From a virus (Duplodnaviria > Caudoviricetes): 64,000 nucleotides of DNA. The stretch lies in the IMG/VR virus record IMGVR_UViG_3300028800_000089, positions 2,194 to 66,193 of that record; one strand, 5' to 3'. How positions within the stretch are numbered: position 1 is the first letter of the stretch; each line of letters starts with the position of its first letter. Shown in pieces: positions 1 through 64,000 of the stretch. The notes beneath the pieces are model-generated. The model worked only from the letters and a program-made list of their open reading frames with translations, was not told the origin of the DNA and searched no databases. The position numbers were made by a program, and so were the translations under genes.

Positions 1-109
1 TCTACAGGGGCCATTCTTCCGGAAGAGGAGCAACTCCACCACATTGGTACCATAACCGGTATCGCTGGTGATCTCGTGTATCACTTCTACATAAAGCTTT
101 AAGGACTAA

Positions 110-268
110 ATGAGCAAAGACGTTGAAGAAGGTAAGGGATGCCTGATGTTCGCCCTTGGCCTCGCCTTAGTGATTCTGTCTATTGGTGGGTGTACCTATT
201 TAGAAAGCCTAGCAAATAAGAACAACGCCGAGGCTAATAGCCTGGAACACAGCTCGGAACACAGATGA
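110..268 (+). CDS. small membrane protein (52 aa, below ORF-track cutoff)
   Basis: AAGGA RBS, ATG at 110, hydrophobic stretch CLMFALGLALVILSIGG, stop overlaps next start (ATGA). Confidence 0.6.
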   Translation: MSKDVEEGKGCLMFALGLALVILSIGGCTYLESLANKNNAEANSLEHSSEHR

Positions 269-528
269 AAAAGCTTACTCTTAACGAAGTAGTAAAGCTC
301 ATCGAGGCCTCTGACATAGCACATGTGGAGGACGCCGTTGATGGTGGATATGTAAACTATATCGGTTGGAAGGACGACACCAACAGGGTGTACGTGCTAG
401 GCATTGAGGACTGGGACGATATCCACCTTACCAGAAAGACAGTATTCGAGGCTCTGGATGAAGATCGTATTTCTGCGTTGAAACCAAAGATAGAACTACG
501 TCTATATAAAAGGATGTTAATCAAATGA
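265..528 (+). CDS. hypothetical phage protein
   Basis: ATGA-coupled to both neighbours. Confidence 0.7.
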   Translation: MKKLTLNEVVKLIEASDIAHVEDAVDGGYVNYIGWKDDTNRVYVLGIEDWDDIHLTRKTVFEALDEDRISALKPKIELRLYKRMLIK

Positions 529-770
529 ATACTCCAAGCCGTGAAGTACACGGTTCAAGTCGGTTGCTATTTCGTGTGTATCGCTATGAAACAGACTACT
601 CCGCTAATGCCTCCTATGGCGGCGTCCACCTGGACCGCCCGACAAAGCGCGTCCTAGGCGAACTGACATCGGGGCAAGTTACTGAGTGGTCACCCAGTGG
701 TGAGCACGTCAATATCGGCGGCAAGTGGTACAGCCGTGGTGACGTTGAGATCGTTGAAGTCCTGCCGTGA
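525..770 (+). CDS. hypothetical phage protein
   Basis: ATGA overlap with upstream gene, tiles with downstream gene. Confidence 0.65.
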   Translation: MNTPSREVHGSSRLLFRVYRYETDYSANASYGGVHLDRPTKRVLGELTSGQVTEWSPSGEHVNIGGKWYSRGDVEIVEVLP

Positions 771-1039
771 GGAGAACGGCTCCGATGACGCCGCAGGAAC
801 TCTTTGAGTACATGAAGGAACGGGGCATAACCCTCAAAGATCCTGGTAACATAACGGACATGGATGAATACCAGAATGGGCAACAGCCCTTTGAGGGATT
901 CACCGTGAGCTGTAACAAGTGCAACGGTAAGAACATACAGCTCAAGGTAGCCGACTACCAGCAGACCGATTCCGGTACCGATTTCCCCACAGAGATAACC
1001 CTACGATGCCGTGAATGCGGCTTCACCTTTACGAAGTAA
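767..1039 (+). CDS. small Zn-ribbon protein
   Basis: CNKC...CREC cysteine pairs. Confidence 0.65.
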   Translation: MRRTAPMTPQELFEYMKERGITLKDPGNITDMDEYQNGQQPFEGFTVSCNKCNGKNIQLKVADYQQTDSGTDFPTEITLRCRECGFTFTK

Positions 1040-1041
1040 CC

Positions 1042-1173
1042 ATGAAATACCTATACCTCGTACCAGCCGCATTCCTAACCGGAATGATCGGTATTATAGG
1101 AGCCAGCTTCGCCATTGGGCTCCTGTGCAGACTGATTCACCTCGGATGGAGCCTCGCATGGACACCGCTATAG
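1042..1173 (+). CDS. small hydrophobic membrane peptide (43 aa)
   Basis: MKYLYLVPAAFLTGMIGIIGASFAIGLL...; fills the gap between flanking ORFs. Confidence 0.5.
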   Translation: MKYLYLVPAAFLTGMIGIIGASFAIGLLCRLIHLGWSLAWTPL

Positions 1174-1559
1174 GAGAACCCGGCAGAGCCACTGCTCGGG
1201 AGATGATGCTCTCCGGTATGCTCCATGGAGCCCTCTTGGATGCTGCCGGCTGGGCCGGAGTCAACCAGAGCCTCAGGGATCAACGTGATGAAGCCCGGAC
1301 TAAGCTCTTAGCGGCCGAGCAAGAGATTCGGGAACTGAAGGACGCTCTGACATCGTGCCATGAACATGCTGATGCCGCTTGGCATGAGCGTGATCAGGCG
1401 GTACAGAAATTAGAGGATGCCACTGAGCCTAAGTGCGAACATGGTGTCTCTCACTTCCTCTGTAGTAACCACCGAAACGAAGAGGAATGGCTGCGTTCAC
1501 ATATTCGAGCCATCGGATACGGACACCTACTAGGCCCATCCGAGCAAGGAGGAGCCTAA
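1158..1559 (+). CDS. hypothetical coiled-coil protein
   Basis: 3' part of ORF 1011..1559; heptad-like segment; start uncertain. Confidence 0.55.
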   Translation: MDTAIGEPGRATAREMMLSGMLHGALLDAAGWAGVNQSLRDQRDEARTKLLAAEQEIRELKDALTSCHEHADAAWHERDQAVQKLEDATEPKCEHGVSHFLCSNHRNEEEWLRSHIRAIGYGHLLGPSEQGGA

Positions 1560-1576
1560 ACAACCCTAAGGACACC

Positions 1577-1885
1577 ATGCCAAACCCAGATAACCTCATC
1601 GATATCGTCAGGAACTACCGCGAGAAGATCAGGATTCTCGAAGAGGAGAACCAGAGGCTTCGAGCTGAGAACGACCCAGAGGCGCTGACTATTGTCCATG
1701 CCATGGGTGTCGCCTCAGCTAATGATGCACTACGGGAGCTGAAAGCTGAGAATGATCGGCTCAAAGAAGCCCTGGAGTTGGCCACGTTTTGTACGTGCCC
1801 TAACCCCGACGGCTCCTATCCCCACGATCCCTCGAACCATATGTGCAACAAGGATCAAATTGTGAAGTTGATAGTAAATGACTAA
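1577..1885 (+). CDS. hypothetical coiled-coil protein
   Basis: AAGGA RBS before ATG 1577; repeated L-x-A-E-N-D motif. Confidence 0.65.
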   Translation: MPNPDNLIDIVRNYREKIRILEEENQRLRAENDPEALTIVHAMGVASANDALRELKAENDRLKEALELATFCTCPNPDGSYPHDPSNHMCNKDQIVKLIVND

Positions 1886-2025
1886 ACGCGGTAAACGCCG
1901 TAGCGGTGGAGTGGAGTGGCGCCCAGAACCGACATGCAGCAGATGCGGTAAACGAGGATCCCACCTTGTCCCGGCATCGTGCGGGGAAAAGGCGTTCTGG
2001 ATCTGTAACGGTACAAAGGAGTACG

Positions 2026-2850
2026 ATGACTATGAGTTCCCCATTAGAAGTCTTGGACAGACTAGTTGACGCATTAGAAAGCGGAAATGGTGCCAGCATC
2101 GGTGATGTCATGCAAGAGGCATACGCCCTGATTGACGGGGTAGCGTGTCAGAAATCCGATGTTGAAAAGATCCGTCGCGAAGAGTGGGCTAAGCACCAAG
2201 CTGAACGCGATGAAATAGTGAGCCGTCTCACCACTGAAGCCTACGATTGTATCTACGAAGGCGAGCCACCGGAGGAGCGTGAGGTACGGTGGAAGTGGGT
2301 CATGAACGGTATCCAGAACATGAAGATTAAGCTAGCTAAGGTCACTAAAGAGCGTGACGAAGCCAAGAAGAACGAAGCCGTCTGCCACTGTGGTGCCCTG
2401 TTCTCTGAACATACACAGTCCGACAACCATGGTCCCGTTGAGATGACTCCCCCGTGCCCAAACGAGGAGAAGCTCCGGGACTTTGGAGTCCATTTGTCGC
2501 ACTGCAATTTCGGGGAGCACAAAGGTACCTGTAAGTACGGCGAGGACAACTGTCCTGCGCTGAGCGAGGGTTGGCGTTGGATCGGCAATGCCATTAACCG
2601 CTACGGCGAGCTACGTGAAGAACTCGGTGAACTCCATGAGCACTCCGAGGACTCCCTTAAGGAGCTGTGCTACAACCTGATAGTCAAGGATAAGGCATGG
2701 CGAGACCGCTACGTCGGTACCCTCATGTTGCTGGCCCACGACGGGTGTATCAGTGACAGCAGAGCCCGAGAGATTGCTGGCATGACCAATAATGCCTGGA
2801 GAGATATGTTCAAACTCATGGTACGAGAATTGGAAAGTAAGTCGGGATGA
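2026..2850 (+). CDS. hypothetical protein with Cys/His clusters
   Basis: AAGGAG RBS; CHCG...H and HC...CKYGEDNCP motifs. Confidence 0.65.
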   Translation: MTMSSPLEVLDRLVDALESGNGASIGDVMQEAYALIDGVACQKSDVEKIRREEWAKHQAERDEIVSRLTTEAYDCIYEGEPPEEREVRWKWVMNGIQNMKIKLAKVTKERDEAKKNEAVCHCGALFSEHTQSDNHGPVEMTPPCPNEEKLRDFGVHLSHCNFGEHKGTCKYGEDNCPALSEGWRWIGNAINRYGELREELGELHEHSEDSLKELCYNLIVKDKAWRDRYVGTLMLLAHDGCISDSRAREIAGMTNNAWRDMFKLMVRELESKSG

Positions 2851-3052
2851 GGAATCAGAACTTCGTTAGGATCACTACGAAAGGTGACTTAGCCGCTGAG
2901 ATGTATCGCCAGGAGCAGGCGGTTGCTATTCACCTCGCGAAACACTGCTCCACGTTGATTACCATGCTTAACGGTGGTATCGAAACGAACTGGCGCACCA
3001 TTTATGAAGCGGCGCACGTACACATGGCCGAAGAACGGCATAAGGACCAACA

Positions 3053-3733
3053 ATGACTGAGACTATACAGACCTTTGGGAATATGCGTGAAATCGTTGAG
3101 GAAGCCTTCCCCAAGCTGGATATCCTGAAGTACTACCCATATGGGCCGAGGACGGATTGGAGCTACTGGCTCTGCGGTGATGTCGATCTGCGGAAGCAAC
3201 ACCTTGAGCGGTACAACAGGAAGCGGACCCGTGAAGAGATGGTTTACCGGATCGTCGAAGAGACCGGTAGAGCCATGAACTACCTGACATGTTGGGGCGA
3301 CCATGCCGCCTATGATCACCAACGCGTCGAAGCTTTCTGTCTGTGGAATCTGTTCCACAGCGGTGTAGCCGGTTGGAACCTAGAAGCGGTAAAGGGTAAG
3401 ACCGCTGAAGAGATTGAGACCATGGAGAAGTACCAGAAGCCCAGAATCGACAAGTACTACGGCCACGGTAAGTACGCTGATGCCAGGCAGAAGAAGCAGG
3501 AAGCCATGCTGATGAAGCAATGGAAGCGTACCCCGGAGTCGTGGGCTGAGCACGAGCAGATTGAGCTGAACTGCAAGGTGGCCCATCGAAGGGACTACGG
3601 GATCTTCGAAATAACTCACTTCCCGCTGCGTCGGTTCTCGAACTGTTCCAGTGAGCCGGTCATCTTTTACACCAAACAGGAGTTAGCTGCCATCTTGTTG
3701 ATGGTGGACTGTGCTTTTGAAAACCTCTGTTAA
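3053..3733 (+). CDS. hypothetical phage protein
   Basis: 226-aa ORF, ATGA-coupled to upstream gene. Confidence 0.7.
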   Translation: MTETIQTFGNMREIVEEAFPKLDILKYYPYGPRTDWSYWLCGDVDLRKQHLERYNRKRTREEMVYRIVEETGRAMNYLTCWGDHAAYDHQRVEAFCLWNLFHSGVAGWNLEAVKGKTAEEIETMEKYQKPRIDKYYGHGKYADARQKKQEAMLMKQWKRTPESWAEHEQIELNCKVAHRRDYGIFEITHFPLRRFSNCSSEPVIFYTKQELAAILLMVDCAFENLC

Positions 3734-3741
3734 GGAACGAC

Positions 3742-4176
3742 ATGACCTTTGAAGTTAATGACGGAATGGTGGAGCGGGCTCGGGCCATAGCCATTATTGG
3801 CCATTTCGGGCAATACCGTCGTGACGGTGTTACCCCATATATTAAGCACCCAGAAGACGTAGCGAATCGTTGTAGCAACAACAACGAGCGCTGCGTCGCA
3901 TGGCTCCATGATATCGTTGAAGATACTCCAGTAAGCTGTGAGGCTCTAGCTGAAGTATTCCCGCCACACATCGTTCAAGCCGTTAGGGCTATTACGAAGT
4001 GGCCCGGTAAGACAGAAGCGGACTACATCGATTCCCTGGTGGCATGCCCACTAGCCGGTGTAGTCAAACTCAGGGATATGGCTTCTAACCTAGCGGATAA
4101 GCCGACGGAGAAGCAAAAGGAAAGGTATAAGCGCATGACTGACATCATCTTAATGAGATTAGCCAGTGGAGGCTGA
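3742..4176 (+). CDS. HD-domain hydrolase, SpoT/Mesh1 (small alarmone hydrolase)-like
   Basis: H.GQ.R..G.TPYI.HP, AWLHDIVEDT and VKL.D...N motifs. Confidence 0.85.
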   Translation: MTFEVNDGMVERARAIAIIGHFGQYRRDGVTPYIKHPEDVANRCSNNNERCVAWLHDIVEDTPVSCEALAEVFPPHIVQAVRAITKWPGKTEADYIDSLVACPLAGVVKLRDMASNLADKPTEKQKERYKRMTDIILMRLASGG

Positions 4177-4576
4177 AGTAGAGAAGTTCACACCGATTAC
4201 GGTTGCTTTGAACAATGACTCGACGATTGGTGTACACGTCATGGGTTGGCAAATCGCTAACCTATATGAACATGAGCCCACTCTCTTGGATCTATGCACC
4301 CACACGTACCTTGAAGACGGCGAACTCGGCAGGTTCTTTGTCGATGAGTTCAGACCGACTACCAAAATAGGCCACGCTATGTTGGTTCTTGAGAAGCTCC
4401 GTAAAGAAGGGGAGTACGTCACTCTCACGGATCTCGGACTCTTCTGGGATGTCGCCTTTAACATGGGCGATACCAGGCACCCCATCTGTGCCCACGATAA
4501 GTCGCTGCCATCAGCTATTTGTCGTGCAGCACTCCTGGTATTACAGGATAGGAAGCAACGTGCTGGCACCGTATGA
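4166..4576 (+). CDS. phage ABA-sandwich-like protein
   Basis: VMGW...F.PTT.I..AM.V.EK...P.AICRAAL pattern. Confidence 0.6.
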   Translation: MEAEVEKFTPITVALNNDSTIGVHVMGWQIANLYEHEPTLLDLCTHTYLEDGELGRFFVDEFRPTTKIGHAMLVLEKLRKEGEYVTLTDLGLFWDVAFNMGDTRHPICAHDKSLPSAICRAALLVLQDRKQRAGTV

Positions 4577-4796
4577 TGACCAGCCCGTGGAGTTGGTTAA
4601 ACGGTGCTACAAGTGCCCGGAGTGCTTTGACGGGCATATCGAGTTCACTGGAGTAATACTGCCGATGAACCCGATGCTGTTCAAGCATCACTGCCTCCAA
4701 TGCGGACACGACTTCTGTCTGTCCGAGCAAACCGGTAGCCTCCACTACAAATACAAGGATTCCGATGATAACCGAAATAGAACACAGACTGCATAA
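4560..4796 (+). CDS. small Zn-ribbon protein
   Basis: CPEC...HHCLQCG; GTG start inferred within ORF 4389..4796. Confidence 0.5.
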   Translation: MLAPYDDQPVELVKRCYKCPECFDGHIEFTGVILPMNPMLFKHHCLQCGHDFCLSEQTGSLHYKYKDSDDNRNRTQTA

Positions 4797-5112
4797 AGAG
4801 TTGCTGGATAGTTGTTTAGTTGCATATCGCGGGTATCTCTGGGGTGAGCGCCACGAGGTTGATAAAAGTGCGCCGTGGTCGCCACTAACCAATGTCGGTG
4901 AGGCCATGCAGCTTATCGAAATCATGCGCAAGCGTGGTTACGACGTTGTCATAGCTACCTGTACTGGCTGTATGGGGCAAACCGGTGTATGGTCCGTAGA
5001 TATTCTTCACGATGACGTAGATGATGTAGCCATGGTTCACCATGAAACGTTGCCAATGGCTATTTGCTTGTCTATCATCCAGATGCTCGATCTACGTAAA
5101 CCCAAGGAGTAA
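4765..5112 (+). CDS. phage ABA-sandwich-like protein (paralog of 4166..4576)
   Basis: WSPLTNVGEAMQLIE...LPMAICL pattern. Confidence 0.55.
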   Translation: MITEIEHRLHKELLDSCLVAYRGYLWGERHEVDKSAPWSPLTNVGEAMQLIEIMRKRGYDVVIATCTGCMGQTGVWSVDILHDDVDDVAMVHHETLPMAICLSIIQMLDLRKPKE

Positions 5113-5114
5113 CT

Positions 5115-5432
5115 ATGGTTATCAGAGAAGACGTCGAAGATGGCGGTCCCATCGCGTTTCCTCTGGGAACCGATGAGAGCACCATGATTCAATATGATAT
5201 GGTCCGGCGCATGAACCAGACGCTGCGGGACCATAGAACACACGAACCCATCAACTGGCATTATAAGCCCGGAACAACTGGAGGCATCCGTTGTATCCTC
5301 AGATGTGCTGGTTCGTACTGCATGGACGATCCGTACACCGGAAAGCCGCTCAGTTACGGGGAGGTCTATGACATGCACGCCATGACCCTGTTGGTCATAG
5401 ACGAAGTAGAAAAACGAGGAAAGGCTCTGTGA
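5115..5432 (+). CDS. hypothetical phage protein
   Basis: AAGGAG RBS, tiles with neighbours. Confidence 0.6.
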   Translation: MVIREDVEDGGPIAFPLGTDESTMIQYDMVRRMNQTLRDHRTHEPINWHYKPGTTGGIRCILRCAGSYCMDDPYTGKPLSYGEVYDMHAMTLLVIDEVEKRGKAL

Positions 5433-5592
5433 AACAAATAACTAAGTCAGCATTACAGGTCAGTATAGGTTGCATGATTGGCACCATTGTATATGGCCTT
5501 TCAAACGGTCATTGGCTCGGTGCTGGGATAACTAATATCGAAATACAGGCCGGTATCTGGATGATGTACTACGTTGCCCCGAAAGGTGAGGA

Positions 5593-6024
5593 ATGCGCCT
5601 TTTCGCAATGCTCATCGGGGAAGATTCAAACGCCCAGGATCTCCTCAAGCTTCTCGGGATCAACCAAGGCGACATCCCGAGATACCGGTCGTGCTACTGG
5701 GATGGCACCTACATCATAGTCCACACCCGTACCGGTGGCGGAAATAGGGAGTTCTACGAATCACTGGAGAGCTGCCTTGAGAACTATCCGGAGTACTTCG
5801 AGGATCAGACGCGCTCCCCAGATGGTCCATGGAATGAGGATCTCCGGAAGATCCCGGGATACGTCAAGGACGAGGACTCAGACTTCGATTGTACCTATGC
5901 AGACTTCTATTATACGCCACCAAAAGGCGTTGAAGAGGCTCTAGCAGCCCTCCCAATTTCAGTGCCCCCAGCAGAGCGCTGGCAGGCCGTATTCAAAGCC
6001 CTTGAAGCTTTACCACAAACGTGA
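5593..6024 (+). CDS. conserved phage hypothetical protein
   Basis: GAGG RBS; HTRTGGGNRE and DFDCTYA motifs recalled from phage proteins. Confidence 0.7.
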   Translation: MRLFAMLIGEDSNAQDLLKLLGINQGDIPRYRSCYWDGTYIIVHTRTGGGNREFYESLESCLENYPEYFEDQTRSPDGPWNEDLRKIPGYVKDEDSDFDCTYADFYYTPPKGVEEALAALPISVPPAERWQAVFKALEALPQT

Positions 6025-6440
6025 AGTACCCCATGCCTGACGTCGAACAAGCCGCCAATATGGCAAACATCGGTAAGCAAGCTCTTATCGACCTTCTCAA
6101 CAATCTGACTCAAGCCAAGGACTTCGTCCTGGGGCAGGCACCCGATGTCTGTCAGCAGTACGTGGCCCTCGGTCGCTTCGAGTGTCTCGTACAATTCATC
6201 GTTGCTGTACTACTCGGTATTTTTGCTTGGCGCTTCCCATTGTATGTCGCCAGGAAGTACCACGAGAACCATACGCCACATAGTGCTGACGATATCGGCT
6301 ACATAATGTTGGGCTTATTCCCAACTATCGGCGCTATTATCGGAACCATTGTCCTTATGGGCTGTGCTTGGACATCGGCAGCTGCTTGGATTGCTCCGAA
6401 GATTTATTTGATCCGTGCCATCTCTGAACTCATCAAGTAG
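6021..6440 (+). CDS. two-TM membrane protein, paralog A
   Basis: two hydrophobic segments; N-terminus nearly identical to next gene. Confidence 0.75.
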   Translation: MKYPMPDVEQAANMANIGKQALIDLLNNLTQAKDFVLGQAPDVCQQYVALGRFECLVQFIVAVLLGIFAWRFPLYVARKYHENHTPHSADDIGYIMLGLFPTIGAIIGTIVLMGCAWTSAAAWIAPKIYLIRAISELIK

Positions 6441-6447
6441 GAATAAC

Positions 6448-6858
6448 ATGGCTGATGTCGAACAGGCCAGTAGTCTGGCCTCTCTGGGCAAGCAAGCGCT
6501 TGTCGATTTGCTGAACAATTTGACTCAAGCCAAGGACTTTGCCGTGGGGCAGCTCCCCGATGTCTGTAACCAATATGTAGCCCTCGGGCGATTCTCCTGC
6601 GCCGCGATGTTCGTGTGCTCGCTGCTACTGGTCCTGTCAGCGGTGCTGTACGTCCGATGGATCAATAGGACCTATAGCAAATTTGAGAAGAACCACGATA
6701 ACTTCGATTCAGACGGAATGGTGCTGGCTTACGTCATACCAACTGGTGCCATACTAGTGTTAGCCACTGTTCTATTTTGTGCCTCCATGAATAGCGTCTC
6801 CTCATGGGTAGCCCCAAAGGTCTACTTGATCAGTGAGATTAGAGAACTTATCAAGTAA
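6448..6858 (+). CDS. two-TM membrane protein, paralog B
   Basis: AGGA RBS before ATG 6448; shares GKQAL.DLLNNLTQAKDF..GQ.PDVC.QYVALGRF and W.APK.YLI..I.ELIK with paralog A. Confidence 0.75.
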   Translation: MADVEQASSLASLGKQALVDLLNNLTQAKDFAVGQLPDVCNQYVALGRFSCAAMFVCSLLLVLSAVLYVRWINRTYSKFEKNHDNFDSDGMVLAYVIPTGAILVLATVLFCASMNSVSSWVAPKVYLISEIRELIK

Positions 6859-7214
6859 TGGCACAGTTCAAGTGGGTCAAGAAAGACATTGCTGAGATCA
6901 AACGTATCGGCGCTACTAAGAAGCGCACCAAGAAGCTGTTGAATCAGTATAAGCGCCAAGGATGGTGCGACGCCGATACGTGGAACCTGGACTCGACGCT
7001 GGCTCGATTGATAGTACCACGGCTCAAGCGGTTCCGGGATACGACAAAGAGTCACCCCGGTACCACAAAAGAAGCCGAGTGGAACAAGATACTAGACAAG
7101 ATGATTGAGGGCTTCGAATACGCGGCATCACCGGAGTATTTCGGTTATGACGGTAAACAACTCGATGAAGCCCTGTTGCTGTTCGCTAAATACTTCAGAC
7201 ACCTCTGGAGTTAA
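6858..7214 (+). CDS. conserved phage hypothetical protein
   Basis: DTWNLD.TLA..I.PRLKRF...W..ILDKMIEGF...LW pattern recalled from phage proteins. Confidence 0.7.
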   Translation: MAQFKWVKKDIAEIKRIGATKKRTKKLLNQYKRQGWCDADTWNLDSTLARLIVPRLKRFRDTTKSHPGTTKEAEWNKILDKMIEGFEYAASPEYFGYDGKQLDEALLLFAKYFRHLWS

Positions 7215-7225
7215 CTAGGAAACAC

Positions 7226-7552
7226 ATGAAATACATTGTCTTCATAACTAATGACGGACAATATAGCGATTTCGAAATGCGTAATCTCTGTGTAGCTGCA
7301 ACTTCAAAAGCGGCGCAGCAGATGGTCGAGAAAATAGATACGTGGATAGCCAAGTTCAATGCTGTACGTTCAGAAAAGCGGCTGACATATCTTGATATGC
7401 TTAAGATAGTAGGAGGCCCACCTGTTCCCATGTATCCAGACTCGGATGGGACAGACGGCACCAACGGCAATATGGCTAACGGAGCTGCCTGCGGATTTTA
7501 TAGTTTTCACGCCGACATAATGCCGGTACCCGAGTACTTCGAGGACAACTAA
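7226..7552 (+). CDS. hypothetical phage protein
   Basis: AGGAA RBS. Confidence 0.6.
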   Translation: MKYIVFITNDGQYSDFEMRNLCVAATSKAAQQMVEKIDTWIAKFNAVRSEKRLTYLDMLKIVGGPPVPMYPDSDGTDGTNGNMANGAACGFYSFHADIMPVPEYFEDN

Positions 7553-7565
7553 CCAAGGAAACACC

Positions 7566-7820
7566 ATGAAAGACATCATTTCTTCGTTCACCGTTCTACT
7601 CATCGCCTGTGGCTGGCTCCATCTCAGCGGCCTCGCTGAGATGCCTGACATCGCCGCAAAGTGCGTTATGCTAACAATTTACGCCCATCTCGCCCTAGGG
7701 GCAGTGTATATCGTCAGATTCGCCGTGACGCGGCCTGGACCGAAAAAGGTTAAGAAGGCTGTAGTCAAACCGATCGCACGCGAAGAGATCGAACATCACC
7801 TCAGCCTAGTCACGGACTAG
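7566..7820 (+). CDS. small two-TM membrane protein
   Basis: AAGGAA RBS; two hydrophobic segments followed by a basic tail. Confidence 0.6.
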   Translation: MKDIISSFTVLLIACGWLHLSGLAEMPDIAAKCVMLTIYAHLALGAVYIVRFAVTRPGPKKVKKAVVKPIAREEIEHHLSLVTD

Positions 7821-7830
7821 AAAGAACAAT

Positions 7831-8232
7831 ATGGACCGTAAACAAGCTCGCAGCATAGCATACATAGTAACCGCGTATGCAGAGGGTGAGAAGATAGAGT
7901 GCCGCGACAGAGGCACTTCTGAAGAATGGATGGATGCTACATCACCAAACTTCGATTTCTACAGAACCGAGTACCGCATTAAGCCCAAAGAGGTGTACCG
8001 CCCCTGGACCTTCGATGAGGTTCCCATTGGCGCGAAGGTACGCACCAAGCCCGGTGCTGGTAGTAGCTATTCGATGTACCGTGGAGTCATCACTGGTGTG
8101 AAGATAGAAGCCGGCACCGGTGTGCTCTTCGTCTCCATTGGTGGTCACAGCCGCGTCGATGTCCAATCGCTACTGGACAACTGGATCGGTGACAACGAGA
8201 GCAGTGGCGATGTCTGTGGTAAACTTGTCTAA
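7831..8232 (+). CDS. hypothetical phage protein
   Basis: AYAEG.KIE...W.D...P.F...EYRIKP pattern. Confidence 0.65.
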   Translation: MDRKQARSIAYIVTAYAEGEKIECRDRGTSEEWMDATSPNFDFYRTEYRIKPKEVYRPWTFDEVPIGAKVRTKPGAGSSYSMYRGVITGVKIEAGTGVLFVSIGGHSRVDVQSLLDNWIGDNESSGDVCGKLV

Positions 8233-8444
8233 ATGGGTGATGAGTTAGAGGAACTCGAAAGGGAGTTCGAAGAGTTTGAAAAGCGGTTTACCGCTATTGA
8301 GAAGGACCTGAAACGGTCCAGAGAAGTCATCACCACATTGGTGCTGCGTAATGCACATGAAAAAGAACGACTAGACGCCGAGGAAGCCGACCGTAGACAC
8401 CTAGCCATGCTGGAGTCGCATGGCATAGAAATAAAGGCTGACTA

Positions 8445-8768
8445 ATGGGGATGTACGACAATCTATGGTGCCGCAGGATTCTGCCTGACGGCCTGGACGG
8501 TAAAGACTATACATTCCAGACCAAGAGCCTGGAATGTAACCTGTGGCAGTACGAAATTCTGGATAACGGTACGTTGGTTAGACACGATTTAAACGATGAA
8601 AGCTCTCAAGGTAGCTCCCGGAAATACCGAGTTATAGACCACCACGGATACGTCCTGTTCTATCACGGTGTCCGCAAGGGCATCGACATCGAATGGCACG
8701 AGTACAGTGCCAAGTTCACGGATGGTTATCTCGTAGAGATAACTGCCAAGCCAGTCAATACCTATTAA
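8445..8768 (+). CDS. conserved phage hypothetical protein
   Basis: MGMYD...FQTKSL...Y.AKFTDG pattern. Confidence 0.7.
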   Translation: MGMYDNLWCRRILPDGLDGKDYTFQTKSLECNLWQYEILDNGTLVRHDLNDESSQGSSRKYRVIDHHGYVLFYHGVRKGIDIEWHEYSAKFTDGYLVEITAKPVNTY

Positions 8769-8932
8769 GGAGTCCGATGCGATTACCGAACCTCTACCTC
8801 TTTTCTGCGGCGCTATGTCTAGGCATTGTCATCACGCTATGCGTGATGCAGTACTACCACTGCGCGCCGTGGCATATCTACGGTCAGTACCGCTGACCTT
8901 TCCGTCTCACCATTCACTCCCCAAGGAACTCC

Positions 8933-9169
8933 ATGTCCGTTCATGCCTCTCCTCCTGGTCAAGCTCACGCTAACCGCCGTGCTCGTGCAACCGAGAACGC
9001 CAAGATCAACGCCGTAGGCGCCTCTGCGCGCCGTGAGCTGACTCCGAAGGAGTTTAGCGTCCGTAACAAGCATTTCCAGAAAGCAAAGCTGGGAAGCAAG
9101 GAAGCCAGGGACGCCATGGCCAAAGTCGCCCCGCTCACCGCTAAGGAACTTCGTCAAATCCCTGTTTGA
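8933..9169 (+). CDS. small basic protein
   Basis: AAGGAA RBS; Arg/Lys/Ala-rich. Confidence 0.6.
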   Translation: MSVHASPPGQAHANRRARATENAKINAVGASARRELTPKEFSVRNKHFQKAKLGSKEARDAMAKVAPLTAKELRQIPV

Positions 9170-9175
9170 GGTATA

Positions 9176-9544
9176 ATGAAGATCAATGTCATCGCTGCTC
9201 AATTAATCGAGAACTGTCGAAAGCCTGGCGCTGTCCTACTTCTGGCTGACAGACTCAGACAGGAGCACGGCGAGAAGGAACCGGTAGCTGACTCGGTACT
9301 ACAATGCCGGGTCAAGCTACTGCGCCCGAATCCAGACATTTGTATTCGTGATAACCTCTATCCGGCTACCCTGGAGTTCGTTTTGAATCTCCTACTAGCG
9401 GACAGACCGGTTTCCGATCAGAATATGCAGGCGTATGTCATGGACCTCAACGGTGGACATACCCTGTATCTGAGGCTCTTTTCTAACTACGCCGAGAGAC
9501 TACACAGCTTTCTTGATCACGGCATCGTGATCGAGGAGTCCTGA
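9176..9544 (+). CDS. hypothetical protein
   Basis: GAGG RBS. Confidence 0.6.
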   Translation: MKINVIAAQLIENCRKPGAVLLLADRLRQEHGEKEPVADSVLQCRVKLLRPNPDICIRDNLYPATLEFVLNLLLADRPVSDQNMQAYVMDLNGGHTLYLRLFSNYAERLHSFLDHGIVIEES

Positions 9545-9555
9545 ATAACTCGGAT

Positions 9556-9954
9556 TTGGGTCGATGCCTTGACATCGCGGTGCGTGAATTTGATCGGCAC
9601 CGTGCCGATACCTTCAAGCACTGGAGCTTTATCTTCCAAAAGGGCAAGCTACTGGAGTGGGGGCAGAACCGACTCGGGGATCCAACCGGGTTGAACAAGT
9701 TCGGGTACCGTAACGAACGACACTCCATTCACGCTGAAGCCATGGCCTACCGTAAAGCGCGGGGACTCCTGGATCGTAGGCGTGAATGGGTATGTGTTAA
9801 TGTCCGTTTGGGCTCAAAAAAGGAACCACGGGAGTCGTGCCCGTGTTCTCTGTGCCAGCACTACCTTTACTCCCTTGGTGGTCACGATTTCTGGTATACC
9901 ACTGACTCGGGTTGGTTCAAACGCCTTGACACAAGAATAAGTAAAACGAAATGA
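9556..9954 (+). CDS. Zn-dependent cytidine-deaminase-fold protein
   Basis: SIHAE and PCSLC motifs (HxE...PCxxC). Confidence 0.75.
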   Translation: MGRCLDIAVREFDRHRADTFKHWSFIFQKGKLLEWGQNRLGDPTGLNKFGYRNERHSIHAEAMAYRKARGLLDRRREWVCVNVRLGSKKEPRESCPCSLCQHYLYSLGGHDFWYTTDSGWFKRLDTRISKTK

Positions 9955-10202
9955 AGTTCTCTAACGATTCCGGGCATCTCTATCAATGCCCGGAGTGCAA
10001 GAAGAAGATTATTTCGATGTACCGACACGACTACGTAGACTGTGGCTGCCCTAACCATGCAATGATTGACGGTGGCTCAGCATACGAGCGTTGCGGTTGG
10101 AAAAATTCGCCTCCAGTACTGATCAAGTTGAATCCGCGTATCGCCGTTAGAAAAGCCGCATACACCACCAGAAAAGCCCTTCAGGGCTTCTTCAAGGACT
10201 AA
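9951..10202 (+). CDS. small Cys-rich phage protein
   Basis: CPEC...HDYV.CGC...IDGG..Y.R. Confidence 0.65.
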   Translation: MKFSNDSGHLYQCPECKKKIISMYRHDYVDCGCPNHAMIDGGSAYERCGWKNSPPVLIKLNPRIAVRKAAYTTRKALQGFFKD

Positions 10203-10586
10203 CATGTCAAAATACCCACCGAAGAAGGATAACCCCGGTGTCGTCGTTACGTCGATGCCGCCATCGGCGCGAGAGGCCCATAAGCGCATGAGGAACGCCC
10301 TCAAGCTCTCCGGCAAGCTCTCCCTGAAGGAAGTCACCAGAATCCGGCGTGACCGCCGCGACATGGGACGTGTGTGAACACAGTATTCTGGATCAGTTGG
10401 AGCCGATAGGAGACGTTTACGACTTGCTAGTTAAAGCCGAGAAGATCCTGCGAAAACACCCCAACGAAGCCAAGTACTTGGGGCTCAAAGTATCTTCGCT
10501 GAGAGCCGATATACTTAAGCCTGCAAAGGCTATTAAGGAGGCATTCGAGAAGAGATTTTAATCCACTGCAAACACAAAGGAAACCA

Positions 10587-11093
10587 ATGAGACACACTGT
10601 AATCACGGAAGTTGCTCCGGCGCTTGTCGCCCATATCAACTCCGAACTGAACGAAGACATCGACGCAAACTTCACAACTGCACCGGCTCCCTTCCCCATG
10701 GACCCACCTTTTACCAAGGAGGAATGGGATATGGCTCGGGAGTATACCAAGGAGATCACGAGGGTTGGGCAGCTGATGCCCTACATCAAGTCCCTTGATA
10801 TCACGGTTCCACTGAGCAATCCCTCAGGGGAGTGGGATATCATTGCTGGTTTGATGGGAGCCTTCTTCTCCAGGACGAGGGGGCCTGGGTACCATGATGG
10901 TATCCCGACGCCACTGAGTGCCAAGAACATGAACAAGGCCAATGCCTCAGTTGATGGGCGTGTCCTGTTCATTCTGTCGCAGTGCATCTCTGATGCGCTA
11001 GTCAACAGTGGTACACAGAGATACATCGGTGGTTACATCGGTGATCCCTATGATGTCGCAGACAATATCCGTCGATGGATGAAGTCACTCTGA
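10587..11093 (+). CDS. hypothetical protein
   Basis: AAGGAA RBS, 168 aa. Confidence 0.65.
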   Translation: MRHTVITEVAPALVAHINSELNEDIDANFTTAPAPFPMDPPFTKEEWDMAREYTKEITRVGQLMPYIKSLDITVPLSNPSGEWDIIAGLMGAFFSRTRGPGYHDGIPTPLSAKNMNKANASVDGRVLFILSQCISDALVNSGTQRYIGGYIGDPYDVADNIRRWMKSL

Positions 11094-11103
11094 AGGAGTA
11101 GCC

Positions 11104-11439
11104 GTGGCTGAGATCAAGAAGCGTACGGGGCACAGCCCCGACGTCACCGAACGCAACAAGGCCAGACACAAGGAGCGCGAAAAGCGCAAGATGGCGTCTG
11201 GCCGCAAAGCCAAAGGAGGGCACCCCACGGTGACTTTCAAGGCTAACGTCGAGGCTGAGGACCAGCACCGACGGAGACAGCTCGATGCGAAGAATTACCG
11301 GAAGTACTGCACGATGCCGCCCCACTTGGTGCCCAAGAGCCTGAAAAAGCGGCTACGGGGCAAGGACTGGTTCGTACACCAGTCTATCAAAGAAAAGCTG
11401 AAGGAGGCTCACGAAGAGCCTGCTGCGGCCCAAGTCTAG
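11104..11439 (+). CDS. highly basic small protein
   Basis: AAGGAG RBS, GTG start; K/R-rich. Confidence 0.6.
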   Translation: MAEIKKRTGHSPDVTERNKARHKEREKRKMASGRKAKGGHPTVTFKANVEAEDQHRRRQLDAKNYRKYCTMPPHLVPKSLKKRLRGKDWFVHQSIKEKLKEAHEEPAAAQV

Positions 11440-11479
11440 ACGAATTATCCGTAGAACAAGGAACATCGTCTAGGGGCTA

Positions 11480-12100
11480 GTGTTGTCAAGCAATGAGGTG
11501 AATAGAACCATTCACAATCTAATTGCTACTGCTCTCTTCGATGAGCGTGTACCAGCTAAGCTGCTGCATCTCTTCGGAGGAGTACCGGTACAGGATTGCG
11601 GCATCGTCTGTCAGATGGAGAAGTTAGCGACGATTAAAGGCGACATTCTGGGTTCCGTGGTATTGAACAAGTGTAACATGCCGGCGTTCAAAGCGGCACG
11701 TACCGTGTTCAACATAATAGCCATAGATCTTGTCAATCGGATCCTCCGCATTGTCAAGTACGTCACGAAGTACCGCAAGGGACATAATGACGCAGGCTAT
11801 TTTCACAGAGAGTTCAAGCTTGCACGACTTGTACTCAGTATTGATAGAAGACATAACTGGCTCAGCCAGATGACTGTCGAGAGATTATGTGCCGCTGTAA
11901 ATGGCCTGAACACGTACTGTTCGGAAGCTTCTTTGCAGCGATCTCACACTTCGGAACTCTTAAATGATTTCCGGAGTCACGTTCGCAACCGCCCCAGGCG
12001 GAAGATATACAAAGCACATGAACAACAGCAGCATACTCACGTTCGAACTCCCGCAGGTCAGCAAAGACTGCAAGCCGGAATTCACCGCCAAGCGAGCTGA
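11480..12100 (+). CDS. hypothetical protein
   Basis: only long ORF filling 11.48-12.0 kb; 3' end overlaps next gene. Confidence 0.45.
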   Translation: MLSSNEVNRTIHNLIATALFDERVPAKLLHLFGGVPVQDCGIVCQMEKLATIKGDILGSVVLNKCNMPAFKAARTVFNIIAIDLVNRILRIVKYVTKYRKGHNDAGYFHREFKLARLVLSIDRRHNWLSQMTVERLCAAVNGLNTYCSEASLQRSHTSELLNDFRSHVRNRPRRKIYKAHEQQQHTHVRTPAGQQRLQAGIHRQAS

Positions 12101-12722
12101 GATCGTCGGCGGATTGATCACGAAAGCCATAAAGGAGCCGGATACCAAGTATGGTTTCCTTCTCCGGAATGGCGGTCAGGTCAAGGTGATTCTGGGTTTG
12201 AGCGGACACACGATCACGAAGGGATGTGGCCCCGAGGGGCTCCCTGAGGATCCCTATGAGCGGTCAAAGATTTGGTCCCAAGCTGCGAGAGATATGATCA
12301 GGGAGATGAACCTCCTGGTCCGCTATGGCCGTTGGGCGGCGGAAGTCGATCGTATCGAAACCATTACTGCTACAGACGAAAGGGAGAAGGCTACCGTGAA
12401 GCTGATGCAGCTCCATGGCACTGAGATCCCGGGGACCAGCTCTGGTGCGTTGCACCGCGTCATCGGTCGTTGTTTCAACATCAAGAAGTACTCTGAGATC
12501 CACGAGAAGCTGCTGAGTGAGTATAAGCGGCTTACCGTAACTGAGGCCCCAGCCGAGAAGGCGGAGGCTATTCAGGAGAAGCGTATCGATATCGTCACGG
12601 ACCCCACAGAGACGCCTGCTATCGCTATCCCGATGGAAGTTCAAGATGAACTGCTGGTAGCCCTCGAAGGTGCTGCCAGCGTGGCCTCCTTCTCGGGTAC
12701 GACCGAGGAAGAGACCAAGTAA
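12018..12722 (+). CDS. hypothetical protein with acidic tail
   Basis: ATG 12018 within ORF 11964..12722; start uncertain. Confidence 0.65.
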   Translation: MNNSSILTFELPQVSKDCKPEFTAKRAEIVGGLITKAIKEPDTKYGFLLRNGGQVKVILGLSGHTITKGCGPEGLPEDPYERSKIWSQAARDMIREMNLLVRYGRWAAEVDRIETITATDEREKATVKLMQLHGTEIPGTSSGALHRVIGRCFNIKKYSEIHEKLLSEYKRLTVTEAPAEKAEAIQEKRIDIVTDPTETPAIAIPMEVQDELLVALEGAASVASFSGTTEEETK

Positions 12723-12725
12723 GCT

Positions 12726-12813
12726 AGCCGCAAGGCTGCTCCAGATCACTCGATACGGTATTGCGGCCCCTGGCCGTGGTACTGTGTCCTGTGGTTTGGA
12801 GCAGCCTCTTTTT
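12726..12813 (+). ncRNA. long G.U-rich RNA hairpin followed by a U-tract (structured RNA, processing site or terminator)
   Basis: 12733-12749 pairs with 12791-12807 and 12752-12768 pairs with 12772-12788, both fully paired if G.U is allowed; CTTTTT follows. Confidence 0.65.
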
Positions 12814-12849
12814 ACTAGGACGTACTACGATGCGCTTTATTTTTTAGCT

Positions 12850-13149
12850 ATGACCAAAATCGTCAAAGACGGCATCTACTTAGATCCCGATCTATATATT
12901 CAGCTTGGATCACCGGGAATGATTAACTTCTTTGGTCACGTCAGAGACCTCTTGTTGGTCCCTAGCGTTGGACACCGGGTGACACAACGGAATAACAAAC
13001 CATTTCTCAGCACATCAGTTGCTGAACGCAAACTCATTAGGCCAGGTACTTATGAGGCTAAAATAGTCCATTTGTTTACCTGTGATGCCTATGTCATTGA
13101 AGGAGCAGCTATCCCGTACTCGGAGTCAGTAGATGAACGCTTTAAGTGA
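12850..13149 (+). CDS. hypothetical protein
   Basis: 3' part of ORF 12670..13149, downstream of the hairpin. Confidence 0.5.
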   Translation: MTKIVKDGIYLDPDLYIQLGSPGMINFFGHVRDLLLVPSVGHRVTQRNNKPFLSTSVAERKLIRPGTYEAKIVHLFTCDAYVIEGAAIPYSESVDERFK

Positions 13150-13865
13150 GAACATCTTCATTCAGGACCTGATTGCCAAGTGGGAAGACGAACTACTCTT
13201 CCTCGGTGATAGCGGTCATCCCAATTACCATGGACTCAAAAATGCCCTAACTGATTTGCAGAAGAAGTTAATCGAAGAGCAAAAGTACAACCACCAGCTA
13301 AGCATCGACGAAACCACGGACATGGATCCGGCTTACTTACATGCCTAAAGGGTTACAGTGATCAAACCAGGTTCATTTTCAATAGTACCAATAGAGGACT
13401 ACTACATCGTAAGGCGCGGCTCTTGGTGGTCTACTACATACGTATCACGTACGTTTGTAACAGACGAAGATGGCAATATACGCCTAGCATATTGCTGGGG
13501 CAAGCCACTAGACTCCGCTGCTATACTTGGAACTGTAGAGAAAGCTAAAGAGGCTATTAAAGAGGCCATTATCTACACCGGCATCTGCATTAAAGACAAG
13601 AACCGTATCAAGCGTATCCGTCAGTCCCGTAAAACCATCACCGTCCCACCGTGGAATAACCCATGAAGTCAGACAACGTCGATTTTGAAGATGCCGCAGC
13701 TCAGTACCAGGCTCTCGTAACGAGTGTCGCTACGACGCTGTGCCAGTACAACCGAGTAACCCGCGATATGCCGAGACAAGCCGAAATTGATAAGGCCACC
13801 CCCGTAGCCAAGAGCATTATCGGTAGCATCACCAAGTGGATCTACCAAGGCGAGGGCCGACGGTA

Positions 13866-14285
13866 ATGCCGTACGACGGTAAATACATCGCCGTTGATTT
13901 CGACGGCACCTGCGTCGATCATCGGTACCCCAATATAGGCGCCGACGTCCCGTACTGTGTCGATGTCCTACGACTACTTTCTGCCGCTGGTAAAAAGCTT
14001 ATCCTCAACACCATGCGTAGCGGTAAGGAACTACAAGACGCCGTAGATTGGTTTACTTATAAGGCAATTCCTCTTTACGGCGTTAACCACAACCCCGACC
14101 AGGATTCTTGGACAAAGAGCCCTAAGGTATACGCCGAGATTTACATAGATGACGCCGCATATGGGTGCCCGCTCGTTGAACGAGCGGCATTCCGTAGACC
14201 ATTCGTTGATTGGTATGAAGTAGCTAAGGATCTACTGGGCTATGTAAAGCCTGAGTGGACTCCGCAACAAGGATCGTTGATATGA
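13866..14285 (+). CDS. HAD-superfamily phosphatase
   Basis: IAVDFDGT motif I, T.R motif II, K...YIDD motifs III/IV. Confidence 0.85.
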   Translation: MPYDGKYIAVDFDGTCVDHRYPNIGADVPYCVDVLRLLSAAGKKLILNTMRSGKELQDAVDWFTYKAIPLYGVNHNPDQDSWTKSPKVYAEIYIDDAAYGCPLVERAAFRRPFVDWYEVAKDLLGYVKPEWTPQQGSLI

Positions 14286-14794
14286 CTAAAGCAAAACAAC
14301 AAGTCAGCGAAAGTGCATGGTCGCGAGCTATTAGAGAATCCGAGCAGGAGGTGTTTCGCCGTATAACTGGCTCGTATGATATTAGTGGTGAACACAATGA
14401 GTACAAATCCGGTAACTACAAAACCATAGAAGAGTTCGCTACGGCACGTCGCCGCGATGTACTCAAGCGCATCGAATTGTTTGAGGCAGCTGACGACGAA
14501 TACGTCAAGGCTCGTCAAACTTGTGATCAAGCCAATTTAGCCATATTTAACGATCGCAAAACCGTTAGTGACCGTGAGTACCAGGTACTACTGCAAGCAA
14601 TAGATGTTTGGAAAGAAGAGCGGACTGAGCGTGAGCGAGAACTTGCCGGCAAGATACCGCATATCGACGGTGGCAGACCGTTCCAAGAGGGTATTATACA
14701 CTACGCCGAACGGGCATTACTTCTACTGGATCAAGCACTAGAGAAACTAGCGATATGCCGAGAAGGTCTTAAAAAGGTGACTAATGGCGGATGA
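14282..14794 (+). CDS. hypothetical helical protein
   Basis: AAGGA RBS, ATGA coupling. Confidence 0.6.
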   Translation: MTKAKQQVSESAWSRAIRESEQEVFRRITGSYDISGEHNEYKSGNYKTIEEFATARRRDVLKRIELFEAADDEYVKARQTCDQANLAIFNDRKTVSDREYQVLLQAIDVWKEERTERERELAGKIPHIDGGRPFQEGIIHYAERALLLLDQALEKLAICREGLKKVTNGG

Positions 14795-15041
14795 TGCTGA
14801 CTACACCCTATTCCTGTGGCAGTGGTGCCCCATGTGCAAGGCACCATATATTGAGTGTCCGAAGTGTAAGAACAATACCTGTAGTGCCGGATTCGGAGAA
14901 GTAGACGGCAAAACCTGCCAGGTCTGCAATTTGGCGTATCAATACGCTCACCTGTGTTATGACAATGACCTAGCCCCTAAAACCAAGAAGCAAATAGCTT
15001 CTTTCAACAAGAAAATCCAAAAGAAAAACGGAGCCACGTAA
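14784..15041 (+). CDS. Cys-rich Zn-binding protein
   Basis: CPMC, CPKC, C...CQVC. Confidence 0.6.
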   Translation: MADDADYTLFLWQWCPMCKAPYIECPKCKNNTCSAGFGEVDGKTCQVCNLAYQYAHLCYDNDLAPKTKKQIASFNKKIQKKNGAT

Positions 15042-16240
15042 TGTCGTTCTTCGGCGTAACTAAAGAAACCATCGGTGCCATCGAGCCCATCAAGGGTGCT
15101 GACAGAATCGTCAAGGCAACCCTTAAAGGCATGGACCTATCATTCGTTGTATTGAAAGACCAATTCAAAGTCGGTGATGAGTGCGTCTATATCCCCCTAG
15201 ATGCCATTGTTCCCGATGCAGTTCTCGAAAAGATGGGTCTCCAGGGCAAGCTAGGGGGTCACGCTAAGAACCGCGTGAAGACCATTAAGCTGAAGGGTAC
15301 CTACTCTCAGGGTATCGCGACGGACCTATCCCTGATCAAGGATCTTCTGGCTAAGAAGAAAAGTCCAACGCCAGAGCAGATTACCGAGTTTCTGGGCGTT
15401 ACCAAATACGACCCCGAGAGCAAGAACGAGATCAAGGATACCCCAGAGCAGCAGGATCGCCGCACCAAGCGTTGGCCCTGGCATAAGAAGCTTCTCCGTA
15501 CGCTGTTTGGCTACGGCTTCACGAAGTGGCTCTACGGTAAACCGCCTGGCGTCTTGATTCCCCTCAATACCCTAGGACTGCCGGTTTACGATATCGAGGG
15601 CTGCAACCGCTATAAGGACCTCACTGAGTCCCTTATGGATAAGGAAGTCTGGATCTCGCTCAAGATCGAGGGTCAGAACGCAGCTGTGCTGTGCCGCAAA
15701 GGTAAGATCTACGTGAACCAGCGGCGGTTCACCATTGAGAAAGACAAGAATAACCCGCTATGGCAGATCGCTGAATCCCATGGGTTCATCAACTTGGCCA
15801 CGAAGCTCTACGCGGAGAAAAAGGAAGACGTTCTTATCTATTTCGAGGCCTGCGGCTCGAATAAGGGCGCCAGTGGTATCAGCGGCAACATTTATGGGTT
15901 CGACGAGTACAAGGGCTACATCTTCGACATCAAGATCGGTAACAAGTTCTTGAACATCGATGAGATCCACGCTGTTCTCGGTGACCACGGCATGATGTCA
16001 TACCTAGTACCAGTACTGGCAGCCAATATCAAGCTATCGGAGTGGCTGAAGTACCTGAGTCTGCCGTCAGTCGAGAAGGCTGCTGAGCAGAAGAGCATCC
16101 TCAACAAGAATGGGAACTGTCTAGAGGAAGGTATCGTGATTCACCCCATGGAAGAGCAGTACGCCCACGAGCTAGGCGGTCGTCTGATTTTGAAGTACCG
16201 TTCAAAGGCGTATTTGGCTGCTAAGGGCGACGATGAGTAA
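15041..16240 (+). CDS. ATP-dependent RNA ligase (DRB0094/Rnl5-like, N-terminal OB-like domain)
   Basis: N-terminal IEPIKGADRI; nucleotidyltransferase motifs KIEG, FEACG, FDI, EGIVI, LKYRS. Confidence 0.85.
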   Translation: MSFFGVTKETIGAIEPIKGADRIVKATLKGMDLSFVVLKDQFKVGDECVYIPLDAIVPDAVLEKMGLQGKLGGHAKNRVKTIKLKGTYSQGIATDLSLIKDLLAKKKSPTPEQITEFLGVTKYDPESKNEIKDTPEQQDRRTKRWPWHKKLLRTLFGYGFTKWLYGKPPGVLIPLNTLGLPVYDIEGCNRYKDLTESLMDKEVWISLKIEGQNAAVLCRKGKIYVNQRRFTIEKDKNNPLWQIAESHGFINLATKLYAEKKEDVLIYFEACGSNKGASGISGNIYGFDEYKGYIFDIKIGNKFLNIDEIHAVLGDHGMMSYLVPVLAANIKLSEWLKYLSLPSVEKAAEQKSILNKNGNCLEEGIVIHPMEEQYAHELGGRLILKYRSKAYLAAKGDDE

Positions 16241-16480
16241 AAGTCTCGCTCAGGCCGCTGGGGCATTGACAATGGTTGAGCTGGATAACTGCTCAGATGA
16301 GTTTCGAAAAGGCTTTATCTGCGCCCTAGATTTTCTGGATGGCACCGAGGGGGGTTTACAGCATTTGGAGACGCCCAAGGATAAGCGCTGGACTATTATT
16401 TCTATAAACGGAAATGATAGCAATGAGACTTATCGGATAAAGCGTGGTCGTGCTATGTTTGACAGATTTGGCTGCACTGT

Positions 16481-16747
16481 ATGAGTAAGCCACCGACTAA
16501 AGAGCTGACACACGAGTTGATGAAGATGCAGTTCAAGGTCATAGGGCTGAACTATGACCCCGAATTCTGTAAGACCGAGAAGTGGTATACCACACACTCG
16601 TGGACCAAAGAAGAGAAGGCCGAATTTAAGAAGCAGTTCACTAAGCGGCTGCGGGAGTTTGGCTGGGCTCTAACGAGGATTAATCAAGAGTTCATGTGGT
16701 GGGATCTAGCTTATGGTTGGAAAGATGCCCACAGTAAAGCCGCTTAA
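16481..16747 (+). CDS. hypothetical phage protein
   Basis: ATGA coupling; Trp-rich. Confidence 0.6.
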   Translation: MSKPPTKELTHELMKMQFKVIGLNYDPEFCKTEKWYTTHSWTKEEKAEFKKQFTKRLREFGWALTRINQEFMWWDLAYGWKDAHSKAA

Positions 16748-17109
16748 GGCTTCCCGCTCGGCCGTTGTACGGTGCATCGTCCATAGTTATCATAACGTGG
16801 ACGGTGCCCGGGAGTTCGAGATATTCTATCAGGAGCATGTTAATCTAGACTTTATTGTAGGCGCTAAGCATGACTGGGTCACCGAAGAACTTGCCAGTGA
16901 GATAGATGTTATTCTCGATGACATATTCCATGAGCATCTCCGTGAAATCGATGAGTTCTATGCCGAAGTAGTATCACCTATGTTCGTCAGGTACTACACG
17001 AAAGAAACGATAGAAGGCACAGAGCGGAGATTCGAGTGTTGGCACAAGAATGCCAAGGTCAAACGTATTACTGAAGCCGAAGCTGAACAATACCTAACTA
17101 AGGAATACA

Positions 17110-17343
17110 GTGGCTAAACCACAGATATACGTTACTTCCCCGAAACCGGACGAAGATAATTTAAGCGGATCCGATATGAGTGATTTCAATGTATTCACTG
17201 ATCTAACGTCCGCTAAGGGCGATGCCTATGAATTGCTGGACTCCTGTGATATCGACGACATGGAGGAGGCTATCATTTACAAGCTAGTCCCGATCCTCTC
17301 CATTTCACGGGCTAAGACACAGTACGTCGAGAAGAAGCTGTAA
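17110..17343 (+). CDS. small protein, paralog of next gene
   Basis: L..AK..A.E.L...IYKLVP.L shared with 17343..17570. Confidence 0.65.
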   Translation: MAKPQIYVTSPKPDEDNLSGSDMSDFNVFTDLTSAKGDAYELLDSCDIDDMEEAIIYKLVPILSISRAKTQYVEKKL

Positions 17344-17570
17344 TGCCTCACGAGATGTTTATCGTCTCCAATGAGCCACTAACACTAGAAGGTGGCGTCA
17401 ACATTGAAGACGTAGCTGGGTCATTGAAGCAAGCCAAGGATTGGGCGAAAGAGGAGTTGCTGAATCATTACGATGGCGACAACTGTGGTCGCTACATCTA
17501 TAAATTGGTGCCGGTATTGAAGGTCTACCGTGAAGAGCAACCACCCAAGATCACCGAAGTAAAACCCTAA
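17343..17570 (+). CDS. small protein, paralog of previous gene
   Basis: TAATG coupling; YIYKLVPVL. Confidence 0.65.
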   Translation: MPHEMFIVSNEPLTLEGGVNIEDVAGSLKQAKDWAKEELLNHYDGDNCGRYIYKLVPVLKVYREEQPPKITEVKP

Positions 17571-17578
17571 GGAACACC

Positions 17579-17860
17579 ATGACCACCAAGATCTACGACG
17601 AACCCATTCACATTGTTACCACGTCGATCATCGACGCCCCCAGCATGCTGCCGAAGACCGACCCGATTCTTGTGAAGTACTACGTAGACCACTGGGATCC
17701 CAGCAGCCTCTACGTTCCCGACGAGGTATTCGAGGCCATCAAGTGCAACCCCTCTAGGGATCACATGATCCGCGCTCACAAGGCAGCCCAAGCCATCCTG
17801 ACTGAGGATGAGCCGGAGCCAGTCGAGGTTGAGGAAGAAGTCTATGAGTCATCGTTCTAA
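17579..17860 (+). CDS. hypothetical protein
   Basis: AAGGAA RBS. Confidence 0.6.
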   Translation: MTTKIYDEPIHIVTTSIIDAPSMLPKTDPILVKYYVDHWDPSSLYVPDEVFEAIKCNPSRDHMIRAHKAAQAILTEDEPEPVEVEEEVYESSF

Positions 17861-18344
17861 GCTTATTTCAAAGAGCATAGCGTTATTGAAAGAGATCCGG
17901 AAGGTAGAGAAGCAGGAAAAGGCCCTCTACGCTAGACGGTTTAAACTCCAATCGATATTCGATAAGAAACTCGGTACACTCATTTTGGAGACTAACGCGC
18001 TGGCCAACTACAATTGGTACGCCTCAACGACGCAGTTCTGGTTGGGCTCACAGCTAAGTGATGTCCGTAATAGCAAACTCATCGAATTCAAGGAGTTGAT
18101 GTACGACGACCACCATGGGTTAAACGCTCAGTTCTGGGATAATACCGTCGGCTTACGGATCTGGGATAACAACATCGATCTCAACTTCCATGACGGTGAG
18201 ACGATGGCTCGGTTCATTATCGAGAACAAGCTCACCGTTGACACCAAGCGGCTCGATGAGGTTATCTCCAAGTTCCAAGCCGATCTAGAGGGATACCTCC
18301 AGGCTCAGCGCTATGCCAAGCCGCTCTGGGTAGACCGTGATTAA
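17844..18344 (+). CDS. hypothetical protein
   Basis: ATG 17844 within ORF 17808..18344. Confidence 0.6.
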   Translation: MSHRSKLISKSIALLKEIRKVEKQEKALYARRFKLQSIFDKKLGTLILETNALANYNWYASTTQFWLGSQLSDVRNSKLIEFKELMYDDHHGLNAQFWDNTVGLRIWDNNIDLNFHDGETMARFIIENKLTVDTKRLDEVISKFQADLEGYLQAQRYAKPLWVDRD

Positions 18345-18530
18345 TCTGTGCCGCATTCTGACGATGCCAAAAGCACAACAAGAGGCTATTATTACTATGG
18401 GGCCACGCTACGAATTAGTATCGTTCGAAGATGATGGAACCGCCAATCTGTCTCACGTCGAATGGGGCGATACCGTACACGTAAGGACAGACGGTAAATT
18501 CGCCGTCCACGATATGATGGGAAGACCTAA

Positions 18531-18815
18531 ATGACTAAGAAACTATTCAAAGTCGTCTGTACCCGTGAAGAGACTATTTACGTTGCCGCCGATAGTCACG
18601 AGGAAGCTGAGAATTGGGCACAGAAGCATCCCGATGAATGGGAGGAAGACGTAAACAATCCGTTCTGGGATGCCCAGGCATTCGATGCCAAGGAGCCATT
18701 AGCAGACGGCTGGACCGGCGGCAGCCTGTGCTACGGCGAGCACTGCAACAGGTATAGACCACAGAAGAACCGCGATGTCATGTGCCAAACAGTGCTAGAT
18801 GGGAAACTTGAGTAA
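18531..18815 (+). CDS. hypothetical phage protein
   Basis: ATGA coupling; V.A.S.EEA..WA pattern. Confidence 0.6.
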   Translation: MTKKLFKVVCTREETIYVAADSHEEAENWAQKHPDEWEEDVNNPFWDAQAFDAKEPLADGWTGGSLCYGEHCNRYRPQKNRDVMCQTVLDGKLE

Positions 18816-18830
18816 TTAAGGGATTAAATA

Positions 18831-19508
18831 GTGGCACCACTGAAATTACATAATCAAAAATTCGGAAAATTAATCGTGTTAGATAAAGCGCCAAAAATTC
18901 CAACCCGTAACGGTAAGACTTTTGGTAAAACCCAATGGATCTGTAAGTGTGACTGCGGAAAAATTAGAGTAGTAGACGGTTCAGCCCTAACAACCGGTCA
19001 TACAACATCATGCGGGTGTAACTGGAGCACGGCAGAAAGACGTTCTGAGATTTCTGTTAGAAATACCTCGCACGGTAAAAGCAAAACGAGAATTTATAGT
19101 ATTTGGAGACACATGATAGAACGTTGCGAGAAGCCTAACACAGAAAATTATGCTAGATACGGCGCCCGGGGTATAACGGTCTGTGAACGGTGGCATAATT
19201 TTGAGAATTTTTATGAAGATATGAGTTCTACATACAGCGATGAACTGACATTAGATAGAAGAGATGTCCACGGTAATTACGAGCCCCTGAATTGTAGGTG
19301 GGCCACAAACGCCGAGCAAGCTCAGAATACTACGAAAAATAGATATTACGACTATAACGGCGAGAAACTTTGCCTCATGGAAATAGTGCGGCGCAAGAGG
19401 CTATATTCATATGCAACTGTACACAATAGATTAAAAAACGGTATGACTTTAGATGATGCTTTAAACAAACCCTTGCGCGGTTCTGTTAAGTTTGGTCAGG
19501 CCGGATGA
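18831..19508 (+). CDS. free-standing HNH-type homing endonuclease-like protein
   Basis: KFGKL.V...W.C.CDCG...SCGC, W..M..RC...YG.RGI.VC.RW, TLDR.D..GNY.P.NCRWAT; visibly AT-richer than flanks. Confidence 0.85.
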   Translation: MAPLKLHNQKFGKLIVLDKAPKIPTRNGKTFGKTQWICKCDCGKIRVVDGSALTTGHTTSCGCNWSTAERRSEISVRNTSHGKSKTRIYSIWRHMIERCEKPNTENYARYGARGITVCERWHNFENFYEDMSSTYSDELTLDRRDVHGNYEPLNCRWATNAEQAQNTTKNRYYDYNGEKLCLMEIVRRKRLYSYATVHNRLKNGMTLDDALNKPLRGSVKFGQAG

Positions 19509-21198
19509 ATGAGTTAGCCAAATCCGGCCATGCTCCGGTGGCGTGATAGATCGCCATTACAGCGTAGTTAGTAGCGTTGACTATATCGTCTGTACGGCGT
19601 GACAGTCTTTTAACAAGTCGTCTTGGCGATCCACTCGGGCTATCAGTGGATTCCTCGATGATGTTTAGGAAATCCTTGAGATGATCATCAAGATATCGCG
19701 GGTCATTGGGAAGTCTTACTAAGCCTCTCTTAATTAGTTCGCAGAGTAGGAGTAGACTGCGGGGTTTATCTAGTGTGTAGCTGGAGCGGACGCCACGAAC
19801 TTGTGGAGGATTGTAGTAGACGATCGGTCTATTATTGGCCATTACCGCGTATGTAAACGGTACTATTTTGTCAGCTGGCCAACCGGCCGATAGAATCATA
19901 CTCTCCCGTACGTTGCCTTGACCGCCTGCATCCAGAGCTAGATATGCAGAACGGCTTGCCATTGCTGATCTAACAATCACTTCTGTTTCGCCATTGATGT
20001 CCATAGTATATGGAGTCTTGTAATACCAGGAGATGTCCACGACTCCGGTAGGAGTCAGATTGGCTATGGCAATTGCTGTGTTGCTAATGAAGTCATCCGT
20101 GTCAGAGGACTTTTCTTTACCCTTACCACCGAAGTCTACCCCGATGGTTGTCATGATTGACGGAACCGTATGGGTTAACTCCGGTGGTACAGAAAGTGCT
20201 GTCGCGGCATTTCTCAACTCCTCTGCCGTAATTAGTTTAGAACCGCTGTCAAAGGCCAGTCCAAGAATCTCATTATAGAACTGGTATACAGGTTTCTCCT
20301 TTCTGAAATCTGTTATGATTCTCCAGTTCTTCGGCAGATCGTAATGCATCGGCAGAATGGGTTGACTAACATGATAGCCAGCAAATGATTTGACGCGGCT
20401 AGGAAAGTCATGGATAAACCGTCCGAGACGGCTATTAATGGGTTTCTTACATTTCGCACAGGACAGCGTGGTCTCACCGACCATCTCCAGGAGATCGCCG
20501 GGGACAGTACCACGGTTCAGGTGACCGCAACTCACGTTGTGACACGGTATATGCCAGACCCCTTGCGAGCTGTCTTCCCAGAGCAGGCTGAGTGTGTTAT
20601 CGAAGGTCTTCGGAGTTCCAGTATATTTGACGAGCTTATAGGGACTTGCAGACATACCACTTTCTATGATTGGTAAGTCCGAGGTGTCTAAGTCAGCGAC
20701 CTCATCGGCTAGAATAGCATCAAGGTTCAGACCACGGAGTCTATCGGGGTCACCTTGTGAGTAACCATAGAACAGACTCGACATATTGGCTAGCGTCCGT
20801 TGGAGGACGTTGTCAATGTTTGACTCGCCTCTGAACAAGGAGTCCCTAAATGGTGAGCCAGAGATGAACGGTCTGACGTAGTTCTGACTGAACCGCCGAA
20901 CCTGTTCGTACAGTGGGGTAACGGTCAACTGGTTGAAGTGTGGGATAAGCGCCGCCATGATGATCTGCGACGCAGCCAATGACGTACTTTTACTACACTG
21001 TCTTCCGGTCTTCCAGACCATCCTTCGCGGTATATTTTTCAGGTGATACAGCGGCTCAAACATGAAGTGGCTATACTCCAGGCTGTACGGCTTGTTCTTC
21101 AACCTGAAGATCAGCGGCAGCAACGGGACTATGCTTCCATTGGGGTCGTTGGCCAGAATCCTATTCAGTAATCCAAGAAACTCTTTAGTCGGCAACAT
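19486..21198 (-). CDS. terL: terminase large subunit (GpA-like)
   Basis: Walker A-like KTGRQCSKST, Walker B ILADEV, GTP coupling motif, Cys-rich linker, NEILG, RNase H-like IGVDFGG and C-terminal DD. Confidence 0.85.
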   Translation of the reverse strand: MLPTKEFLGLLNRILANDPNGSIVPLLPLIFRLKNKPYSLEYSHFMFEPLYHLKNIPRRMVWKTGRQCSKSTSLAASQIIMAALIPHFNQLTVTPLYEQVRRFSQNYVRPFISGSPFRDSLFRGESNIDNVLQRTLANMSSLFYGYSQGDPDRLRGLNLDAILADEVADLDTSDLPIIESGMSASPYKLVKYTGTPKTFDNTLSLLWEDSSQGVWHIPCHNVSCGHLNRGTVPGDLLEMVGETTLSCAKCKKPINSRLGRFIHDFPSRVKSFAGYHVSQPILPMHYDLPKNWRIITDFRKEKPVYQFYNEILGLAFDSGSKLITAEELRNAATALSVPPELTHTVPSIMTTIGVDFGGKGKEKSSDTDDFISNTAIAIANLTPTGVVDISWYYKTPYTMDINGETEVIVRSAMASRSAYLALDAGGQGNVRESMILSAGWPADKIVPFTYAVMANNRPIVYYNPPQVRGVRSSYTLDKPRSLLLLCELIKRGLVRLPNDPRYLDDHLKDFLNIIEESTDSPSGSPRRLVKRLSRRTDDIVNATNYAVMAIYHATGAWPDLANSFIRPDQT

Positions 21199-21313
21199 AC
21201 CCGTTCATACATGTACCTCCCCGAAATGCAAGAACCAATAGTGTCTGCGCGGACACTATCGTAGTTAGCTAAGCCGCGTAGCTGGCTCCGCACATTAGCG
21301 GCCGAGGTATTTC

Positions 21314-21523
21314 ATGCGTATTAAGAAGATCATCTCGGTGATATCAGGTATCATCGTTATCGTAGCTGTTCTCGAAGTGACGGGGATCCTGGATCTCCTG
21401 TTTCACGGAACAGTTTTCGCCGCAGCCCTGTTGGGGGCTAGTTTCCTAGTTGGTACCGCTAAGTACTGGTATGGCAATGCCACCGACTCACGGACCAAGG
21501 AATGGAACCAAACAGGTTGTTAA
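21314..21523 (+). CDS. small two-TM membrane protein
   Basis: GAGG RBS; two hydrophobic segments. Confidence 0.6.
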   Translation: MRIKKIISVISGIIVIVAVLEVTGILDLLFHGTVFAAALLGASFLVGTAKYWYGNATDSRTKEWNQTGC

Positions 21524-21528
21524 ACACA

Positions 21529-21556
21529 GAGGGTGTCCGAGAACGCCCTCACTTTT
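21529..21556 (+). terminator. putative intrinsic terminator or leader hairpin
   Basis: GAGGGTGT-ccgaga-ACGCCCTC followed by ACTTTT. Confidence 0.5.
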
Positions 21557-21566
21557 GAAGGATCAT

Positions 21567-21914
21567 ATGTCAGCAATAAAGAAGTACCAAGAATTAAAGG
21601 GGGCAATACGTGATGCCGAGAACTGGGGCAGTCTTGTCAATAAACGTTATGCCGGTGGTGGCGGGTTCGGTAAGATTACTGGCACCCACGTAAAGTTAGA
21701 CATCTACTATCAGGGGCACGATGGTGCCAAGAACTATCACGGTATCCCTAACGAGCAGTTACAGCGTGCTCTGAATGAGGTCGTTAACACCAATATTCAT
21801 TATCACATAGCTCAGGCTCTCGACAAAATGCGGAAGCAGCTCGGTGAGTTAGCTCAAGCAGCCGCTGACGAAGCAGACGAGATCCTTAAGGATACCGAAC
21901 TAGCCAAGGCCTGA
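21567..21914 (+). CDS. hypothetical protein
   Basis: AAGGA RBS before ATG 21567. Confidence 0.65.
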   Translation: MSAIKKYQELKGAIRDAENWGSLVNKRYAGGGGFGKITGTHVKLDIYYQGHDGAKNYHGIPNEQLQRALNEVVNTNIHYHIAQALDKMRKQLGELAQAAADEADEILKDTELAKA

Positions 21915-21915
21915 G

Positions 21916-22593
21916 ATGCACGAACCGGAGTTCCTCGGAGACACCGTGCAGGAGATGATGAGTTATTACCTCACTGCTACGATGATGAGTCACAGCGAAA
22001 ATTACAGTAACTGGTGGCGCTTCTTCAGACATAAACAAGAGCGCTACGACGAGTTAAGTAAAGCAGAGTGCAGAGGACTCCAGGGCTTCGGTCGTGTCGG
22101 CAAGTACTGTGGCAGCTTGGCATGTCCAAGTTGTTGGTACCGCACCCAATCACGGTTGTTAAGTCGTTTCGTAGAAATGGATTACCCATACTACGTCTGG
22201 AGGTATCTCGACACGATTCCTCTTGACGAGGAAATTAGTGAAACAGCGTATAAACGAGTAACGAAGCCTAGGAGATGGAACCTAGGGTTCTATATGAGGT
22301 ACGTCACAGTCATTGGTGGTACCAAGCATGGGATCTGTAGCCTGTCAGGCATAGACGATCCCAGCCAATTCCGGGATACCGGAAAGGTCGCTAAACAGTA
22401 CAAGGAGATGGGCGTCGTAGATGAGCTTCTGACGTCCAAGGACGAGGCTCTCAGGGTGTGGACCCAGGACTGTGTACCCCCGTTTCTGAACCTCGATATC
22501 GACGAGACTAATGGGGACTACGAATTGGTTATTGAAAAGTTCAAGGACTCCCCACGATGGGCAAGAACGGGGAGAGCAGAAAAGTGTTCTTAA
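21916..22593 (+). CDS. Zn-finger protein, candidate origin-binding or initiator protein
   Basis: C-x12-C-x4-CPSC motif; ends inside the repeat element. Confidence 0.45.
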   Translation: MHEPEFLGDTVQEMMSYYLTATMMSHSENYSNWWRFFRHKQERYDELSKAECRGLQGFGRVGKYCGSLACPSCWYRTQSRLLSRFVEMDYPYYVWRYLDTIPLDEEISETAYKRVTKPRRWNLGFYMRYVTVIGGTKHGICSLSGIDDPSQFRDTGKVAKQYKEMGVVDELLTSKDEALRVWTQDCVPPFLNLDIDETNGDYELVIEKFKDSPRWARTGRAEKCS

Positions 22594-22761
22594 TAATGGA
22601 AAGTATATATAGTACTTTCTCGAAATAAGAACACTTTTTTAGTTTTCCCAAAATTTGTTCTTAATAATGGAAAGTATATCTATTCTATCTATATTATAAG
22701 GCTTATTAGGATCTAAGAAATTAATAGAAAGATAATACTTACTCGAAATAAGAACAAATTT
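22580..22761. repeat. AT-rich element of nested direct and inverted repeats; putative replication origin
   Basis: 24-bp direct repeat 22585-22608/22656-22679; 21-bp repeat 22613-22633/22736-22756; 13-bp inverted repeats 22580-22592/22626-22638 and 22651-22663/22749-22761. Confidence 0.75.
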
Positions 22762-22788
22762 CTATAAACCACTAAAGGATAACATGTT

Positions 22789-23889
22789 ATGCCAGAGCCT
22801 ATTGCGGTTGCGCTAGGCGACATCCACTTGGACCCGAAGATATGGTCCAGTATAGACGCTGTAAGAGGAGACGCTGAGCTGGGTTACAGCGAATTCATTA
22901 GAGTGGCTCTTCAATTAGGAGTGCCACCAGTGATTGTCGGTGACCTGTTTGACACCACAAAGCCTACCCCGGACCTCGTAGCGATTCATCGGCGCCAAAT
23001 GGATCGCTGTCAGAAAGCTGGAGTCCCAGCGTACTTCATTCAGGGCAATCATGACCTCCAATCAACACCCTGGGCTAGTGCCCTACATGACTGGCCCAAG
23101 TACGTTGGCTCCGGGGAACCGTTTCAGTTAGGTCGTCGGATGGCCCTGGGATTCGATTACAGCCACAAAGAAGACATCAAGGCCTCACTAGAGGGGTCAC
23201 AGAAGAAACTCTTTCCTAGCGACGGGAAATGCCTCCTGTTCCTCCATCAGGCCGTTAGGCAAGCCCTGGGCTTCGAGAATGCCTGGAACTGTGACTTGGA
23301 CTGGATCCCGGAACAGTTCGGACTGACAGTAATTGGCGATATCCATAAAACGTTGGATTTCGAATTATCAAGTAACCGGAAAGCCTGCTATACCGGTTCC
23401 GGTCATGCCAGGGATATCACACAGATCGGGCCTAAGAGCTGCATCGTCATAAATGACGATTTGTCATATTACCGGCACCCCATGGCTTTTAGGCATATCA
23501 AGAAGTTCGTCGTCGTAGACGAAAAAGGTCTCGCTGACGTCCAGAGCTGGCTGTCTGAGGCGTGTGCTTCAGAAGAAGCTGGCCCTCTCCTACCATTTGC
23601 CTGGATCCACCATAGTCCGGAGCTGAATTCTGCTTTCAGTGATATCTACAAACAATTCGTTGAAACACGAAAGGCCATCATCCACCGAGACAAGGTCTTG
23701 GACATCCAAGATGCTGAAGAACTAGAGATCTCTCAGGATACTGAAGACATCTCTATTCCAGCATTGCTAAATACATTAGTAAGTTCCGACAAAGAGCCGG
23801 AACTACATAGCTTCTTATTACACCTCCTTGAACCAACCTCTAACCCAGTCGATGTACTCCTAAAAAAGAGAGAATCCGTCAATGCCTGA
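22789..23889 (+). CDS. sbcD: SbcD/Mre11-like nuclease subunit
   Basis: metallophosphoesterase motifs GDIH, GDLFD, GNHD, HQ, GDIH, Y.GS; SbcC partner downstream. Confidence 0.85.
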   Translation: MPEPIAVALGDIHLDPKIWSSIDAVRGDAELGYSEFIRVALQLGVPPVIVGDLFDTTKPTPDLVAIHRRQMDRCQKAGVPAYFIQGNHDLQSTPWASALHDWPKYVGSGEPFQLGRRMALGFDYSHKEDIKASLEGSQKKLFPSDGKCLLFLHQAVRQALGFENAWNCDLDWIPEQFGLTVIGDIHKTLDFELSSNRKACYTGSGHARDITQIGPKSCIVINDDLSYYRHPMAFRHIKKFVVVDEKGLADVQSWLSEACASEEAGPLLPFAWIHHSPELNSAFSDIYKQFVETRKAIIHRDKVLDIQDAEELEISQDTEDISIPALLNTLVSSDKEPELHSFLLHLLEPTSNPVDVLLKKRESVNA

Positions 23890-25396
23890 TCTAGTCTTAG
23901 TTCGCTCCGAGGAAATGACTCGCGAGCAACTCCGTGGTATCGGTCTTCGGGTCTACGGTGAGCCACAATATGGTGGCCACTTCGTTGCCCGTGAAGCATT
24001 ACTTGTCAAAATCGGTGAATCCGGTCGTAGAGTCAACGGTACCAATATCGTAGAATCCGGAGCTGCAACATACCGTGTCGCCAATATTGTGTTCCGCGAT
24101 GGCTCCAAAGCCGTAGCAACTGTTGATCCTAATTCGGTTCGTTTGATCCAATGGGGTGTCGTCCGTGGTGGCGATGTCGGTATGCTGAACCGTGTCGAGT
24201 GGCCGAAGATCCTGAAGAACACGTTGGTCCCCGTTATCAACCGCGATATCGTCATCGACGTTCCTCACGGTGAATACGGCTGTGTCGCACACAATACCGT
24301 TGAAACCGTATTCAAGGTCCACGTCTGGGGCAGCCCGGAACCGCGAAACGGAGACGAGGAAGCGTATAACCCACCACGGACTCTATGGGGCCACAGACTG
24401 CCAACGGGCGACCGTATGTCAGCGGGTCTCTGGACCGAGGGTGTCAACGTCATTTCACCGGAGTCACCGGCCGACAAGCCCATTGCGTGTTTCGACGAGG
24501 GTAACCTCTATATCTACGCCGATCTCTGTCATACCGATAGCACCCCAGAAGTGCATATCTTCGGTGAGATCATCAAGTTCGTAGCCGCCAATTATGCTGC
24601 CGCAAAGGGCAGAGTCGATGATCCCGTGGTTATGCGCAACAATTACGTCAACTTAGTCGAGAAGCGTAAGGCCCTCCAGGTCCGCGAGTTCACGAACGAG
24701 TTGGAAAGTGTCAGAAGCCACCTTCACGATCTGAATCGTGACGTAGTCGTGCAGATCCGCGAGGAGAAGCGTATCCTCAAGGATCTCTCTGCGTTAGACA
24801 ATGATGACGCATTCAATATCGAGCGGTTCGCCTCGGAGTACGATCGTCTCGTAGCCAACCCGTTGATTAAGTCCGTTAAGATGATGAACGGTAACATCAC
24901 GGTGCGCACCAACACGCTGTGCGTCACTGACCCCCGGACGAGCATCGAACACGAAGTCGGTCGGATGATGATTCACTTGGATATCAAGCGGTACAACGTC
25001 GTTGTAACGAACTTGGATCGCCAGGTCCATGGATTGCAGAGCAACATGCATGGCCCACATGTGTTCGCCAATGGCCGTATGTGCCTCGGCAACATGGAAG
25101 AGGTTCTACCGAAGCTCGTTGCCCAGTATCAATTAGCGGATGCTATTGAGCTAGTAGTTGCCATTCTCCAGACCTGCAATGTCGATGACCCAGCAGGCCG
25201 GAAGGTCAATTGCTGGCCATTATCGGAGAAGCAGAAAGCTAAAGATGCCGCAGCGAAGGCTGAAGCCAAGCGCCTCGCGAAAGCAGTTAAGACCGATGGC
25301 ACCATTGAAGTTGATACCAGAGCGACAGTTGATGATGGCATGTTAGATGGTACCGAAGAAGACGTCACTACACCAGTTCCAGAGGCAGCATTCTGA
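23882..25396 (+). CDS. multi-domain protein with C-terminal prokaryotic E2 (UBC-fold)-like domain, module 1
   Basis: HGPHVFANGRMCLGN (putative catalytic Cys401) resembles HPN...G.ICL of E2 enzymes; adjacent to JAB, E1 and Ubl genes. Confidence 0.7.
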   Translation: MPDLVLVRSEEMTREQLRGIGLRVYGEPQYGGHFVAREALLVKIGESGRRVNGTNIVESGAATYRVANIVFRDGSKAVATVDPNSVRLIQWGVVRGGDVGMLNRVEWPKILKNTLVPVINRDIVIDVPHGEYGCVAHNTVETVFKVHVWGSPEPRNGDEEAYNPPRTLWGHRLPTGDRMSAGLWTEGVNVISPESPADKPIACFDEGNLYIYADLCHTDSTPEVHIFGEIIKFVAANYAAAKGRVDDPVVMRNNYVNLVEKRKALQVREFTNELESVRSHLHDLNRDVVVQIREEKRILKDLSALDNDDAFNIERFASEYDRLVANPLIKSVKMMNGNITVRTNTLCVTDPRTSIEHEVGRMMIHLDIKRYNVVVTNLDRQVHGLQSNMHGPHVFANGRMCLGNMEEVLPKLVAQYQLADAIELVVAILQTCNVDDPAGRKVNCWPLSEKQKAKDAAAKAEAKRLAKAVKTDGTIEVDTRATVDDGMLDGTEEDVTTPVPEAAF

Positions 25397-26133
25397 TGTT
25401 CAATCCGCACAAGTTCGAGACCACTGTACTAGGCGTCCCATCGGTAAAGGTTTCGTTTAGGGCAGCAGTAGACATGTGGACATTAACTGACTTAGTCAAC
25501 ACCGAAGTCGGTTGGTTGACTACGGCGCGCATGGTCAAGGAACCCAATGAGACCGTCATCTACGTTGATGACGTCTACTTGTTCAAGCAGCAGGTTCACT
25601 CGACGACTACGGAGCTGACATCCGAGGGTCTGTCGATGCTGGGTACCCAATTGATTGCCGAGGACCAAGCTGCTGGTGTTGATCCCACGTTGTGGCGAGC
25701 CAACAACCTCCGGGGCTATTTCCATAGTCACGTCCACATGGACGTCATGCCCTCCGGACAGGATGAGCAGCAGACCATCGATTTCCGCGACAAGTACGAG
25801 TATCCCTGGGTCCTTCGGGGTATCGTCAATAAGAAGCACAAGATGAAGCTCGATCTGTATTGGTTCGAGCGCGATATGGTCATCAACGATATCGACTGGG
25901 AAATCGATTATACCACCTTCGGTGACCGCAAGGAACACTGGGGCAAGGAAATCGAGAGCCTCGTCGAATCGTTGTATTCAGCGAATAAGAGCACTCCTAT
26001 TTCGTATCCCGTCGGTAATTTTACGGATCCCCATCGTGGTCCGTCGGAATTCAGGCGTCTCGGGGAGTTTGCTCCGAATAGCACTCGTCACTACGGACAG
26101 CCATCGCTAGTTGGCTACCATCATGGCGACTAA
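25396..26133 (+). CDS. JAB/MPN+ metallopeptidase, module 1
   Basis: EVGW...HSHVHMDVMPSGQD matches E...H-x-H-x7-S-x2-D. Confidence 0.88.
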   Translation: MFNPHKFETTVLGVPSVKVSFRAAVDMWTLTDLVNTEVGWLTTARMVKEPNETVIYVDDVYLFKQQVHSTTTELTSEGLSMLGTQLIAEDQAAGVDPTLWRANNLRGYFHSHVHMDVMPSGQDEQQTIDFRDKYEYPWVLRGIVNKKHKMKLDLYWFERDMVINDIDWEIDYTTFGDRKEHWGKEIESLVESLYSANKSTPISYPVGNFTDPHRGPSEFRRLGEFAPNSTRHYGQPSLVGYHHGD

Positions 26134-26824
26134 TCTCACTGATACCATTCGACATCTCAAGGTCTTCTCACCGGTCAAGTTCGACAATACCAGAATCGAT
26201 GTAATCGGCGTAGGTGCCACTGGCAGTCGTATTGCCATGGCCCTTGCCAAGCTCGGTGTCCTGAACCTGCATATCTGGGATTTCGACAAGGTCGAGTCCC
26301 ACAATATTGCGAATCAAATTTATGGGAACAATGATATCGGCAAGTTCAAGGTAGACGCCTTAGCCGATCTCATCAAGGCCCAGACCAATTTAGACGTGAC
26401 CAAGCACAACGAGGCCGTCAATGGTCGTTCCGCGCTGGGTTCCGTTGTATTCCTGCTTACCGATACGATGTCTTCCCGGAAGGAGATCTGGGAAGGCGCG
26501 ATTAGGTATAAGCCATTTATTGAAGTCATGTTCGAGACCCGCATGGGTATCGACCTAGGCAGGACCTATTGGGTGCGCCCAACCTCGCCTGATGACGTCA
26601 AATTCTGGGAGTCCACGCTCTGCGGCGACGAAGAAGTCGTTGTTGTCAGTGCCTGTGGATCACAAATTACCGTTGGTTCCACTGCCGAGATCGTTAGCGG
26701 TCTCGCGGTGTGGAACTTCATTAATTGGTTCAATTGGTATTCTGACACGACCAATAAGGTCGAGCAGATGCCGAAAGAGACAATTTTTGGTGTAACTCCC
26801 CCAGCTATCCTAACCCGTTCGTAA
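26123..26824 (+). CDS. ThiF/E1-like adenylating enzyme, module 1
   Basis: GVGATG, DFDKVESHNIANQ, K.KV, LTD and a distal SACG cysteine. Confidence 0.92.
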   Translation: MATNLTDTIRHLKVFSPVKFDNTRIDVIGVGATGSRIAMALAKLGVLNLHIWDFDKVESHNIANQIYGNNDIGKFKVDALADLIKAQTNLDVTKHNEAVNGRSALGSVVFLLTDTMSSRKEIWEGAIRYKPFIEVMFETRMGIDLGRTYWVRPTSPDDVKFWESTLCGDEEVVVVSACGSQITVGSTAEIVSGLAVWNFINWFNWYSDTTNKVEQMPKETIFGVTPPAILTRS

Positions 26825-26835
26825 GAAAGAATCCC

Positions 26836-27042
26836 ATGAATATCACCATCGGCAAGTTCCCCGGCACCTCCATCCGTTCCATCGTCCTCCCCGAGGGCGC
26901 CAAGGTCCGTGATGCCCTAGCGGCCTCAGGCATTGACAGCACCGGCTTCGACATCCGTATCAATGGCAGCGCCGGCACTGTTGACAGCCCGGTTTCTGAA
27001 GGTAATGCTGTTCTCTTGACCCAGAAGATCAAGAGCAACTAA
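26836..27042 (+). CDS. single-domain ubiquitin-like (ThiS/MoaD beta-grasp) protein ending KIKSN
   Basis: 68 aa; LPEGAKVRDAL...IRING...V.EG..V.L pattern; directly after E1. Confidence 0.8.
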   Translation: MNITIGKFPGTSIRSIVLPEGAKVRDALAASGIDSTGFDIRINGSAGTVDSPVSEGNAVLLTQKIKSN

Positions 27043-27045
27043 CCC

Positions 27046-29367
27046 GTGATTTTGACGCGATTACAAACGACAAACTGGGGCTGCCTGAAGTCCGTAGATA
27101 TCCGGTTCAGCGAAGGCTTGACCGGTATTCTAGGGCCTAATGGCAGTGGTAAATCGACGCTACTCGATGCGCTTCGATTTGCCGTTACCGGTGAGTCAGT
27201 CGCGTCAGGACCACGAGCTGACAATATCACCTTGGGCGAACGTACTGGATCAGTTACGTTGGCGTTCGCCCACGGGGATAGCAGCTACGAGGTTAAGCGC
27301 GTTCTAGAGCCGTCGCGGCAGCAATTGAAGTTTCCCGGTGGAACCGTTAGTCGGCAGGCTGAGATCGAGGAGAAGCTCACGCTTCTTCTCGGTACCAGAA
27401 TGGATGCGTTGCTCAACAACGTGTTCATCGCCCAACACGATATCGACGCCATTCTATTCAAGACCAATACCGAGAGACTCCGGGAGTTCCAGGACACCTT
27501 CGGCTTATCCAAGGCCGCTGAGGTATACACCCTGCTGTCCACTGAGATCTCCTCGCTAAGCGTCACCACTGGGCTGGAGCAGCAATTACAGGTTACCGCC
27601 GGAGCATGCCAAGACGTTACCAAGGAACTCAACGAATTACGGGAACAGCTCCGCCTCACTGAGGACGAGCTGTTGGAATTGTCGAAGTACGAGGAGAGGT
27701 TGAGGCATTACAGAATAGCTCAGCAAAGCGCATCAGCTAAACGGCAAACCGAAGAGGCTCTTTCCCTGGCGCAGCAGCGCTATATAGAGTCCGACAAGGT
27801 TCTGGGTATAGCCAAGGATGAGCACGCCATTATTGTGCAGCGCTTCACAGCGATGCAGCCAATGGCAGCCGAGCAGGCCAAGGAGCTGGATCAAGCCAAG
27901 GCTACAGCAGCACAGCGCCGACTATTGGATAGCGAGCGCCATAATCTTGAATCCAATAAGATGAAGCCAGAAGCTGAACTGGGTAGTCATGATGAGCTAA
28001 TCAATAAGCTCTCAGAAACCCGTTCTAAGCTCAAGGCTATTATCGGTAAAGAAGCGCCTCTCCCGCAGACGCCCGAAGATAAGGATCTCGCTCAAAGAGT
28101 CGAGGAGCTGACGAAGCAATTGTCGGAGCTTCGACGCGATGATCCCAATTTGGCACTTATAGAAGCTGACATCCACCGGATCAAGCACGAACTCGAAACG
28201 TTCGCCGGTGGTCAGTGTCCTACGTGTCATCGTCCCATTGATAATTTCGACGACGCCGAGTTGAAGCGCCAAGCACAGGTTAAGCAAGTAGAGATTGCGA
28301 AGATCAAAAGTGATCAAGCCAAAAGAGTAGCTGAAGCGCAGAATGATTTGGCAGTTATTTCGAAGCGATTAGAAGAGCGTCGTAAAGCCGCGATGACAGC
28401 TGTCATCAATATGCTTGAGGCGACTAAGAAGCAATACGACAAGCTCGTGTCAGACAAGAATGCGCTGACACAGCAATGGGAGACCTATAACAGGTGTCAT
28501 GCCAGATTGAGTGCTATTCGCGCCCAGCTGGACAGCACCCCAGATGTAGGTACCGATAAAATAGAAGCGCTCCAGAAGGCTGTGGAGCAATTCAGGGCAC
28601 TACAGGATCAAGTTCAGAAATCGGAGTCTGAGGTTCGTATTAAGCAAGCAGCCCAAGCGTCTTGTACGTCAGAGGTTACAAGGCTCAAGGATTTGTTGCT
28701 TAAGGTCAGTGATAGCAAGTTCGAGTTGTCCGAAGCTGAGTTGCAAGAGGCTCAACTGAAGATTGAGTTATTGTCTGCGCGGACACAAACTCGGAACGAG
28801 CTAACTACGAAGATTGGCATTACTGATGCCAAGCTGATCCAGCTCCGGAGTTCCGTGGATCAATTGAAGAAGCAGTACGACCACGAGCGCAATGCCGCCA
28901 AGTGGTCGTCACTGTGCTCAAGAGCCAGGGAGGTCGTTCACGTTAACGGCTTACCGGCTCTGATGATGCGGGAGTATGCCAATAAGATCAACAAGCGCAT
29001 GGCGCACTACATGTCGATCTGGGAGGCCCCGTTTCAATTCTACCTGGATGGCGACCTGTCGTTTAAAGCCAAGTTCAGTAGTGGCTTTGAGCTACCGGCG
29101 CACCGGTTAAGCGGTGGTCAGAAGATTGTTGCCAGTACTAGTTTCAGGCTGGCGATGTCCGATACCTTCGCACGGTCAGTTGGACTGTTGATACTCGACG
29201 AGCCAACGAACCATTTAGATGAAAGTAACGTTGTGCATTTGCAGCAATTGTTACTCAAATTAAAGCAGTTTTCCGGGAGTACCGGAAGACAGATACTGAT
29301 TGTAACCCACGCTGAATCACTAACCAGCTTCTTTGATCAAACCATCAAATTAGCTAAAAAGGAATAA
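27046..29367 (+). CDS. sbcC: SbcC/Rad50-like SMC ATPase
   Basis: GPNGSGKST, Q-loop, coiled coils with central CPTC Zn hook, LSGGQ, LILDEPT, VTH. Confidence 0.93.
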   Translation: MILTRLQTTNWGCLKSVDIRFSEGLTGILGPNGSGKSTLLDALRFAVTGESVASGPRADNITLGERTGSVTLAFAHGDSSYEVKRVLEPSRQQLKFPGGTVSRQAEIEEKLTLLLGTRMDALLNNVFIAQHDIDAILFKTNTERLREFQDTFGLSKAAEVYTLLSTEISSLSVTTGLEQQLQVTAGACQDVTKELNELREQLRLTEDELLELSKYEERLRHYRIAQQSASAKRQTEEALSLAQQRYIESDKVLGIAKDEHAIIVQRFTAMQPMAAEQAKELDQAKATAAQRRLLDSERHNLESNKMKPEAELGSHDELINKLSETRSKLKAIIGKEAPLPQTPEDKDLAQRVEELTKQLSELRRDDPNLALIEADIHRIKHELETFAGGQCPTCHRPIDNFDDAELKRQAQVKQVEIAKIKSDQAKRVAEAQNDLAVISKRLEERRKAAMTAVINMLEATKKQYDKLVSDKNALTQQWETYNRCHARLSAIRAQLDSTPDVGTDKIEALQKAVEQFRALQDQVQKSESEVRIKQAAQASCTSEVTRLKDLLLKVSDSKFELSEAELQEAQLKIELLSARTQTRNELTTKIGITDAKLIQLRSSVDQLKKQYDHERNAAKWSSLCSRAREVVHVNGLPALMMREYANKINKRMAHYMSIWEAPFQFYLDGDLSFKAKFSSGFELPAHRLSGGQKIVASTSFRLAMSDTFARSVGLLILDEPTNHLDESNVVHLQQLLLKLKQFSGSTGRQILIVTHAESLTSFFDQTIKLAKKE

Positions 29368-29369
29368 CC

Positions 29370-30035
29370 ATGTCTATCGCCATCACTCTCGAACTAAACG
29401 GCAACCGCGAGGTTCGCGAGGTTTCGTATGTCACCAATGTCAGCGATCTGCTGAACGCACTGTCGCTATCGCGTGGCTCAGTCGTGCGCGTCAACGGGAC
29501 CGAGGCCAGCATCGGCAGCCCCGTGCGTCACGGTGACTTCGTTCAGATTTCCGTCGTAGCCGTGGCCCCGGTCGCTGCGACGACCCCAGGCGGTAAGGTC
29601 CTGTTCATCAACAATGATGGTGCAGGCTTCGCTGACCCGGTTGCTTTCGCGGCCGGTACCAATCTCGGTCAGTTCATCGCTGAGCGTGATATCTCCATTT
29701 CCGGCAAGATGATTCGCGTCAACAACAACCTGGCCGATGCCGGCTACGTTCTCCGTGACGGTGATAAGATCTCGGTTACCCCGCTCAAGGTCGAGGGTGC
29801 CGTGGAGATGATCAAGGTCCTGTACATCAACAACGACGGTTCAGGTTTCGCTGAGCCAGTGCAGGCTATTTCGGGCGTCACGCTGTTCCAGTTCCTTGCT
29901 CAGCAGGGCTCTGATCCGGCCGGCAAGATGGTCCGTCTGAACAACGATATCGCTGCCGGGACGACCGTGCTGCGTAACGGTGACAAGATCTCCGTTACCC
30001 CGCTCAAGGTCGAGGGTGCCGGTTCGCGTAATTAA
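29370..30035 (+). CDS. three-domain polyubiquitin-like precursor
   Basis: three beta-grasp-like units; units 2 and 3 both end GDKISVTPLKVEGA; GSRN tail. Confidence 0.85.
   Translation: MSIAITLELNGNREVREVSYVTNVSDLLNALSLSRGSVVRVNGTEASIGSPVRHGDFVQISVVAVAPVAATTPGGKVLFINNDGAGFADPVAFAAGTNLGQFIAERDISISGKMIRVNNNLADAGYVLRDGDKISVTPLKVEGAVEMIKVLYINNDGSGFAEPVQAISGVTLFQFLAQQGSDPAGKMVRLNNDIAAGTTVLRNGDKISVTPLKVEGAGSRN
29775..30021 (+). repeat. identical 28-nt repeats encoding the Ubl C-termini
   Basis: GTTACCCCGCTCAAGGTCGAGGGTGCCG at 29775-29802 and 29994-30021 (219 nt = 73 codons apart). Confidence 0.9.
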
Positions 30036-30074
30036 TCATTAATTGCGTATTACTGTATCAATTAATCGTTAACT
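30030..30074. promoter_or_regulatory. pair of AT-rich palindromic operator-like boxes
   Basis: AATTAATCATTAATT at 30030-30044 and AATTAATCGTTAACT at 30060-30074. Confidence 0.4.
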
Positions 30075-30089
30075 ACACAAACCACAAAG

Positions 30090-30121
30090 CCCCCATGGTA
30101 ACCCCATGGGGGTGTCTTTTT
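30090..30121 (+). terminator. intrinsic terminator after the poly-Ubl gene
   Basis: CCCCCATGG-taacc-CCATGGGGG followed by TGTCTTTTT. Confidence 0.7.
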
Positions 30122-30131
30122 CAGAGAACAC

Positions 30132-30929
30132 ATGACTACACTCGTCGCACCGGGCGTCACGCTCAAGGATTTCATCTTTGATCTCTTTAATGAGGATAAG
30201 AGCAATGCAGAAGTCGCCAAGATTTTGGGCGATACCTGCGATTACGATAAAGTCGCAGCTTACCGAGTGGCCTGGAAAAAGGCTACCGGTCATGAAGACA
30301 TGCATCATACCACAAAGCATCTCCTCATCGATAAGCCCTTAGCAGGCGTGACTGATGCCCTTATCTATGAAACCAACGGTTTCAAGGATAACGGTGATAA
30401 AGGTGAGATGACTATAGCTTTTGAACGGCACGGTAGGACCGTTTCCAAGAGCAAGAAGGATGGCGATGTCAAGAAAGTCACATACGCCGAACTAGCCAAG
30501 ATTAACGGTAATACCGGTAGAATATTCGACGGCGTAGCCTGTGATGGTTACGGCGAGGAATCCATGAAGCTGCTGGCCATGGGCATAGTGCAGCTGATCA
30601 AACCAACTGGAGGTTGGCTGTGGATCACGAATAACCTGCCCAATAAGTTCTGTAGTAGACTACCTCTACTCCAGGCAGTTGCGTGTAATTATTATCGTAC
30701 CCCGACTCCCGAGGAAGCTGACTTTATTGACGCAGTAGCTAGATATTGCTTCATGTGGGGCTTCCTAGCTGACCCATTCCAGTCGATGGTCTTCGGTGGT
30801 GGTGGTAAGGGAATTATACAGACTGTGTTCAAGTTGAGCCAATTGCCGATGCCCAAGTTCGAAGGTGATCAATCTTGGAAGAAGGAGCGATTGGAAATAG
30901 CCAAGTTAATCAATGACGTGGAGGGATAA
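30132..30929 (+). CDS. hypothetical protein, possible N-terminal HTH plus class I methyltransferase-like domain
   Basis: FDGVACDGYG...LIKPTGGWLWIT resembles FD.IDLDPYG...K.GG.L.VT of Rossmann methyltransferases. Confidence 0.4.
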   Translation: MTTLVAPGVTLKDFIFDLFNEDKSNAEVAKILGDTCDYDKVAAYRVAWKKATGHEDMHHTTKHLLIDKPLAGVTDALIYETNGFKDNGDKGEMTIAFERHGRTVSKSKKDGDVKKVTYAELAKINGNTGRIFDGVACDGYGEESMKLLAMGIVQLIKPTGGWLWITNNLPNKFCSRLPLLQAVACNYYRTPTPEEADFIDAVARYCFMWGFLADPFQSMVFGGGGKGIIQTVFKLSQLPMPKFEGDQSWKKERLEIAKLINDVEG

Positions 30930-31228
30930 TGAATGATGTAAAAGAGTTAATTAACAAGTTCAAGCTGAAGCCATATCCTCATGACAGAGGAATGGCTAGA
31001 GACCTGATCTGTCCTAATTGTGGTAATAGAGATCAGTTCAAGATATCTGGTGTCTGTGTCGCCGTTATCGACGGTGAAGGCTATATTCACGAGGTAACCG
31101 GATATGAGTTCCATGATAGGAGCCTCTGTCTGTGTTTCGGATGTGACAAAGAGGACGACGTCTCAGTGTTTAAGGCCAAGGGCCTAGACGCCGAGCTTTC
31201 TAAGGTAAGTAATGTCAGTAATACATGA
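30929..31228 (+). CDS. small Zn-ribbon protein
   Basis: CPNCG...CFGC. Confidence 0.65.
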   Translation: MNDVKELINKFKLKPYPHDRGMARDLICPNCGNRDQFKISGVCVAVIDGEGYIHEVTGYEFHDRSLCLCFGCDKEDDVSVFKAKGLDAELSKVSNVSNT

Positions 31229-33530
31229 CGGAGCAGACGTTTCATGGCAGCCTGATTACGAGAGCGAAGCTTCCGAGTTCTTTGAACGGCTTCGCGCTCG
31301 CCAAGCTCGTACAAGTATAGGAATCCCAGTTGACTTGACGCAACAAGCGACAATCAGCAATGACGGTCGTATGGTGATGGTATCGACCCCAACGCGTCCA
31401 GTAAGTATAATGGACGTGGCGGAGGATGCGACAGATCGGTTTACTAGGGAGCAGCACCAGCTTTTGGAGCGTATACAGCGCGGGGAAGGCGAATTTTCTA
31501 TTCTGTCGAGGCCTTATAATACCGTGAGAGTAGATGAGAGTGATGAATCGGATAGGCTTGACTTACTCAATAATTTGCCGCAGCCAATTAGTAACGCCGT
31601 AGCAGGTACTTCAGGGCCGAATACGGACGCAGCTGACGCATTACACCATGCCATGGAAGTAATGCGTAACAGCCTGGCTATCCCACAGGATATGATGGTA
31701 CCAGTTGTCAGACCCATGCCGCATCTACCGTTTACGGTATCATCAGAGGTGACGAGACCATGGCTGATGACATCCAATGAATTGCGGCTCGATTCGGTAC
31801 ATGTTAATAATGAATTCAGGTTTTTATCAGCAAGCACAGGACGAACACCCCAGGAACAACATGTGAGAGAACTTCCAGCGGATAAAGCATTAGCAGTAGA
31901 GAAGCTAGTCCAAGAGGCACTTCCACCGCAAGAGATGTCGCCAATTGTTGCGGAGCAGCACACTAGCCTAGTAAAGTTGGCTAAGGCCTTCTACTTAGGT
32001 TACTTAGAGGGCAACAACGGTAGCCACAGAGACGTCAATGAGTCGCTGTACAACACCATGCGCCAGGCTATCGGTCGCTGGCACGGCGTCTTGTCCGTCA
32101 GAAACGATTCCGACAAGCCGGGCTATATCATGTCGCAGCTATTTAGGAACAACGCCGATTCCCTGACTCTGGAGAAGCTAAACGCCATTAAGAACGGTAC
32201 CAACCCGTTCACCGCTGCTCCCCCAGTGGTATCAGACGATATCGTGAAGCGGTTCATTATTGAGATGGCCGGTATGTTGAACGCGAAGATAGCAGTCCTG
32301 GTCATGGATATGAGTTCGAACCTAGAAGGTGGGAGTGCTCCGCGTGGCGGTGCCCGCTTTACTACTGGTGACGTGACGCTGACCGATGAAGGCGAAGATA
32401 TCATGGTTGGCCCAGTCGCGTTGGGTAAGTTCGATGTAAGTGTTAACATATACGACTTCGGCTTGGTCTGCGGTAACCAGGAGTCCGGAGTAAATGACAT
32501 CGTTAGAATATCCGCTCAGACCCCGGTATACCCCCGTAACGAACGTGGTGGCTTCGTCCACCCGCACGTCGAGGGATCTAGATTGTGTTTCGGTGACGGC
32601 CTAGCTGTTGCCGGCAATCTCGTACGTGCTGGGCTCATTGCTGATCTGTTCCAGTACGTTGAGCGTATTCTCATGACCTATGGGTCATCGCCGTACATCG
32701 ATTTGAGTGAATGGACCGATTTGGATCATTGCAGCGTCTGCTCGGCTACGATACAGCCCGATGATGCTTATCACGATCCCCATAGCGGCCGAGACCTCTG
32801 TGAGGAATGTGTAGGGCACTGTGATATCGGTAATACCGATGTCGATAGAAGGTACATACGGCACTGCTCTAAGTGCAATCTACACTTCGATGAGCGCTCG
32901 TATTACGGTAGAGTCGAAGAGGAACGCCGCCGTGAGACCAGGTTTATCTGTCTTCGCTGTGTCGAGAAGGAGCAGGTAGAGGCAGCTAAGCTCGCAGCTG
33001 AAATCGCCTCTAAGGCTATGGATACTACAACGACGCCAGCCTTCCCAGTAGTTGCACCGACCCCGGGCAAGAACTGCCCAAGTTGCGGTGCTAGTATCGG
33101 TGAGGTGGTGGTCAATCCGGATGGTTCAGTAGTAGTTGAAAATAAGATTACTGGCTATGATCCCATTATGCAGGTTATGACCTGTGATCACTGTGACCCA
33201 GCTGGTTATAATTTGTCCAATGCCGTGTGTACCCCAGGGATGCGTGAAGCATACCTAGCGACGCTTATGGCGCATTACGTACCACACGACTTCATTCAGG
33301 ACATCTTCATCAACAATGAAGAGAGCTTCGAATCCGAGGCTGATAAGGCTGAATGGCGTGCCATCGATTGGTACACGTTATTGACAACATTCCGGAATAA
33401 CCTCATGGATCACGGGCCGCTACGTCAAGATATGGCTTTCGCAGCCGTAATCGACAAGCTCTGTGAATTAGCTGAATACAACATATTCTCAGAACTGACG
33501 TATCGCCTTGCAACACCGAGAACAGCATGA
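31212..33530 (+). CDS. large E2-like protein with C-terminal multi-Zn-finger region, module 2
   Basis: FVHPHVEGSRLCFGD (putative Cys459), then PY..LSEW and CSVC, CEEC, CSKC, CLRC, CPSC, CDHC. Confidence 0.72.
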   Translation: MSVIHDGADVSWQPDYESEASEFFERLRARQARTSIGIPVDLTQQATISNDGRMVMVSTPTRPVSIMDVAEDATDRFTREQHQLLERIQRGEGEFSILSRPYNTVRVDESDESDRLDLLNNLPQPISNAVAGTSGPNTDAADALHHAMEVMRNSLAIPQDMMVPVVRPMPHLPFTVSSEVTRPWLMTSNELRLDSVHVNNEFRFLSASTGRTPQEQHVRELPADKALAVEKLVQEALPPQEMSPIVAEQHTSLVKLAKAFYLGYLEGNNGSHRDVNESLYNTMRQAIGRWHGVLSVRNDSDKPGYIMSQLFRNNADSLTLEKLNAIKNGTNPFTAAPPVVSDDIVKRFIIEMAGMLNAKIAVLVMDMSSNLEGGSAPRGGARFTTGDVTLTDEGEDIMVGPVALGKFDVSVNIYDFGLVCGNQESGVNDIVRISAQTPVYPRNERGGFVHPHVEGSRLCFGDGLAVAGNLVRAGLIADLFQYVERILMTYGSSPYIDLSEWTDLDHCSVCSATIQPDDAYHDPHSGRDLCEECVGHCDIGNTDVDRRYIRHCSKCNLHFDERSYYGRVEEERRRETRFICLRCVEKEQVEAAKLAAEIASKAMDTTTTPAFPVVAPTPGKNCPSCGASIGEVVVNPDGSVVVENKITGYDPIMQVMTCDHCDPAGYNLSNAVCTPGMREAYLATLMAHYVPHDFIQDIFINNEESFESEADKAEWRAIDWYTLLTTFRNNLMDHGPLRQDMAFAAVIDKLCELAEYNIFSELTYRLATPRTA

Positions 33531-34927
33531 CAAACATCACTGATATCAAGTTAAAGTTCACCCCGTATTCACGGGCCAAGCTCCAATTCATCTGTGATCA
33601 CTATGATCACGAGGTTGGAGCCATGGGCATCGCTGAGACGGCTGACCCATTCCTGGTTACTGATCTGTTCATTCCGAAGCAGAAGTGCTCCCCGGTATTC
33701 GTGGAGATGGACCCCAGCGACCTAGCTGATTCCATGTTCATGACCTATTGTGACCCCGACGGTCCGCATAAGTTGAAGCCCCATCAGGTCGGTCGTATCT
33801 TCATTCATACTCACCCGACGGGCTGCTTGGATCCGTCTCCGCATGATGAAACCATCTTCGCGGAGTCCTTCGGTTCGCAGCCCTGGGCAATGATGGTCAT
33901 CCTACCAAAGGGTGGTCGTCTCTATGCCCGTGTCCGTGTAGCACTTGGAAACGATATTAACCTCCAGATGCGCATCCCCGACGAGATGGTTATTACCACC
34001 GACTTCAAGGGTGCAGATCATGCTGCGTGGAAGGCGGAGATCGATCCGAAGATTACGTCCGAGGTTTTTACTTATCAGGGTACTTCGGATGCTAAGCCGG
34101 GGTACAAAGGGATCGTGAAGCTTCCAAGCGGATACTGGGGTAAGCGCCTCAGTAAGAAGCAGCTGAAGCGTGCCGCTAGAGCCGCCGCCCGTGAGGGAGC
34201 TGCACAGCGTCAGGAGACTATTGAGGAAGCGGCTAAGAATATCGTAGTCCAAGGGGAGGAGGAGCTGTCCAACATTCCGTTTCCCTTCCAGCACGATACC
34301 CAGCAAGACGCCGACGGAGATTCCCTTATTGCGTCGAGCAAGTACGTCGATGCAATCTATTCTGAATTGGCTCTTCGGTGGGTTCCGCCGTGTACCGCTG
34401 AAAGAATCGAGTACCTGAAGAGCTTCGGCTTTACTCATGTAATCGATGATGAGAAGCATACCGAGCGGTTTACTATACCACGCGGTGATACGTTCTTCGA
34501 TCTGCCGTTCAAGCAGGCCTGGGCGTTCGTAGAGGAAGAAGAGGGTCTAGCAGCTGAGCGCGAAGATTTCGAGCGTGCCATGCATATTTCGACGCACATG
34601 CGGAAGTACGGTGACGTCCTCTGCACCGGTGATTTCGTTACGAATACTTACAAGAAGGTCAGAGCAGACTGTCTCTGGCAGCTCAAGGGATCCACTGATG
34701 CCAGTGACGCCCTTGTGCTTACCCGTGATGAGATGCTGATTGCCGAGCAAGTCGTTGCCGGAACGTTGACGGCAGACGAGGCCCTGAATCGCATTCCCGA
34801 TGTCGTTGACGAGCAAGAGGTTATAGAGAGTAATGGAGTATTCACGGAGTATTGTGCTTCGACTCCAGAACCAACAACGAGAACACAAACTGAGGAGGAA
34901 TACCTTCTCATGCTAGGGGAAAACTAA
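33527..34927 (+). CDS. JAB/MPN+ metallopeptidase with long C-terminal extension, module 2
   Basis: HEVGAMG...HTHPTGCLDPSPHD matches E...H-x-H-x7-S-x2-D. Confidence 0.88.
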   Translation: MTNITDIKLKFTPYSRAKLQFICDHYDHEVGAMGIAETADPFLVTDLFIPKQKCSPVFVEMDPSDLADSMFMTYCDPDGPHKLKPHQVGRIFIHTHPTGCLDPSPHDETIFAESFGSQPWAMMVILPKGGRLYARVRVALGNDINLQMRIPDEMVITTDFKGADHAAWKAEIDPKITSEVFTYQGTSDAKPGYKGIVKLPSGYWGKRLSKKQLKRAARAAAREGAAQRQETIEEAAKNIVVQGEEELSNIPFPFQHDTQQDADGDSLIASSKYVDAIYSELALRWVPPCTAERIEYLKSFGFTHVIDDEKHTERFTIPRGDTFFDLPFKQAWAFVEEEEGLAAEREDFERAMHISTHMRKYGDVLCTGDFVTNTYKKVRADCLWQLKGSTDASDALVLTRDEMLIAEQVVAGTLTADEALNRIPDVVDEQEVIESNGVFTEYCASTPEPTTRTQTEEEYLLMLGEN

Positions 34928-35610
34928 TGCCAGCAGAACCGACGCGCTTTGATCGTCAGTCCACCGTCATCCCCACTGAGGAGCTACTTGCTACCTCAGC
35001 GGTGGTGATCGGTGTAGGAGCCATTGGCAGGCAGGTAGCTCTCCAGCTATCTGCCTGTGGTATCGGTGAATTGCATCTCGTCGATTTCGACACCGTTGAC
35101 ATCGTCAATGTCGGCCCCCAGGGCTATAAGCCAGCTGATGTCGGCAAGCCCAAGTGTGCTGCACTGATTGCAGACTGTATCGCCCTGAATCCCGACGGTG
35201 TTAACATTGCCCACGAGATGCGCTTCTGCGATGCCATCCGTGGTGACGTCTATTTCTGCTGTGTCGATAGTATTAAGACCCGTGGCCAGATCTTCGACGA
35301 GGTAGCTAAGCTGCCGGACACCGAGTTGTTCATCGATGCCCGTATGTCAGCTGAGACGATCCGTGTTATCACCGAAGACAACTTCGTTGAGCCACAGTAT
35401 CGTGGTACCATATTCGAGCCAGCAGAAGCCTTCCAGGGGGCCTGCACCGCGAAGTCCACCATCTTCACAGCCAATATCGCTGCTGGTCTGATGGTGAGCC
35501 AGTTCTCTAAGTACCTCAGGGGCATGGCATTAGAAAAGGACTTCAATTTGAACCTGCTGTCCCTAGAGTTGTTCCCTACACCAAAGACAATGGCAGCAGC
35601 GGCGCGATGA
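34927..35610 (+). CDS. ThiF/E1-like adenylating enzyme, module 2
   Basis: RFDRQ, GVGAIG, DFDTVD..N...Q, K.K, CVDS, DAR and a distal GACT cysteine. Confidence 0.92.
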   Translation: MPAEPTRFDRQSTVIPTEELLATSAVVIGVGAIGRQVALQLSACGIGELHLVDFDTVDIVNVGPQGYKPADVGKPKCAALIADCIALNPDGVNIAHEMRFCDAIRGDVYFCCVDSIKTRGQIFDEVAKLPDTELFIDARMSAETIRVITEDNFVEPQYRGTIFEPAEAFQGACTAKSTIFTANIAAGLMVSQFSKYLRGMALEKDFNLNLLSLELFPTPKTMAAAAR

Positions 35611-35774
35611 AGTGTAAGGAGTGTGATATTGAGATGCAGACACACCCCGTGCATGAAATAGCGGATCTCCACTTCTGTGACATCTGTCACAAGGTATTGC
35701 TTTCCGACGAGATGGGGGTAACAGAGTATAAGAAGGGTGAGTTCCATGAATGGGAGGAGTACATAAGTGATTAA
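35607..35774 (+). CDS. 55-aa Zn-finger protein (below ORF-track cutoff)
   Basis: MKCKEC...FCDICH; ATGA-coupled to E1 and overlaps the helicase start. Confidence 0.6.
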   Translation: MKCKECDIEMQTHPVHEIADLHFCDICHKVLLSDEMGVTEYKKGEFHEWEEYISD

Positions 35775-37218
35775 CTTAACCTACAACGGCAGGTTGATGC
35801 TACTAAGGCCTGCCGCTCTAGGTAAGTCTTTCGAGAGCGACTGTACCGTGACGGTGATGCAGAATCAGGCACCGTCACCGGAGAATCATTGGAGACGCAC
35901 CAGAGTGCCGGTGCCATGCCCGATGTATTGGTACGACAAGGACCCCGTCAGTAAAGAAGAGGTCTTCGTCACCTACATCGGGTATGCCCCAAGAATCATC
36001 GCCGGCCTAGAGAAGCTGGGGATGGATATCATCTACGATGACCGCAGGCCCTGTGGCTTGCCTACTCCTGATCTGTCCATCCTCCGTGGTATCGAATGGC
36101 GGTACCGACAAGCCGAGGTATTCTCTGGCTTACTGGCGCATCGCGGTGGTATTATCAAATGCCCAACGGCGTATGGTAAGTCCTTCATGATCCGTCAGTT
36201 AGCCAGGGTGTACCCGACATCTAAAATTGTCGTTACAGTAGCTTCGTTAGACGTAGCTAGAACATTGTTCGACGAGCTGAAGCTGACCATTCCGGACCTA
36301 GGCTTTTGTGGTACCGGTGGCCAACGCCCCGGCAGGGTAACGGTCGCTGTATCCAAGAGCCTAGAGCATTGCCCCAAAGACGCTAACATCGTGCTCTGCG
36401 ATGAGGCCCACACGCTATGCACCCCAACATACATCAAGTTGCTGAATCGATTCACTAAAGCAAAGATGTTCGGTTTCACTGCTACCCCAACTGGGCGCAG
36501 TGATAACGGTGACGGCTTCCTAGAGTGTATTTTTGGTCCAATCATATCAGACGTTAGTTATCAAGAAGGTGTAGCACATGGAAACATTGTTCAGATTGAT
36601 GCCCGTATATATAGGTCTCCTCTTGGCCCTGACGTTTCCGGTATTAGCAATAAAGCTACAGCAGACCGCTTGGGGATTATTCGTAATGCCGATCGGAATA
36701 CTCTCGTTATTCGTGCTGTTCGAGAGTTGGAGGAAGAGCTAGGCCCGTCTGCACAGATTCTTGTCATGGTCGATAAGATCGAACACGCCTACCTCTTGGG
36801 ACAATCACTACCGGACTACACGATTGTGACTGGGGTGCTCCAGAAGGAGCGTATCAACGAACTGATCAGTAACGGAGCCATGACCACGGATCAGGTCCTA
36901 TGCAGTGCCAAAGACCGCGACATCCATAGGAGAGCCTTTGAGAAGAATGAGTTGAAGCGTGTCATCTGTACCCGTGTCTGGGAGAAGGGCGTAGACTTCC
37001 GTGACTTAATGGGTCTTGTTCGTGCCGATGGCCTAGCGTCGCCTATTGCGGCTGGCCAGATTCCTGGTCGCTTGAGTCGATTGGCAAAGACCGTAGAAAA
37101 GAAGAATGGTCTCCTAGTGGATTTCTACGATAGTTTCAGTAAGAATCTATTGAGCCGTTCGAGACAGCGTATCAAGGAATACAAAGGCAATGGTTGGAAC
37201 ATCACCTATAGGGACTAG
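35767..37218 (+). CDS. superfamily 2 DNA helicase (UvsW-like)
   Basis: PTAYGKS, DEAH, TAT, GVD, Q..GR..R motifs. Confidence 0.9.
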   Translation: MINLTYNGRLMLLRPAALGKSFESDCTVTVMQNQAPSPENHWRRTRVPVPCPMYWYDKDPVSKEEVFVTYIGYAPRIIAGLEKLGMDIIYDDRRPCGLPTPDLSILRGIEWRYRQAEVFSGLLAHRGGIIKCPTAYGKSFMIRQLARVYPTSKIVVTVASLDVARTLFDELKLTIPDLGFCGTGGQRPGRVTVAVSKSLEHCPKDANIVLCDEAHTLCTPTYIKLLNRFTKAKMFGFTATPTGRSDNGDGFLECIFGPIISDVSYQEGVAHGNIVQIDARIYRSPLGPDVSGISNKATADRLGIIRNADRNTLVIRAVRELEEELGPSAQILVMVDKIEHAYLLGQSLPDYTIVTGVLQKERINELISNGAMTTDQVLCSAKDRDIHRRAFEKNELKRVICTRVWEKGVDFRDLMGLVRADGLASPIAAGQIPGRLSRLAKTVEKKNGLLVDFYDSFSKNLLSRSRQRIKEYKGNGWNITYRD

Positions 37219-37220
37219 AT

Positions 37221-37823
37221 ATGGACATTAGTGAAGCGCTGAAGACTGTCGATTTCAAAGACGAACGTGGACGGCATACCGTGCCGAAGCCAGCTGTTGT
37301 CGCTTTAGCCCAAACGATTTTCGACTGCTTCATTACTGCTTATCCCAACTATGTCGGTGGAGCCGCGCCTGTTTCTAAAAAGCATGCCATTGCTTTTTAT
37401 AAAGCGGCACTGCTGTGTCTCCGTCGTAAAGAGGATCCGCAAGTCTTTGTGGTTAAGCAACTACGGGGTATGGCTGCCATAGGAAAGTTCTTCCCGAAGC
37501 TGATATACTCAGAGAAGGTGATCGAGGCCTGTAATGATGGTAACGACGTAAAATTAGACATTATAAGGCATTATAAGGCTCAACTTGCGCTCTTTGATTC
37601 GCGTTGCAAACTGTACGGTCCACTCAATGCCTTAACCGATGAAGCAAACGGATTTTCTCCATTATTCAGATACATAGCCGCAAGGGAGTATGGCATGAAA
37701 GCGTTGGCTCAGTCCTTCGCTGCGGCTGCACTCCTGGAATTGAAGACCACCCCATCAGCCCGAGAGGTTTTCGGTGACGACAGACTTAAAGATCTGGGAA
37801 GTGCTCCTACCGGAACACTTTAG
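37221..37823 (+). CDS. hypothetical replication-associated protein
   Basis: lies between two helicases and is coupled to both; no motif recognised. Confidence 0.6.
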   Translation: MDISEALKTVDFKDERGRHTVPKPAVVALAQTIFDCFITAYPNYVGGAAPVSKKHAIAFYKAALLCLRRKEDPQVFVVKQLRGMAAIGKFFPKLIYSEKVIEACNDGNDVKLDIIRHYKAQLALFDSRCKLYGPLNALTDEANGFSPLFRYIAAREYGMKALAQSFAAAALLELKTTPSAREVFGDDRLKDLGSAPTGTL

Positions 37824-39225
37824 GATCTTTCTAGCGCAGGTACTACGTTCGTCGAGCATCGCTGAATTAGCGTGCCACACGATCATGCCTGAACATCTTA
37901 AGTCTGCCGGCGCAACCCGAGGGCAGGCTCTCATATATAGAATCATTAAGGATTACTACGACGCCAACAAGATCTGTCCCGATGACGGAGTCTTGATAGC
38001 TGAAATAGGCAAGTTCTGCTCGATGTCCCTAGGAGGGCGTCCAGACGTACTGGAAGACATCAAAGAGGAGTTCACCCAGTTCAAGCGCTTCAGGCCCAAT
38101 GTAGACGCCCGTAGCGAGCCCCATATTAGAGTCATGATCAAGACTATTGCTGAACGGTGTATCCACCGCCCAGCAATGGAAGATCTACTGAACACGGCTC
38201 TTACCAACAAAACAATGGAGGGGCTCGGTAAGCAGATCCAGGATATCGAGGCCAAGCAAGCCGCGATCTCCGGGGGTATGTCGTTTAACAGAATCATCTC
38301 GACCCCGTCTGAAGTGACTGGTGAACGTGTCAGCTCTGGGATCCCCTGGCTGGATTCCAGACTCGGTGACGGCAAAGGGCCAGTCAATGGCTGTGGCGTC
38401 GGCATCATCGCCGGGCAAGGCGTAGGCAAGACTGCCCTTGGTATCCAGCTAGCCGTAGCCCAAGCACTCCAGGAGCGCCATACCCTGTTGGTGCTAGCCG
38501 AGGAAGGCCTCTCAAAGGCTGTTAAACGCAGAATTATCTCGTGTGCCACTGGAGTAGCTACAACAGAGCTAGAGGCCGCTAAAGACGATCTAGAGGTCGT
38601 AACGAAGGCTTCTAGTAACCCAGTAGCCATGGCCAAGCGGTTTGCTGCGGTTGATAAGTACGTCCACGTCTTGGATCTCATCAAGAACAGTGGTGACTTA
38701 GATGCCATTATCAGCGAGATCAATGCTAAGAAGCTGAGTAACAGCGACTTAAGCTATGTCTACATCGACTGGGCCGGTCCAATTGCTGACCGGATGCTGC
38801 AACGCGGCAACAAGGCCCTGAAGTCTAAGTACGACGCCCTCAAGATGTTACAAGGCGAAATAGCTCAGTGTGCTGCTAGGAACAACATCATTATCTCGAT
38901 TAGTCATCAGATGGCTGCTAAGCAATTCAAGATGGGACCACGCGCTGAGAATGACCACTACTGCGGCCAGGACTGTAACTCGTTCACCGAAATGTTGAAG
39001 TATGCCTTTGTCATTAATCCCCGTGATATCAATACCGGCATATCGATCTTTAAGATCGCTAAGGCCCGTGATGACAAGCCCGATGTGAAGATCCCGATTA
39101 AGCTCAAAGGTGAGTTGAGTCAGTTCGTTGACTGTAGCGCTCAATTCGAGATCCAGGCGAAGTCCAATCGGCTCACTCCAAAGTTGGAGAAGGAAGCCAA
39201 AGCAAACCAGCTACCAGAGGAATGA
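37774..39225 (+). CDS. DnaB-like replicative helicase
   Basis: SGIPWLD, AGQGVGKT, EE, VYID, SHQ, KAR. Confidence 0.85.
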   Translation: MTTDLKIWEVLLPEHFRIFLAQVLRSSSIAELACHTIMPEHLKSAGATRGQALIYRIIKDYYDANKICPDDGVLIAEIGKFCSMSLGGRPDVLEDIKEEFTQFKRFRPNVDARSEPHIRVMIKTIAERCIHRPAMEDLLNTALTNKTMEGLGKQIQDIEAKQAAISGGMSFNRIISTPSEVTGERVSSGIPWLDSRLGDGKGPVNGCGVGIIAGQGVGKTALGIQLAVAQALQERHTLLVLAEEGLSKAVKRRIISCATGVATTELEAAKDDLEVVTKASSNPVAMAKRFAAVDKYVHVLDLIKNSGDLDAIISEINAKKLSNSDLSYVYIDWAGPIADRMLQRGNKALKSKYDALKMLQGEIAQCAARNNIIISISHQMAAKQFKMGPRAENDHYCGQDCNSFTEMLKYAFVINPRDINTGISIFKIAKARDDKPDVKIPIKLKGELSQFVDCSAQFEIQAKSNRLTPKLEKEAKANQLPEE

Positions 39226-39226
39226 A

Positions 39227-39484
39227 ATGGCTAAAGCTAAGAAGACCAAGGTTTGGGTTACCGTTGAGAATTACCTTGAAGATGTCAGTGTTAACGTTTT
39301 CAAGACCCGTAAGAAGGCCGTTGAGTGGTTCGAGGGTATGGTACGGGATCAATTAGATATCCACGATAAAGACAGGCATGACGAGATAGTAGAGGAAGCT
39401 CTCAAGCTTATGATGTTCTCGTATCCCGGTGACGGCTACCAGCCCTGCACCATCACAGTATACCAAGTGAACATGTGGGAGTAA
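39227..39484 (+). CDS. small protein, paralog 1 of a trio
   Basis: MAKAKK..VWV...F..RKKAVE.FE. Confidence 0.7.
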   Translation: MAKAKKTKVWVTVENYLEDVSVNVFKTRKKAVEWFEGMVRDQLDIHDKDRHDEIVEEALKLMMFSYPGDGYQPCTITVYQVNMWE

Positions 39485-39485
39485 C

Positions 39486-39761
39486 ATGGCTAAGGCCAAG
39501 AAAAAGAAGTCAGTAAAGATACCAACACGTATATGGGTGGTAACACACCGCCGTGGTGACGAGGTATGCGCATGTTTATTTAGGAAAGAGAAGGACGCCG
39601 TCGAAGATTTTGAGACTGCTATAGCCGGAGTCTTGGGCACAGAAATAACGGATGGCGAAGTAGCTGATATAATTAAACAGGCACATGAGTACGACGGTTA
39701 CTGCTATAACGAGGATCAGTATGACGGTGAAATTACCCTTCGTACTGAGTGGCTCCATTGA
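39486..39761 (+). CDS. small protein, paralog 2 of a trio
   Basis: MAKAKK...IWVV...F...KDAVE.FE. Confidence 0.7.
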   Translation: MAKAKKKKSVKIPTRIWVVTHRRGDEVCACLFRKEKDAVEDFETAIAGVLGTEITDGEVADIIKQAHEYDGYCYNEDQYDGEITLRTEWLH

Positions 39762-40018
39762 TTACTATAGTCGAGAAGCAGGTAGTCTGGGTAGTAGGAT
39801 TAATTCGAAGTAATAAATCCTTTTCATTCAAGATTTACGGTCAAAAGCAAGATGCTATAGATGAGTTTACTAAGTGTATAAAAAGGGTATTACGAGAAGA
39901 CGCTACTATAGACGAAATAGATTATGAGACAGCGCTAGGAGTAGCTAATAAGTGTTACCAGTACCTCGAAGGTGAAGACATTGCCGTTATCACTTTAGAT
40001 TCAGACGTCGTCAACTAA
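39749..40018 (+). CDS. small protein, paralog 3 of a trio
   Basis: VWVV...Y...QDAIDEF...ITL. Confidence 0.6.
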   Translation: MAPLITIVEKQVVWVVGLIRSNKSFSFKIYGQKQDAIDEFTKCIKRVLREDATIDEIDYETALGVANKCYQYLEGEDIAVITLDSDVVN

Positions 40019-40032
40019 CCAAAGGAAAGCGT

Positions 40033-41112
40033 ATGTTAAATAAGCCTCTTTACGAGGTCCTACATGCGCGCTTTGGCAGGGTGCGCATTACCAATGAAAA
40101 CGTCAGGCGCCAGGAGCGCCGATGCCGAGATGGTACCACAGAAGTCATTCAGGCCGGTGAGAACTACGGTGTCAATTGCCCGATTTGTGGGGACACCAAA
40201 GGTAGATTATCGATCTCATATCTCTGGCTAGAGAAGCCTCCTCTGAGTCAATATCGTAGAACCGAATTGGCACATTGCTATAATGAGGAGTGCCCGGTTC
40301 GCGAGGAAGCCTTCTGGAAGCCGCTCCTGCCAGAGATCGAGATGGCTAAGATCGGCCTGTTGGTCAGCGGTAATAACGAGGAGATTACTGAGATCAAGGA
40401 GATCAAGGAAACCCGTAAAGTAGCTCTACCAAAGGGGTTCCAACTACTTGGCGAGTTGCCTAAGGACCATCCGGCTCGGGCGTTCGTATTGAAGCAGTAC
40501 AGCGGTAACTTGCTGCCTGACTATTTGTCGGAGCACTACGGTGTCGGCTTCACCGCTGAGTCCGACCCGCTGTATCCCCGTTCAGCTAATCGCATCATAT
40601 TCCCTGTCATGCTCGGTGGTGAGCTAGTGTTCTGGCAAGGTAGAACCACGATCGATGTTGATCCCCGGTGGTACATCCCACTGGGCTGTATTAAGCCGGT
40701 ATACAACGGTGATAAAGTAGCCCCTATGGACATCCCGGTCATTGCAGAGGGTATTCCCTCCGCTATTGCCTGTGGCCACAACGGAGTTGCCTTGTTCGGT
40801 AAGACCATAACGAACCAGCAACTGGACTACATCGCCTCACGGTGGTCATCGGCTATTATCGCTACCGACCCCGAGACCTTTGTACCGGACCCTAGAGAGC
40901 GCGGGGGTAAAGTCATATTTGCACAGCAACTCAAGGAGAAGCTGGACCGCAGATTGAAGATACCTTCCCGTATGATTCGGTGGCCCCTGGAACTGCTGGA
41001 ACTGGGGCGCAGAAATAACAACGGTGAGAACGTCAAAGTGCCGGACCCAGCAGATGTCGGCATGGCAGTCATGAGTAAACTGATAGGAGAGGCTTCCCGT
41101 GGAATTGCCTGA
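40033..41112 (+). CDS. DNA primase (Zn finger plus TOPRIM)
   Basis: CPICGD...HCYNEEC, RIIFP...WQGR, AEG, ALFG, ATD, DP.D. Confidence 0.85.
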   Translation: MLNKPLYEVLHARFGRVRITNENVRRQERRCRDGTTEVIQAGENYGVNCPICGDTKGRLSISYLWLEKPPLSQYRRTELAHCYNEECPVREEAFWKPLLPEIEMAKIGLLVSGNNEEITEIKEIKETRKVALPKGFQLLGELPKDHPARAFVLKQYSGNLLPDYLSEHYGVGFTAESDPLYPRSANRIIFPVMLGGELVFWQGRTTIDVDPRWYIPLGCIKPVYNGDKVAPMDIPVIAEGIPSAIACGHNGVALFGKTITNQQLDYIASRWSSAIIATDPETFVPDPRERGGKVIFAQQLKEKLDRRLKIPSRMIRWPLELLELGRRNNNGENVKVPDPADVGMAVMSKLIGEASRGIA

Positions 41113-44100
41113 AATACATAATAACTATAGACTCAGCGCGTTCCCCGGTCTGAGCCCCGAGATGTTTCTGGCAAAGGTCTGCAATGAATCCCTTCCCCTA
41201 CCAGAACTGGAATGCCCGGGAAACTTGGTCCACCTCCCAGCCACATGGATGGGTGGTGTAGGTTCAAGCATCCCCATTGATGACGAGGACTACGCTGATT
41301 TCATTAATCAGCGCCAAGGCTGTAAGACCGGAATGCCGGTTATGGTGATTACGGAGAAGCCGAGCTACGAAGACATCGAATGCGGCGTCGCCCTGAGCCC
41401 AGCATCTGAAGCCGGTACGTTTATGCGTAACGAGCTAGAGGCTGCTGGGATCAACTTGAACGATGTCATAGTCACCCACGGGGCAAGATTCGCTTTGCCG
41501 GCGCATCTCAAGTCGTTGAAGCCGCAGCACCTCAAGGTGAACTCAACGTACATGCTAGCCGATATCCAGGCATGTAAGCCCAAGGTGATTATTGTCTGTG
41601 GTGCCAAAATGCTGTCCCACCTATTTGGGGACAAGACCAAACTGGACACCGTACGCGGTGACATCCTAGACTTGGACCTGAGCAAGCACTTTGAGAACGG
41701 CCACAAGTGCAAGGTCATAGCCACGGTAAGCCACTTGGGGTTCATGAGTGGCTACTCCGATATCGCAGTATTCCGTAGCGAGCTGAAGCGTGCAGTAGGG
41801 GTACTCAATGACGTTGTTATCGAGAAACCCAAAGTAGAGGAGTACCTAGTACTCGACACAGCAGACGCCGTAGAAGCGCTCTGTGATAGGCTGATCCAGG
41901 AGAAGCCCAAACGTATTGTGTTCGATACCGAGTTCGGTAACGATGTTGCCCGTGAGGAGTACCGCTACACCTTATCGGTGCAGCTAGCCTGGGGTAAGGG
42001 TAGAGCAGCATTCATCAAGCTCAGGGATCAAGTCGAGCAGGCCCCGTACGATGTTGAGGTTCCCTATGGGAAACCCAATAAAGACGGTGTCCGCAAAACG
42101 AAGACCAAGACGATCCACCCAGAGAACAAGTGCGGAGTCAAGTTCCTTAGTGACGCCGATGAGCGCCGTATCTGGATAGCGCTTACTAAGCTGTTTCTCA
42201 CTAAAGAGATACAGATCGGTGGTCAGCACATGCGTGTTGACGTCGAGGAGTTTGCTAGAAACGGTGCTTCGATTGATAGGCGTATCGCTGATGGCTTCGA
42301 CATCATGCTGGTACATTATCTCCTACACGGCGATGACAGCCACGGCTTGGACCACCTTGTCCGTGAGTACCTACCTGAAGTTGGGGCGTACTGGAGAGAA
42401 CTAGAGGAATGGCTGTCCGGTAATGGTCGTAAGGCGCGGTTACAGTTCGGTTACCGTGATGTACCACTACCGATATTGATACCGTATGGTCTCCGAGATG
42501 CCGATTACAGTTGGCAAGTCGCTGAACTCCTTGAAAAGGAACTTGATAGGTTCCCCAAGCTGAAGCACTTGTATTACAATACCACGGCGTGGGCTAGCCT
42601 CCATCTCTTGGACGTCGAGCGACACGGGTTATTGATTGACGATGAGCGCCGCATGGAACTCCGCGAGGAGTACTACCCGGTGTACTGTGAGCTACTCGAT
42701 AAGCTTCGGAAGGCGATTAATTGGCCAACCTTTGAGCCTACGGCCAAAGGCGACATGGCGTATTTGCTGTTCAACCGGCATGTCTACAAAGACCGTGACA
42801 AAGCCAAAGCAAAGTGCCCCGAGGGAGCTGTCCTATTTGACTGCGAGCCGCTGTACAACACCGATAAGTATCCGAAGGCCTGGGAGCTTGTTGTAGCCGA
42901 TGGTCAAGAAGCGTATAGCACGCCGTCTACTGAAGTAGATGCCATTATAGCGCTGACACATGAGCACCCCGATAACTCGTCATTGGTACTTCTGAGGCAT
43001 ATCAGCGTACTAGGCAAGATGCTGTCGTCTTGTCTTAAACCGATTACGCTCAATGACTTCGGTGTTCCAGTAGACGGTAATGGGTTCGCTGAGAATATCC
43101 GAAACGATGGCCGTGTAACATCTCACTTCTCACAGTTAACGGCTACAGGTAGGTATACGTCAAAGAAGACGAATCTACAGACGTGGGTGAAGAAGCAGGA
43201 AGCTGCGGTATTCGAAGCGCTGGTCTACCATAAGTTCGGTCTTCCTATCAAGGAATACGAACGTCGTGCCTTTAACGGAGACCCCGATAAGGGTCTTCCA
43301 CGATACGAAGGGCCAGACCGTATTGAAGTAGACGATCAGATCCACCAGACGAAGTTCAAGTCCTGCGTTACTGCCCCAGAGGGTTACGTTCTCATTGAAG
43401 TTGACTTCAAGAACGCCGAGATCCGTTCATGGGCGTTCTGTAGTGGTGACACCAACCTGATTAAGGTCATCTCGCAGAACCGCGATATCCACTCCGAAGT
43501 AGCAGCTGTCAATTTCAAGCTACCAGAGGCTGAGGATCTACCGAGGCTGTTGAAGCAACTCGATGAAGGTAAGAAGGACGAATATAAGAAGTGGGTCGAA
43601 GCGTTTAAGAAGAATCACGACTCACTGAGAGTCGTTGCTAAGGCTGTATTGTTCGGTTTGATTTACGGTAGAGGTCCAGCAGCACTTGCCCGTGAGATTG
43701 GTGCTCAGGGTGTTGCCACGACCAAGGATGAATGCCAGCTTCTCATTAACTATATCGCTAAGATGTACCCAGTGGCATGGAAGTGGCTACAGGGTAACGC
43801 TGACTTCGCCGTTGAGCACGAATACCTGGAAAACGCCTTCGGTGCAAGAAGGTACTTCCCAGGAATCCGTAAGTTGTCGGCCAAGCATCAGGCTGCTGTT
43901 CGTCGTGAAGCCATGAACTCGAATCTACAGGGCCTCGTGGCCTACTTACTGGCCCAAGCCGGTAAGAACTTCTACAGGTTCAAGTACATGACTGACGCAG
44001 GCAAGAACATTGATTTCAAGGTAATTCTTCCGATTCATGACGCCTTCCTCATCGAGTGTAAGATCGAGGATGTCGAGAAATGCAAGGCCGTAATCAAGCT

Positions 44101-44206
44101 CTGCATGTCAACGGCAAACAAGATCCCAGGCACCGACCACTACTTAGATGTAGATATCGAAGTAGCAAAGCGTTGGAGCGAAAAAGAGGATAAGAAGGCA
44201 GCTTAG
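41099..44206 (+). CDS. family A DNA polymerase with N-terminal UDG-like domain and 3'-5' exonuclease
   Basis: UDG-like VMVITEKP...KPKVIIVCG; Exo FDTE and YGLRDAD; TGRYTS..NLQ; motif A DFKNAE, motif B RVVAKAVLFGLIYG, motif C IHD. Confidence 0.93.
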   Translation: MELPEIHNNYRLSAFPGLSPEMFLAKVCNESLPLPELECPGNLVHLPATWMGGVGSSIPIDDEDYADFINQRQGCKTGMPVMVITEKPSYEDIECGVALSPASEAGTFMRNELEAAGINLNDVIVTHGARFALPAHLKSLKPQHLKVNSTYMLADIQACKPKVIIVCGAKMLSHLFGDKTKLDTVRGDILDLDLSKHFENGHKCKVIATVSHLGFMSGYSDIAVFRSELKRAVGVLNDVVIEKPKVEEYLVLDTADAVEALCDRLIQEKPKRIVFDTEFGNDVAREEYRYTLSVQLAWGKGRAAFIKLRDQVEQAPYDVEVPYGKPNKDGVRKTKTKTIHPENKCGVKFLSDADERRIWIALTKLFLTKEIQIGGQHMRVDVEEFARNGASIDRRIADGFDIMLVHYLLHGDDSHGLDHLVREYLPEVGAYWRELEEWLSGNGRKARLQFGYRDVPLPILIPYGLRDADYSWQVAELLEKELDRFPKLKHLYYNTTAWASLHLLDVERHGLLIDDERRMELREEYYPVYCELLDKLRKAINWPTFEPTAKGDMAYLLFNRHVYKDRDKAKAKCPEGAVLFDCEPLYNTDKYPKAWELVVADGQEAYSTPSTEVDAIIALTHEHPDNSSLVLLRHISVLGKMLSSCLKPITLNDFGVPVDGNGFAENIRNDGRVTSHFSQLTATGRYTSKKTNLQTWVKKQEAAVFEALVYHKFGLPIKEYERRAFNGDPDKGLPRYEGPDRIEVDDQIHQTKFKSCVTAPEGYVLIEVDFKNAEIRSWAFCSGDTNLIKVISQNRDIHSEVAAVNFKLPEAEDLPRLLKQLDEGKKDEYKKWVEAFKKNHDSLRVVAKAVLFGLIYGRGPAALAREIGAQGVATTKDECQLLINYIAKMYPVAWKWLQGNADFAVEHEYLENAFGARRYFPGIRKLSAKHQAAVRREAMNSNLQGLVAYLLAQAGKNFYRFKYMTDAGKNIDFKVILPIHDAFLIECKIEDVEKCKAVIKLCMSTANKIPGTDHYLDVDIEVAKRWSEKEDKKAA

Positions 44207-44232
44207 TCTTGACTTTATTGGCCTACTGGTAT

Positions 44233-44299
44233 GGTGGTCAGTGCTATTAGCTATGTGGCTAGTAACACACATGAACCACCTTAAAAACAAGGAAACAAA
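44233..44299 (+). promoter_or_regulatory. structured 5' leader followed by an A-rich RBS region
   Basis: GGTGGT/ACCACC outer stem and TATTAGCT/GGCTAGTA inner stem, then TTAAAAACAAGGAAACAAA; TTGACT at 44209. Confidence 0.4.
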
Positions 44300-45412
44300 A
44301 TGACTACTTACAGCAACAGCACTGAGAAAAAGGGCTTTTACCAACAGTGCTTCCACGATAATACCCTAGGCGTTCTTAAGCCGACTACCTCGGGGATTAC
44401 TGAGTTCCGACCGATTCCAGAGTATGTCGATGGTCTAGCTCTACCAATGGTTAAGAGCATGACCCCAGGCGGCCCTGACCTATCGAACATCATTCTCGAA
44501 GAGGTCCTAATCAACGCCGGCAATACCTCAAAGTTCAACGGTATCTGCCGTCCGTCTGACGCGACTCCGGAAATGAATGCGATCAGCTATATCTTCAGCG
44601 GCTTGTACATCCGTATTAAGAGCCGTGTGAAGAAGGGCCAGGTACCGACCGAGCTACAGGCCAAGATCTCTGATCTCCTGTTGTCGCGTCCGAACCCCAA
44701 GGGCGATGGCCATTTCAGTTATCTACCACGCGCCTCTGAGAATGGTTTCATCCAGGGCATCGGTCTGTCACTGAACAGTAAGGCTTTCGATAAGCCGCGT
44801 AGCCGTCAGGCACTGTGCTTGACCAAGCCGGCAGTTGGCAAGCTATTTGAGCTAGCAGCACAGTGTGCCAAAGAGGGTAAGGATATCTTCAGTCCCAAGG
44901 ACGGGTATACCATTATCGTCAAGGGCCTGCCAAAGGATCCGTCACAGGGCCGTAACGTTCCGATGTACCAAGTCGAACTAGGCCGTCAGATCCCGATTCC
45001 AGCGGATAAAGCAGCCCAGCTGTGGACCCCATGGGAGAAGGCCATTAAGCGGTACACCGTCGCTGAATGCATCGCTATTGCGATTAAGCTCTATGGCCGT
45101 GATGTCGTCGAATTTGTGTTCCCCGACGAAGTCGCAATGTATGCCAGCAACAGTCGAGCTGCTTCAGTAGCGTCCGCTGCGGTACAGCAGCCGACACCTC
45201 CGAAGGCGCCCGAGAGTAAGCCGGCAGCGACTGGTCAAGAGCTAGCACTGGACACTGGAGCACCGGTACTAACTGATGAGCCGGAACCAGAGTCAGAGGA
45301 AGCCGCACCAGCAGCAGCGGCAGCCGCCGCAGCAGCGGGTGGTACAGGTAAGGTTAAGACACCAGAGGAAATGGCTAAAGAGTACGAGAAGATGCTTACG
45401 GATTTGGCCTAA
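44300..45412 (+). CDS. probable single-stranded DNA-binding protein (gp32-like position and architecture)
   Basis: between polymerase and recombinase; FRPIP and DIFSP..G..I motifs; low-complexity Ala/Pro/Glu tail; strong RBS and own terminator. Confidence 0.5.
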   Translation: MTTYSNSTEKKGFYQQCFHDNTLGVLKPTTSGITEFRPIPEYVDGLALPMVKSMTPGGPDLSNIILEEVLINAGNTSKFNGICRPSDATPEMNAISYIFSGLYIRIKSRVKKGQVPTELQAKISDLLLSRPNPKGDGHFSYLPRASENGFIQGIGLSLNSKAFDKPRSRQALCLTKPAVGKLFELAAQCAKEGKDIFSPKDGYTIIVKGLPKDPSQGRNVPMYQVELGRQIPIPADKAAQLWTPWEKAIKRYTVAECIAIAIKLYGRDVVEFVFPDEVAMYASNSRAASVASAAVQQPTPPKAPESKPAATGQELALDTGAPVLTDEPEPESEEAAPAAAAAAAAAGGTGKVKTPEEMAKEYEKMLTDLA

Positions 45413-45427
45413 GCAATAAACACCGAG

Positions 45428-45458
45428 CCGCTCCGGGGTTTTCCCGGGGCGGTGTTTG
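45428..45458 (+). terminator. putative intrinsic terminator
   Basis: CCGCTCCGGG-gtttt-CCCGGGGCGG followed by TGTTTG. Confidence 0.6.
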
Positions 45459-45485
45459 TGTGTCAACACTTTAATAAGGAATAAC

Positions 45486-46742
45486 ATGGCAAGACCTAAG
45501 TCTTCTCCAGTCAGTGATATCGACGATATCACTAAGTCATTAATCGGTGATCTCAACAAGGAGGGAGCCAGCACAACGGCTTATCTCCAGGGTGAGCACG
45601 CCGAGCATACCTTCGGACCATTGATCCCGCATCTGGCGTTTCAATGGCTAGTCGGTGGTATCAACGTACTACCGTGTCAACGCCATATCGGTGTATCAGG
45701 ACTACCGAAGTCCTTCAAGTCAACACTGCTTATGGACATCGGTAACTGGTATCTCCGTGCCGGTGGCATGCATCTAGCAATCGATAATGAAGGCAAGACG
45801 TCAGCGTCCATGCTTGACGCCCTGACGAAGTACGATCCAGAGACCGAGAAGCTAGCCCTTACCCGGCGCATCTTCAGGGAGACTGGTTCCGTTGAGGAAT
45901 GGCAGAACATCGTTACCGCTGCAATCAAGCGGGCTAAGAAGGTAGCTGACCGTCCTAAGGGACAGCGTATTCCGATTTTGATTACGATTGACTCGCTTAA
46001 CGGTAAATCCTCGGACGCCACTGCGGACAAGATCAAGAAAGAAGGATCCGCTGACGCCAGAGCATTCCCCGTTGAAGCAGCTCAGATTACTAGGTTCTTC
46101 AAGGGTACCGGTCTGATTGGTACCACAGCCAATATCGGCTATGTCCAGCACCTGGTACAAGATATCGGCGCTCCTCCGGGTTATGGTGGCCCAGTCTATA
46201 AGGAATCAGGAGCGGCTATTTCATCGTATCAAGGCAGCGTCCATCTCCGTGTCCGTAAAGGCGCGGCAGTAGATAAGGCTAGTCACCCAGCAGCCCGTAT
46301 TGAGGGGCCACCAGTAGAGGGCTACACACTCTGGCTACAGACCGAGAGATCATGCCTTGGACCGGATCATCGCCAGCTAGCCGTAGACGTACTCTGGCAG
46401 TACATCGATGCCCCCGACGGTAGTGCCCAGCAGTTGATGTGGTACGACTGGGATGGTGCTCTAGGTCGTCTATTGGTTGAGATGATTTACAACGACAAGG
46501 TCCTGCACACCTATGACAGGGATCGTCTTAAAGCGGCCCTAGCATTTACACAGCCCAAGACTAATCATGTCAAGTGCGCTGAGCTGAATCTCGATGAGGT
46601 CTCGTTCACTGAGTTCGGTAAGGCTATCCAGGCCAACCCAGAAGTCCGTGAGAAGATCTCGAAATTCCTCAGAATCGTTAAATACCCCGACGTCCAAGAA
46701 GCCGATATCGAACTCGGCTCAGGAGAGGAAAGTGACGAGTGA
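45486..46742 (+). CDS. RecA/UvsX-like recombinase
   Basis: GLPKSFKST Walker A, IDNE, ITIDSL Walker B, E.G...Y..S..L. Confidence 0.8.
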   Translation: MARPKSSPVSDIDDITKSLIGDLNKEGASTTAYLQGEHAEHTFGPLIPHLAFQWLVGGINVLPCQRHIGVSGLPKSFKSTLLMDIGNWYLRAGGMHLAIDNEGKTSASMLDALTKYDPETEKLALTRRIFRETGSVEEWQNIVTAAIKRAKKVADRPKGQRIPILITIDSLNGKSSDATADKIKKEGSADARAFPVEAAQITRFFKGTGLIGTTANIGYVQHLVQDIGAPPGYGGPVYKESGAAISSYQGSVHLRVRKGAAVDKASHPAARIEGPPVEGYTLWLQTERSCLGPDHRQLAVDVLWQYIDAPDGSAQQLMWYDWDGALGRLLVEMIYNDKVLHTYDRDRLKAALAFTQPKTNHVKCAELNLDEVSFTEFGKAIQANPEVREKISKFLRIVKYPDVQEADIELGSGEESDE

Positions 46743-46918
46743 TACAACTATTCCTGCTTCTCGTAGTCCCCAAAGGCTACATGGAGCTAGAACAGTACTT
46801 AAAGAAGCACCGGTGGGACATATGGCTGGGGGACGTCCCGTAGTGTACCCCGATGATTATGAGGATGACATTTATGATAACGGCGTAGAACCCGAACCCG
46901 AAGACGACAAGGACTAAC

Positions 46919-47440
46919 ATGGGCGAGACTAACGGAGACCCGGTGGCATCTGCCTTCGGATCTATGTCTGATGAAGAGAAGCGCGATAACTTCGATGTAT
47001 CAACGTCGAAGCTCATTCTCAAGCAACTCGGTATTCCTTCGTCGAAGATCAATCGATTGGAAGACGAATTGGGGCCAGCGTTCGGATCGGATTGGATCAA
47101 CACCCATATCTTGAACAGCGAAGATGCCTATGTCTGGACTTCTCGGTGCTTCAAATATGATTTCAACGACTTCCTGTTGAACCCCGATAAGGCCGATCTC
47201 CTAGACGACTTCATGGCTGGGCCGATTGCTAGCGGCGAGAAGCTGTACACCGTGAACCACGTTATGGTGTTTAAGCACCATGCCATGGGTCGCTTTGTCA
47301 TCAGTAACTACCCATATAGTTATGGGCCATCGATTTACATCCCAGGATGGACCGCTGACGGCGACTCCGCCCATATCGTTCCATTCAAGGATTACTTCAG
47401 GAATCAGTTCGGTGACAACTTCGGGTATAAGCTGCTATGA
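46919..47440 (+). CDS. hypothetical protein
   Basis: AAGGA RBS. Confidence 0.65.
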   Translation: MGETNGDPVASAFGSMSDEEKRDNFDVSTSKLILKQLGIPSSKINRLEDELGPAFGSDWINTHILNSEDAYVWTSRCFKYDFNDFLLNPDKADLLDDFMAGPIASGEKLYTVNHVMVFKHHAMGRFVISNYPYSYGPSIYIPGWTADGDSAHIVPFKDYFRNQFGDNFGYKLL

Positions 47441-47748
47441 ACCTAGTAAATGTAGAAGGGGGTGACATCGTTATTCGAATCCCCATTAGCGGCTTAAGCA
47501 ACAGCTCTCTGGTACCAGCTGAGTTGTTTAACGACTTCAGTGAGCCCCTGTTTAAGGTGACGGATGCCAAAGCCTTTTCTAGGGCTTTCATCGAAGAGCT
47601 TAACCACGAAGATGAGGATGGCTCCACCCCTGTAACACAACTTCTGGACGCAGTGTTCCTAGCCGCTATTGAAAACGGCGCGGACGGTGTAGAAGAATTA
47701 GATCAACCAATAAGGAAACAGAATGAGCGCACTAAGCGTAGCCGATAA
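47437..47748 (+). CDS. conserved phage hypothetical protein
   Basis: KVTD...F......LN.EDEDGST....LLD....AIENG pattern. Confidence 0.7.
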   Translation: MNLVNVEGGDIVIRIPISGLSNSSLVPAELFNDFSEPLFKVTDAKAFSRAFIEELNHEDEDGSTPVTQLLDAVFLAAIENGADGVEELDQPIRKQNERTKRSR

Positions 47749-48592
47749 ATCATATAAGGCGCTGCTAGACAAGTTCGCTGCCGCAGTACGCGGTGGTGAA
47801 GCCGATAATCTCAAGCGGTATCACAGTATCGGTGAACTCTTTGACACTTTCGCTGAGGGTGCCGAGCGGAACACCTACGGTGAGCGTACCGTTGACCAAC
47901 TAGCCGAGGACCTGACTGAGAGAGGTCTACTAGTTGATATCAAGGACGGCAAGCGGTTCCTGTACTGGGCCAGAAGCATCTATGAGGACTACCCCGACGT
48001 CGATGATCTAATGACCCTAGCTGAGCAGGGCTTTACCGTTACCCACGCCAAGTCCTTGTTCGTCTTAGACGACGAGTTCCGGGCTAAGGTCGTAGCACGT
48101 CTAGCCAACCCTGATGGCAGCATCATTAGCACCCGCGAGTTAGATGCCGTTATTAAGGAAGAGGCCCGTGGTAAGGCCGTTGAGTCCATCGCTAAGATTG
48201 CTACCCCAAAGAAGGAGGACGCCTCAGGGTTCCCGCCAGCAGAAGGGGAAGGAGAGGGGCCAGTAGCGGGTACCCCAGTTGAGGAGGCTAAGCCAGCGGT
48301 TAAAGCGGAGAAGGAGCCAGCTAAGAAGCCAGCTTCAGTAGCTCGTGCTGAGCCCATGGATATCCCTCATCCACTGAAGACTTTGGCGTCAATGGAGAAG
48401 CTGATCAGCCGTGCCATTACTGAAGTTCCTGACGTGCTTATCGTACTGAAGGAAGTGACTAAGAGAGGCTTCGACAGTGACTCAGCTCAGAAGAAGTTCC
48501 GGGAACATGTCGCTAATCTGAAGTCTGCACTACAGGCTGTCATTGAGCCGCTACAGATCCTACTTAATGAGACCAAAGACTCGGAGGAATAA
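47723..48592 (+). CDS. DUF1016/YhcG N-terminal-like domain protein lacking the nuclease domain
   Basis: YHSIGE...YGERTVDQLAEDL...TH...L...STREL...I. Confidence 0.55.
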   Translation: MSALSVADKSYKALLDKFAAAVRGGEADNLKRYHSIGELFDTFAEGAERNTYGERTVDQLAEDLTERGLLVDIKDGKRFLYWARSIYEDYPDVDDLMTLAEQGFTVTHAKSLFVLDDEFRAKVVARLANPDGSIISTRELDAVIKEEARGKAVESIAKIATPKKEDASGFPPAEGEGEGPVAGTPVEEAKPAVKAEKEPAKKPASVARAEPMDIPHPLKTLASMEKLISRAITEVPDVLIVLKEVTKRGFDSDSAQKKFREHVANLKSALQAVIEPLQILLNETKDSEE

Positions 48593-48796
48593 TGGAAGAA
48601 GGTGAATTCACTACGTATCGGGCACCACCATTGCTGGTACGTGTATTGACTCATCGTGGTATTATGTCGGAGGTCCAGACTCAAGAAGGCAAGATCATGG
48701 ATGTCTTGACTTGCAGTCTGGATAAACCATTTACGCCACATGAGTCCGTTGTACGAGACTGGCCGGTTGCTAACCCAAACAGGGCAGTAAAGACAT

Positions 48797-49327
48797 ATGG
48801 TTGATCTCATTCATTGCATGATCGGTGAGTACCGGTGGCTGTCGAACTTCCATGAATGCCTTGTATGGTACGACGGCCTCTGGTATCCATCGTCAGAGGC
48901 AGCGTACCAGGCACAGAAGACGTTGGATGAAGGTCAGCGCGAAGCGTTTACTACCATGACGCCAAAGGAAGCCAAGAAGGCTGGTATGAAGGTCAAACTT
49001 CGCGGTGACTGGGACGACATCAAAATCGATGTCATGGATAAGTGTCTAAGGTCAAAGTTCAGCAAGGAGATCAACCCCAACCTGGTCAGCTCACTTCTGG
49101 GTACCGGCAAAGCGGAGATAGAAGAAGGCAATTGGTGGAAAGACAGCTTCTGGGGTATCGCCTATGGTAACAGAGACGACTGTATCACGGGTGTCAATCG
49201 CATCGGTGGCCGAAACGAGCTAGGCAAGCTACTGATGACGATTAGGTGGGCATTGAGAAACACCGTAACTACTGACGACTTGGTCAAGGTAATAAACGAG
49301 GAAGTATGTCGGAAGCAAGAGCCCTAA
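48797..49327 (+). CDS. NADAR (YbiA-like) family protein
   Basis: WLSNF, SEAAYQAQK, P.EAKK.G, DW...K..VM, KF, LL.TG, EGNWWKDSFWG, G.N.LGKLLM.IR. Confidence 0.92.
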   Translation: MVDLIHCMIGEYRWLSNFHECLVWYDGLWYPSSEAAYQAQKTLDEGQREAFTTMTPKEAKKAGMKVKLRGDWDDIKIDVMDKCLRSKFSKEINPNLVSSLLGTGKAEIEEGNWWKDSFWGIAYGNRDDCITGVNRIGGRNELGKLLMTIRWALRNTVTTDDLVKVINEEVCRKQEP

Positions 49328-50127
49328 AGAAGGTAGAGAAGAACTCAGCCAAACTGTTGAGCGCTTTCCTACCTTTTGAGAACAGCATTATAACCAAGGA
49401 TGTAGCCCTCCAGCTTGCCAGACGGGCAGACTACATCCTTGATAGGTCAGAGATATTCGAGAACGTCTACCCCACGATCTTGCAGTACGAGTCCCAGGTC
49501 ATGACGGCTAAGACAGCAGATTTGCTGTCACGGCAGATAGCGGCACGTCTCCTGGAACTTGAGGCCCGAGTGGTTCCAGCATTCCAGTATGTTGTAGTAC
49601 CGGAGTGGACCCCATTGGAGATCATTGCAGTTAAAGAAGCGGTATGGCGTGACACCGAGAAGGGGCAGCAGTTCTCGTTCCTATGCCTATCTGGGACGGC
49701 GGCAGGACACATTTTAGTAAAGAAGTTCCCGGATAAGTTCCTGTCGTATCTGGCGTATCAAATTGGGTTCAACAAGCGGATGAACTACAACTACGAGCCC
49801 AAGGTCTTCTTGGGACTACGGATCTCGGGGTTACTGATACCGTCACAACGCGAGTCAGGACAAACAGATATATCGGAATGGCAGATCTCGAAGAACATGA
49901 AGAAGCGCAATGTCGGTATCCTCAAGCTGAGGACCCGGTACGACAAGCTTCATAAGGAAGGTCCTGAGTGCCCTAATGGATTTGACAATGCCTGCGAAGA
50001 CTGTATGAAGAACTCCAATGACTGCCCGGCATCATATATCAGGATGATCAATGGAAGACCTATCATGGACAAAGGAGCAGCCAAAGCTCCTACAGAACGA
50101 TCCCTTACCGAAGCCGCACCAAGGTGA
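49306..50127 (+). CDS. hypothetical protein with C-terminal Cys cluster
   Basis: 273 aa; CP...C..C...CP. Confidence 0.65.
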   Translation: MSEARALKKVEKNSAKLLSAFLPFENSIITKDVALQLARRADYILDRSEIFENVYPTILQYESQVMTAKTADLLSRQIAARLLELEARVVPAFQYVVVPEWTPLEIIAVKEAVWRDTEKGQQFSFLCLSGTAAGHILVKKFPDKFLSYLAYQIGFNKRMNYNYEPKVFLGLRISGLLIPSQRESGQTDISEWQISKNMKKRNVGILKLRTRYDKLHKEGPECPNGFDNACEDCMKNSNDCPASYIRMINGRPIMDKGAAKAPTERSLTEAAPR

Positions 50128-50617
50128 GCGAAAGGTATTAACAGATGTCCCACGGCACAGCGAGCAGTACCACAAGGCGCCTGATAGGCTTGACCCAGGA
50201 ATGTGCTGGATCATACCGGGTCTTGCTTATATGCAGCTTAGAATGGATAAATCTCTATTTGATCTCTGTTCTTGGGCTCGCAACCTGCCTGTACCAGTGG
50301 TGTCGCACATAGCACCGTATCACCTGTTCGTTACCCCATGGGATCGCTATGGCCCCTGGTTCCAGTCGATCCAGGGCATCTCCAAGGCAGACTCACTGTT
50401 CTGCATCTCGTATCTGGAGTCCTTTGAGTTCCGCCGGGATCTGACTGAGAGATGGGTACTTCGATTTGAGCCCGTCACAATTACTGACCCCTTCAATGGC
50501 ATGTCACCGGTAACCGTGCAGATGGTACTCCCCAAACGTCTTGGTGGGGAGCTATACGTCATAGAGCGGAATGTACCGGGCACCCCGTTGTTGATTAATT
50601 CGCAGCAATGCACTTAA
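50051..50617 (+). CDS. hypothetical protein
   Basis: fills the interval; start uncertain. Confidence 0.55.
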   Translation: MEDLSWTKEQPKLLQNDPLPKPHQGERKVLTDVPRHSEQYHKAPDRLDPGMCWIIPGLAYMQLRMDKSLFDLCSWARNLPVPVVSHIAPYHLFVTPWDRYGPWFQSIQGISKADSLFCISYLESFEFRRDLTERWVLRFEPVTITDPFNGMSPVTVQMVLPKRLGGELYVIERNVPGTPLLINSQQCT

Positions 50618-50917
50618 CACGAACAAAGTTAGGTGAGATCCCTAGTACGATGACCTTTGGCGGGATGGTCATGACGACGGAGTCTCCGGAGAAGGTGTTC
50701 GCATTCGCATTAGCGGATGGCGCTAAACCACACGTCTTCGATTATGATATCGATGAAGACGGGTTAGCTTCTCTAGCCAATTTAATGAGATCCGAGCATA
50801 TCCTAGCGGTCATCAAAGGGCGTAGAGTCAACTTCGCCGTTGAGTCCGTAGTAACGGTTGACTTGGATACCGTCAAGATTAACGACCGCATGCCTCTTTC
50901 CCTAGATGGAATTTAAT

Positions 50918-51388
50918 ATGGCCCGCAAGAAGACTGTCATCAAACAAGACATCAAGTACCGCGATGGCGACATCAAAGTACAGTATGTCGCTAGGCTAAA
51001 CGCAGAGCTACCAGCGGAACACAGTAGGATTATCCAAGCTATACGCACAGCTATACGGTACCTGAAGACCCTGAGTAGGTCCCAGCATACCGCAATCAGA
51101 TCGGCGTTGTTCCAGTTGAGCAACTGCATCGAAGAGCTACCACCGGACGCGAAGCCCGAAGTGTATGCCAGATCGATCGCCTATATGAGCTATAGCATGG
51201 ATGAAGTACTCAAGAAAATACTCGCAAAAATGTCGAACTGCAAAGTTGATTCCCTTACACTGGCAAGGTTCCAGTTGGAGTACGGTCAAACTCCTAAGAA
51301 GCGGGATCGTGACGACCTGATGTGTGCTAAGAGAAGCACAAAGCGAAAGTACAATGACGACGACGAAGAGCGCCGAGACGATGACTAA
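50918..51388 (+). CDS. hypothetical basic helical protein
   Basis: ATG 50918 within ORF 50906..51388. Confidence 0.6.
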   Translation: MARKKTVIKQDIKYRDGDIKVQYVARLNAELPAEHSRIIQAIRTAIRYLKTLSRSQHTAIRSALFQLSNCIEELPPDAKPEVYARSIAYMSYSMDEVLKKILAKMSNCKVDSLTLARFQLEYGQTPKKRDRDDLMCAKRSTKRKYNDDDEERRDDD

Positions 51389-52052
51389 TGGCCTCATTGA
51401 TTTAGTAGATGATGAAGTAACGCTGATCGGTAGTCCTCCATATGATTTCCCGAGCACTATCGGACCCAATTTAGTTAACAAGCTATTCGAGTACCCACAA
51501 GACGATCACCGATTCCTGGGGCTGCTGTCCAGTGACTTCACGTCAAAGGCCAGGGAGCGGTTTATGCAGACCTGTAGATCCCTAGGCGGCGTGTTCTGGA
51601 ACCAGTACCGCAAGAATGCCACCCAATGGGTATCGGTGACCAGTGAGAATGGAAAGTGGTGTATCGATAGATTCTCCATGATTTATGAAGCCGAGGTAGC
51701 AGCCCCTAAGATAGAGCGAATTGCTATCACCAATAGGAAGCTGAAGTTCGTCCTGACCCCACGGGGATGGAAGACCTTTGACGAGTTCGAATGGCTGTTC
51801 AGCGAGACGGTCCTAGCGCATATCGAGAAGTTCATGTTGCAACAAACCGAGCGACACGAAGCCCAGATGTCGAGCCTCTGTGAGATCAGCAAAGTAATTA
51901 GATCGGAGTTCACGACACGACAAATAGCCGTCGTCTCCGATAAAGGTGTCGAGGTCCAGCCTGTATCAGGCCTAGCCTGCTTGGACACCCATAAGTGGAA
52001 GCTCCCCAAGGGTCTGGAGTTTCTTGATGAAGTCGATGTAAACAGTGATTGA
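51381..52052 (+). CDS. hypothetical protein
   Basis: overlap-coupled start within ORF 51324..52052. Confidence 0.65.
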   Translation: MTNGLIDLVDDEVTLIGSPPYDFPSTIGPNLVNKLFEYPQDDHRFLGLLSSDFTSKARERFMQTCRSLGGVFWNQYRKNATQWVSVTSENGKWCIDRFSMIYEAEVAAPKIERIAITNRKLKFVLTPRGWKTFDEFEWLFSETVLAHIEKFMLQQTERHEAQMSSLCEISKVIRSEFTTRQIAVVSDKGVEVQPVSGLACLDTHKWKLPKGLEFLDEVDVNSD

Positions 52053-52073
52053 CACAATAGTTATACCTAAGTA

Positions 52074-52101
52074 TTGACATCCGGCATTGTCGCTGTATGT
52101 T
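52074..52101 (+). promoter_or_regulatory. putative sigma70-type promoter
   Basis: TTGACA-16 nt-TATGTT; a second TTGACA at 52049. Confidence 0.45.
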
Positions 52102-52128
52102 TCCGTTGAACCACTAACAAGGAACCAA

Positions 52129-52416
52129 ATGCTATCGTTTCCCTATGAAGTTAACGCCCCAGAGAAGCCAGTGGGCACATTCGTTGTCACCATTAAGATG
52201 CCTATCCCAGAGAAGGCTCTCCCGTCCGATGTTATTAACTACATCCGCTCTCCTGGTGTGAAGAACGATCTCAACGATACCTGGGTCAAGAAGAACGCCC
52301 CGAATCATGGCATGGAAGTTCGTGGTGGTCCTCGCCCCGTACTCGAAAACGCCGCTGATCGTACCAGCCGGATCGTCGCCTATGAGCAGGACTTCAAGCT
52401 TTGCCCGAGAGTGTAA
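52129..52416 (+). CDS. hypothetical protein
   Basis: AAGGAA RBS before ATG 52129. Confidence 0.65.
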   Translation: MLSFPYEVNAPEKPVGTFVVTIKMPIPEKALPSDVINYIRSPGVKNDLNDTWVKKNAPNHGMEVRGGPRPVLENAADRTSRIVAYEQDFKLCPRV

Positions 52417-52419
52417 GTC

Positions 52420-52887
52420 ATGGTGAATTTCCATGATATCGTGGCGCCGCAAGGAGAAGTAGTTCCGCCGGACTTGGTCATCAAGTACCTGACGTCAACG
52501 AACATGGCGGAGCACGAAGCCGAATTCAGGACCTGTATCGATATGGTCGGCGGTGAGGACTATCAGGGTCCAATGCTGAGGGTCTACGTCATCTCCATGG
52601 TGGCGCTCCTGATGCTTGTCGGCGGGGTCAAATGGATCTATATCCAGAAGATCATCAACGCCCTCAAGACCCGTAGCGACGAAGATCTCCAGCAAGACGC
52701 TGTAGCCTTCGTTAATGGCTCCGATTTGATCGTACCATGCAACGGTGAGCCAGGGGTGGCTATTTACGATTTGAACACCATGAAGCGCATCCCGGATCCC
52801 TCGGAGTTCCAGTTGGTATCCTCGATCTATTCAGTTCGAGACATCTGGGCTCAAGCCGAGTCCATCCTCATTCCGCCGAAACGGTAA
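52420..52887 (+). CDS. hypothetical protein
   Basis: tiles between neighbours. Confidence 0.6.
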   Translation: MVNFHDIVAPQGEVVPPDLVIKYLTSTNMAEHEAEFRTCIDMVGGEDYQGPMLRVYVISMVALLMLVGGVKWIYIQKIINALKTRSDEDLQQDAVAFVNGSDLIVPCNGEPGVAIYDLNTMKRIPDPSEFQLVSSIYSVRDIWAQAESILIPPKR

Positions 52888-53414
52888 TGCGTATATTCGG
52901 GTGCGACCCAGGGGCAAGCGGCGGTATAGCCTACATACGGGACGGTACCGTAGTAAGCGCTATACCGATGCCGCTGAACGATGACAACCAAATCGATCTA
53001 CCGGGCCTATCTATGTGGTTCACGGCTTGCGTAGAGACTGCTTCGGCGCACACCGTGGTGTACATCGAAAACGTACACAGCATGCCTGGTCAAGGAGTGG
53101 CTTCGAGTTTCCAATTCGGTAGGAACCTAGGAAAGCTCGAAGGTGTAGTCGGCGCTAAAGGGCTGCGTACGAAGTACGTAACCCCACAGGGTTGGAAGAA
53201 GAAGACCCTCATAGCCGACAATGTCTACATGGGCATGGACCTAGAGGACAAGGCTAAGCGCAAGGTGGTCCAGAAGAAGGCCGCTGTTGCTTGGGCACAG
53301 CAGAAGTTCCCTGAGGTGAATCTGATTCCAGAACGTTGTCGTGTCCCCTCTGATGGTATGGCAGAAGCTCTTTGTATCGCGTATTACGGTTATCTCGTTG
53401 AAACCCCGACATGA
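52887..53414 (+). CDS. ruvC: RuvC-like Holliday junction resolvase
   Basis: GCDPG.SGG.A, YIENV, S.F.FG...G, V.PQ.WKK, DG.AEALCIA. Confidence 0.88.
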   Translation: MRIFGCDPGASGGIAYIRDGTVVSAIPMPLNDDNQIDLPGLSMWFTACVETASAHTVVYIENVHSMPGQGVASSFQFGRNLGKLEGVVGAKGLRTKYVTPQGWKKKTLIADNVYMGMDLEDKAKRKVVQKKAAVAWAQQKFPEVNLIPERCRVPSDGMAEALCIAYYGYLVETPT

Positions 53415-54205
53415 GTCCTGATGCTCGTTTCTATAACATCACTGTCTCTGGACGAAGTAGCAATTGCTAAGACAGCATTAACCGATAAATTGCTGCACGA
53501 AATAGGCGGTATCTTTACATCTAAGGGGGAAGATGATACTGCCTTCGGTCTATACCTGTATTCCATTTTTGAGAAGCGCAACTTCAAATGGTACTGTATC
53601 GACCACACCGATGGAGCCATTTCGAGGCTGACATTCTCTAACGCCTCTAACCCGAGGCTGCTATCGTTTAGAGGTGCCAACGTCAGAATTGCCCCAGCCG
53701 ATGCTGATTCCTTCGAGCTACTGGTACAGCAATGTGACGCCGTCAAGCCATCCGGCAAGCGGCAAGAAAACAAAACCTATATAGGATAACAAGGTTAAAG
53801 GAAATGACTAAAACAGCCGCCGCGAAAAGGGTATTTCACGAAATCTACGATGATTCATACTGGGGTTCTGGCCGCACAGATCCCAATATGCACTCCAAAG
53901 AGATATTAGACAATAGAGAGAGCTTACGTTGTTCGAAGGGCTTGACTAAATGGTATGCTCATAAAGCCGGTATCACAAATAAGTTCGATCATACCGAGGC
54001 TTATAAAACTAAAGCCGGCGCAATTGTATTATTTACGTCACCATATAGTGTTACATCAGAGGATGCGGCATACTTTATTTCGCTCGGTATGAGCGAAATA
54101 CCCCCAATGTACTGTACGACAGCTAGAACTTTTATGATCGAATTCCCTAACGGTTACGTATTGCGCGCATGGCGTAATAAGCTTCTTAAGAAATAAGGTA
54201 AGAAT

Positions 54206-55339
54206 ATGCCAAAAACTACGCCGCATGCCAAGCACGCCGATTACGATAAGCAGATCCGAAGCCACGCCGATAAGGCTTTCGAGATAGCTGCGGAGAAGCC
54301 AGAGATCCGTGAGGAAGGCAAGAAGTCACATGACCGCTTGTTCAGCTGGCTCATGGATATCCACGAGAAGTCCAGTAAGCCAGAGTCCTTCGTTACTGAC
54401 GGCATGGTCAAGCTTGTATTAGACGAACTATATGAGCCTCAAACCGCTGGCCGTACCACTGACAACCCGGATTCTGATGATGTCCGACGCGCCCTAGAAA
54501 AGCTGTTCGCAGCTACCTTCAAGAATGGGGCTACCCTATCTCGGCAGAACGGCGACAGACCCTGGGAGCAGACCGGCTTCTTCAGTGATCCCAAGGATGC
54601 TAAGGCCGTATTCGCTAAGGTCGGTAAGGACCTATACCAGCCTCTGGGCTTCGATGATGGTGAGTGCTACTTACCAATCGATGTCAGCAAGATGCTGTGG
54701 GGCCGTGAATGGGCTCTAGCCTTCGTTGTACCGATTGCCCCGGCTTTCGAGGTTGAAGCCACCCAAGGTGCCGAAGCTGATAAGGGCATGGACCCAGTCA
54801 TGCTTGAGGTGCTGAAGGTCTGTCATACCGATATCAGTGAAGAACTCGAAGGCTTCATGAAGGCCCGTGACGGGACCGACGAAGAGAAGAAGGAAGCCAA
54901 TTACCGTCTCCGTGAGACCATTAAGCTGTGTCGTATCCGGTACAAGGATCTCGATGACAAGATGGACAAGGTCACCCAGGATCGGCCGGAGTTCGGTAAG
55001 AACTTTGAGAACGCCAATATCGGTGAAGTCGCCCATGCCTGTCTCGAATTCTTGGCTCTAAAGATCGACTCAGCCCTCGTCCGAGGCAAGATCCAGGAGA
55101 CATCGTTGGTCATTCCGAAGGCCGATGAGAACGGCGCCACGCTTCTGGAGACCATTAGGGACAAGATCAACAAAGAGCTGAAGAAGACCAATCCCGATGG
55201 TGATTACTTGGCCAGTATGATTGCCGCCGCCGCAGCGGCGCATGCTCCACTACGGCTGAAGCTCGACGAGATCAGCAAAGACACACACATCAATGAAGCA
55301 GCACAAATCCTCGTGGAAACCATACATGATATTCGCTAA
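54206..55339 (+). CDS. hypothetical protein
   Basis: 377 aa, charged and helical; AAGG RBS. Confidence 0.7.
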   Translation: MPKTTPHAKHADYDKQIRSHADKAFEIAAEKPEIREEGKKSHDRLFSWLMDIHEKSSKPESFVTDGMVKLVLDELYEPQTAGRTTDNPDSDDVRRALEKLFAATFKNGATLSRQNGDRPWEQTGFFSDPKDAKAVFAKVGKDLYQPLGFDDGECYLPIDVSKMLWGREWALAFVVPIAPAFEVEATQGAEADKGMDPVMLEVLKVCHTDISEELEGFMKARDGTDEEKKEANYRLRETIKLCRIRYKDLDDKMDKVTQDRPEFGKNFENANIGEVAHACLEFLALKIDSALVRGKIQETSLVIPKADENGATLLETIRDKINKELKKTNPDGDYLASMIAAAAAAHAPLRLKLDEISKDTHINEAAQILVETIHDIR

Positions 55340-55829
55340 AGCGTTAGGACTCCTAGTCCTGACAGCATCTACACTCTTTGCCCCCATGGTAGAGGTTAAG
55401 GATGCACCAACTACACCGTACACAGTACCATGCCCGGACCCAGTCGAACAACCGATTAAGGTCGAAGAGCCTGCACCAGCGGAACCAGAGATCAATGTCC
55501 ACCGCATCTGGGCCAAGGTAACGGCGTGCTCACCAGAGGACCCTCAGGACAAGGAGTACTACAAGCAACATGGTTATCGAGGTGCGACATACAACATCGC
55601 AGCATACTACCAACAGTTTCCCAAGGGAACCCAGATTTATGTGCCAGGGTACATGGTTAGTCATGGCGACAAATACTGGGAAGTGGATTCGCCTGGAGGA
55701 AGCGTTATTCGACGTTCACACCGGCAAGGCGTTGTCCAGATAGATGTTAAGTTCAGGACGTATCACTCAGCGCAGGAATGGGGGGTCAAGTGGATGTACA
55801 TCGACGTGATATACCCGGACAACCGCTGA
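55326..55829 (+). CDS. secreted or membrane-anchored 3D-domain-like protein (possible cell-wall lytic enzyme)
   Basis: N-terminal hydrophobic segment, Pro-rich linker, VTA.S...IAA...FP.GT.IYVPGY...VD..G..I....IDV...A.EWG. Confidence 0.7.
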   Translation: MIFAKALGLLVLTASTLFAPMVEVKDAPTTPYTVPCPDPVEQPIKVEEPAPAEPEINVHRIWAKVTACSPEDPQDKEYYKQHGYRGATYNIAAYYQQFPKGTQIYVPGYMVSHGDKYWEVDSPGGSVIRRSHRQGVVQIDVKFRTYHSAQEWGVKWMYIDVIYPDNR

Positions 55830-56542
55830 AGTTCGGTGATGTCGCCGTAACCTTCGTAGTTGATACCTCAGCCGCTATACTGGGCTACGAAGCTCTTATA
55901 GCGCTGGGGATCCAGGAGATTGTATACAACCAGCAGAAGAACCGGTACGGCGATTTCATGTATCGACTGTATGGGGCGGGTTACTACCGTGATTGGTTAC
56001 GGCGGCGCCCCCTGTCTATATCGGGCTCACATTTCTGTGGGGAGTCAAGAACCCTCAGCCTCTGCGACTCGCTTCTAGAGGTATACGAGGCAACTGACCG
56101 TAGTAAGCGCAATGTCGTTGTAGTCATCAGATTTAATCGAAACGATGACAGTGAAGCAGTGGCCTGCGACAAGCAGACCAAGGAGTTCTGCGAGCACAGC
56201 GTCAATCAAGTCCTCTACGTCGGCTTGAACCATGATACTAACATAGCTAGTTCACGGTACGGCATCCCCAAGAGTCATACGCTGATCTGTGGCGTAGACA
56301 GCTTCCGCGATGCCATGAGGTCCTGCGACAGCTCCATTAGTAGGCTCAGGGCCTTAGCGGATATCCATAATTGCCATAGGGCCTTCTCAGTAACAGCCTT
56401 TGACACTGAGGACCGGCGTAAGGCGTTCCCCATGGAATGGAGAGGTAACCGGGAGTACCACAATAAGATCGGGAAGCTAGATGAGTACAACAATCAAGTC
56501 AATTGGAAGCTGAATGGTCTCCACAGCAGATTTGCCGTTTAA
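55778..56542 (+). CDS. hypothetical protein, possible degenerate vWA fold
   Basis: VTFVVDTS resembles a partial MIDAS motif. Confidence 0.4.
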   Translation: MGGQVDVHRRDIPGQPLKFGDVAVTFVVDTSAAILGYEALIALGIQEIVYNQQKNRYGDFMYRLYGAGYYRDWLRRRPLSISGSHFCGESRTLSLCDSLLEVYEATDRSKRNVVVVIRFNRNDDSEAVACDKQTKEFCEHSVNQVLYVGLNHDTNIASSRYGIPKSHTLICGVDSFRDAMRSCDSSISRLRALADIHNCHRAFSVTAFDTEDRRKAFPMEWRGNREYHNKIGKLDEYNNQVNWKLNGLHSRFAV

Positions 56543-56964
56543 CGTTTACAGCAGGCATACCGTAGAGAGCTGGCTCAGTATTAGGGTATCACGGCGTATC
56601 GGTAGGAGCCACCTATCTGTACATCGCAGTGATGTCGCTCAGACCGAGGATCTCTTCATACAGGCCTATGAGACTGATCTCATCAGGATAGGGCCAGACA
56701 AGATCTGGGCGACCTGTAATGGGTATCCCACGGCTACGGTGCTGAAGTATTTGAGGATCCTGACTGGGCTCAAGTGGAAGCTTGACGGTGGCTGCGTTGC
56801 TGTTTCAACACCGCGACAGACGTGGTTTATGTCGCCCAAAGACATGGTCGCTATCAAGCAGGTTTACAACGGTGGATTAATTGAGTATATTTTCCCTGAT
56901 AACGTGGTGCTACCACAGGTTAACCCGATTCATGTCAACGAGTTGTGTCGCGTTTAGCATAGCT

Positions 56965-56993
56965 TTGCTATACCACCGTGCCGTACCTATAAT
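56965..56993 (+). promoter_or_regulatory. sigma70-type promoter
   Basis: TTGCTA-17 nt-TATAAT upstream of GAGGAG RBS and ATG 57024. Confidence 0.7.
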
Positions 56994-57023
56994 TGCTGGT
57001 CCCAGGACCCCAGAGGAGAGCGC

Positions 57024-57587
57024 ATGTTCGAAGGCATTACCTTTACTCCAGAACTCCCACCAATCGACCAATTATTCAAGAATGCGACCGTAGTAGAGAC
57101 CCTGTGCATAGGTCACTATATTCACGTAGATGCTTATGGCTACATAGTTTGGGTGAACACCGGTCGGTCACTACATAACGTATCTAACGCAAATCCATTT
57201 ACGAACCTCCAGCGGGCCGTCCTGTTTATCCAGGCCTACCATGACGCCATGAAGACAGGAAATCAGGCTCTCATCGACGAGTGCCTGCTGAAGCATCACA
57301 TTGAGGTGGAATCCGATAGGACCCCTCCCGTTGTCCTGTTACCCCGGGATGACGAGCTGTACCAATTCAATGAGCAACACCTCACTGGCGGTGACTCCCT
57401 GGTTACGTTGACTCGTAGACAGGCCATCGAGTTTACTAGAGAGGCCGTTAAGCGTATTTCAGATGAGGAAGGTTACAGGCACCCCGCTGACTTAAGCGAC
57501 GAAGCTATGTTAGGAGAGTTCATCGCGGTTCACTGGGCCTGGAAAGTCGGAGAAGAGAAAGTAAAGGTCGCCACTACGGCGGCTTGA
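57024..57587 (+). CDS. hypothetical protein
   Basis: promoter and GAGGAG RBS upstream. Confidence 0.7.
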   Translation: MFEGITFTPELPPIDQLFKNATVVETLCIGHYIHVDAYGYIVWVNTGRSLHNVSNANPFTNLQRAVLFIQAYHDAMKTGNQALIDECLLKHHIEVESDRTPPVVLLPRDDELYQFNEQHLTGGDSLVTLTRRQAIEFTREAVKRISDEEGYRHPADLSDEAMLGEFIAVHWAWKVGEEKVKVATTAA

Positions 57588-57618
57588 TTATCACTCCCGA
57601 GGTTATATAACCTCAGGA
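57584..57618 (+). promoter_or_regulatory. promoter with overlapping perfect 16-bp palindrome (operator)
   Basis: TTGATT-16 nt-TATAAC; GAGGTTATATAACCTC at 57599-57614. Confidence 0.6.
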
Positions 57619-57640
57619 ATCATTCCAAAGAAGGATTACT

Positions 57641-58783
57641 ATGCCGGAAATCATGACACGCGAACTAGCCGAAGACACCCTAGAAGCCTGGGAAGACGCT
57701 GGTCGCAGTGGTAGAGCAGCAGCACGAGAACTCGGTATCCCACGGTCAACCTTTAGAGATCGGCTAGCAGCCGCTCAACGCCTACTGGGTATTCACCCCG
57801 GCGCAATGGTGCCCGTGCCGGTTCCCGAGGGACACAGAACTACACGGACTACAGTACAATACGATGGTGAAGGCAACATCGAGCGGGAATGGCGCAAGCT
57901 AGCTCCTCAGGCTCAGCTTCTACAGGAAGTGGCTGACGAGCTATGCGCCCAAGTCGAGGGCAAGTGCCCCAAGCTACCGAAGCCCGATAAGGACCTACCG
58001 GATGACGTGATGTTCCACGTCGGTCTCTGGGATCAGCATATCGGCATGTTGGCGCATGCCTCAGAGACCGGTGAAGACTACGATCTCAAGATCTGTGAGA
58101 AGCTCGTAGTTGGAGCCATTACTAAGTTGGTAGCCGAAGCCGGCGAATTCGGTAAAGCCGTACTGGTGTGCGGCGGTGACTTGTTCCACAGTGATACCCG
58201 CAAAGCCATCACTGAGCGCGGAGGTAACCACCTCGATGTTGACTCCAGACAGTTCAAGATCTGGGAAGTCGCCACGCGCATCCTACATACCTGCGTTAAC
58301 CTCATCGCATCACGGTGTAACTCCATCAAACTCGTCGTGATCCCCGGTAACCATGACTGGGAGTCATCATTCCACTTGTCGAGACTACTTGAGGCGTATT
58401 ACCGTAATGAGAAGCGTGTCGAAGTCGTAAACACTCCAGCCACGAGACAATACGTCCAACACGGTACAGTCCTACTGGGCTTCCACCATGGACACCTCGT
58501 CAAGCCCAAGGATCTCCCTAGCTTGATGGCTGTCGAACAGCCCAAGGCTTGGGGCGACACAACGGTACGTCATTGGTTCATGGGTCATATCCACCGAAAC
58601 GTCGTGGAGTCCATGCACGGTGTCGTTATGGAGCATATGGAGTCATTGGTATCTCCAGATGCTTGGTCCGCTGAAATGGGCTATATCGGTTCCCAGCGGC
58701 GCCTAACCGGCTTCCTCTGGCATGCCAAGCACGGACTGCGGAAGCGTATTTATGTCAGTGCCAAGGAAGTACTCGACGAATAA
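57641..58783 (+). CDS. HTH plus calcineurin-like metallophosphoesterase
   Basis: RAAARELGIPRSTFRDRL HTH; DQHIG, GGDLFH, GNHD, HGH, GHIH. Confidence 0.85.
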   Translation: MPEIMTRELAEDTLEAWEDAGRSGRAAARELGIPRSTFRDRLAAAQRLLGIHPGAMVPVPVPEGHRTTRTTVQYDGEGNIEREWRKLAPQAQLLQEVADELCAQVEGKCPKLPKPDKDLPDDVMFHVGLWDQHIGMLAHASETGEDYDLKICEKLVVGAITKLVAEAGEFGKAVLVCGGDLFHSDTRKAITERGGNHLDVDSRQFKIWEVATRILHTCVNLIASRCNSIKLVVIPGNHDWESSFHLSRLLEAYYRNEKRVEVVNTPATRQYVQHGTVLLGFHHGHLVKPKDLPSLMAVEQPKAWGDTTVRHWFMGHIHRNVVESMHGVVMEHMESLVSPDAWSAEMGYIGSQRRLTGFLWHAKHGLRKRIYVSAKEVLDE

Positions 58784-58966
58784 GGAACATATGGACATAC
58801 AAGAGCTAGAGAAAGCATTTCGTGATTCAGGAATAACCAACGTCGTGTGGGACTGTAGCCCACAGGTGCAAGCGGTTATAGACCATCCAGACTTCTGTAA
58901 AGTAGATGAAGAGGTCCTACGCAGGGCTGAACTCAGCTGCCAACGAATCAAAGAGCGAATGCGATA

Positions 58967-59383
58967 ATGCTACCACAAGAAGATGCAGAACAGGAAGGGG
59001 AGGGCGAACAGCTCTCCTCTTCTGAGTTATTGGAGGCTGCCAACAGCCTTAAAGGCGTATTCAATAAACTGGTAGACGCGTATGCCAGCAATAACGACGA
59101 TGTCACCATCAGTTCGTACATAGCTGCGGTACAGCGGAATCCAACTCACGTTGCCGTGCTGATGAAGATGCTGGGATACATCCTTGCTGAGAGCGTCAAT
59201 CAGAAAGCATCGATTACTATCACGACTACTAAGAAAGGCGTGAATGGAGCCGAGAACTCCGTCCTGACCTTTATGGTGCGTGACGCCACTGATGAGTATC
59301 CCGCGAAGTCCATGGAGATCATTAAGCAGGCCTTCGATAAGACGCTAGATGACTACAAGAAATCCGATCCCCGGTTGAACTAA
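58967..59383 (+). CDS. hypothetical protein
   Basis: TAATG coupling. Confidence 0.6.
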   Translation: MLPQEDAEQEGEGEQLSSSELLEAANSLKGVFNKLVDAYASNNDDVTISSYIAAVQRNPTHVAVLMKMLGYILAESVNQKASITITTTKKGVNGAENSVLTFMVRDATDEYPAKSMEIIKQAFDKTLDDYKKSDPRLN

Positions 59384-59551
59384 TGACAAAGCTAACAATA
59401 CTTAATGACGATTTCCACGATAGATCAGTATTCGAGATCAATGGTAAGCACTACGCCCACGTCAGTGGCCACGAGATGAACACCGAGTTCTGGCTAAAGT
59501 TGATCAAGAAACTAGGTATTACAGTAGTTATACAAGACGTAGAGATAGTCC

Positions 59552-60133
59552 ATGATTGAGTTCACTAAAGAGAACGTCATGGCTATGATTCGTAAGGATG
59601 TCGAAGATCGTATATCTAAAATAAGGACGTTGACCGAGGCGGACTACGAGAACGATCAGAAACCAGCTATAGTACGGAAGCTGTGGGATCTCAACCAGGT
59701 CAATGACATGGTATTCTACTCGTTGATGAACAAGCTCCACGTTTACATGACTCTAGAGGGCTGGGAGAATCTTGAGTCGGTAATGGGTAATCTCTTTGAT
59801 GATGCCTACTTCGGTATCTATTATGAGCCTATCCTCGAAGAAGACGATAACGTCCATGTGGCGTCGTTTCATTTCAAATGGTGCGACGATAGTTACCAAG
59901 GTACGGTTAAGCCCAGTGAATGGCCGGCGCTCTTGGATTGGTATTTGGATTTCGCTAAGAAAGAGAATCAGTTCCACGAGGACCTAGAGAAGGACTTAGA
60001 GGGGTTCTTGAACAGTGACGGTAATGGTAGATGTTTTGCCATTATCGGAGACTATTGGGATGAGTATCCCAAGGTGTTCAGAACTGCATACGATTGGTGG
60101 ATAAAGAATAACAAGTACAAGGAAGCAAAATGA
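59552..60133 (+). CDS. hypothetical protein
   Basis: 193 aa, ATGA-coupled to next gene. Confidence 0.65.
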   Translation: MIEFTKENVMAMIRKDVEDRISKIRTLTEADYENDQKPAIVRKLWDLNQVNDMVFYSLMNKLHVYMTLEGWENLESVMGNLFDDAYFGIYYEPILEEDDNVHVASFHFKWCDDSYQGTVKPSEWPALLDWYLDFAKKENQFHEDLEKDLEGFLNSDGNGRCFAIIGDYWDEYPKVFRTAYDWWIKNNKYKEAK

Positions 60134-60702
60134 CAACATACGTAATCGCTGTAGTCAACTCGACTAAGCTATACCCCAATATCGATCCATTCATCCCACA
60201 GCCGGCCATGGGTAACATGCTGCCGACGACCAAGGGATACGATGAGAAGTTCCAGGAGAAGCTATTCAAGATCCAGTCAGAGATCGTAGCTGATCCCCTG
60301 TTCGCTTACCCAACAGACCTGTCGCTGGCATACTACACTCCAGCCAAGGTAGGCCAGCTACCGGAGAAGCTCAAGGTACAGCGCTTCGTCGGTGATGAGA
60401 TCCGCATCAAGCAACTGGGTCTACCGGTAGACGTGGATCGCAACGACTTCGTTGTGACCGGCGTCAACCCATTCGTTGACCGTGCATTGCTCACCGGCTT
60501 CTTGGCACGCACCAATGCGTCGCTACCATGCTGGTGCAAGCCCGACACCGAGGTCCTGGATATCTGGAAGTTCCTCAGCAGCTCCAATGACTGGCGCACC
60601 GTCGCCACACTATGGGATCTCAGTAAGGACCCCATGGAAGCTACTAGGGAGATGATTGATCGTCTCCTGGCTACCCGAATGTGGATGGCAGAGGCTAAGT
60701 GA
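60130..60702 (+). CDS. hypothetical protein
   Basis: AAGGAA RBS; weak resemblance to DnaQ-like G.N...D motif. Confidence 0.6.
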   Translation: MTTYVIAVVNSTKLYPNIDPFIPQPAMGNMLPTTKGYDEKFQEKLFKIQSEIVADPLFAYPTDLSLAYYTPAKVGQLPEKLKVQRFVGDEIRIKQLGLPVDVDRNDFVVTGVNPFVDRALLTGFLARTNASLPCWCKPDTEVLDIWKFLSSSNDWRTVATLWDLSKDPMEATREMIDRLLATRMWMAEAK

Positions 60703-61247
60703 GCGACGACTGTTACGTCTCAGCAGCCCCAATCGATGTCTCGTGCTTACTAGTAACTGCGCTATGGGCGCAGATACGATCAAAAGACCCCAGAACCAAA
60801 GTAGGTGCTGGGGTCTATGATCCAGTTAGTGGAGCCATCTACTTGGGGTACAACGGCTTGCCGCCTGGGGTGCCGGATCTGAAGTCCATCTGGGACAACA
60901 GAGACGCGTACTCCCCGGGGAACAAGTATCAGTACGCCATTCATGCTGAAGCCAATGCTATCCGTAAAGCTGCACTGGCACTAGGTGACTTATCGAATTG
61001 TATTCTTTATGTAACCCATTATCCGTGTCACAGTTGTATGAAGGACTTCATTATCCCATTCGGGATCAAGCATGTTGTCTACATGCAGTCCCGTGAGGAT
61101 AAGGCTTCAGAGGAGCTGGCTAGTGCCAGTGACATTGAAGTCGTTAGGTCCATGCTTGACGTTGATGTCATTAACGGGACCACCAAGGATTGGGCCGGAT
61201 GGCCTAAGACTATCACTATCACTGAAAGAAAGAGTCAGTTCACATGA
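60699..61247 (+). CDS. dCMP deaminase
   Basis: RSKDP.TKVGA, GYNG.P, IHAEANAI, LYVTHYPCHSC. Confidence 0.92.
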   Translation: MSDDCYVSAAPIDVSCLLVTALWAQIRSKDPRTKVGAGVYDPVSGAIYLGYNGLPPGVPDLKSIWDNRDAYSPGNKYQYAIHAEANAIRKAALALGDLSNCILYVTHYPCHSCMKDFIIPFGIKHVVYMQSREDKASEELASASDIEVVRSMLDVDVINGTTKDWAGWPKTITITERKSQFT

Positions 61248-62320
61248 CCGCTGAATGCCATGAACTAAGTAGGCGTAAAGACGGTACCCATGAGATGTTT
61301 AGCCTCCGGGAGACCCCGTGGCACAAGCTCGGTAAGGTACTAGAAGCAGAGATTACTGATGACCAAGTCCTCGTTGAGGCTGGTCTGAACTGGGAGGTAC
61401 TCCAAGAGGAGGTATTCGCCGCTAATAACCACGAAGGTGCCGATGGCGCTTTCCAAGCTATCCCGGGCTTCAAGGTCCTGAAGCGCAGCGATACCGGCTT
61501 CCCGCTATCCATCGTTGGAGAGCGCTACAGAGTGTTCCAGAACCACGAGATGGTCAAGGCCATGCGTCTTATCGCTAAGGACCTACACGTTGTGTGGGAA
61601 ACTGCTGGGGCGCTTAGGGGCGGTCAGATCGTGTGGACCATGGGCTACATGCCGGACTTGGTCTATAACGTGAAGAACGACGCCATTAAGACCTACATGC
61701 TGATCACCAATGGTCACGGTAACGCTAAGTCGTTAATGCTTACCCCAACTACAATTAGAGTCGTTTGCCGGAATACGCTGCGTATGGCTACTGCCGGCAA
61801 TGAAGCAGAGCGTCTACGGCGTGCCACTGAAGGGGACTACAGTGATGTCGCTCTTTCAGAGGGTTTCTCGATCCGTCACAATGGTAGCTTAGACGCCATC
61901 CTAGCCGGTGTCGTCGGGGCGTACTCAGATATCGTCAAGGACGCAGAATCGACGAAAGCGGTGTCCGAGGCCCTAGCAGACAAAGATATGGCTAGAAAGG
62001 ACTCCCAGGCCTACTGGCGCACGGTATTTGGCCTAGAGGCCCCAGCTGGCTTAGACGAGGCTGAACGGGTCAAGGCTATGCGCAGGGAAACGAAGATCAT
62101 TACGAAGCTCGACTCAATCATGGACTCCCCGACATGCGCGGCTCCAGAGATCAAGGACACCCTCTGGGCAGCCCTCCAGGCCTGCACGGAGTACGTTGAT
62201 CACCACGATGTCAGCGATACCAGTAGTGCTGCTAGGCGGTTCCAGACCGCTAACTTCGGTACTGGATTGCAGTTAAAGCAGAAGGCTTGGGATAGTGCTC
62301 TAGAGCTGCTGGGGGCCTAG
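61244..62320 (+). CDS. DUF932 family phage/plasmid protein
   Basis: PWH.LG, AGLNWEV, RSDT, Y...QN, ETAGALRGG, N.H.....L....T.IRVVC.NTL, TLW...QA.TEYVDH. Confidence 0.85.
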   Translation: MTAECHELSRRKDGTHEMFSLRETPWHKLGKVLEAEITDDQVLVEAGLNWEVLQEEVFAANNHEGADGAFQAIPGFKVLKRSDTGFPLSIVGERYRVFQNHEMVKAMRLIAKDLHVVWETAGALRGGQIVWTMGYMPDLVYNVKNDAIKTYMLITNGHGNAKSLMLTPTTIRVVCRNTLRMATAGNEAERLRRATEGDYSDVALSEGFSIRHNGSLDAILAGVVGAYSDIVKDAESTKAVSEALADKDMARKDSQAYWRTVFGLEAPAGLDEAERVKAMRRETKIITKLDSIMDSPTCAAPEIKDTLWAALQACTEYVDHHDVSDTSSAARRFQTANFGTGLQLKQKAWDSALELLGA

Positions 62321-62661
62321 TGATCAAGCTGACTCCAGTAGAACACCCCAAGAATCCCAAGGACAAGTACGAAATCGAGCTGAACCTCATGCATGGGGAC
62401 GCCGATAAGAACGAGAACGTCGTAGTCAAATGCAGGGATGAAACTGCCTTTATGAGAATGATGGAGGCGCTCAAGAACATACCACTGCCCACTGGGGCAG
62501 GCGGTAAGAGCTACGAGCAGTGGTGCGAAAATGTATTCCAGGGTTGGATACCTAGTGACTGTATCTTCGGTCAGCACCAGAGATGCAGCGCCGCCATAGA
62601 AGGCTTTACTGGCTTTTACTGGAACCCAAACGGTATCAAGCATTACGCCGAAGTGATCTGA
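62320..62661 (+). CDS. hypothetical phage protein
   Basis: MHGDAD motif; stop/start coupling. Confidence 0.65.
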   Translation: MIKLTPVEHPKNPKDKYEIELNLMHGDADKNENVVVKCRDETAFMRMMEALKNIPLPTGAGGKSYEQWCENVFQGWIPSDCIFGQHQRCSAAIEGFTGFYWNPNGIKHYAEVI

Positions 62662-62681
62662 TAGCTAAAAACAAACACAAC

Positions 62682-62702
62682 CCCTGGGCTAACCACCCAG
62701 GG
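62682..62702 (+). promoter_or_regulatory. intergenic hairpin just before an RBS
   Basis: CCCTGGG-ctaacca-CCCAGGG with no U-tract. Confidence 0.45.
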
Positions 62703-62714
62703 ACAAGGAAACAC

Positions 62715-63011
62715 ATGGGCTGGTACAAAATTTGGTATGTCGGTAATGGTGGCTATGAGTGCGATGAGCGCTACGTAGAGCTATATGATTCTGATGATAA
62801 ATATGAGATGTCCGAACAAGTCCAGGAGCACCTGGGGCCACTACCCGGTGGAGCCCGTTCGGTCAATTGGGATAAAGTTGAGTATCTCCCGGATAAGGAG
62901 TTAGACGAGAAAATAAAGCATCAGCAATGGGTCATCGAGAATGGAGCTGAGAGGGCTCATAAGAAGATCATCGAACTAGAGAAGATGCGTAAACCCAAGG
63001 CAGCACGATGA
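62715..63011 (+). CDS. hypothetical protein
   Basis: AAGGAA RBS before ATG 62715. Confidence 0.65.
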   Translation: MGWYKIWYVGNGGYECDERYVELYDSDDKYEMSEQVQEHLGPLPGGARSVNWDKVEYLPDKELDEKIKHQQWVIENGAERAHKKIIELEKMRKPKAAR

Positions 63012-63460
63012 GGTGCTACTGGGGTTGTCCAGATTCTGAGTTACAGGCTCTTATTGATCACCGCGCCTCAAAGACCAAGGAACTGACAGCAGCACATAAA
63101 GATGCACGCTGCGTCTACTTTCCCATGGAAGAGAAGTACCAAGTATTCGTGAACCATAAGATGATCGGTAGCTTCAGCTTCGATCAGATTGAAGCCATAG
63201 ACTCAGCGATACTCAAACTCAAGGAAACACATGACCGATGACGAAATGAGCATTCTGTGGAAGGAGATGCAGACACTGAAGACAACTGTTGAATGGCTGA
63301 ACACCCGTTTGGATCTAGCCAGAATCTCCGGTACCAGGGAGACACGTAACAAGTACCTCTCTGAGTCGTATCTCCGCCTTACTACGGCGCAGAAATCATT
63401 GAGGGAAATCACAGAGATGCTTATGGGTCACGACGCATCACTTCTACACGGAATCTCCTA

Positions 63461-64000
63461 ATGGGACACTTCTCACTACATTGCTGCTTAAGCGGCATCC
63501 CCATTAACGAAGGCGCCCCAGTTGCTGGCTGGCATTTACAACCGACAAAGTTCAAAGAGCTGTCGTGTGAGCGATGGCTACCTCTCACGTTTCCAGTCGT
63601 AGGTACCTATGATGGGTACGGGCGTATTGAAAACGGTAAAGGCGATAAACTCACTAATGACAATGAGTACCTAGCGCTGTGCCACCAGGACCTCTGGGAT
63701 GAGCTACCGAGCCTCTGGGATTCCAGAGACGGTGGGTCGATGCAGAAGGCCGTAGAGGATGCGCACAAGGAGTTCCTGGAGCGACGCGATGAAACGTCTG
63801 ATATGCGATGGCGGAAGTCACCGTATTGGGATGCACATTCAGCAGTCTTCCAGAGGCGCTACCCGCTGACTTGGCTTACTAACCTGTGTCTCGGTGAGCC
63901 AGCTGAGAGCGACGGTAAGCCCAGTAAGGAAACGGAGGATTGGGGCCATGAGCGACACTGTGGCCCATTCGAGAAGCTACTTCTCTACCTCGTTATATCG
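63461..64000 (+). CDS. conserved phage hypothetical protein, runs off the window end
   Basis: MGHFSLHCCLSGIPI...FPVVGTYDGYG; TAATG coupling. Confidence 0.6.
   Translation, partial: MGHFSLHCCLSGIPINEGAPVAGWHLQPTKFKELSCERWLPLTFPVVGTYDGYGRIENGKGDKLTNDNEYLALCHQDLWDELPSLWDSRDGGSMQKAVEDAHKEFLERRDETSDMRWRKSPYWDAHSAVFQRRYPLTWLTNLCLGEPAESDGKPSKETEDWGHERHCGPFEKLLLYLVIS

What the first reader, a model, noticed from the sequence alone, without database searches (positions are those of the whole stretch)
26836..27042. Module-1 Ubl ends in KIKSN with no terminal glycine
Seen in sequence: the C-terminus is AAG AGC AAC TAA (K-S-N). The Ser codon is one transition from GGC (Gly) at the position equivalent to the Gly of KVEGA in the poly-Ubl. 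Established: E1 enzymes normally adenylate a C-terminal Gly. Inference: this could be a non-canonical Ser-terminated modifier, a non-conjugatable decoy that blocks host E1/JAB defence enzymes, a recent inactivating mutation, or a sequencing error.
Basis: partly seen in the sequence, partly recalled or inferred. Interest (0 to 1): 0.7.

Follow-up and report, generated by a model that had tools for sequence, protein, structure and literature searches.

The report
Phage ubiquitin-like tag ending Ser-Asn
A small phage gene encodes a ubiquitin-like tag whose tail ends in Ser-Asn where ubiquitin has Gly-Gly; the odd tail is conserved rather than an error, so the neighbouring enzymes probably handle a tag with no terminal glycine.

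Summary
ORF 26836-27042 (+) encodes 68 aa ending K-I-K-S-N, then TAA.

It is neither a sequencing error nor a private mutation:
- All 4 homologues found (59-80% identity) keep KIKSN.
- The Ser codon is AGC in two loci and AGT in a third.
- Gene-wide dN/dS is 0.17-0.33.
- Contigs from three other runs show no difference at the site.

The protein models as a beta-grasp (pLDDT 87). It is the tag of an E2-JAB-E1-Ubl cassette whose catalytic motifs are intact.

A profile search places it in a large, unnamed family with 554 representatives, often in tandem. Their tail is K-[IV]-K-G-N.

ThiS, MoaD and SAMP alignments put Asn68 where the reactive Gly sits, and Ser67 at the penultimate Gly. So the Ser is a clade-fixed change of a near-invariant Gly, and the terminal Asn is a family-wide trait.

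My best reading is a working modifier with a non-Gly end. Whether Asn68 or Ser67 is the activated residue remains open.

Earlier notes of this scan describe the same Gly-Asn cassette on other DNA.

The parts
26836..27042 (+). Ubl gene: 68 aa plus TAA, a beta-grasp tag with tail K64-I65-K66-S67-N68
   Evidence: ORF; fold; homologues; dN/dS 0.17-0.33
27034..27039 (+). Codons AGC (Ser67) and AAC (Asn68). Ser replaces the family's near-invariant Gly. Asn is the family's conserved last residue.
26111..26824 (+). E1-like adenylating enzyme (ThiF family), about 233-237 aa, with the likely true start at ATG 26123. A single adenylation domain with an invariant Ser-Ala-Cys-Gly.
   Evidence: Pfam ThiF 4.9e-17; PADLOC E1-E2 2.2e-16
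25396..26133 (+). JAB/JAMM peptidase with motifs E-V-G-W and H-S-H-V-H-M-x3-P-S-G-Q-D
   Evidence: (Prok-JAB, weak, E 0.061)
23882..25396 (+). 504-aa protein whose C-terminal domain (24821-25222) is UBC/E2-like, with H-G-P-H-V...G-R-M-C-L-G-N
27046..29367 (+). SbcC/Rad50-like ATPase. Its start lies 3 nt after the Ubl stop. Context only.
29370..30035 (+). Three-domain poly-Ubl of module 2 (KVEGA tails), used here to set the tail register

Best explanation
The ORF is a real, expressed-looking ubiquitin-like tag. It belongs to a phage-borne four-gene cassette: a protein with an E2 domain, a JAB peptidase, a short E1, and the Ubl. It is a member of a large uncharacterised Ubl family whose tail reads Lys-[Ile/Val]-Lys-Gly-Asn. 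In the register of ThiS, MoaD, SAMP and ubiquitin, the final Asn takes the place of the reactive last Gly, and the Gly before it takes the place of ubiquitin's Gly75. In this phage clade that penultimate Gly has become Ser and is fixed. I infer that the tag still works. The adjacent E1 binds it, adenylates the carboxylate of Asn68 and passes it to the invariant E1 Cys. It then goes to the E2 Cys and on to target amines. The JAB cuts precursors after Asn, as in the relative with a 30-aa extension or in tandem forms, and probably reverses conjugates. Ser67, together with clade-specific changes beside the E1 Cys and in the crossover loop, may insulate the phage's pair from Gly-Asn-type cassettes of bacteria. 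Shown: sequence, conservation, fold, family tail, register, cassette synteny, intact motifs. Inferred: every enzymatic step, which residue is activated, and the insulation idea.
For: The gene is real and constrained.
- KIKSN is invariant in 5 of 5 clade members.
- The Ser codon is AGC or AGT, and dN/dS is 0.17-0.33.
- Three other assemblies agree at the site.

The fold is a beta-grasp. The model has pLDDT 87. Its best matches are SAMP1, MoaD, ThiS, TtuB and ubiquitin (VIA Z up to 9.8).

The family is large and has a defined tail.
- 554 representatives score E<=1e-3.
- Of 228 domain tails aligned at position 67: Gly 221, Ser 6 (this clade plus P0146), Asn 1.
- Position 68 is Asn in all 212 tails aligned there.

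The register puts Asn at the reactive place.
- Pfam ThiS places the terminal Asn on its last position in 5 of 5 hits, and P0103 scores above the gathering cut-off.
- PDB ThiS and SAMP2 alignments agree.
- So do the VIA ranges: model 1-68 to ThiS 1-66, 2-68 to MoaD 1-81.
- The Gly of KVEGA falls on position 68 (the ThiS and MoaD hits agree).

Conservation stops after Asn. At 102 internal junctions, position 69 takes 14 different residues. 56 of 119 Gly-Asn proteins end exactly at Asn.

The cassette is orthologous. E2-JAB-E1-Ubl stand in the same order in L009-L013, with E1 matches of E 1e-72 to 1e-78.

The catalytic motifs are intact in the Ser clade: JAB E...HSH...SGQD, E2 PH...C-L-G, and E1 GxGxxG, DxD, TDT..R and S-A-C-G. 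The E2 domain's top 50 VIA rows are all UBC/UEV folds, Z 6.0-7.1.

There are precedents for E1-type enzymes acting on non-Gly ends.
- The Cap2 substrate of E. cloacae ends ...GRFA (passage).
- MccB is the best PDB match of the E1 profile: 2.5e-8, against 1.6e-6 for NEDD8 E1.

E1+Ubl co-fold gave weak support only.
- Score 0.33, against 0.00 for the best of 3 controls.
- The mark was reached by 58 of 80 solved complexes and 2 of 110 mismatched pairs.
- At 0.60 or under, only 7 of those 80 reached it, as did both mismatches that passed.
- The runs agree in at least 65% of contacts, and the partner's pLDDT is at least 81.
- E1-Ubl complexes are solved, so the pass may come from memory.
Against: - No experiment bears on any member of this family, and no RNA or protein data are available here.
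- Gly67 is the most conserved tail residue in the family. In the one tested bacterial system with a Gly-Ala end, the JAB cuts after Gly and removes the last residue. By analogy Asn could be a one-residue cap, which would make Ser67 the reactive end.
- The register rests on weak alignments of a flexible tail. Most ThiS hits have E 1e-3 to 0.1, and the model's last eight residues average pLDDT 70.
- The counts are biased. The profile was built from Ser-Asn sequences, so tails ending Gly-Ala or Gly-Gly were trimmed and not counted.
- The E1 family has Asn where ThiF, MoeB and MccB have the ATP-binding Arg of the N-x-x-R-Q motif, so adenylation activity is not assured.
- The MccB similarity covers only the Rossmann part and leads the next hit by about 6 bits.
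- Gly to Leu at the reactive Gly abolishes the Bil system, which shows how sensitive such tails can be.
Confidence: 0.45

Rival explanations
1. Ser-terminated modifier. The JAB removes Asn68, and any extension, as a cap. The E1 then adenylates Ser67, so the tag is conjugated through a C-terminal serine with a tail one residue shorter than in ThiS or ubiquitin.
For: Position 67 is the most conserved tail residue (Gly in 221 of 228), as expected for a reactive residue. E. aridi BilC cuts Gly97|Ala98 and removes a single capping residue (passages). About half of the Gly-Asn proteins carry further residues after Asn that must be removed anyway (63 of 119). The 98-aa relative needs cutting near this site. 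The JAB motifs are intact.
Against: The register evidence puts position 68, not 67, at the reactive place. The cap would be unusually conserved: Asn in all 212 tails aligned at position 68, while position 69 is free to vary. A JAB that also cleaves Lys isopeptides is not expected to demand Asn at P1' (inference). Family variants ending exactly in Gly-Gly (P0030, P0065) read more naturally with the second Gly as the end.
Confidence: 0.22
2. Non-conjugated binder. The protein is a decoy, inhibitor, adaptor or regulatory subunit that docks on an E1, JAB or E2, either the phage's own or a host Gly-Asn-type system, without being transferred.
For: The Gly that is nearly universal in the family is lost. 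A substitution at the reactive Gly kills a Bil system. Bacterial MAG contigs carry orthologous cassettes whose E1 is about 50% identical, so a phage protein could meet host enzymes of this kind. The tail would stay conserved if it plugs an active site.
Against: The phage keeps a full enzyme set with every catalytic motif next to the gene in 3 of 3 loci with DNA. A decoy needs none of these. A second, independent Gly-to-Ser case exists in a Gly-Ala background (P0146...SKSA), which suggests that Ser is tolerated at this place. Module 2 has its own JAB and E1, so module-1 enzymes would lack a substrate.
Confidence: 0.18
3. MccB-like chemistry. The E1 activates the terminal Asn, which cyclises to a succinimide and is nucleotidylated or otherwise modified. 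The product is a tag with a modified C-terminus rather than a thioester relay.
For: Terminal Asn is the hallmark of MccA substrates, and MccB works through a succinimide (passages). MccB and PaaA are the best PDB sequence matches of the E1 and of its family profile. For the module-2 E1, which serves a Gly tail, UBA5 and ThiF come first.
Against: The E1 has no N-terminal peptide-clamp domain: GxGxxG starts near residue 30 of about 235. The substrate is a folded domain. An E2 with a conserved Cys and an invariant E1 Cys are present. Family members with Ala or Gly instead of Asn cannot form the succinimide. The similarity margin is small and limited to the Rossmann part.
Confidence: 0.08
4. Artefact or decaying gene: a sequencing or assembly error, or a pseudogenised tag.
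For: Only that AGC is one transition from GGC.
Against: Three other assemblies agree at the site. Five of 5 clade members keep Ser, with a synonymous codon difference and purifying selection. Homologous proteins are seen on up to 8 contigs each.
Confidence: 0.02

Closest known systems
Type I/II Bil (BilABCD) bacterial ubiquitination operons, e.g. Ensifer aridi and Collimonas
   Same: Both have four separate parts: a Ubl, an E2 with a catalytic Cys, a JAB peptidase and an E1. Ubls may have one to three beta-grasp domains. The JAB pre-processes the Ubl tail.
   Different: BilA has a universally conserved reactive Gly. Here the reactive place holds Asn and the residue before it is Ser. BilD is a two-domain E1 with a mobile Cys domain, with residue numbers up to about 500. 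This E1 has about 235 aa and one domain. No PADLOC, NCBIfam or Pfam model other than generic ThiF or Cap2-type E1 models hits the cassette. This cassette is encoded by a phage, between sbcD and sbcC.
ThiS/MoaD with ThiF/MoeB, and archaeal SAMPs
   Same: The same fold, the same length from the last strand to the C-terminus, and a short homodimer-type E1.
   Different: Those tails end in Gly-Gly, and they have no E2 and usually no JAB. They carry sulfur; the SAMPs also conjugate.
MccA/MccB (microcin C) and PaaA
   Same: An E1-superfamily enzyme that activates a C-terminal Asn. These are the best solved-structure sequence matches of this E1.
   Different: MccB has an RRE peptide clamp and a 7-aa substrate, and forms no thioester. 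Here the substrate is a folded Ubl, and an E2 and a JAB are present.
Type II CBASS Cap2/Cap3
   Same: The E1 domain is the best PADLOC match. The Cap2 of E. cloacae acts on a terminal Ala, so Gly is not obligatory. Cap3 is a JAB that cuts after the last residue.
   Different: Cap2 is an E2-E1 fusion, and its substrate is a CD-NTase rather than a Ubl.
Eukaryotic polyubiquitin precursors
   Same: The wider family is mostly made of head-to-tail repeats that share one tail motif and often carry one extra residue after the last repeat.
   Different: This protein has a single domain, and the repeat ends in Gly-Asn (here Ser-Asn) rather than Gly-Gly.

Membership tests
Ubiquitin-like beta-grasp (ThiS/MoaD/Ub superfamily) | beta-beta-alpha-beta-beta-beta grasp fold | tested here: met
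   AF2 pLDDT 87 with strands and helix in that order. Foldseek gives SAMP1, Caldiarchaeum Ub, TtuB and NEDD8 at E 1e-4 to 1e-2. VIA gives Z 7.4-9.8 to RnfH, SAMP1, MoaD and ThiS.
Ubiquitin-like beta-grasp (ThiS/MoaD/Ub superfamily) | C-terminal Gly or Gly-Gly as the activated end | tested here: not met
   The tail is Ser67-Asn68, conserved in 5 of 5 clade members.
Ubiquitin-like beta-grasp (ThiS/MoaD/Ub superfamily) | Pfam ThiS model above the gathering score | tested here: not met
   The window protein hits only Ub-RnfH at E 0.031, below the cut-off. One family member (P0103) passes ThiS at 24.0 bits against a cut-off of 22.5.
Unnamed K-[IV]-K-G-N Ubl family of E2-JAB-E1-Ubl cassettes | profile match and cassette order | tested here: met
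   The profile of the clade finds 554 representatives. Loci L009-L013 hold E2, JAB and E1 orthologues in the same order.
Unnamed K-[IV]-K-G-N Ubl family of E2-JAB-E1-Ubl cassettes | Gly at tail position 67 | tested here: not met
   Ser here. Gly in 221 of 228 aligned tails.
Unnamed K-[IV]-K-G-N Ubl family of E2-JAB-E1-Ubl cassettes | Asn at tail position 68 | tested here: met
   Asn68. Asn in all 212 aligned tails, although tails ending in Ala or Gly were trimmed by the aligner.
Bil (BilABCD) | separate Ubl, E2, JAB and E1 genes | tested here: met
Bil (BilABCD) | universally conserved reactive Gly in the Ubl | tested here: not met
   The papers state it. Here neither of the last two residues is Gly.
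Bil (BilABCD) | E1 with inactive and active adenylation domains and a Cys domain | tested here: not met
   The E1 has about 235 aa, one Rossmann-type domain and no insertion. The BilD architecture is as described.
Bil (BilABCD) | hit to defence-system models | tested here: not met
   PADLOC 2.0.0 gives only Cap2-type E1-E2 models for the two E1s and nothing for the Ubl, E2 or JAB.
Bil (BilABCD) | anti-phage defence function | not testable with these tools
   The cassette is on a phage record, with terminase at 19486-21198 and an IMG/VR record.
MccA/MccB-type peptide nucleotidylation | C-terminal Asn substrate | tested here: met
   Asn68. The MccA end is as described.
MccA/MccB-type peptide nucleotidylation | N-terminal RRE peptide-clamp domain on the enzyme | tested here: not met
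   The E1 alignment starts about 25 residues before GxGxxG. MccB matches only from its residue 110 onward.
Type II CBASS Cap2/Cap3 | E2-E1 fusion with a CD-NTase substrate | tested here: not met
   E2 and E1 are separate genes. No CD-NTase family appears among the 10 neighbours scanned.

The most novel reading that the evidence does not exclude
The whole Gly-Asn family, this Ser-Asn clade included, is activated and conjugated through a C-terminal asparagine by a short E1 whose nearest solved relative is MccB. That would make it a ubiquitin-like system without any reactive glycine. It might use or have to suppress Asn-succinimide chemistry. The phage's Ser67, together with co-varying E1 residues, would form a pair that is orthogonal to Gly-Asn cassettes of bacteria.
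Probability: 0.35. Interest if true: 0.8.

Novelty: new variant of a known kind. Interest (0 to 1): 0.58.

Why it matters
A C-terminal Gly is treated as obligatory for ubiquitin-like conjugation. In the passages I read, the Bil papers call it universally conserved and show that changing it abolishes function.

Here a large natural family, common in big uncultured phages and in MAG contigs, keeps Asn at that place. One phage clade has also lost the Gly before it, yet keeps intact E1, E2 and JAB genes.

If these tags are conjugated, the chemical rules for E1 and JAB recognition are wider than assumed. Phages would then carry their own, possibly insulated, tagging systems.

If they are not conjugated, this would be a natural phage-encoded inhibitor of such systems.

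Either answer can be tested with four small proteins.

My searches found no paper on a Ubl with a Gly-Asn or Ser-Asn end. That covers only the held library, and supplements were closed.

Tried and rejected
Searches that did not help
- GenBank phages hold no relative of the Ubl (best E 2) and no relative of a three-domain family member. The E1 finds only distant ThiF-like genes at 33% identity or less.
- IMG/VR scans with P0006 and P0108 found nothing. A genome scan with P0007 found nothing.
- The listing of cluster members gave no names or accessions for 10 family members.
- The module-2 Ubl domain has no PDB sequence match. I therefore could not see the E. aridi BilA tail and rely on the paper's text for it.
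- Foldseek on the E2 domain gave no match at E<=0.001. I went on with the VIA second look.

Ideas rejected
- Read-through fusion of the Ubl to SbcC. The two ORFs share a frame in the window (27046-26836 = 210). In L001 the offset is 209 and in L007 it is 299, so the shared frame is chance.
- P0060 (1872 aa, repetitive) looks like a false hit. It gave no domain in my re-scan and was left out.

Counts to treat with care
- The regex count was too loose, with spurious Ser and Asn at position 67. I replaced it with the alignment-based count.
- In one search the regex took the second motif (KGN) of P0003, so that protein is filed under 'single GN >12'. Six proteins had no motif.

Other notes
- No RNA holder is listed for this stretch.
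- X6 gives no cover of the site.
Full report
**Observation**

The + strand ORF 26836-27042 has an ATG start behind a purine-rich stretch and 68 codons. It ends AAG AGC AAC TAA at 27031-27042, that is Lys66, Ser67, Asn68 and stop. The next gene, an SbcC/Rad50-like ATPase, starts at GTG 27046.

The window lies in an IMG/VR virus record of 66,193 bases that CheckV rates 36% complete. A large terminase-like ORF lies at 19486-21198.

**Is the serine real?**

A word-indexed search of 5.8 billion proteins returned the protein itself and four homologues of 59-80% identity. All four contain ...K-I-K-S-N. In three it is the C-terminus, and in P0003 (98 aa) 30 more residues follow. The last five residues are invariant in the five sequences.

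I had DNA for two relatives, L001 (the same contig as L006 and L008) and L007. The Ser codon is AGC in the window and in L007 but AGT in L001, which is a synonymous difference. Pairwise dN/dS for the gene is 0.33, 0.24 and 0.17.

Contigs assembled from three other public rhizosphere runs (X3, X4, X5) span 27029-27065 with no difference there. The contig of X6 ends at 27027. These are contigs, not reads, and the runs may belong to one campaign. Even so, sequencing error and private mutation can be set aside.

**Fold**

With the five-sequence alignment, AlphaFold2 gives pLDDT 87 and pTM 0.71, with a beta-beta-alpha-beta-beta-beta order.

- Foldseek against the PDB lists Mth1743, Caldiarchaeum ubiquitin, SAMP1, TtuB, NEDD8, RnfH, MoaD and ThiS, at E 1.4e-4 to about 1e-2.
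- VIA-align gives Z 9.8 to RnfH, 9.5-9.6 to SAMP1, 8.1-8.2 to MoaD and 7.4-7.7 to ThiS.

The beta-grasp premise holds.

**The neighbours**

Upstream, on the same strand and tightly packed, lie three genes.

- **A 504-aa protein (23882-25396).** Its C-terminal 134 residues model with pLDDT 80, as a helix, four strands, a loop and helices. Foldseek gives only weak matches (best E 0.008, then UBC enzymes at 0.07-0.4). All 50 rows of the VIA second look are UBC, UEV or UFC1 folds with Z 6.0-7.1 over 101-117 residues. The loop carries H-G-P-H-V...G-R-M-C-L-G-N, and the Cys is invariant in six orthologues.
- **A 245-aa JAB peptidase (25396-26133).** It has E-V-G-W and H-S-H-V-H-M-D-V-M-P-S-G-Q-D. 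Pfam Prok-JAB matches only weakly, at E 0.061.
- **An E1 of about 235 aa (26111 or 26123 to 26824).** Pfam ThiF matches at 4.9e-17, and PADLOC Cap2-type E1-E2 models at up to 2.2e-16.

The order JAB, E1, Ubl, SbcC, poly-Ubl is the same in L001 and L007.

**The family**

A profile of the five sequences was read against 1.84 billion representatives. It found 554 proteins at E<=1e-3, 115 at <=1e-10 and 6 at <=1e-30. The best 150 were returned.

Most hold two to four tandem copies of the domain. I re-scanned 153 proteins, that is the 150 plus the clade and minus P0060, and found 295 domains.

- At profile position 67, of 228 aligned tails, Gly occurs 221 times, Ser 6 times and Asn once. The Ser cases are the five clade members and P0146 (...S-K-S-A). 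The Asn case is P0136.
- At position 68 all 212 aligned tails have Asn.
- The other 67 tails were trimmed by the aligner. Most of them visibly read Gly-Ala or Gly-Gly.

So the family tail is K-[IV]-K-G-N, with Gly-Ala and Gly-Gly as minor forms. The window's clade has replaced the Gly.

One caveat applies. The profile came from Ser-Asn sequences, so tails that differ at position 68 drop out of the count.

**Orthologous cassettes**

A scan of GTDB genomes with a tail pattern gave five loci in MAG contigs. Their record titles name Thermoanaerobaculia, Flavobacteriaceae, an unclassified bacterium and two Saccharibacteria.

Each holds, in the same order, an E2-domain protein (E 1e-29 to 1e-45 against the window's), a JAB (1e-26 to 1e-31), an E1 (1e-72 to 1e-78, 49-54% identity) and a Ubl ending in or containing K-I-K-G-N.

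Their flanks look cellular or mobile: a serine recombinase, TPR proteins, an O-antigen ligase, AAA_14/DUF4143 ATPases and Fpg. None shows an SbcCD match.

Module 1 of the phage is therefore the Ser-Asn version of a cassette that otherwise serves Gly-Asn tags. In the alignments the Ser clade keeps every motif that the Gly clade keeps.

The Ser clade differs in two places in the E1. Beside the invariant Cys it reads S-A-C-G-S-Q-I-T, against S-A-C-G-A-S-V-[ST]. In the crossover loop it reads T-L-C-G-D-E-E-V-V, against T-L-Y-[AD]-D-x-E-A, with a Cys for an invariant Tyr and one extra residue.

With three and four sequences on the two sides, this is a lead and not a demonstration of co-variation.

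**Which residue is the working end?**

Several independent alignments say otherwise.

- Family profiles align position 62 with Thr137 and Thr210 of the poly-Ubl. Without a gap, the Gly of KVEGA then falls on position 68 and the Glu before it on position 67.
- NCBIfam ThiS and MoaD hits on the poly-Ubl put that Gly on the last model position.
- Pfam ThiS (76 positions) aligns five Gly-Asn members so that Asn falls on position 76 in all five. P0103 reaches 24.0 bits, above the cut-off of 22.5.
- The family profile against PDB sequences aligns 17-67 with ThiS 11-65 of 66 and 20-66 with T. thermophilus ThiS 12-62 of 64. SAMP2 aligns in the same way.
- VIA ranges run from model 1-68 to ThiS 1-66, from 2-68 to MoaD 1-81 and from 1-68 to SAMP1 up to 87.

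So Asn68 sits where ThiS, MoaD, the SAMPs and, by the same count, ubiquitin have the reactive Gly. Ser67 sits at the penultimate Gly.

Two further observations fit a functional unit that ends with Asn.

- At 102 internal junctions of tandem proteins, positions 67 and 68 are Gly and Asn throughout, while position 69 takes 14 different residues.
- 56 of 119 Gly-Asn proteins, and 4 of 5 Ser-Asn proteins, end exactly at Asn.

The evidence against this reading is also real.

- The tail is flexible, and the model's last eight residues average pLDDT 70.
- Most ThiS matches are weak.
- In the one tested system with a Gly-Ala end, the JAB removes the last residue and the Gly is activated.

I put the Asn-end reading at about twice the Ser-end reading.

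**Can an E1 take a non-Gly end?**

Two precedents are in print.

- The construct used to crystallise E. cloacae Cap2 with its substrate tail ends ...T-G-R-F-A, so the activated residue is Ala (methods passage).

MccB (2.5e-8) and PaaA (4.8e-7) are the best solved-structure matches of the module-1 E1 family profile, ahead of NEDD8 E1 (1.6e-6) and ThiF (4.6e-6) (single sequence). The module-2 E1, which serves a Gly tail, matches UBA5 (1.7e-9) and ThiF (4e-8) first and MccB only at 4.4e-6.

The margin is a few bits and covers only the Rossmann part. This E1 also lacks MccB's N-terminal clamp domain, so I treat the similarity as a hint.

This E1 family has Asn where ThiF, MoeB and MccB have the Arg of N-x-x-R-Q. 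I could not test what that means for ATP binding.

**Binding**

A co-fold of the E1 alignment with the Ubl alignment gave weak support.

- The median score was 0.33 (runs 0.56, 0.33 and 0.00), against 0.00 for the best of three controls.
- The mark was reached by 58 of 80 solved complexes and 2 of 110 mismatched pairs.
- At 0.60 or under, only 7 of those 80 reached it, as did both mismatches that passed.
- The runs agree in at least 65% of contacts, and the partner's pLDDT is at least 81.
- E1-Ubl complexes have been solved, so the pass may reflect memory.

**The extended relative**

In L007 exactly 90 bases are inserted between AAC (Asn68) and TAA. They begin AAG GGC AAC, a near copy of the preceding AAG AGC AAC, so the protein reads ...K-I-K-S-N-K-G-N-K-K-V-K....

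Either the extension is cut off by the JAB, or the C-terminus of this tag need not be free. The canonical K-G-N next to K-S-N is striking, and I cannot explain it.

**Comparison with known systems**

The cassette works like a Bil operon but fails its membership tests.

- It has no conserved reactive Gly.
- It has a short one-domain E1 in place of the two-domain BilD.
- No defence-library model hits it.
- It sits in a phage.

It shares the fold and tail length of ThiS, MoaD and the SAMPs, but not their Gly-Gly. It shares the terminal Asn with MccA, but nothing else of that pathway.

The papers I saw, as passages only, were:

- 10.1101/2023.09.26.559546
- 10.1101/2023.09.04.556158
- PMC11601603
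- PMC11601596
- 10.1101/2022.03.31.486616
- PMC1779556
- PMC12250964

My six searches listed no paper on a Gly-Asn or Ser-Asn Ubl tail or on this phage cassette. Supplementary files, which may hold Ubl alignments, were closed.

**Earlier notes of this scan**

After I had reached this reading, look-ups showed that the scan had noted the same Gly-Asn cassette in other genomes. These include a note that the Asn looks like a working residue (e1-886601) and one on a 223-kb phage whose tag ends Ser-Asn (e1-5664081). Notes on this window describe the two modules. These are unchecked AI notes and I do not count them as evidence.

**Verdict**

The tag has no terminal Gly, and that is conserved and selected. 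The Ser, however, is most likely the penultimate residue, and the terminal Asn is a family-wide trait.

My odds are:

- Working modifier activated at Asn68: 0.45.
- Modifier activated at Ser67 after trimming: 0.22.
- Non-conjugated binder or decoy: 0.18.
- MccB-like end chemistry: 0.08.
- Artefact: 0.02.

I class it as a new variant of a known kind, with interest 0.58.

Noticed in passing
L007:1864-1953 (relative of window 27039/27040): An exact 90-nt in-frame insertion lies between the Asn68 codon and the stop. It begins AAG GGC AAC, a one-base variant of the preceding AAG AGC AAC, so the protein reads KSN-KGN followed by a basic, helix-like 24-aa tail. The protein (P0003) is on record from 4 contigs.
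   Followed up: partly
window 26111-26824 and L009-L013 E1 genes: The crossover loop of the E1 has an invariant Tyr in the four Gly-Asn cassettes (T-L-Y-[AD]-D) but Cys in the three Ser-Asn loci (T-L-C-G-D). The residues after the invariant Cys differ as well (G-S-Q-I-T against G-A-S-V-S/T). All of these E1s have Asn in place of the Arg of the N-x-x-R-Q ATP motif.
   Followed up: partly
L003:3301-6675 (and L002): A different large viral contig carries a small ORF ending ...V-V-V-K-T-A-A-A, a 540-aa protein, a JAB (H-S-H-V-Y-M-x3-P-S-G-V-D) and an E1 that is 29% identical to the window's. This may be another cassette whose tag lacks a terminal Gly. I did not test the fold of the small ORF.
   Followed up: no
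L009-L013: Gly-Asn cassettes sit in MAG contigs titled Thermoanaerobaculia, Flavobacteriaceae and Saccharibacteria, beside a serine recombinase, TPR proteins, AAA_14/DUF4143 ATPases and Fpg, and without SbcCD. In L012 and L013 the tag gene is longer (204 and 324 aa), with extra C-terminal domains after the K-G-N site.
   Followed up: partly
window 22789-30035: The module (E2, JAB, E1, Ubl) is inserted between sbcD-like and sbcC-like genes, and the poly-Ubl follows sbcC. This arrangement is kept in L001 and L007 but is absent from the MAG cassettes.
   Followed up: partly
window 26836 and 27046: The Ubl and sbcC share a reading frame in the window, separated by TAA CCC. In L001 and L007 they do not, so this appears to be coincidence.
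   Followed up: yes
P0060: An 1872-aa, highly repetitive Ala/Pro/Arg-rich protein scored E 2.8e-16 against the Ubl profile with 12 stretches but gave no domain in my re-scan. It is probably a compositional false hit.
   Followed up: partly

What the first reader, a model, noticed from the sequence alone, without database searches (positions are those of the whole stretch)
29370..30035. Polyubiquitin-like precursor: three tandem Ubl domains with repeated KVEGA processing sites
Seen in sequence: unit 1 (aa about 1-63) has no Gly terminus and is followed by an Ala/Pro linker. Units 2 (about 76-144) and 3 (about 147-217) share KVL.INNDG.GFA.PV and end identically in GDKISVTPLKVEGA, encoded by an identical 28-nt repeat, while their middles diverge. 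A GSRN tail caps the last unit. Established: eukaryotic polyubiquitin and bacterial BilA need a peptidase to expose the terminal Gly. Inference: a JAB cuts after G143 and G216, releasing a di-domain (ISG15-like) and a mono-domain modifier from one gene. I recall single-domain NNDG.GFA...TP.K.EGA proteins from Planctomycetota, which would hint at the host, but this is unverified.
Basis: partly seen in the sequence, partly recalled or inferred. Interest (0 to 1): 0.85.

Follow-up and report, generated by a model that had tools for sequence, protein, structure and literature searches.

The report
Phage poly-ubiquitin-like tag precursor gene
A large uncultured phage encodes one protein made of three ubiquitin-like domains, two of which keep the full attachment tail found on single-domain relatives, so the gene looks like a viral counterpart of a polyubiquitin precursor, though cutting has not been shown.

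Summary
ORF 29370-30035 (221 aa) folds as three beta-grasp domains joined by disordered linkers. Units 2 and 3 are 61% identical and both end in GDKISVTPLKVEGA, with a 28-nt identical core.

The units belong to a large Ubl family of 1178 cluster representatives. The cognate enzymes here are module 2 (31212-35610), not module 1.

The internal tail looks selected. Of 23 tandem proteins whose units are at most 65% identical, 21 keep the internal Gly. The first domain of all 11 three-domain proteins has lost the tail.

Cleavage itself is untested. The cut could fall after Gly or after the nearly invariant Ala. The main rival is use as an uncut three-domain tag, like bacterial BubA/BilA Ubl3.

I rate it a new variant of a known kind. 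The scan had already noted phage poly-Ubl genes and the planctomycete cassette on other DNA (e1-5774374, e1-5861598, e1-1361988). My paper searches found no description of it.

The parts
29370..30035 (+). poly-Ubl gene, 221 aa, three beta-grasp domains
29370..29558 (+). unit 1 (aa 1-63): tail-less beta-grasp, weakly similar to the module-1 68-aa Ubl
29559..29594 (+). Ala/Pro-rich linker (aa 64-75), variable in length and sequence among homologues
29595..29801 (+). unit 2 (aa 76-144), ends in TPLKVEGA
29781..29801 (+). internal tail P138-A144 (PLKVEGA), predicted processing site; P138, K140, G143 and A144 invariant in 9 of 9 homologues
29802..29813 (+). 4-residue junction VEMI between the internal tail and unit 3
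29814..30020 (+). unit 3 (aa 149-217), ends in TPLKVEGA
30000..30020 (+). terminal tail P211-A217 (PLKVEGA)
30021..30032 (+). C-terminal cap GSRN, absent or different in homologues
30089..30113 (+). terminator-like hairpin (10-bp stem, 7 G-C pairs, T-run) that ends the transcription unit after the poly-Ubl gene
31212..33530 (+). module-2 E2-like protein (772 aa): HPHV-x5-C-x-G core followed by a Cys-rich zinc-finger array
33527..34927 (+). module-2 JAB/JAMM peptidase (466 aa, HxH-x7-S-x2-D intact), the predicted processing enzyme
34927..35610 (+). module-2 minimal ThiF-type E1 (227 aa)
26836..27042 (+). module-1 68-aa Ubl ending in KIKSN (context; the nearest relative of unit 1 in the window)

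Best explanation
The gene encodes a poly-Ubl precursor. Units 2 and 3 are two diverged copies of a ubiquitin-like modifier. Single-copy forms of this modifier lead Ubl / E2-like / JAB / E1 cassettes in other phages and in mobile elements of Planctomycetota.

Shown:
- The protein has three beta-grasp domains.
- The family tail is kept intact after unit 2 as well as after unit 3.
- The cognate enzyme set is module 2 of this phage.

Inferred:
- The module-2 JAB peptidase (33527-34927) cuts at both tails, either G|A or A|x, and removes the GSRN cap.
- This releases a two-domain tag (unit 1 + unit 2, built like ISG15) and a one-domain tag (unit 3).
- The minimal E1 (34927-35610) adenylates each freed C-terminus and passes it to the Cys of the HPHV...C E2-like protein (31212-33530).
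- The zinc-finger array of the E2-like protein may choose the still unknown targets.
For: Fold:
- AF2 gives a mean pLDDT of 77 and three beta-grasp units. The disordered stretches lie exactly at 64-71, 141-144 and 215-221.
- The best Foldseek matches are linear tetra- and tri-ubiquitin, ISG15, FAT10 and bacterial multi-ubiquitin proteins.

Family:
- 1178 representatives have E <= 1e-3.
- Single-unit members carry the same tail at their C-terminus, followed by 0 to 89 unconserved residues.
- They sit directly before E2-like, JAB and E1 genes. 60 of 80 genome loci have all three genes and 58 have them in that order. 14 of the rest are cut off by a contig end.
- The three phage loci L003-L005 show the same arrangement.

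Cognate enzymes:
- Those enzymes match the window's module 2 best: E1 in 68 of 69 cases, JAB in 74 of 75 and E2-like in 77 of 78.

The internal tail looks selected:
- P138, K140, G143 and A144 are invariant in 9 of 9 three-domain homologues.
- Among 28 tandem proteins, 26 keep G-[AGN] in the penultimate unit.
- Among the 23 whose unit bodies are only 24-63% identical, 21 keep the Gly. Their tails are on average 6.3 of 8 identical.
- The first domain of all 11 three-domain proteins has lost the tail, so tails do decay when they are not needed.

Junctions:
- In 26 of the 28 tandem proteins only a few residues separate the tail from the next unit (one residue in P0011), as in polyubiquitin; P0017 (about 10) and P0022 (about 25) are longer.

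Precedent:
- JAB peptidases expose the Ubl C-terminus in Bil and Bub systems (PMC10557695 passages; PMC11601596 Results section, part 1 of 3).
Against: - No cleavage, expression or conjugation data exist.
- The characterised bacterial three-domain Ubls (Ubl3 of Bil/Bub) are used whole and form filaments (PMC11601603 passages).
- Two tandem family members have lost the internal Gly (P0017 KIQAA, P0028 NIKAA), so internal cutting is not universal.
- Tail variants co-vary between the units of one protein: GN/GN, GG/GG, Q/Q. This could reflect recent duplication or gene conversion rather than a shared enzyme.
- The unit tree is weakly resolved. The unit-2 and unit-3 clades have supports of only 81-84, and units pair within a protein in three lineages.
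- The 28 tandem proteins are not phylogenetically independent.
- The gene is separated from module 2 by a terminator-like hairpin and two unassigned genes, and it is co-transcribed with module 1.
Confidence: 0.55

Rival explanations
1. It is an uncut three-domain modifier. Only the GSRN cap is trimmed, and the whole chain of about 217 residues is conjugated through the last tail, as with BubA/BilA Ubl3, ISG15 or FAT10. The internal tail would persist because of recent duplication, gene conversion or a structural role.
For: Ubls with three beta-grasp domains make up 53% of Bub and 21% of type II Bil Ubls and act whole (PMC11601603 passages). Structures of two of them are among the Foldseek matches: 9cd2_A at E 7.5e-6 and 9d5a at E 1.5e-5. 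Unit 1 is clearly not released on its own, because it has no tail. P0017 and P0028 lack the internal Gly. Units pair within a protein in the tree for P0006/7 and P0009.
Against: The internal tail survives at body identities of 24-63% in 21 of 23 tandem proteins, whereas first domains lose it in 11 of 11. In L002 the two tails differ at 5 synonymous sites and one residue, so there was no recent conversion there, yet the protein motif is kept. The model shows no confident domain packing (pTM 0.36) and a disordered junction. Sequence identity to the solved Ubl3 chains in the structural alignments is 8-10%. The Bil/Bub partner proteins are absent.
Confidence: 0.33
2. It is not a conjugated tag at all. 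It could be a sulfur carrier of the ThiS/MoaD type, or a decoy that occupies host Ubl enzymes of the same family carried by planctomycete mobile elements.
For: The best sequence-level matches are ThiS, MoaD and SAMP2, all weak: PDB profile E 0.017 and above, NCBIfam thiS E 0.0017 and below its cut-off. Bacteria that may be hosts carry the same cassette family.
Against: Every well-sampled locus pairs the Ubl with a protein that has an E2-type HP[HN]...C core (77 of 80 ORFs) and a UBC-like predicted fold (best Z 7.2; 29 of the 50 rows shown are E2 enzymes by my count). A JAB peptidase is also present. Sulfur-carrier systems lack both. No thiamine or molybdopterin genes were seen among the ten neighbours scanned. 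The phage carries its own complete enzyme set.
Confidence: 0.08

Closest known systems
Eukaryotic polyubiquitin precursors (UBB, UBC, yeast UBI4)
   Same: Head-to-tail modifier units each carry the conjugation tail. Junctions are very short and the last unit has a short C-terminal cap. A dedicated peptidase is expected to release the units. Some family members have near-identical units (77-94%), as under concerted evolution. Facts about the eukaryotic genes are from my own knowledge.
   Different: There is no detectable sequence homology to ubiquitin (7-8% identity in structural alignments). Only two of the three domains carry a tail. The units are 61% identical, not 100%. The tail ends in Gly-Ala, not Gly-Gly. 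The predicted products are unequal (a two-domain tag and a one-domain tag). Processing is unproven.
[quoted passage not shown] 2006)
   Same: Three tandem beta-grasp domains in a prokaryotic E1/E2/peptidase context. Iyer et al. already called them reminiscent of polyubiquitin (PMC1779556, passages and section 14; PMC11601603 passages).
   Different: Those proteins act whole, pair domains 1 and 2 tightly and form Ca2+-dependent filaments. Their partners are a multidomain E1 plus a CEHH E2, or a JAB-E1 fusion plus DUF6527. None of these is found here. I saw no statement that their internal domains keep a conjugation tail, but I could not read their sequences or supplements.
Type II BilA / BilC of Ensifer aridi
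   Same: The gene order is the same (Ubl, E2, JAB, E1). The Ubl ends in Gly-Ala, and the JAB peptidase removes the residue(s) after the conserved Gly before adenylation (PMC10557695 passages).
   Different: In BilA the residues after the Gly are not conserved. Here the next residue is Ala or Gly in 135 of 144 proteins, and no protein ends at the Gly. The E1 here is a roughly 230-aa single-domain ThiF type, not IAD-AAD-CYS. The E2-like protein has an HPH...C core plus zinc fingers, not the CEHH type.
Archaeal SAMP2 with JAMM1 (PDB 5lda) and ThiS/MoaD
   Same: These are the nearest solved proteins by sequence profile (SAMP2 E 0.017). They share the ...GD.[IV].[IV].P + 5-6 residue tail layout and have a JAMM partner.
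   Different: The match is weak. SAMPs are single domains ending in Gly-Gly and work without an E2.
ISG15 / FAT10
   Same: The predicted unit 1 + unit 2 product would be a two-domain tag with only the second domain bearing the tail. ISG15 and FAT10 are among the best Foldseek matches (E 6.6e-7 and 1.6e-6).
   Different: They share the fold only. They are made as separate genes, not cut out of a longer chain together with a second tag.

Membership tests
Ubiquitin-like beta-grasp modifiers (ThiS/MoaD/SAMP/ubiquitin superfamily) | beta-grasp fold | tested here: met
   The AF2 model has three beta-beta-alpha-beta...beta units. 105 PDB matches have E <= 0.001, led by linear ubiquitin chains and ISG15.
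Ubiquitin-like beta-grasp modifiers (ThiS/MoaD/SAMP/ubiquitin superfamily) | flexible C-terminal tail ending in Gly-Gly or Gly | tested here: inconclusive
   The tail is disordered in the model. It ends in Gly-Ala (118 of 144) or Gly-Gly (17 of 144), and no protein ends at the Gly.
Ubiquitin-like beta-grasp modifiers (ThiS/MoaD/SAMP/ubiquitin superfamily) | linked E1-like adenylating enzyme | tested here: met
   Pfam ThiF at E 1e-20 for 34927-35607. An E1 follows the Ubl cassette in 60 of 80 genome loci.
Ubiquitin-like beta-grasp modifiers (ThiS/MoaD/SAMP/ubiquitin superfamily) | match to a curated family model above its cut-off | tested here: not met
   Pfam Ub-Mut7C 20.6 bits (cut-off 23) and TGS 20.4 bits (cut-off 22.2). 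NCBIfam thiS 18.6 bits (cut-off 37.45).
Polyubiquitin-type precursor | tandem units, each ending in the conjugation tail | tested here: met
   Units 2 and 3 both end in TPLKVEGA. Unit 1 does not have the tail, so this feature is met for two of the three domains.
Polyubiquitin-type precursor | units identical or nearly identical in protein sequence | tested here: not met
   61% identity in the window. Other family members reach 77-94%.
Polyubiquitin-type precursor | short cap after the last unit | tested here: met
   GSRN here. The cap is 0 to 2 residues in the other 7 homologues apart from P0002.
Polyubiquitin-type precursor | release of the units by a peptidase | not testable with these tools
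   This needs protein chemistry. Only the presence of an intact JAB motif and the family linkage were seen.
Bil/Bub Ubl3 | three beta-grasp domains | tested here: met
Bil/Bub Ubl3 | operon partners: multidomain BilD E1 + CEHH E2, or JAB-E1 fusion + DUF6527 | tested here: not met
   E1, JAB and E2-like are separate genes. The E1s are 227 and 237 aa. None of the ten neighbours scanned hits DUF6527. PADLOC hits only the E1 part of Cap2 models.
Bil/Bub Ubl3 | rigid domain 1-2 pair with a Ca2+ site; filament formation | tested here: inconclusive
   pTM 0.36 and disordered linkers suggest no fixed packing, but the alignment had only 9 rows and I had no error map.
Phage / Planctomycetota Ubl - E2-like(zinc finger) - JAB - minimal E1 cassette (not found in the papers searched) | Ubl with an NNDGxGFA head and a TPxK[IV]xG[AG] tail | tested here: met
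Phage / Planctomycetota Ubl - E2-like(zinc finger) - JAB - minimal E1 cassette (not found in the papers searched) | enzymes of the same three families in the genome | tested here: met
   Module 2 is the best match for 68 of 69 E1, 74 of 75 JAB and 77 of 78 E2-like ORFs of the other loci.
Phage / Planctomycetota Ubl - E2-like(zinc finger) - JAB - minimal E1 cassette (not found in the papers searched) | Ubl gene directly upstream of the E2-like gene | tested here: not met
   In the window a terminator-like hairpin and two genes (265 aa and 99 aa) lie between them. L002 has the same layout. The genes are adjacent in L003, L004 and L005.

The most novel reading that the evidence does not exclude
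Phages and planctomycete mobile elements have independently and repeatedly evolved true polyprotein genes for a ubiquitin-like tag. The JAB peptidase cuts them into different modifiers, here a two-domain tag and a one-domain tag from one gene. The tag ends in Gly-Ala rather than Gly-Gly, so an E1/E2 cascade would be activating a C-terminal alanine. The phage would use it, together with a second Ubl module embedded in its sbcCD genes, to tag host or viral proteins during infection.
Probability: 0.4. Interest if true: 0.8.

Novelty: new variant of a known kind. Interest (0 to 1): 0.62.

Why it matters
In the papers I read, ubiquitin-like conjugation in bacteria is treated as anti-phage defence (Bil, Bub, CBASS Cap2). 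In the characterised systems the multi-domain tags are used whole.

This case differs in three ways:
- The machinery is virus-encoded.
- The tag gene has the logic of a polyubiquitin gene, with the conjugation tail kept between units over long divergence.
- It ties into a cassette family with over a thousand cluster representatives, abundant in Planctomycetota, that no curated model or paper I could search covers.

If the internal cut is real, it would be a convergent, non-eukaryotic origin of the polyubiquitin gene design. It would also give a simple system for asking how one precursor yields two different tags, and whether an E1 can use a C-terminal alanine.

Tried and rejected
- **Phage GenBank search.** tblastn of the protein against the phage collection found no match.
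- **Defence and phage libraries.** PADLOC had no model for the Ubl, the JABs or the E2-like proteins. PHROGs gave only phrog_13013, of unknown function, at E 3.5e-4.
- **Word-index search.** Searching with unit 3 alone found a single protein. I then used a profile search of the representative library.
- **Gene conversion as the cause of the 28-nt identity.** Codon comparison was inconclusive. Tail codons are also highly similar between orthologues (10-11 of 14 identical), and the two tails in L002 differ at 5 synonymous sites. I do not claim conversion.
- **Unit tree.** It is poorly resolved, with 3 of 19 inner branches well supported. I use it only as weak support.
- **E2-like protein.** The profile against PDB sequences gave only weak Cys-rich zinc-finger matches, E >= 0.006. 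Foldseek gave no match at E <= 0.001. VIA-align gave UBC enzymes at a middling Z, 7.2 at best. I therefore call the E2 fold probable, not proven.
- **C-terminal alanine in CBASS.** The passages I read in 10.1101/2022.03.31.486616 do not mention one, so I dropped that precedent.
- **Literature.** Six searches ran. None found a paper on a phage or planctomycete cassette of this type, or on prokaryotic poly-Ubl genes with internal tails. Supplementary tables of the Bil/Bub papers, which list operons and Ubl architectures, were not open to me and could hold related cases.
- **Not used.** Complex prediction (a pass would not separate 'cut' from 'uncut'), read laying, the look-up of sequencing runs, the protein-atlas search and the metagenome scan.
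- **Rows dropped.** Of the 37 proteins with two or more profile domains, I left 9 out of the tandem count of 28. P0023 has a truncated last unit. P0058, P0102, P0112, P0117 and P0120 are split hits within one unit. P0082, P0132 and P0135 have another build.

Full report
**What is there**

The window is 64 kb of a 66-kb IMG/VR virus record that CheckV rates 36% complete. Nearly all long ORFs lie on the + strand.

ORF 29370-30035 encodes 221 aa. It starts 2 nt after the stop of an SbcC-like gene (PHROG 77, E 1.2e-44). A terminator-like hairpin at 30089-30113 follows it, the strongest in 14.5 kb.

- Three direct repeat families lie at a constant spacing of 219 nt.
- A 28-nt stretch is identical between the copies (29775-29802 and 29994-30021).
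- Units 2 and 3 share 42 of 69 residues, E 4e-30.

The identical protein is on record from 7 contigs, up to 176.6 kb long. Eight homologues of 38-72% identity have the same build. It is a real, conserved gene.

**Fold**

AlphaFold2 on the 9-row alignment gives a mean pLDDT of 77 and three beta-grasp units. Only residues 64-71, 141-144 and 215-221 fall below pLDDT 50, so both KVEGA tails are predicted to be flexible. A pTM of 0.36 gives no sign of fixed packing between the domains.

Foldseek against the PDB puts these first: linear tetra- and tri-ubiquitin (E 4.6e-10), ISG15, FAT10, USP7 Ubl arrays, and the bacterial multi-ubiquitin proteins 9cd2 and 9d5a. In the viral library the best match is an uncharacterised multi-domain protein of an uncultured phage, followed by giant-virus ubiquitins.

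At sequence level only sub-threshold ThiS, MoaD, SAMP2 and Mut7-C hits appear.

**The family and its enzymes**

Other viral contigs carry single-unit relatives:
- L003: 75 aa, ending ...TPTKVEGALN.
- L004: 77 aa, ending ...KIDGGSIL.
- L005: 101 aa, ending ...KNIEGAHGRRFWF.

Each sits directly upstream of three genes: an E2-like protein with HP[HN]V-x5-C, a JAB and a ThiF-type E1 of about 230 aa. L002 is fully syntenic with the window.

A scan of one genome per prokaryotic species with the head motif found 307 confirmed relatives. Of the best 80 loci, 72 carry a Planctomycetota-lineage label by my reading. Five are unlabelled and three carry other labels, all of them MAG contigs. I checked one family name in the taxonomy. 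That scan could only find sequences that keep the NNDG.GFA head, so the taxonomic spread is a lower bound.

In those 80 loci:
- 60 have E2-like, JAB and E1 downstream of the Ubl, and 58 have them in that order.
- 14 are cut off by a contig end.
- 6 are incomplete.

The enzymes of all these loci match the window's module 2 (31212 / 33527 / 34927), not module 1. The counts are 68 of 69 E1, 74 of 75 JAB and 77 of 78 E2-like ORFs. The single exception in each set is L005's own module 1.

So the peptidase expected to act on the KVEGA tails is the JAB at 33527-34927. Its HxH-x7-S-x2-D motif is intact in the translation.

The E2-like assignment rests on three results:
- The HP[HN]...C-x-G motif occurs in 77 of 80 ORFs.
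- H186, P187 and C195 are invariant in a 32-row alignment.
- The model's residues 73-241 align to UBC enzymes. The best is UBE2S at Z 7.2, rmsd 3.6 over 126 residues. By my count 29 of the 50 rows shown are E2 enzymes, and BubB scores Z 5.4.

The tool warns that Z below 8 can be a common arrangement, and Foldseek alone found nothing significant. I call the E2 fold probable.

**Is the internal tail functional?**

A profile of the unit found 1178 cluster representatives at E <= 1e-3. I analysed the 157 proteins in hand: the best 150 plus earlier hits.
- 120 have one profile domain, 26 have two and 11 have three.
- Of the 37 multi-domain proteins, I set 9 aside (listed under Tried and rejected). 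The other 28 are true tandems.
- 26 of those 28 keep G-[A/G/N] at the end of the penultimate unit. The exceptions are P0017 (KIQAA) and P0028 (NIKAA).
- The first domain of all 11 three-domain proteins has no tail.
- The bodies of the two last units have a median identity of 49%. In the 23 pairs at or below 65%, 21 keep the Gly, and the 8-residue tails are on average 6.3 of 8 identical.
- In 26 of the 28 tandems only a few residues lie between the tail and the next unit. In P0011 a single Ala replaces the start Met of the next unit (...TPTKVEGA-A-KVLFINNDG...). P0017 (about 10) and P0022 (about 25) are longer.
- A two-unit form also occurs in a cellular genome (L030).

The pattern is that the tail is kept next to a following unit and lost on N-terminal domains. 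That is what a processing and activation site would show. It is not what a mere linker would show.

Caveats:
- The 28 proteins are not independent lineages.
- Units of some proteins are near-identical, which points to recent duplication.
- Tail variants co-vary within proteins.
- The unit tree is weak.
- A codon-level test for gene conversion was inconclusive.

**Where would the cut be?**

There is a precedent. Type II BilA has a universally conserved Gly followed by up to nine unconserved residues. E. aridi BilA ends in G97-A98, and BilC removes what follows the Gly (PMC10557695 passages). BubCD cuts right after G229 (PMC11601596 Results section, part 1 of 3).

In this family, however, the residue after the Gly is itself conserved. 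Of 144 proteins with a final P.[KNR]..G motif:
- the next residue is Ala in 118 and Gly in 17;
- it is Asn in 3, Ser in 2, and Arg, Val, Ile or Phe in one each;
- none ends at the Gly.

Of the 90 single-unit proteins with the strict motif, 20 end exactly at GA or GG. The column after that is unconserved.

So either ...EGA is the mature end, or Ala is an obligatory first residue of the leaving group. I cannot decide between these.

**Comparison with what is known**

Multi-domain prokaryotic Ubls are not new:
- Iyer et al. 2006 described polyUbl proteins of two to three units in class 6e operons and called them reminiscent of polyubiquitin (PMC1779556, passages and section 14).
- Gong et al. showed that three-domain Ubls make up 53% of Bub and 21% of type II Bil Ubls, stay whole and form Ca2+-dependent filaments (PMC11601603 passages).

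The present gene differs in four ways:
- Its partners are separate: a minimal E1, a JAB and an HPH...C E2-like protein with zinc fingers.
- There is no multidomain E1, no JAB-E1 fusion and no DUF6527.
- It lies in a phage.
- It keeps the conjugation tail between units.

My six paper searches found no description of this cassette family or of internal tails.

Within this scan the theme has appeared before on other DNA:
- a phage gene of three head-to-tail units ending in Lys-Gly-Asn (e1-5774374);
- capped, tandem or fused Ubl precursors in marine phages (e1-5861598);
- the planctomycete mobile-element cassette (e1-1361988), which my independently agree with.

**Open oddities**

- By position the poly-Ubl gene belongs to the module-1 / sbcCD transcription unit, yet by homology its tail-bearing units belong to module 2.
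- Unit 1 resembles the module-1 68-aa Ubl (38% over 37 aa, pairwise E 3e-5). A bridging role between the two modules is conceivable, but that is pure speculation.

**Verdict**

- Observation: confirmed.
- Interpretation: partly supported. The fold, the enzyme context and the Planctomycetota link are verified. Comparative data favour internal processing, but it is unproven, and the cut position and the responsible JAB are refined.
- Confidence in the precursor reading: 0.55.
- Confidence in the uncut three-domain tag: 0.33.
- Novelty: new variant of a known kind.

Noticed in passing
L029:509-12663 (also L024, L026, L027; L038/L046/L060; L059/L074/L075): In Planctomycetota the Ubl / E2-like / JAB / E1 cassette is multi-copy within a genome. 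Copies are 82-95% identical over 3-9 kb. In L029 the cassette sits in an element with a large serine recombinase and an AAA ATPase upstream and an IS (rve) transposase downstream.
   Followed up: partly
window 26836-27042; L002:7466-7672; L005:7296-7502: The module-1 68-aa Ubl ends in KIKSN in the window and in L002 but in KVKGN in L005. There is no cap, and the Gly is replaced by Ser in two of the three phages.
   Followed up: partly
L030:5217-5693: A Phycisphaerae MAG encodes a two-unit tandem Ubl (158 aa...TPTKIDGA-A-KVLFINNDG...TPTKIEGAA) upstream of E2-like, JAB and E1 genes. Poly-Ubl genes of this family are therefore not confined to phages.
   Followed up: partly
window 32811-33071 (aa 270-356 of the model region 32004-33071): The Cys-rich array after the E2-like core has 10 invariant or near-invariant Cys pairs in 32 sequences. 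It aligns to RIM/FYVE-type zinc fingers (2cjs_C, Z 6.6, rmsd 2.1 over 53 aa). It could be a built-in target-recognition or E3-like part.
   Followed up: partly
window 30132-31228: Two genes (265 aa, and 99 aa with a weak zinc-ribbon hit) lie between the poly-Ubl gene and the module-2 E2-like gene. They are conserved in L002 (264 aa and 97 aa) and absent in L005. They have no family match in Pfam, PADLOC, PHROGs (265-aa gene only) or NCBIfam.
   Followed up: partly
protein P0022 (171 aa): A two-unit family member has tails that both end in Gly-Asn and an acidic spacer of about 25 residues between the units. It is a different solution from the usual short junction of a few residues.
   Followed up: no
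window 22789-29367: Module 1 (E2-like, JAB, E1, 68-aa Ubl) is inserted between the sbcD-like and sbcC-like genes, with overlapping or nearly abutting stops and starts. The same layout is seen in L002 and L005. This hints that DNA-end processing proteins could be partners or targets.
   Followed up: no
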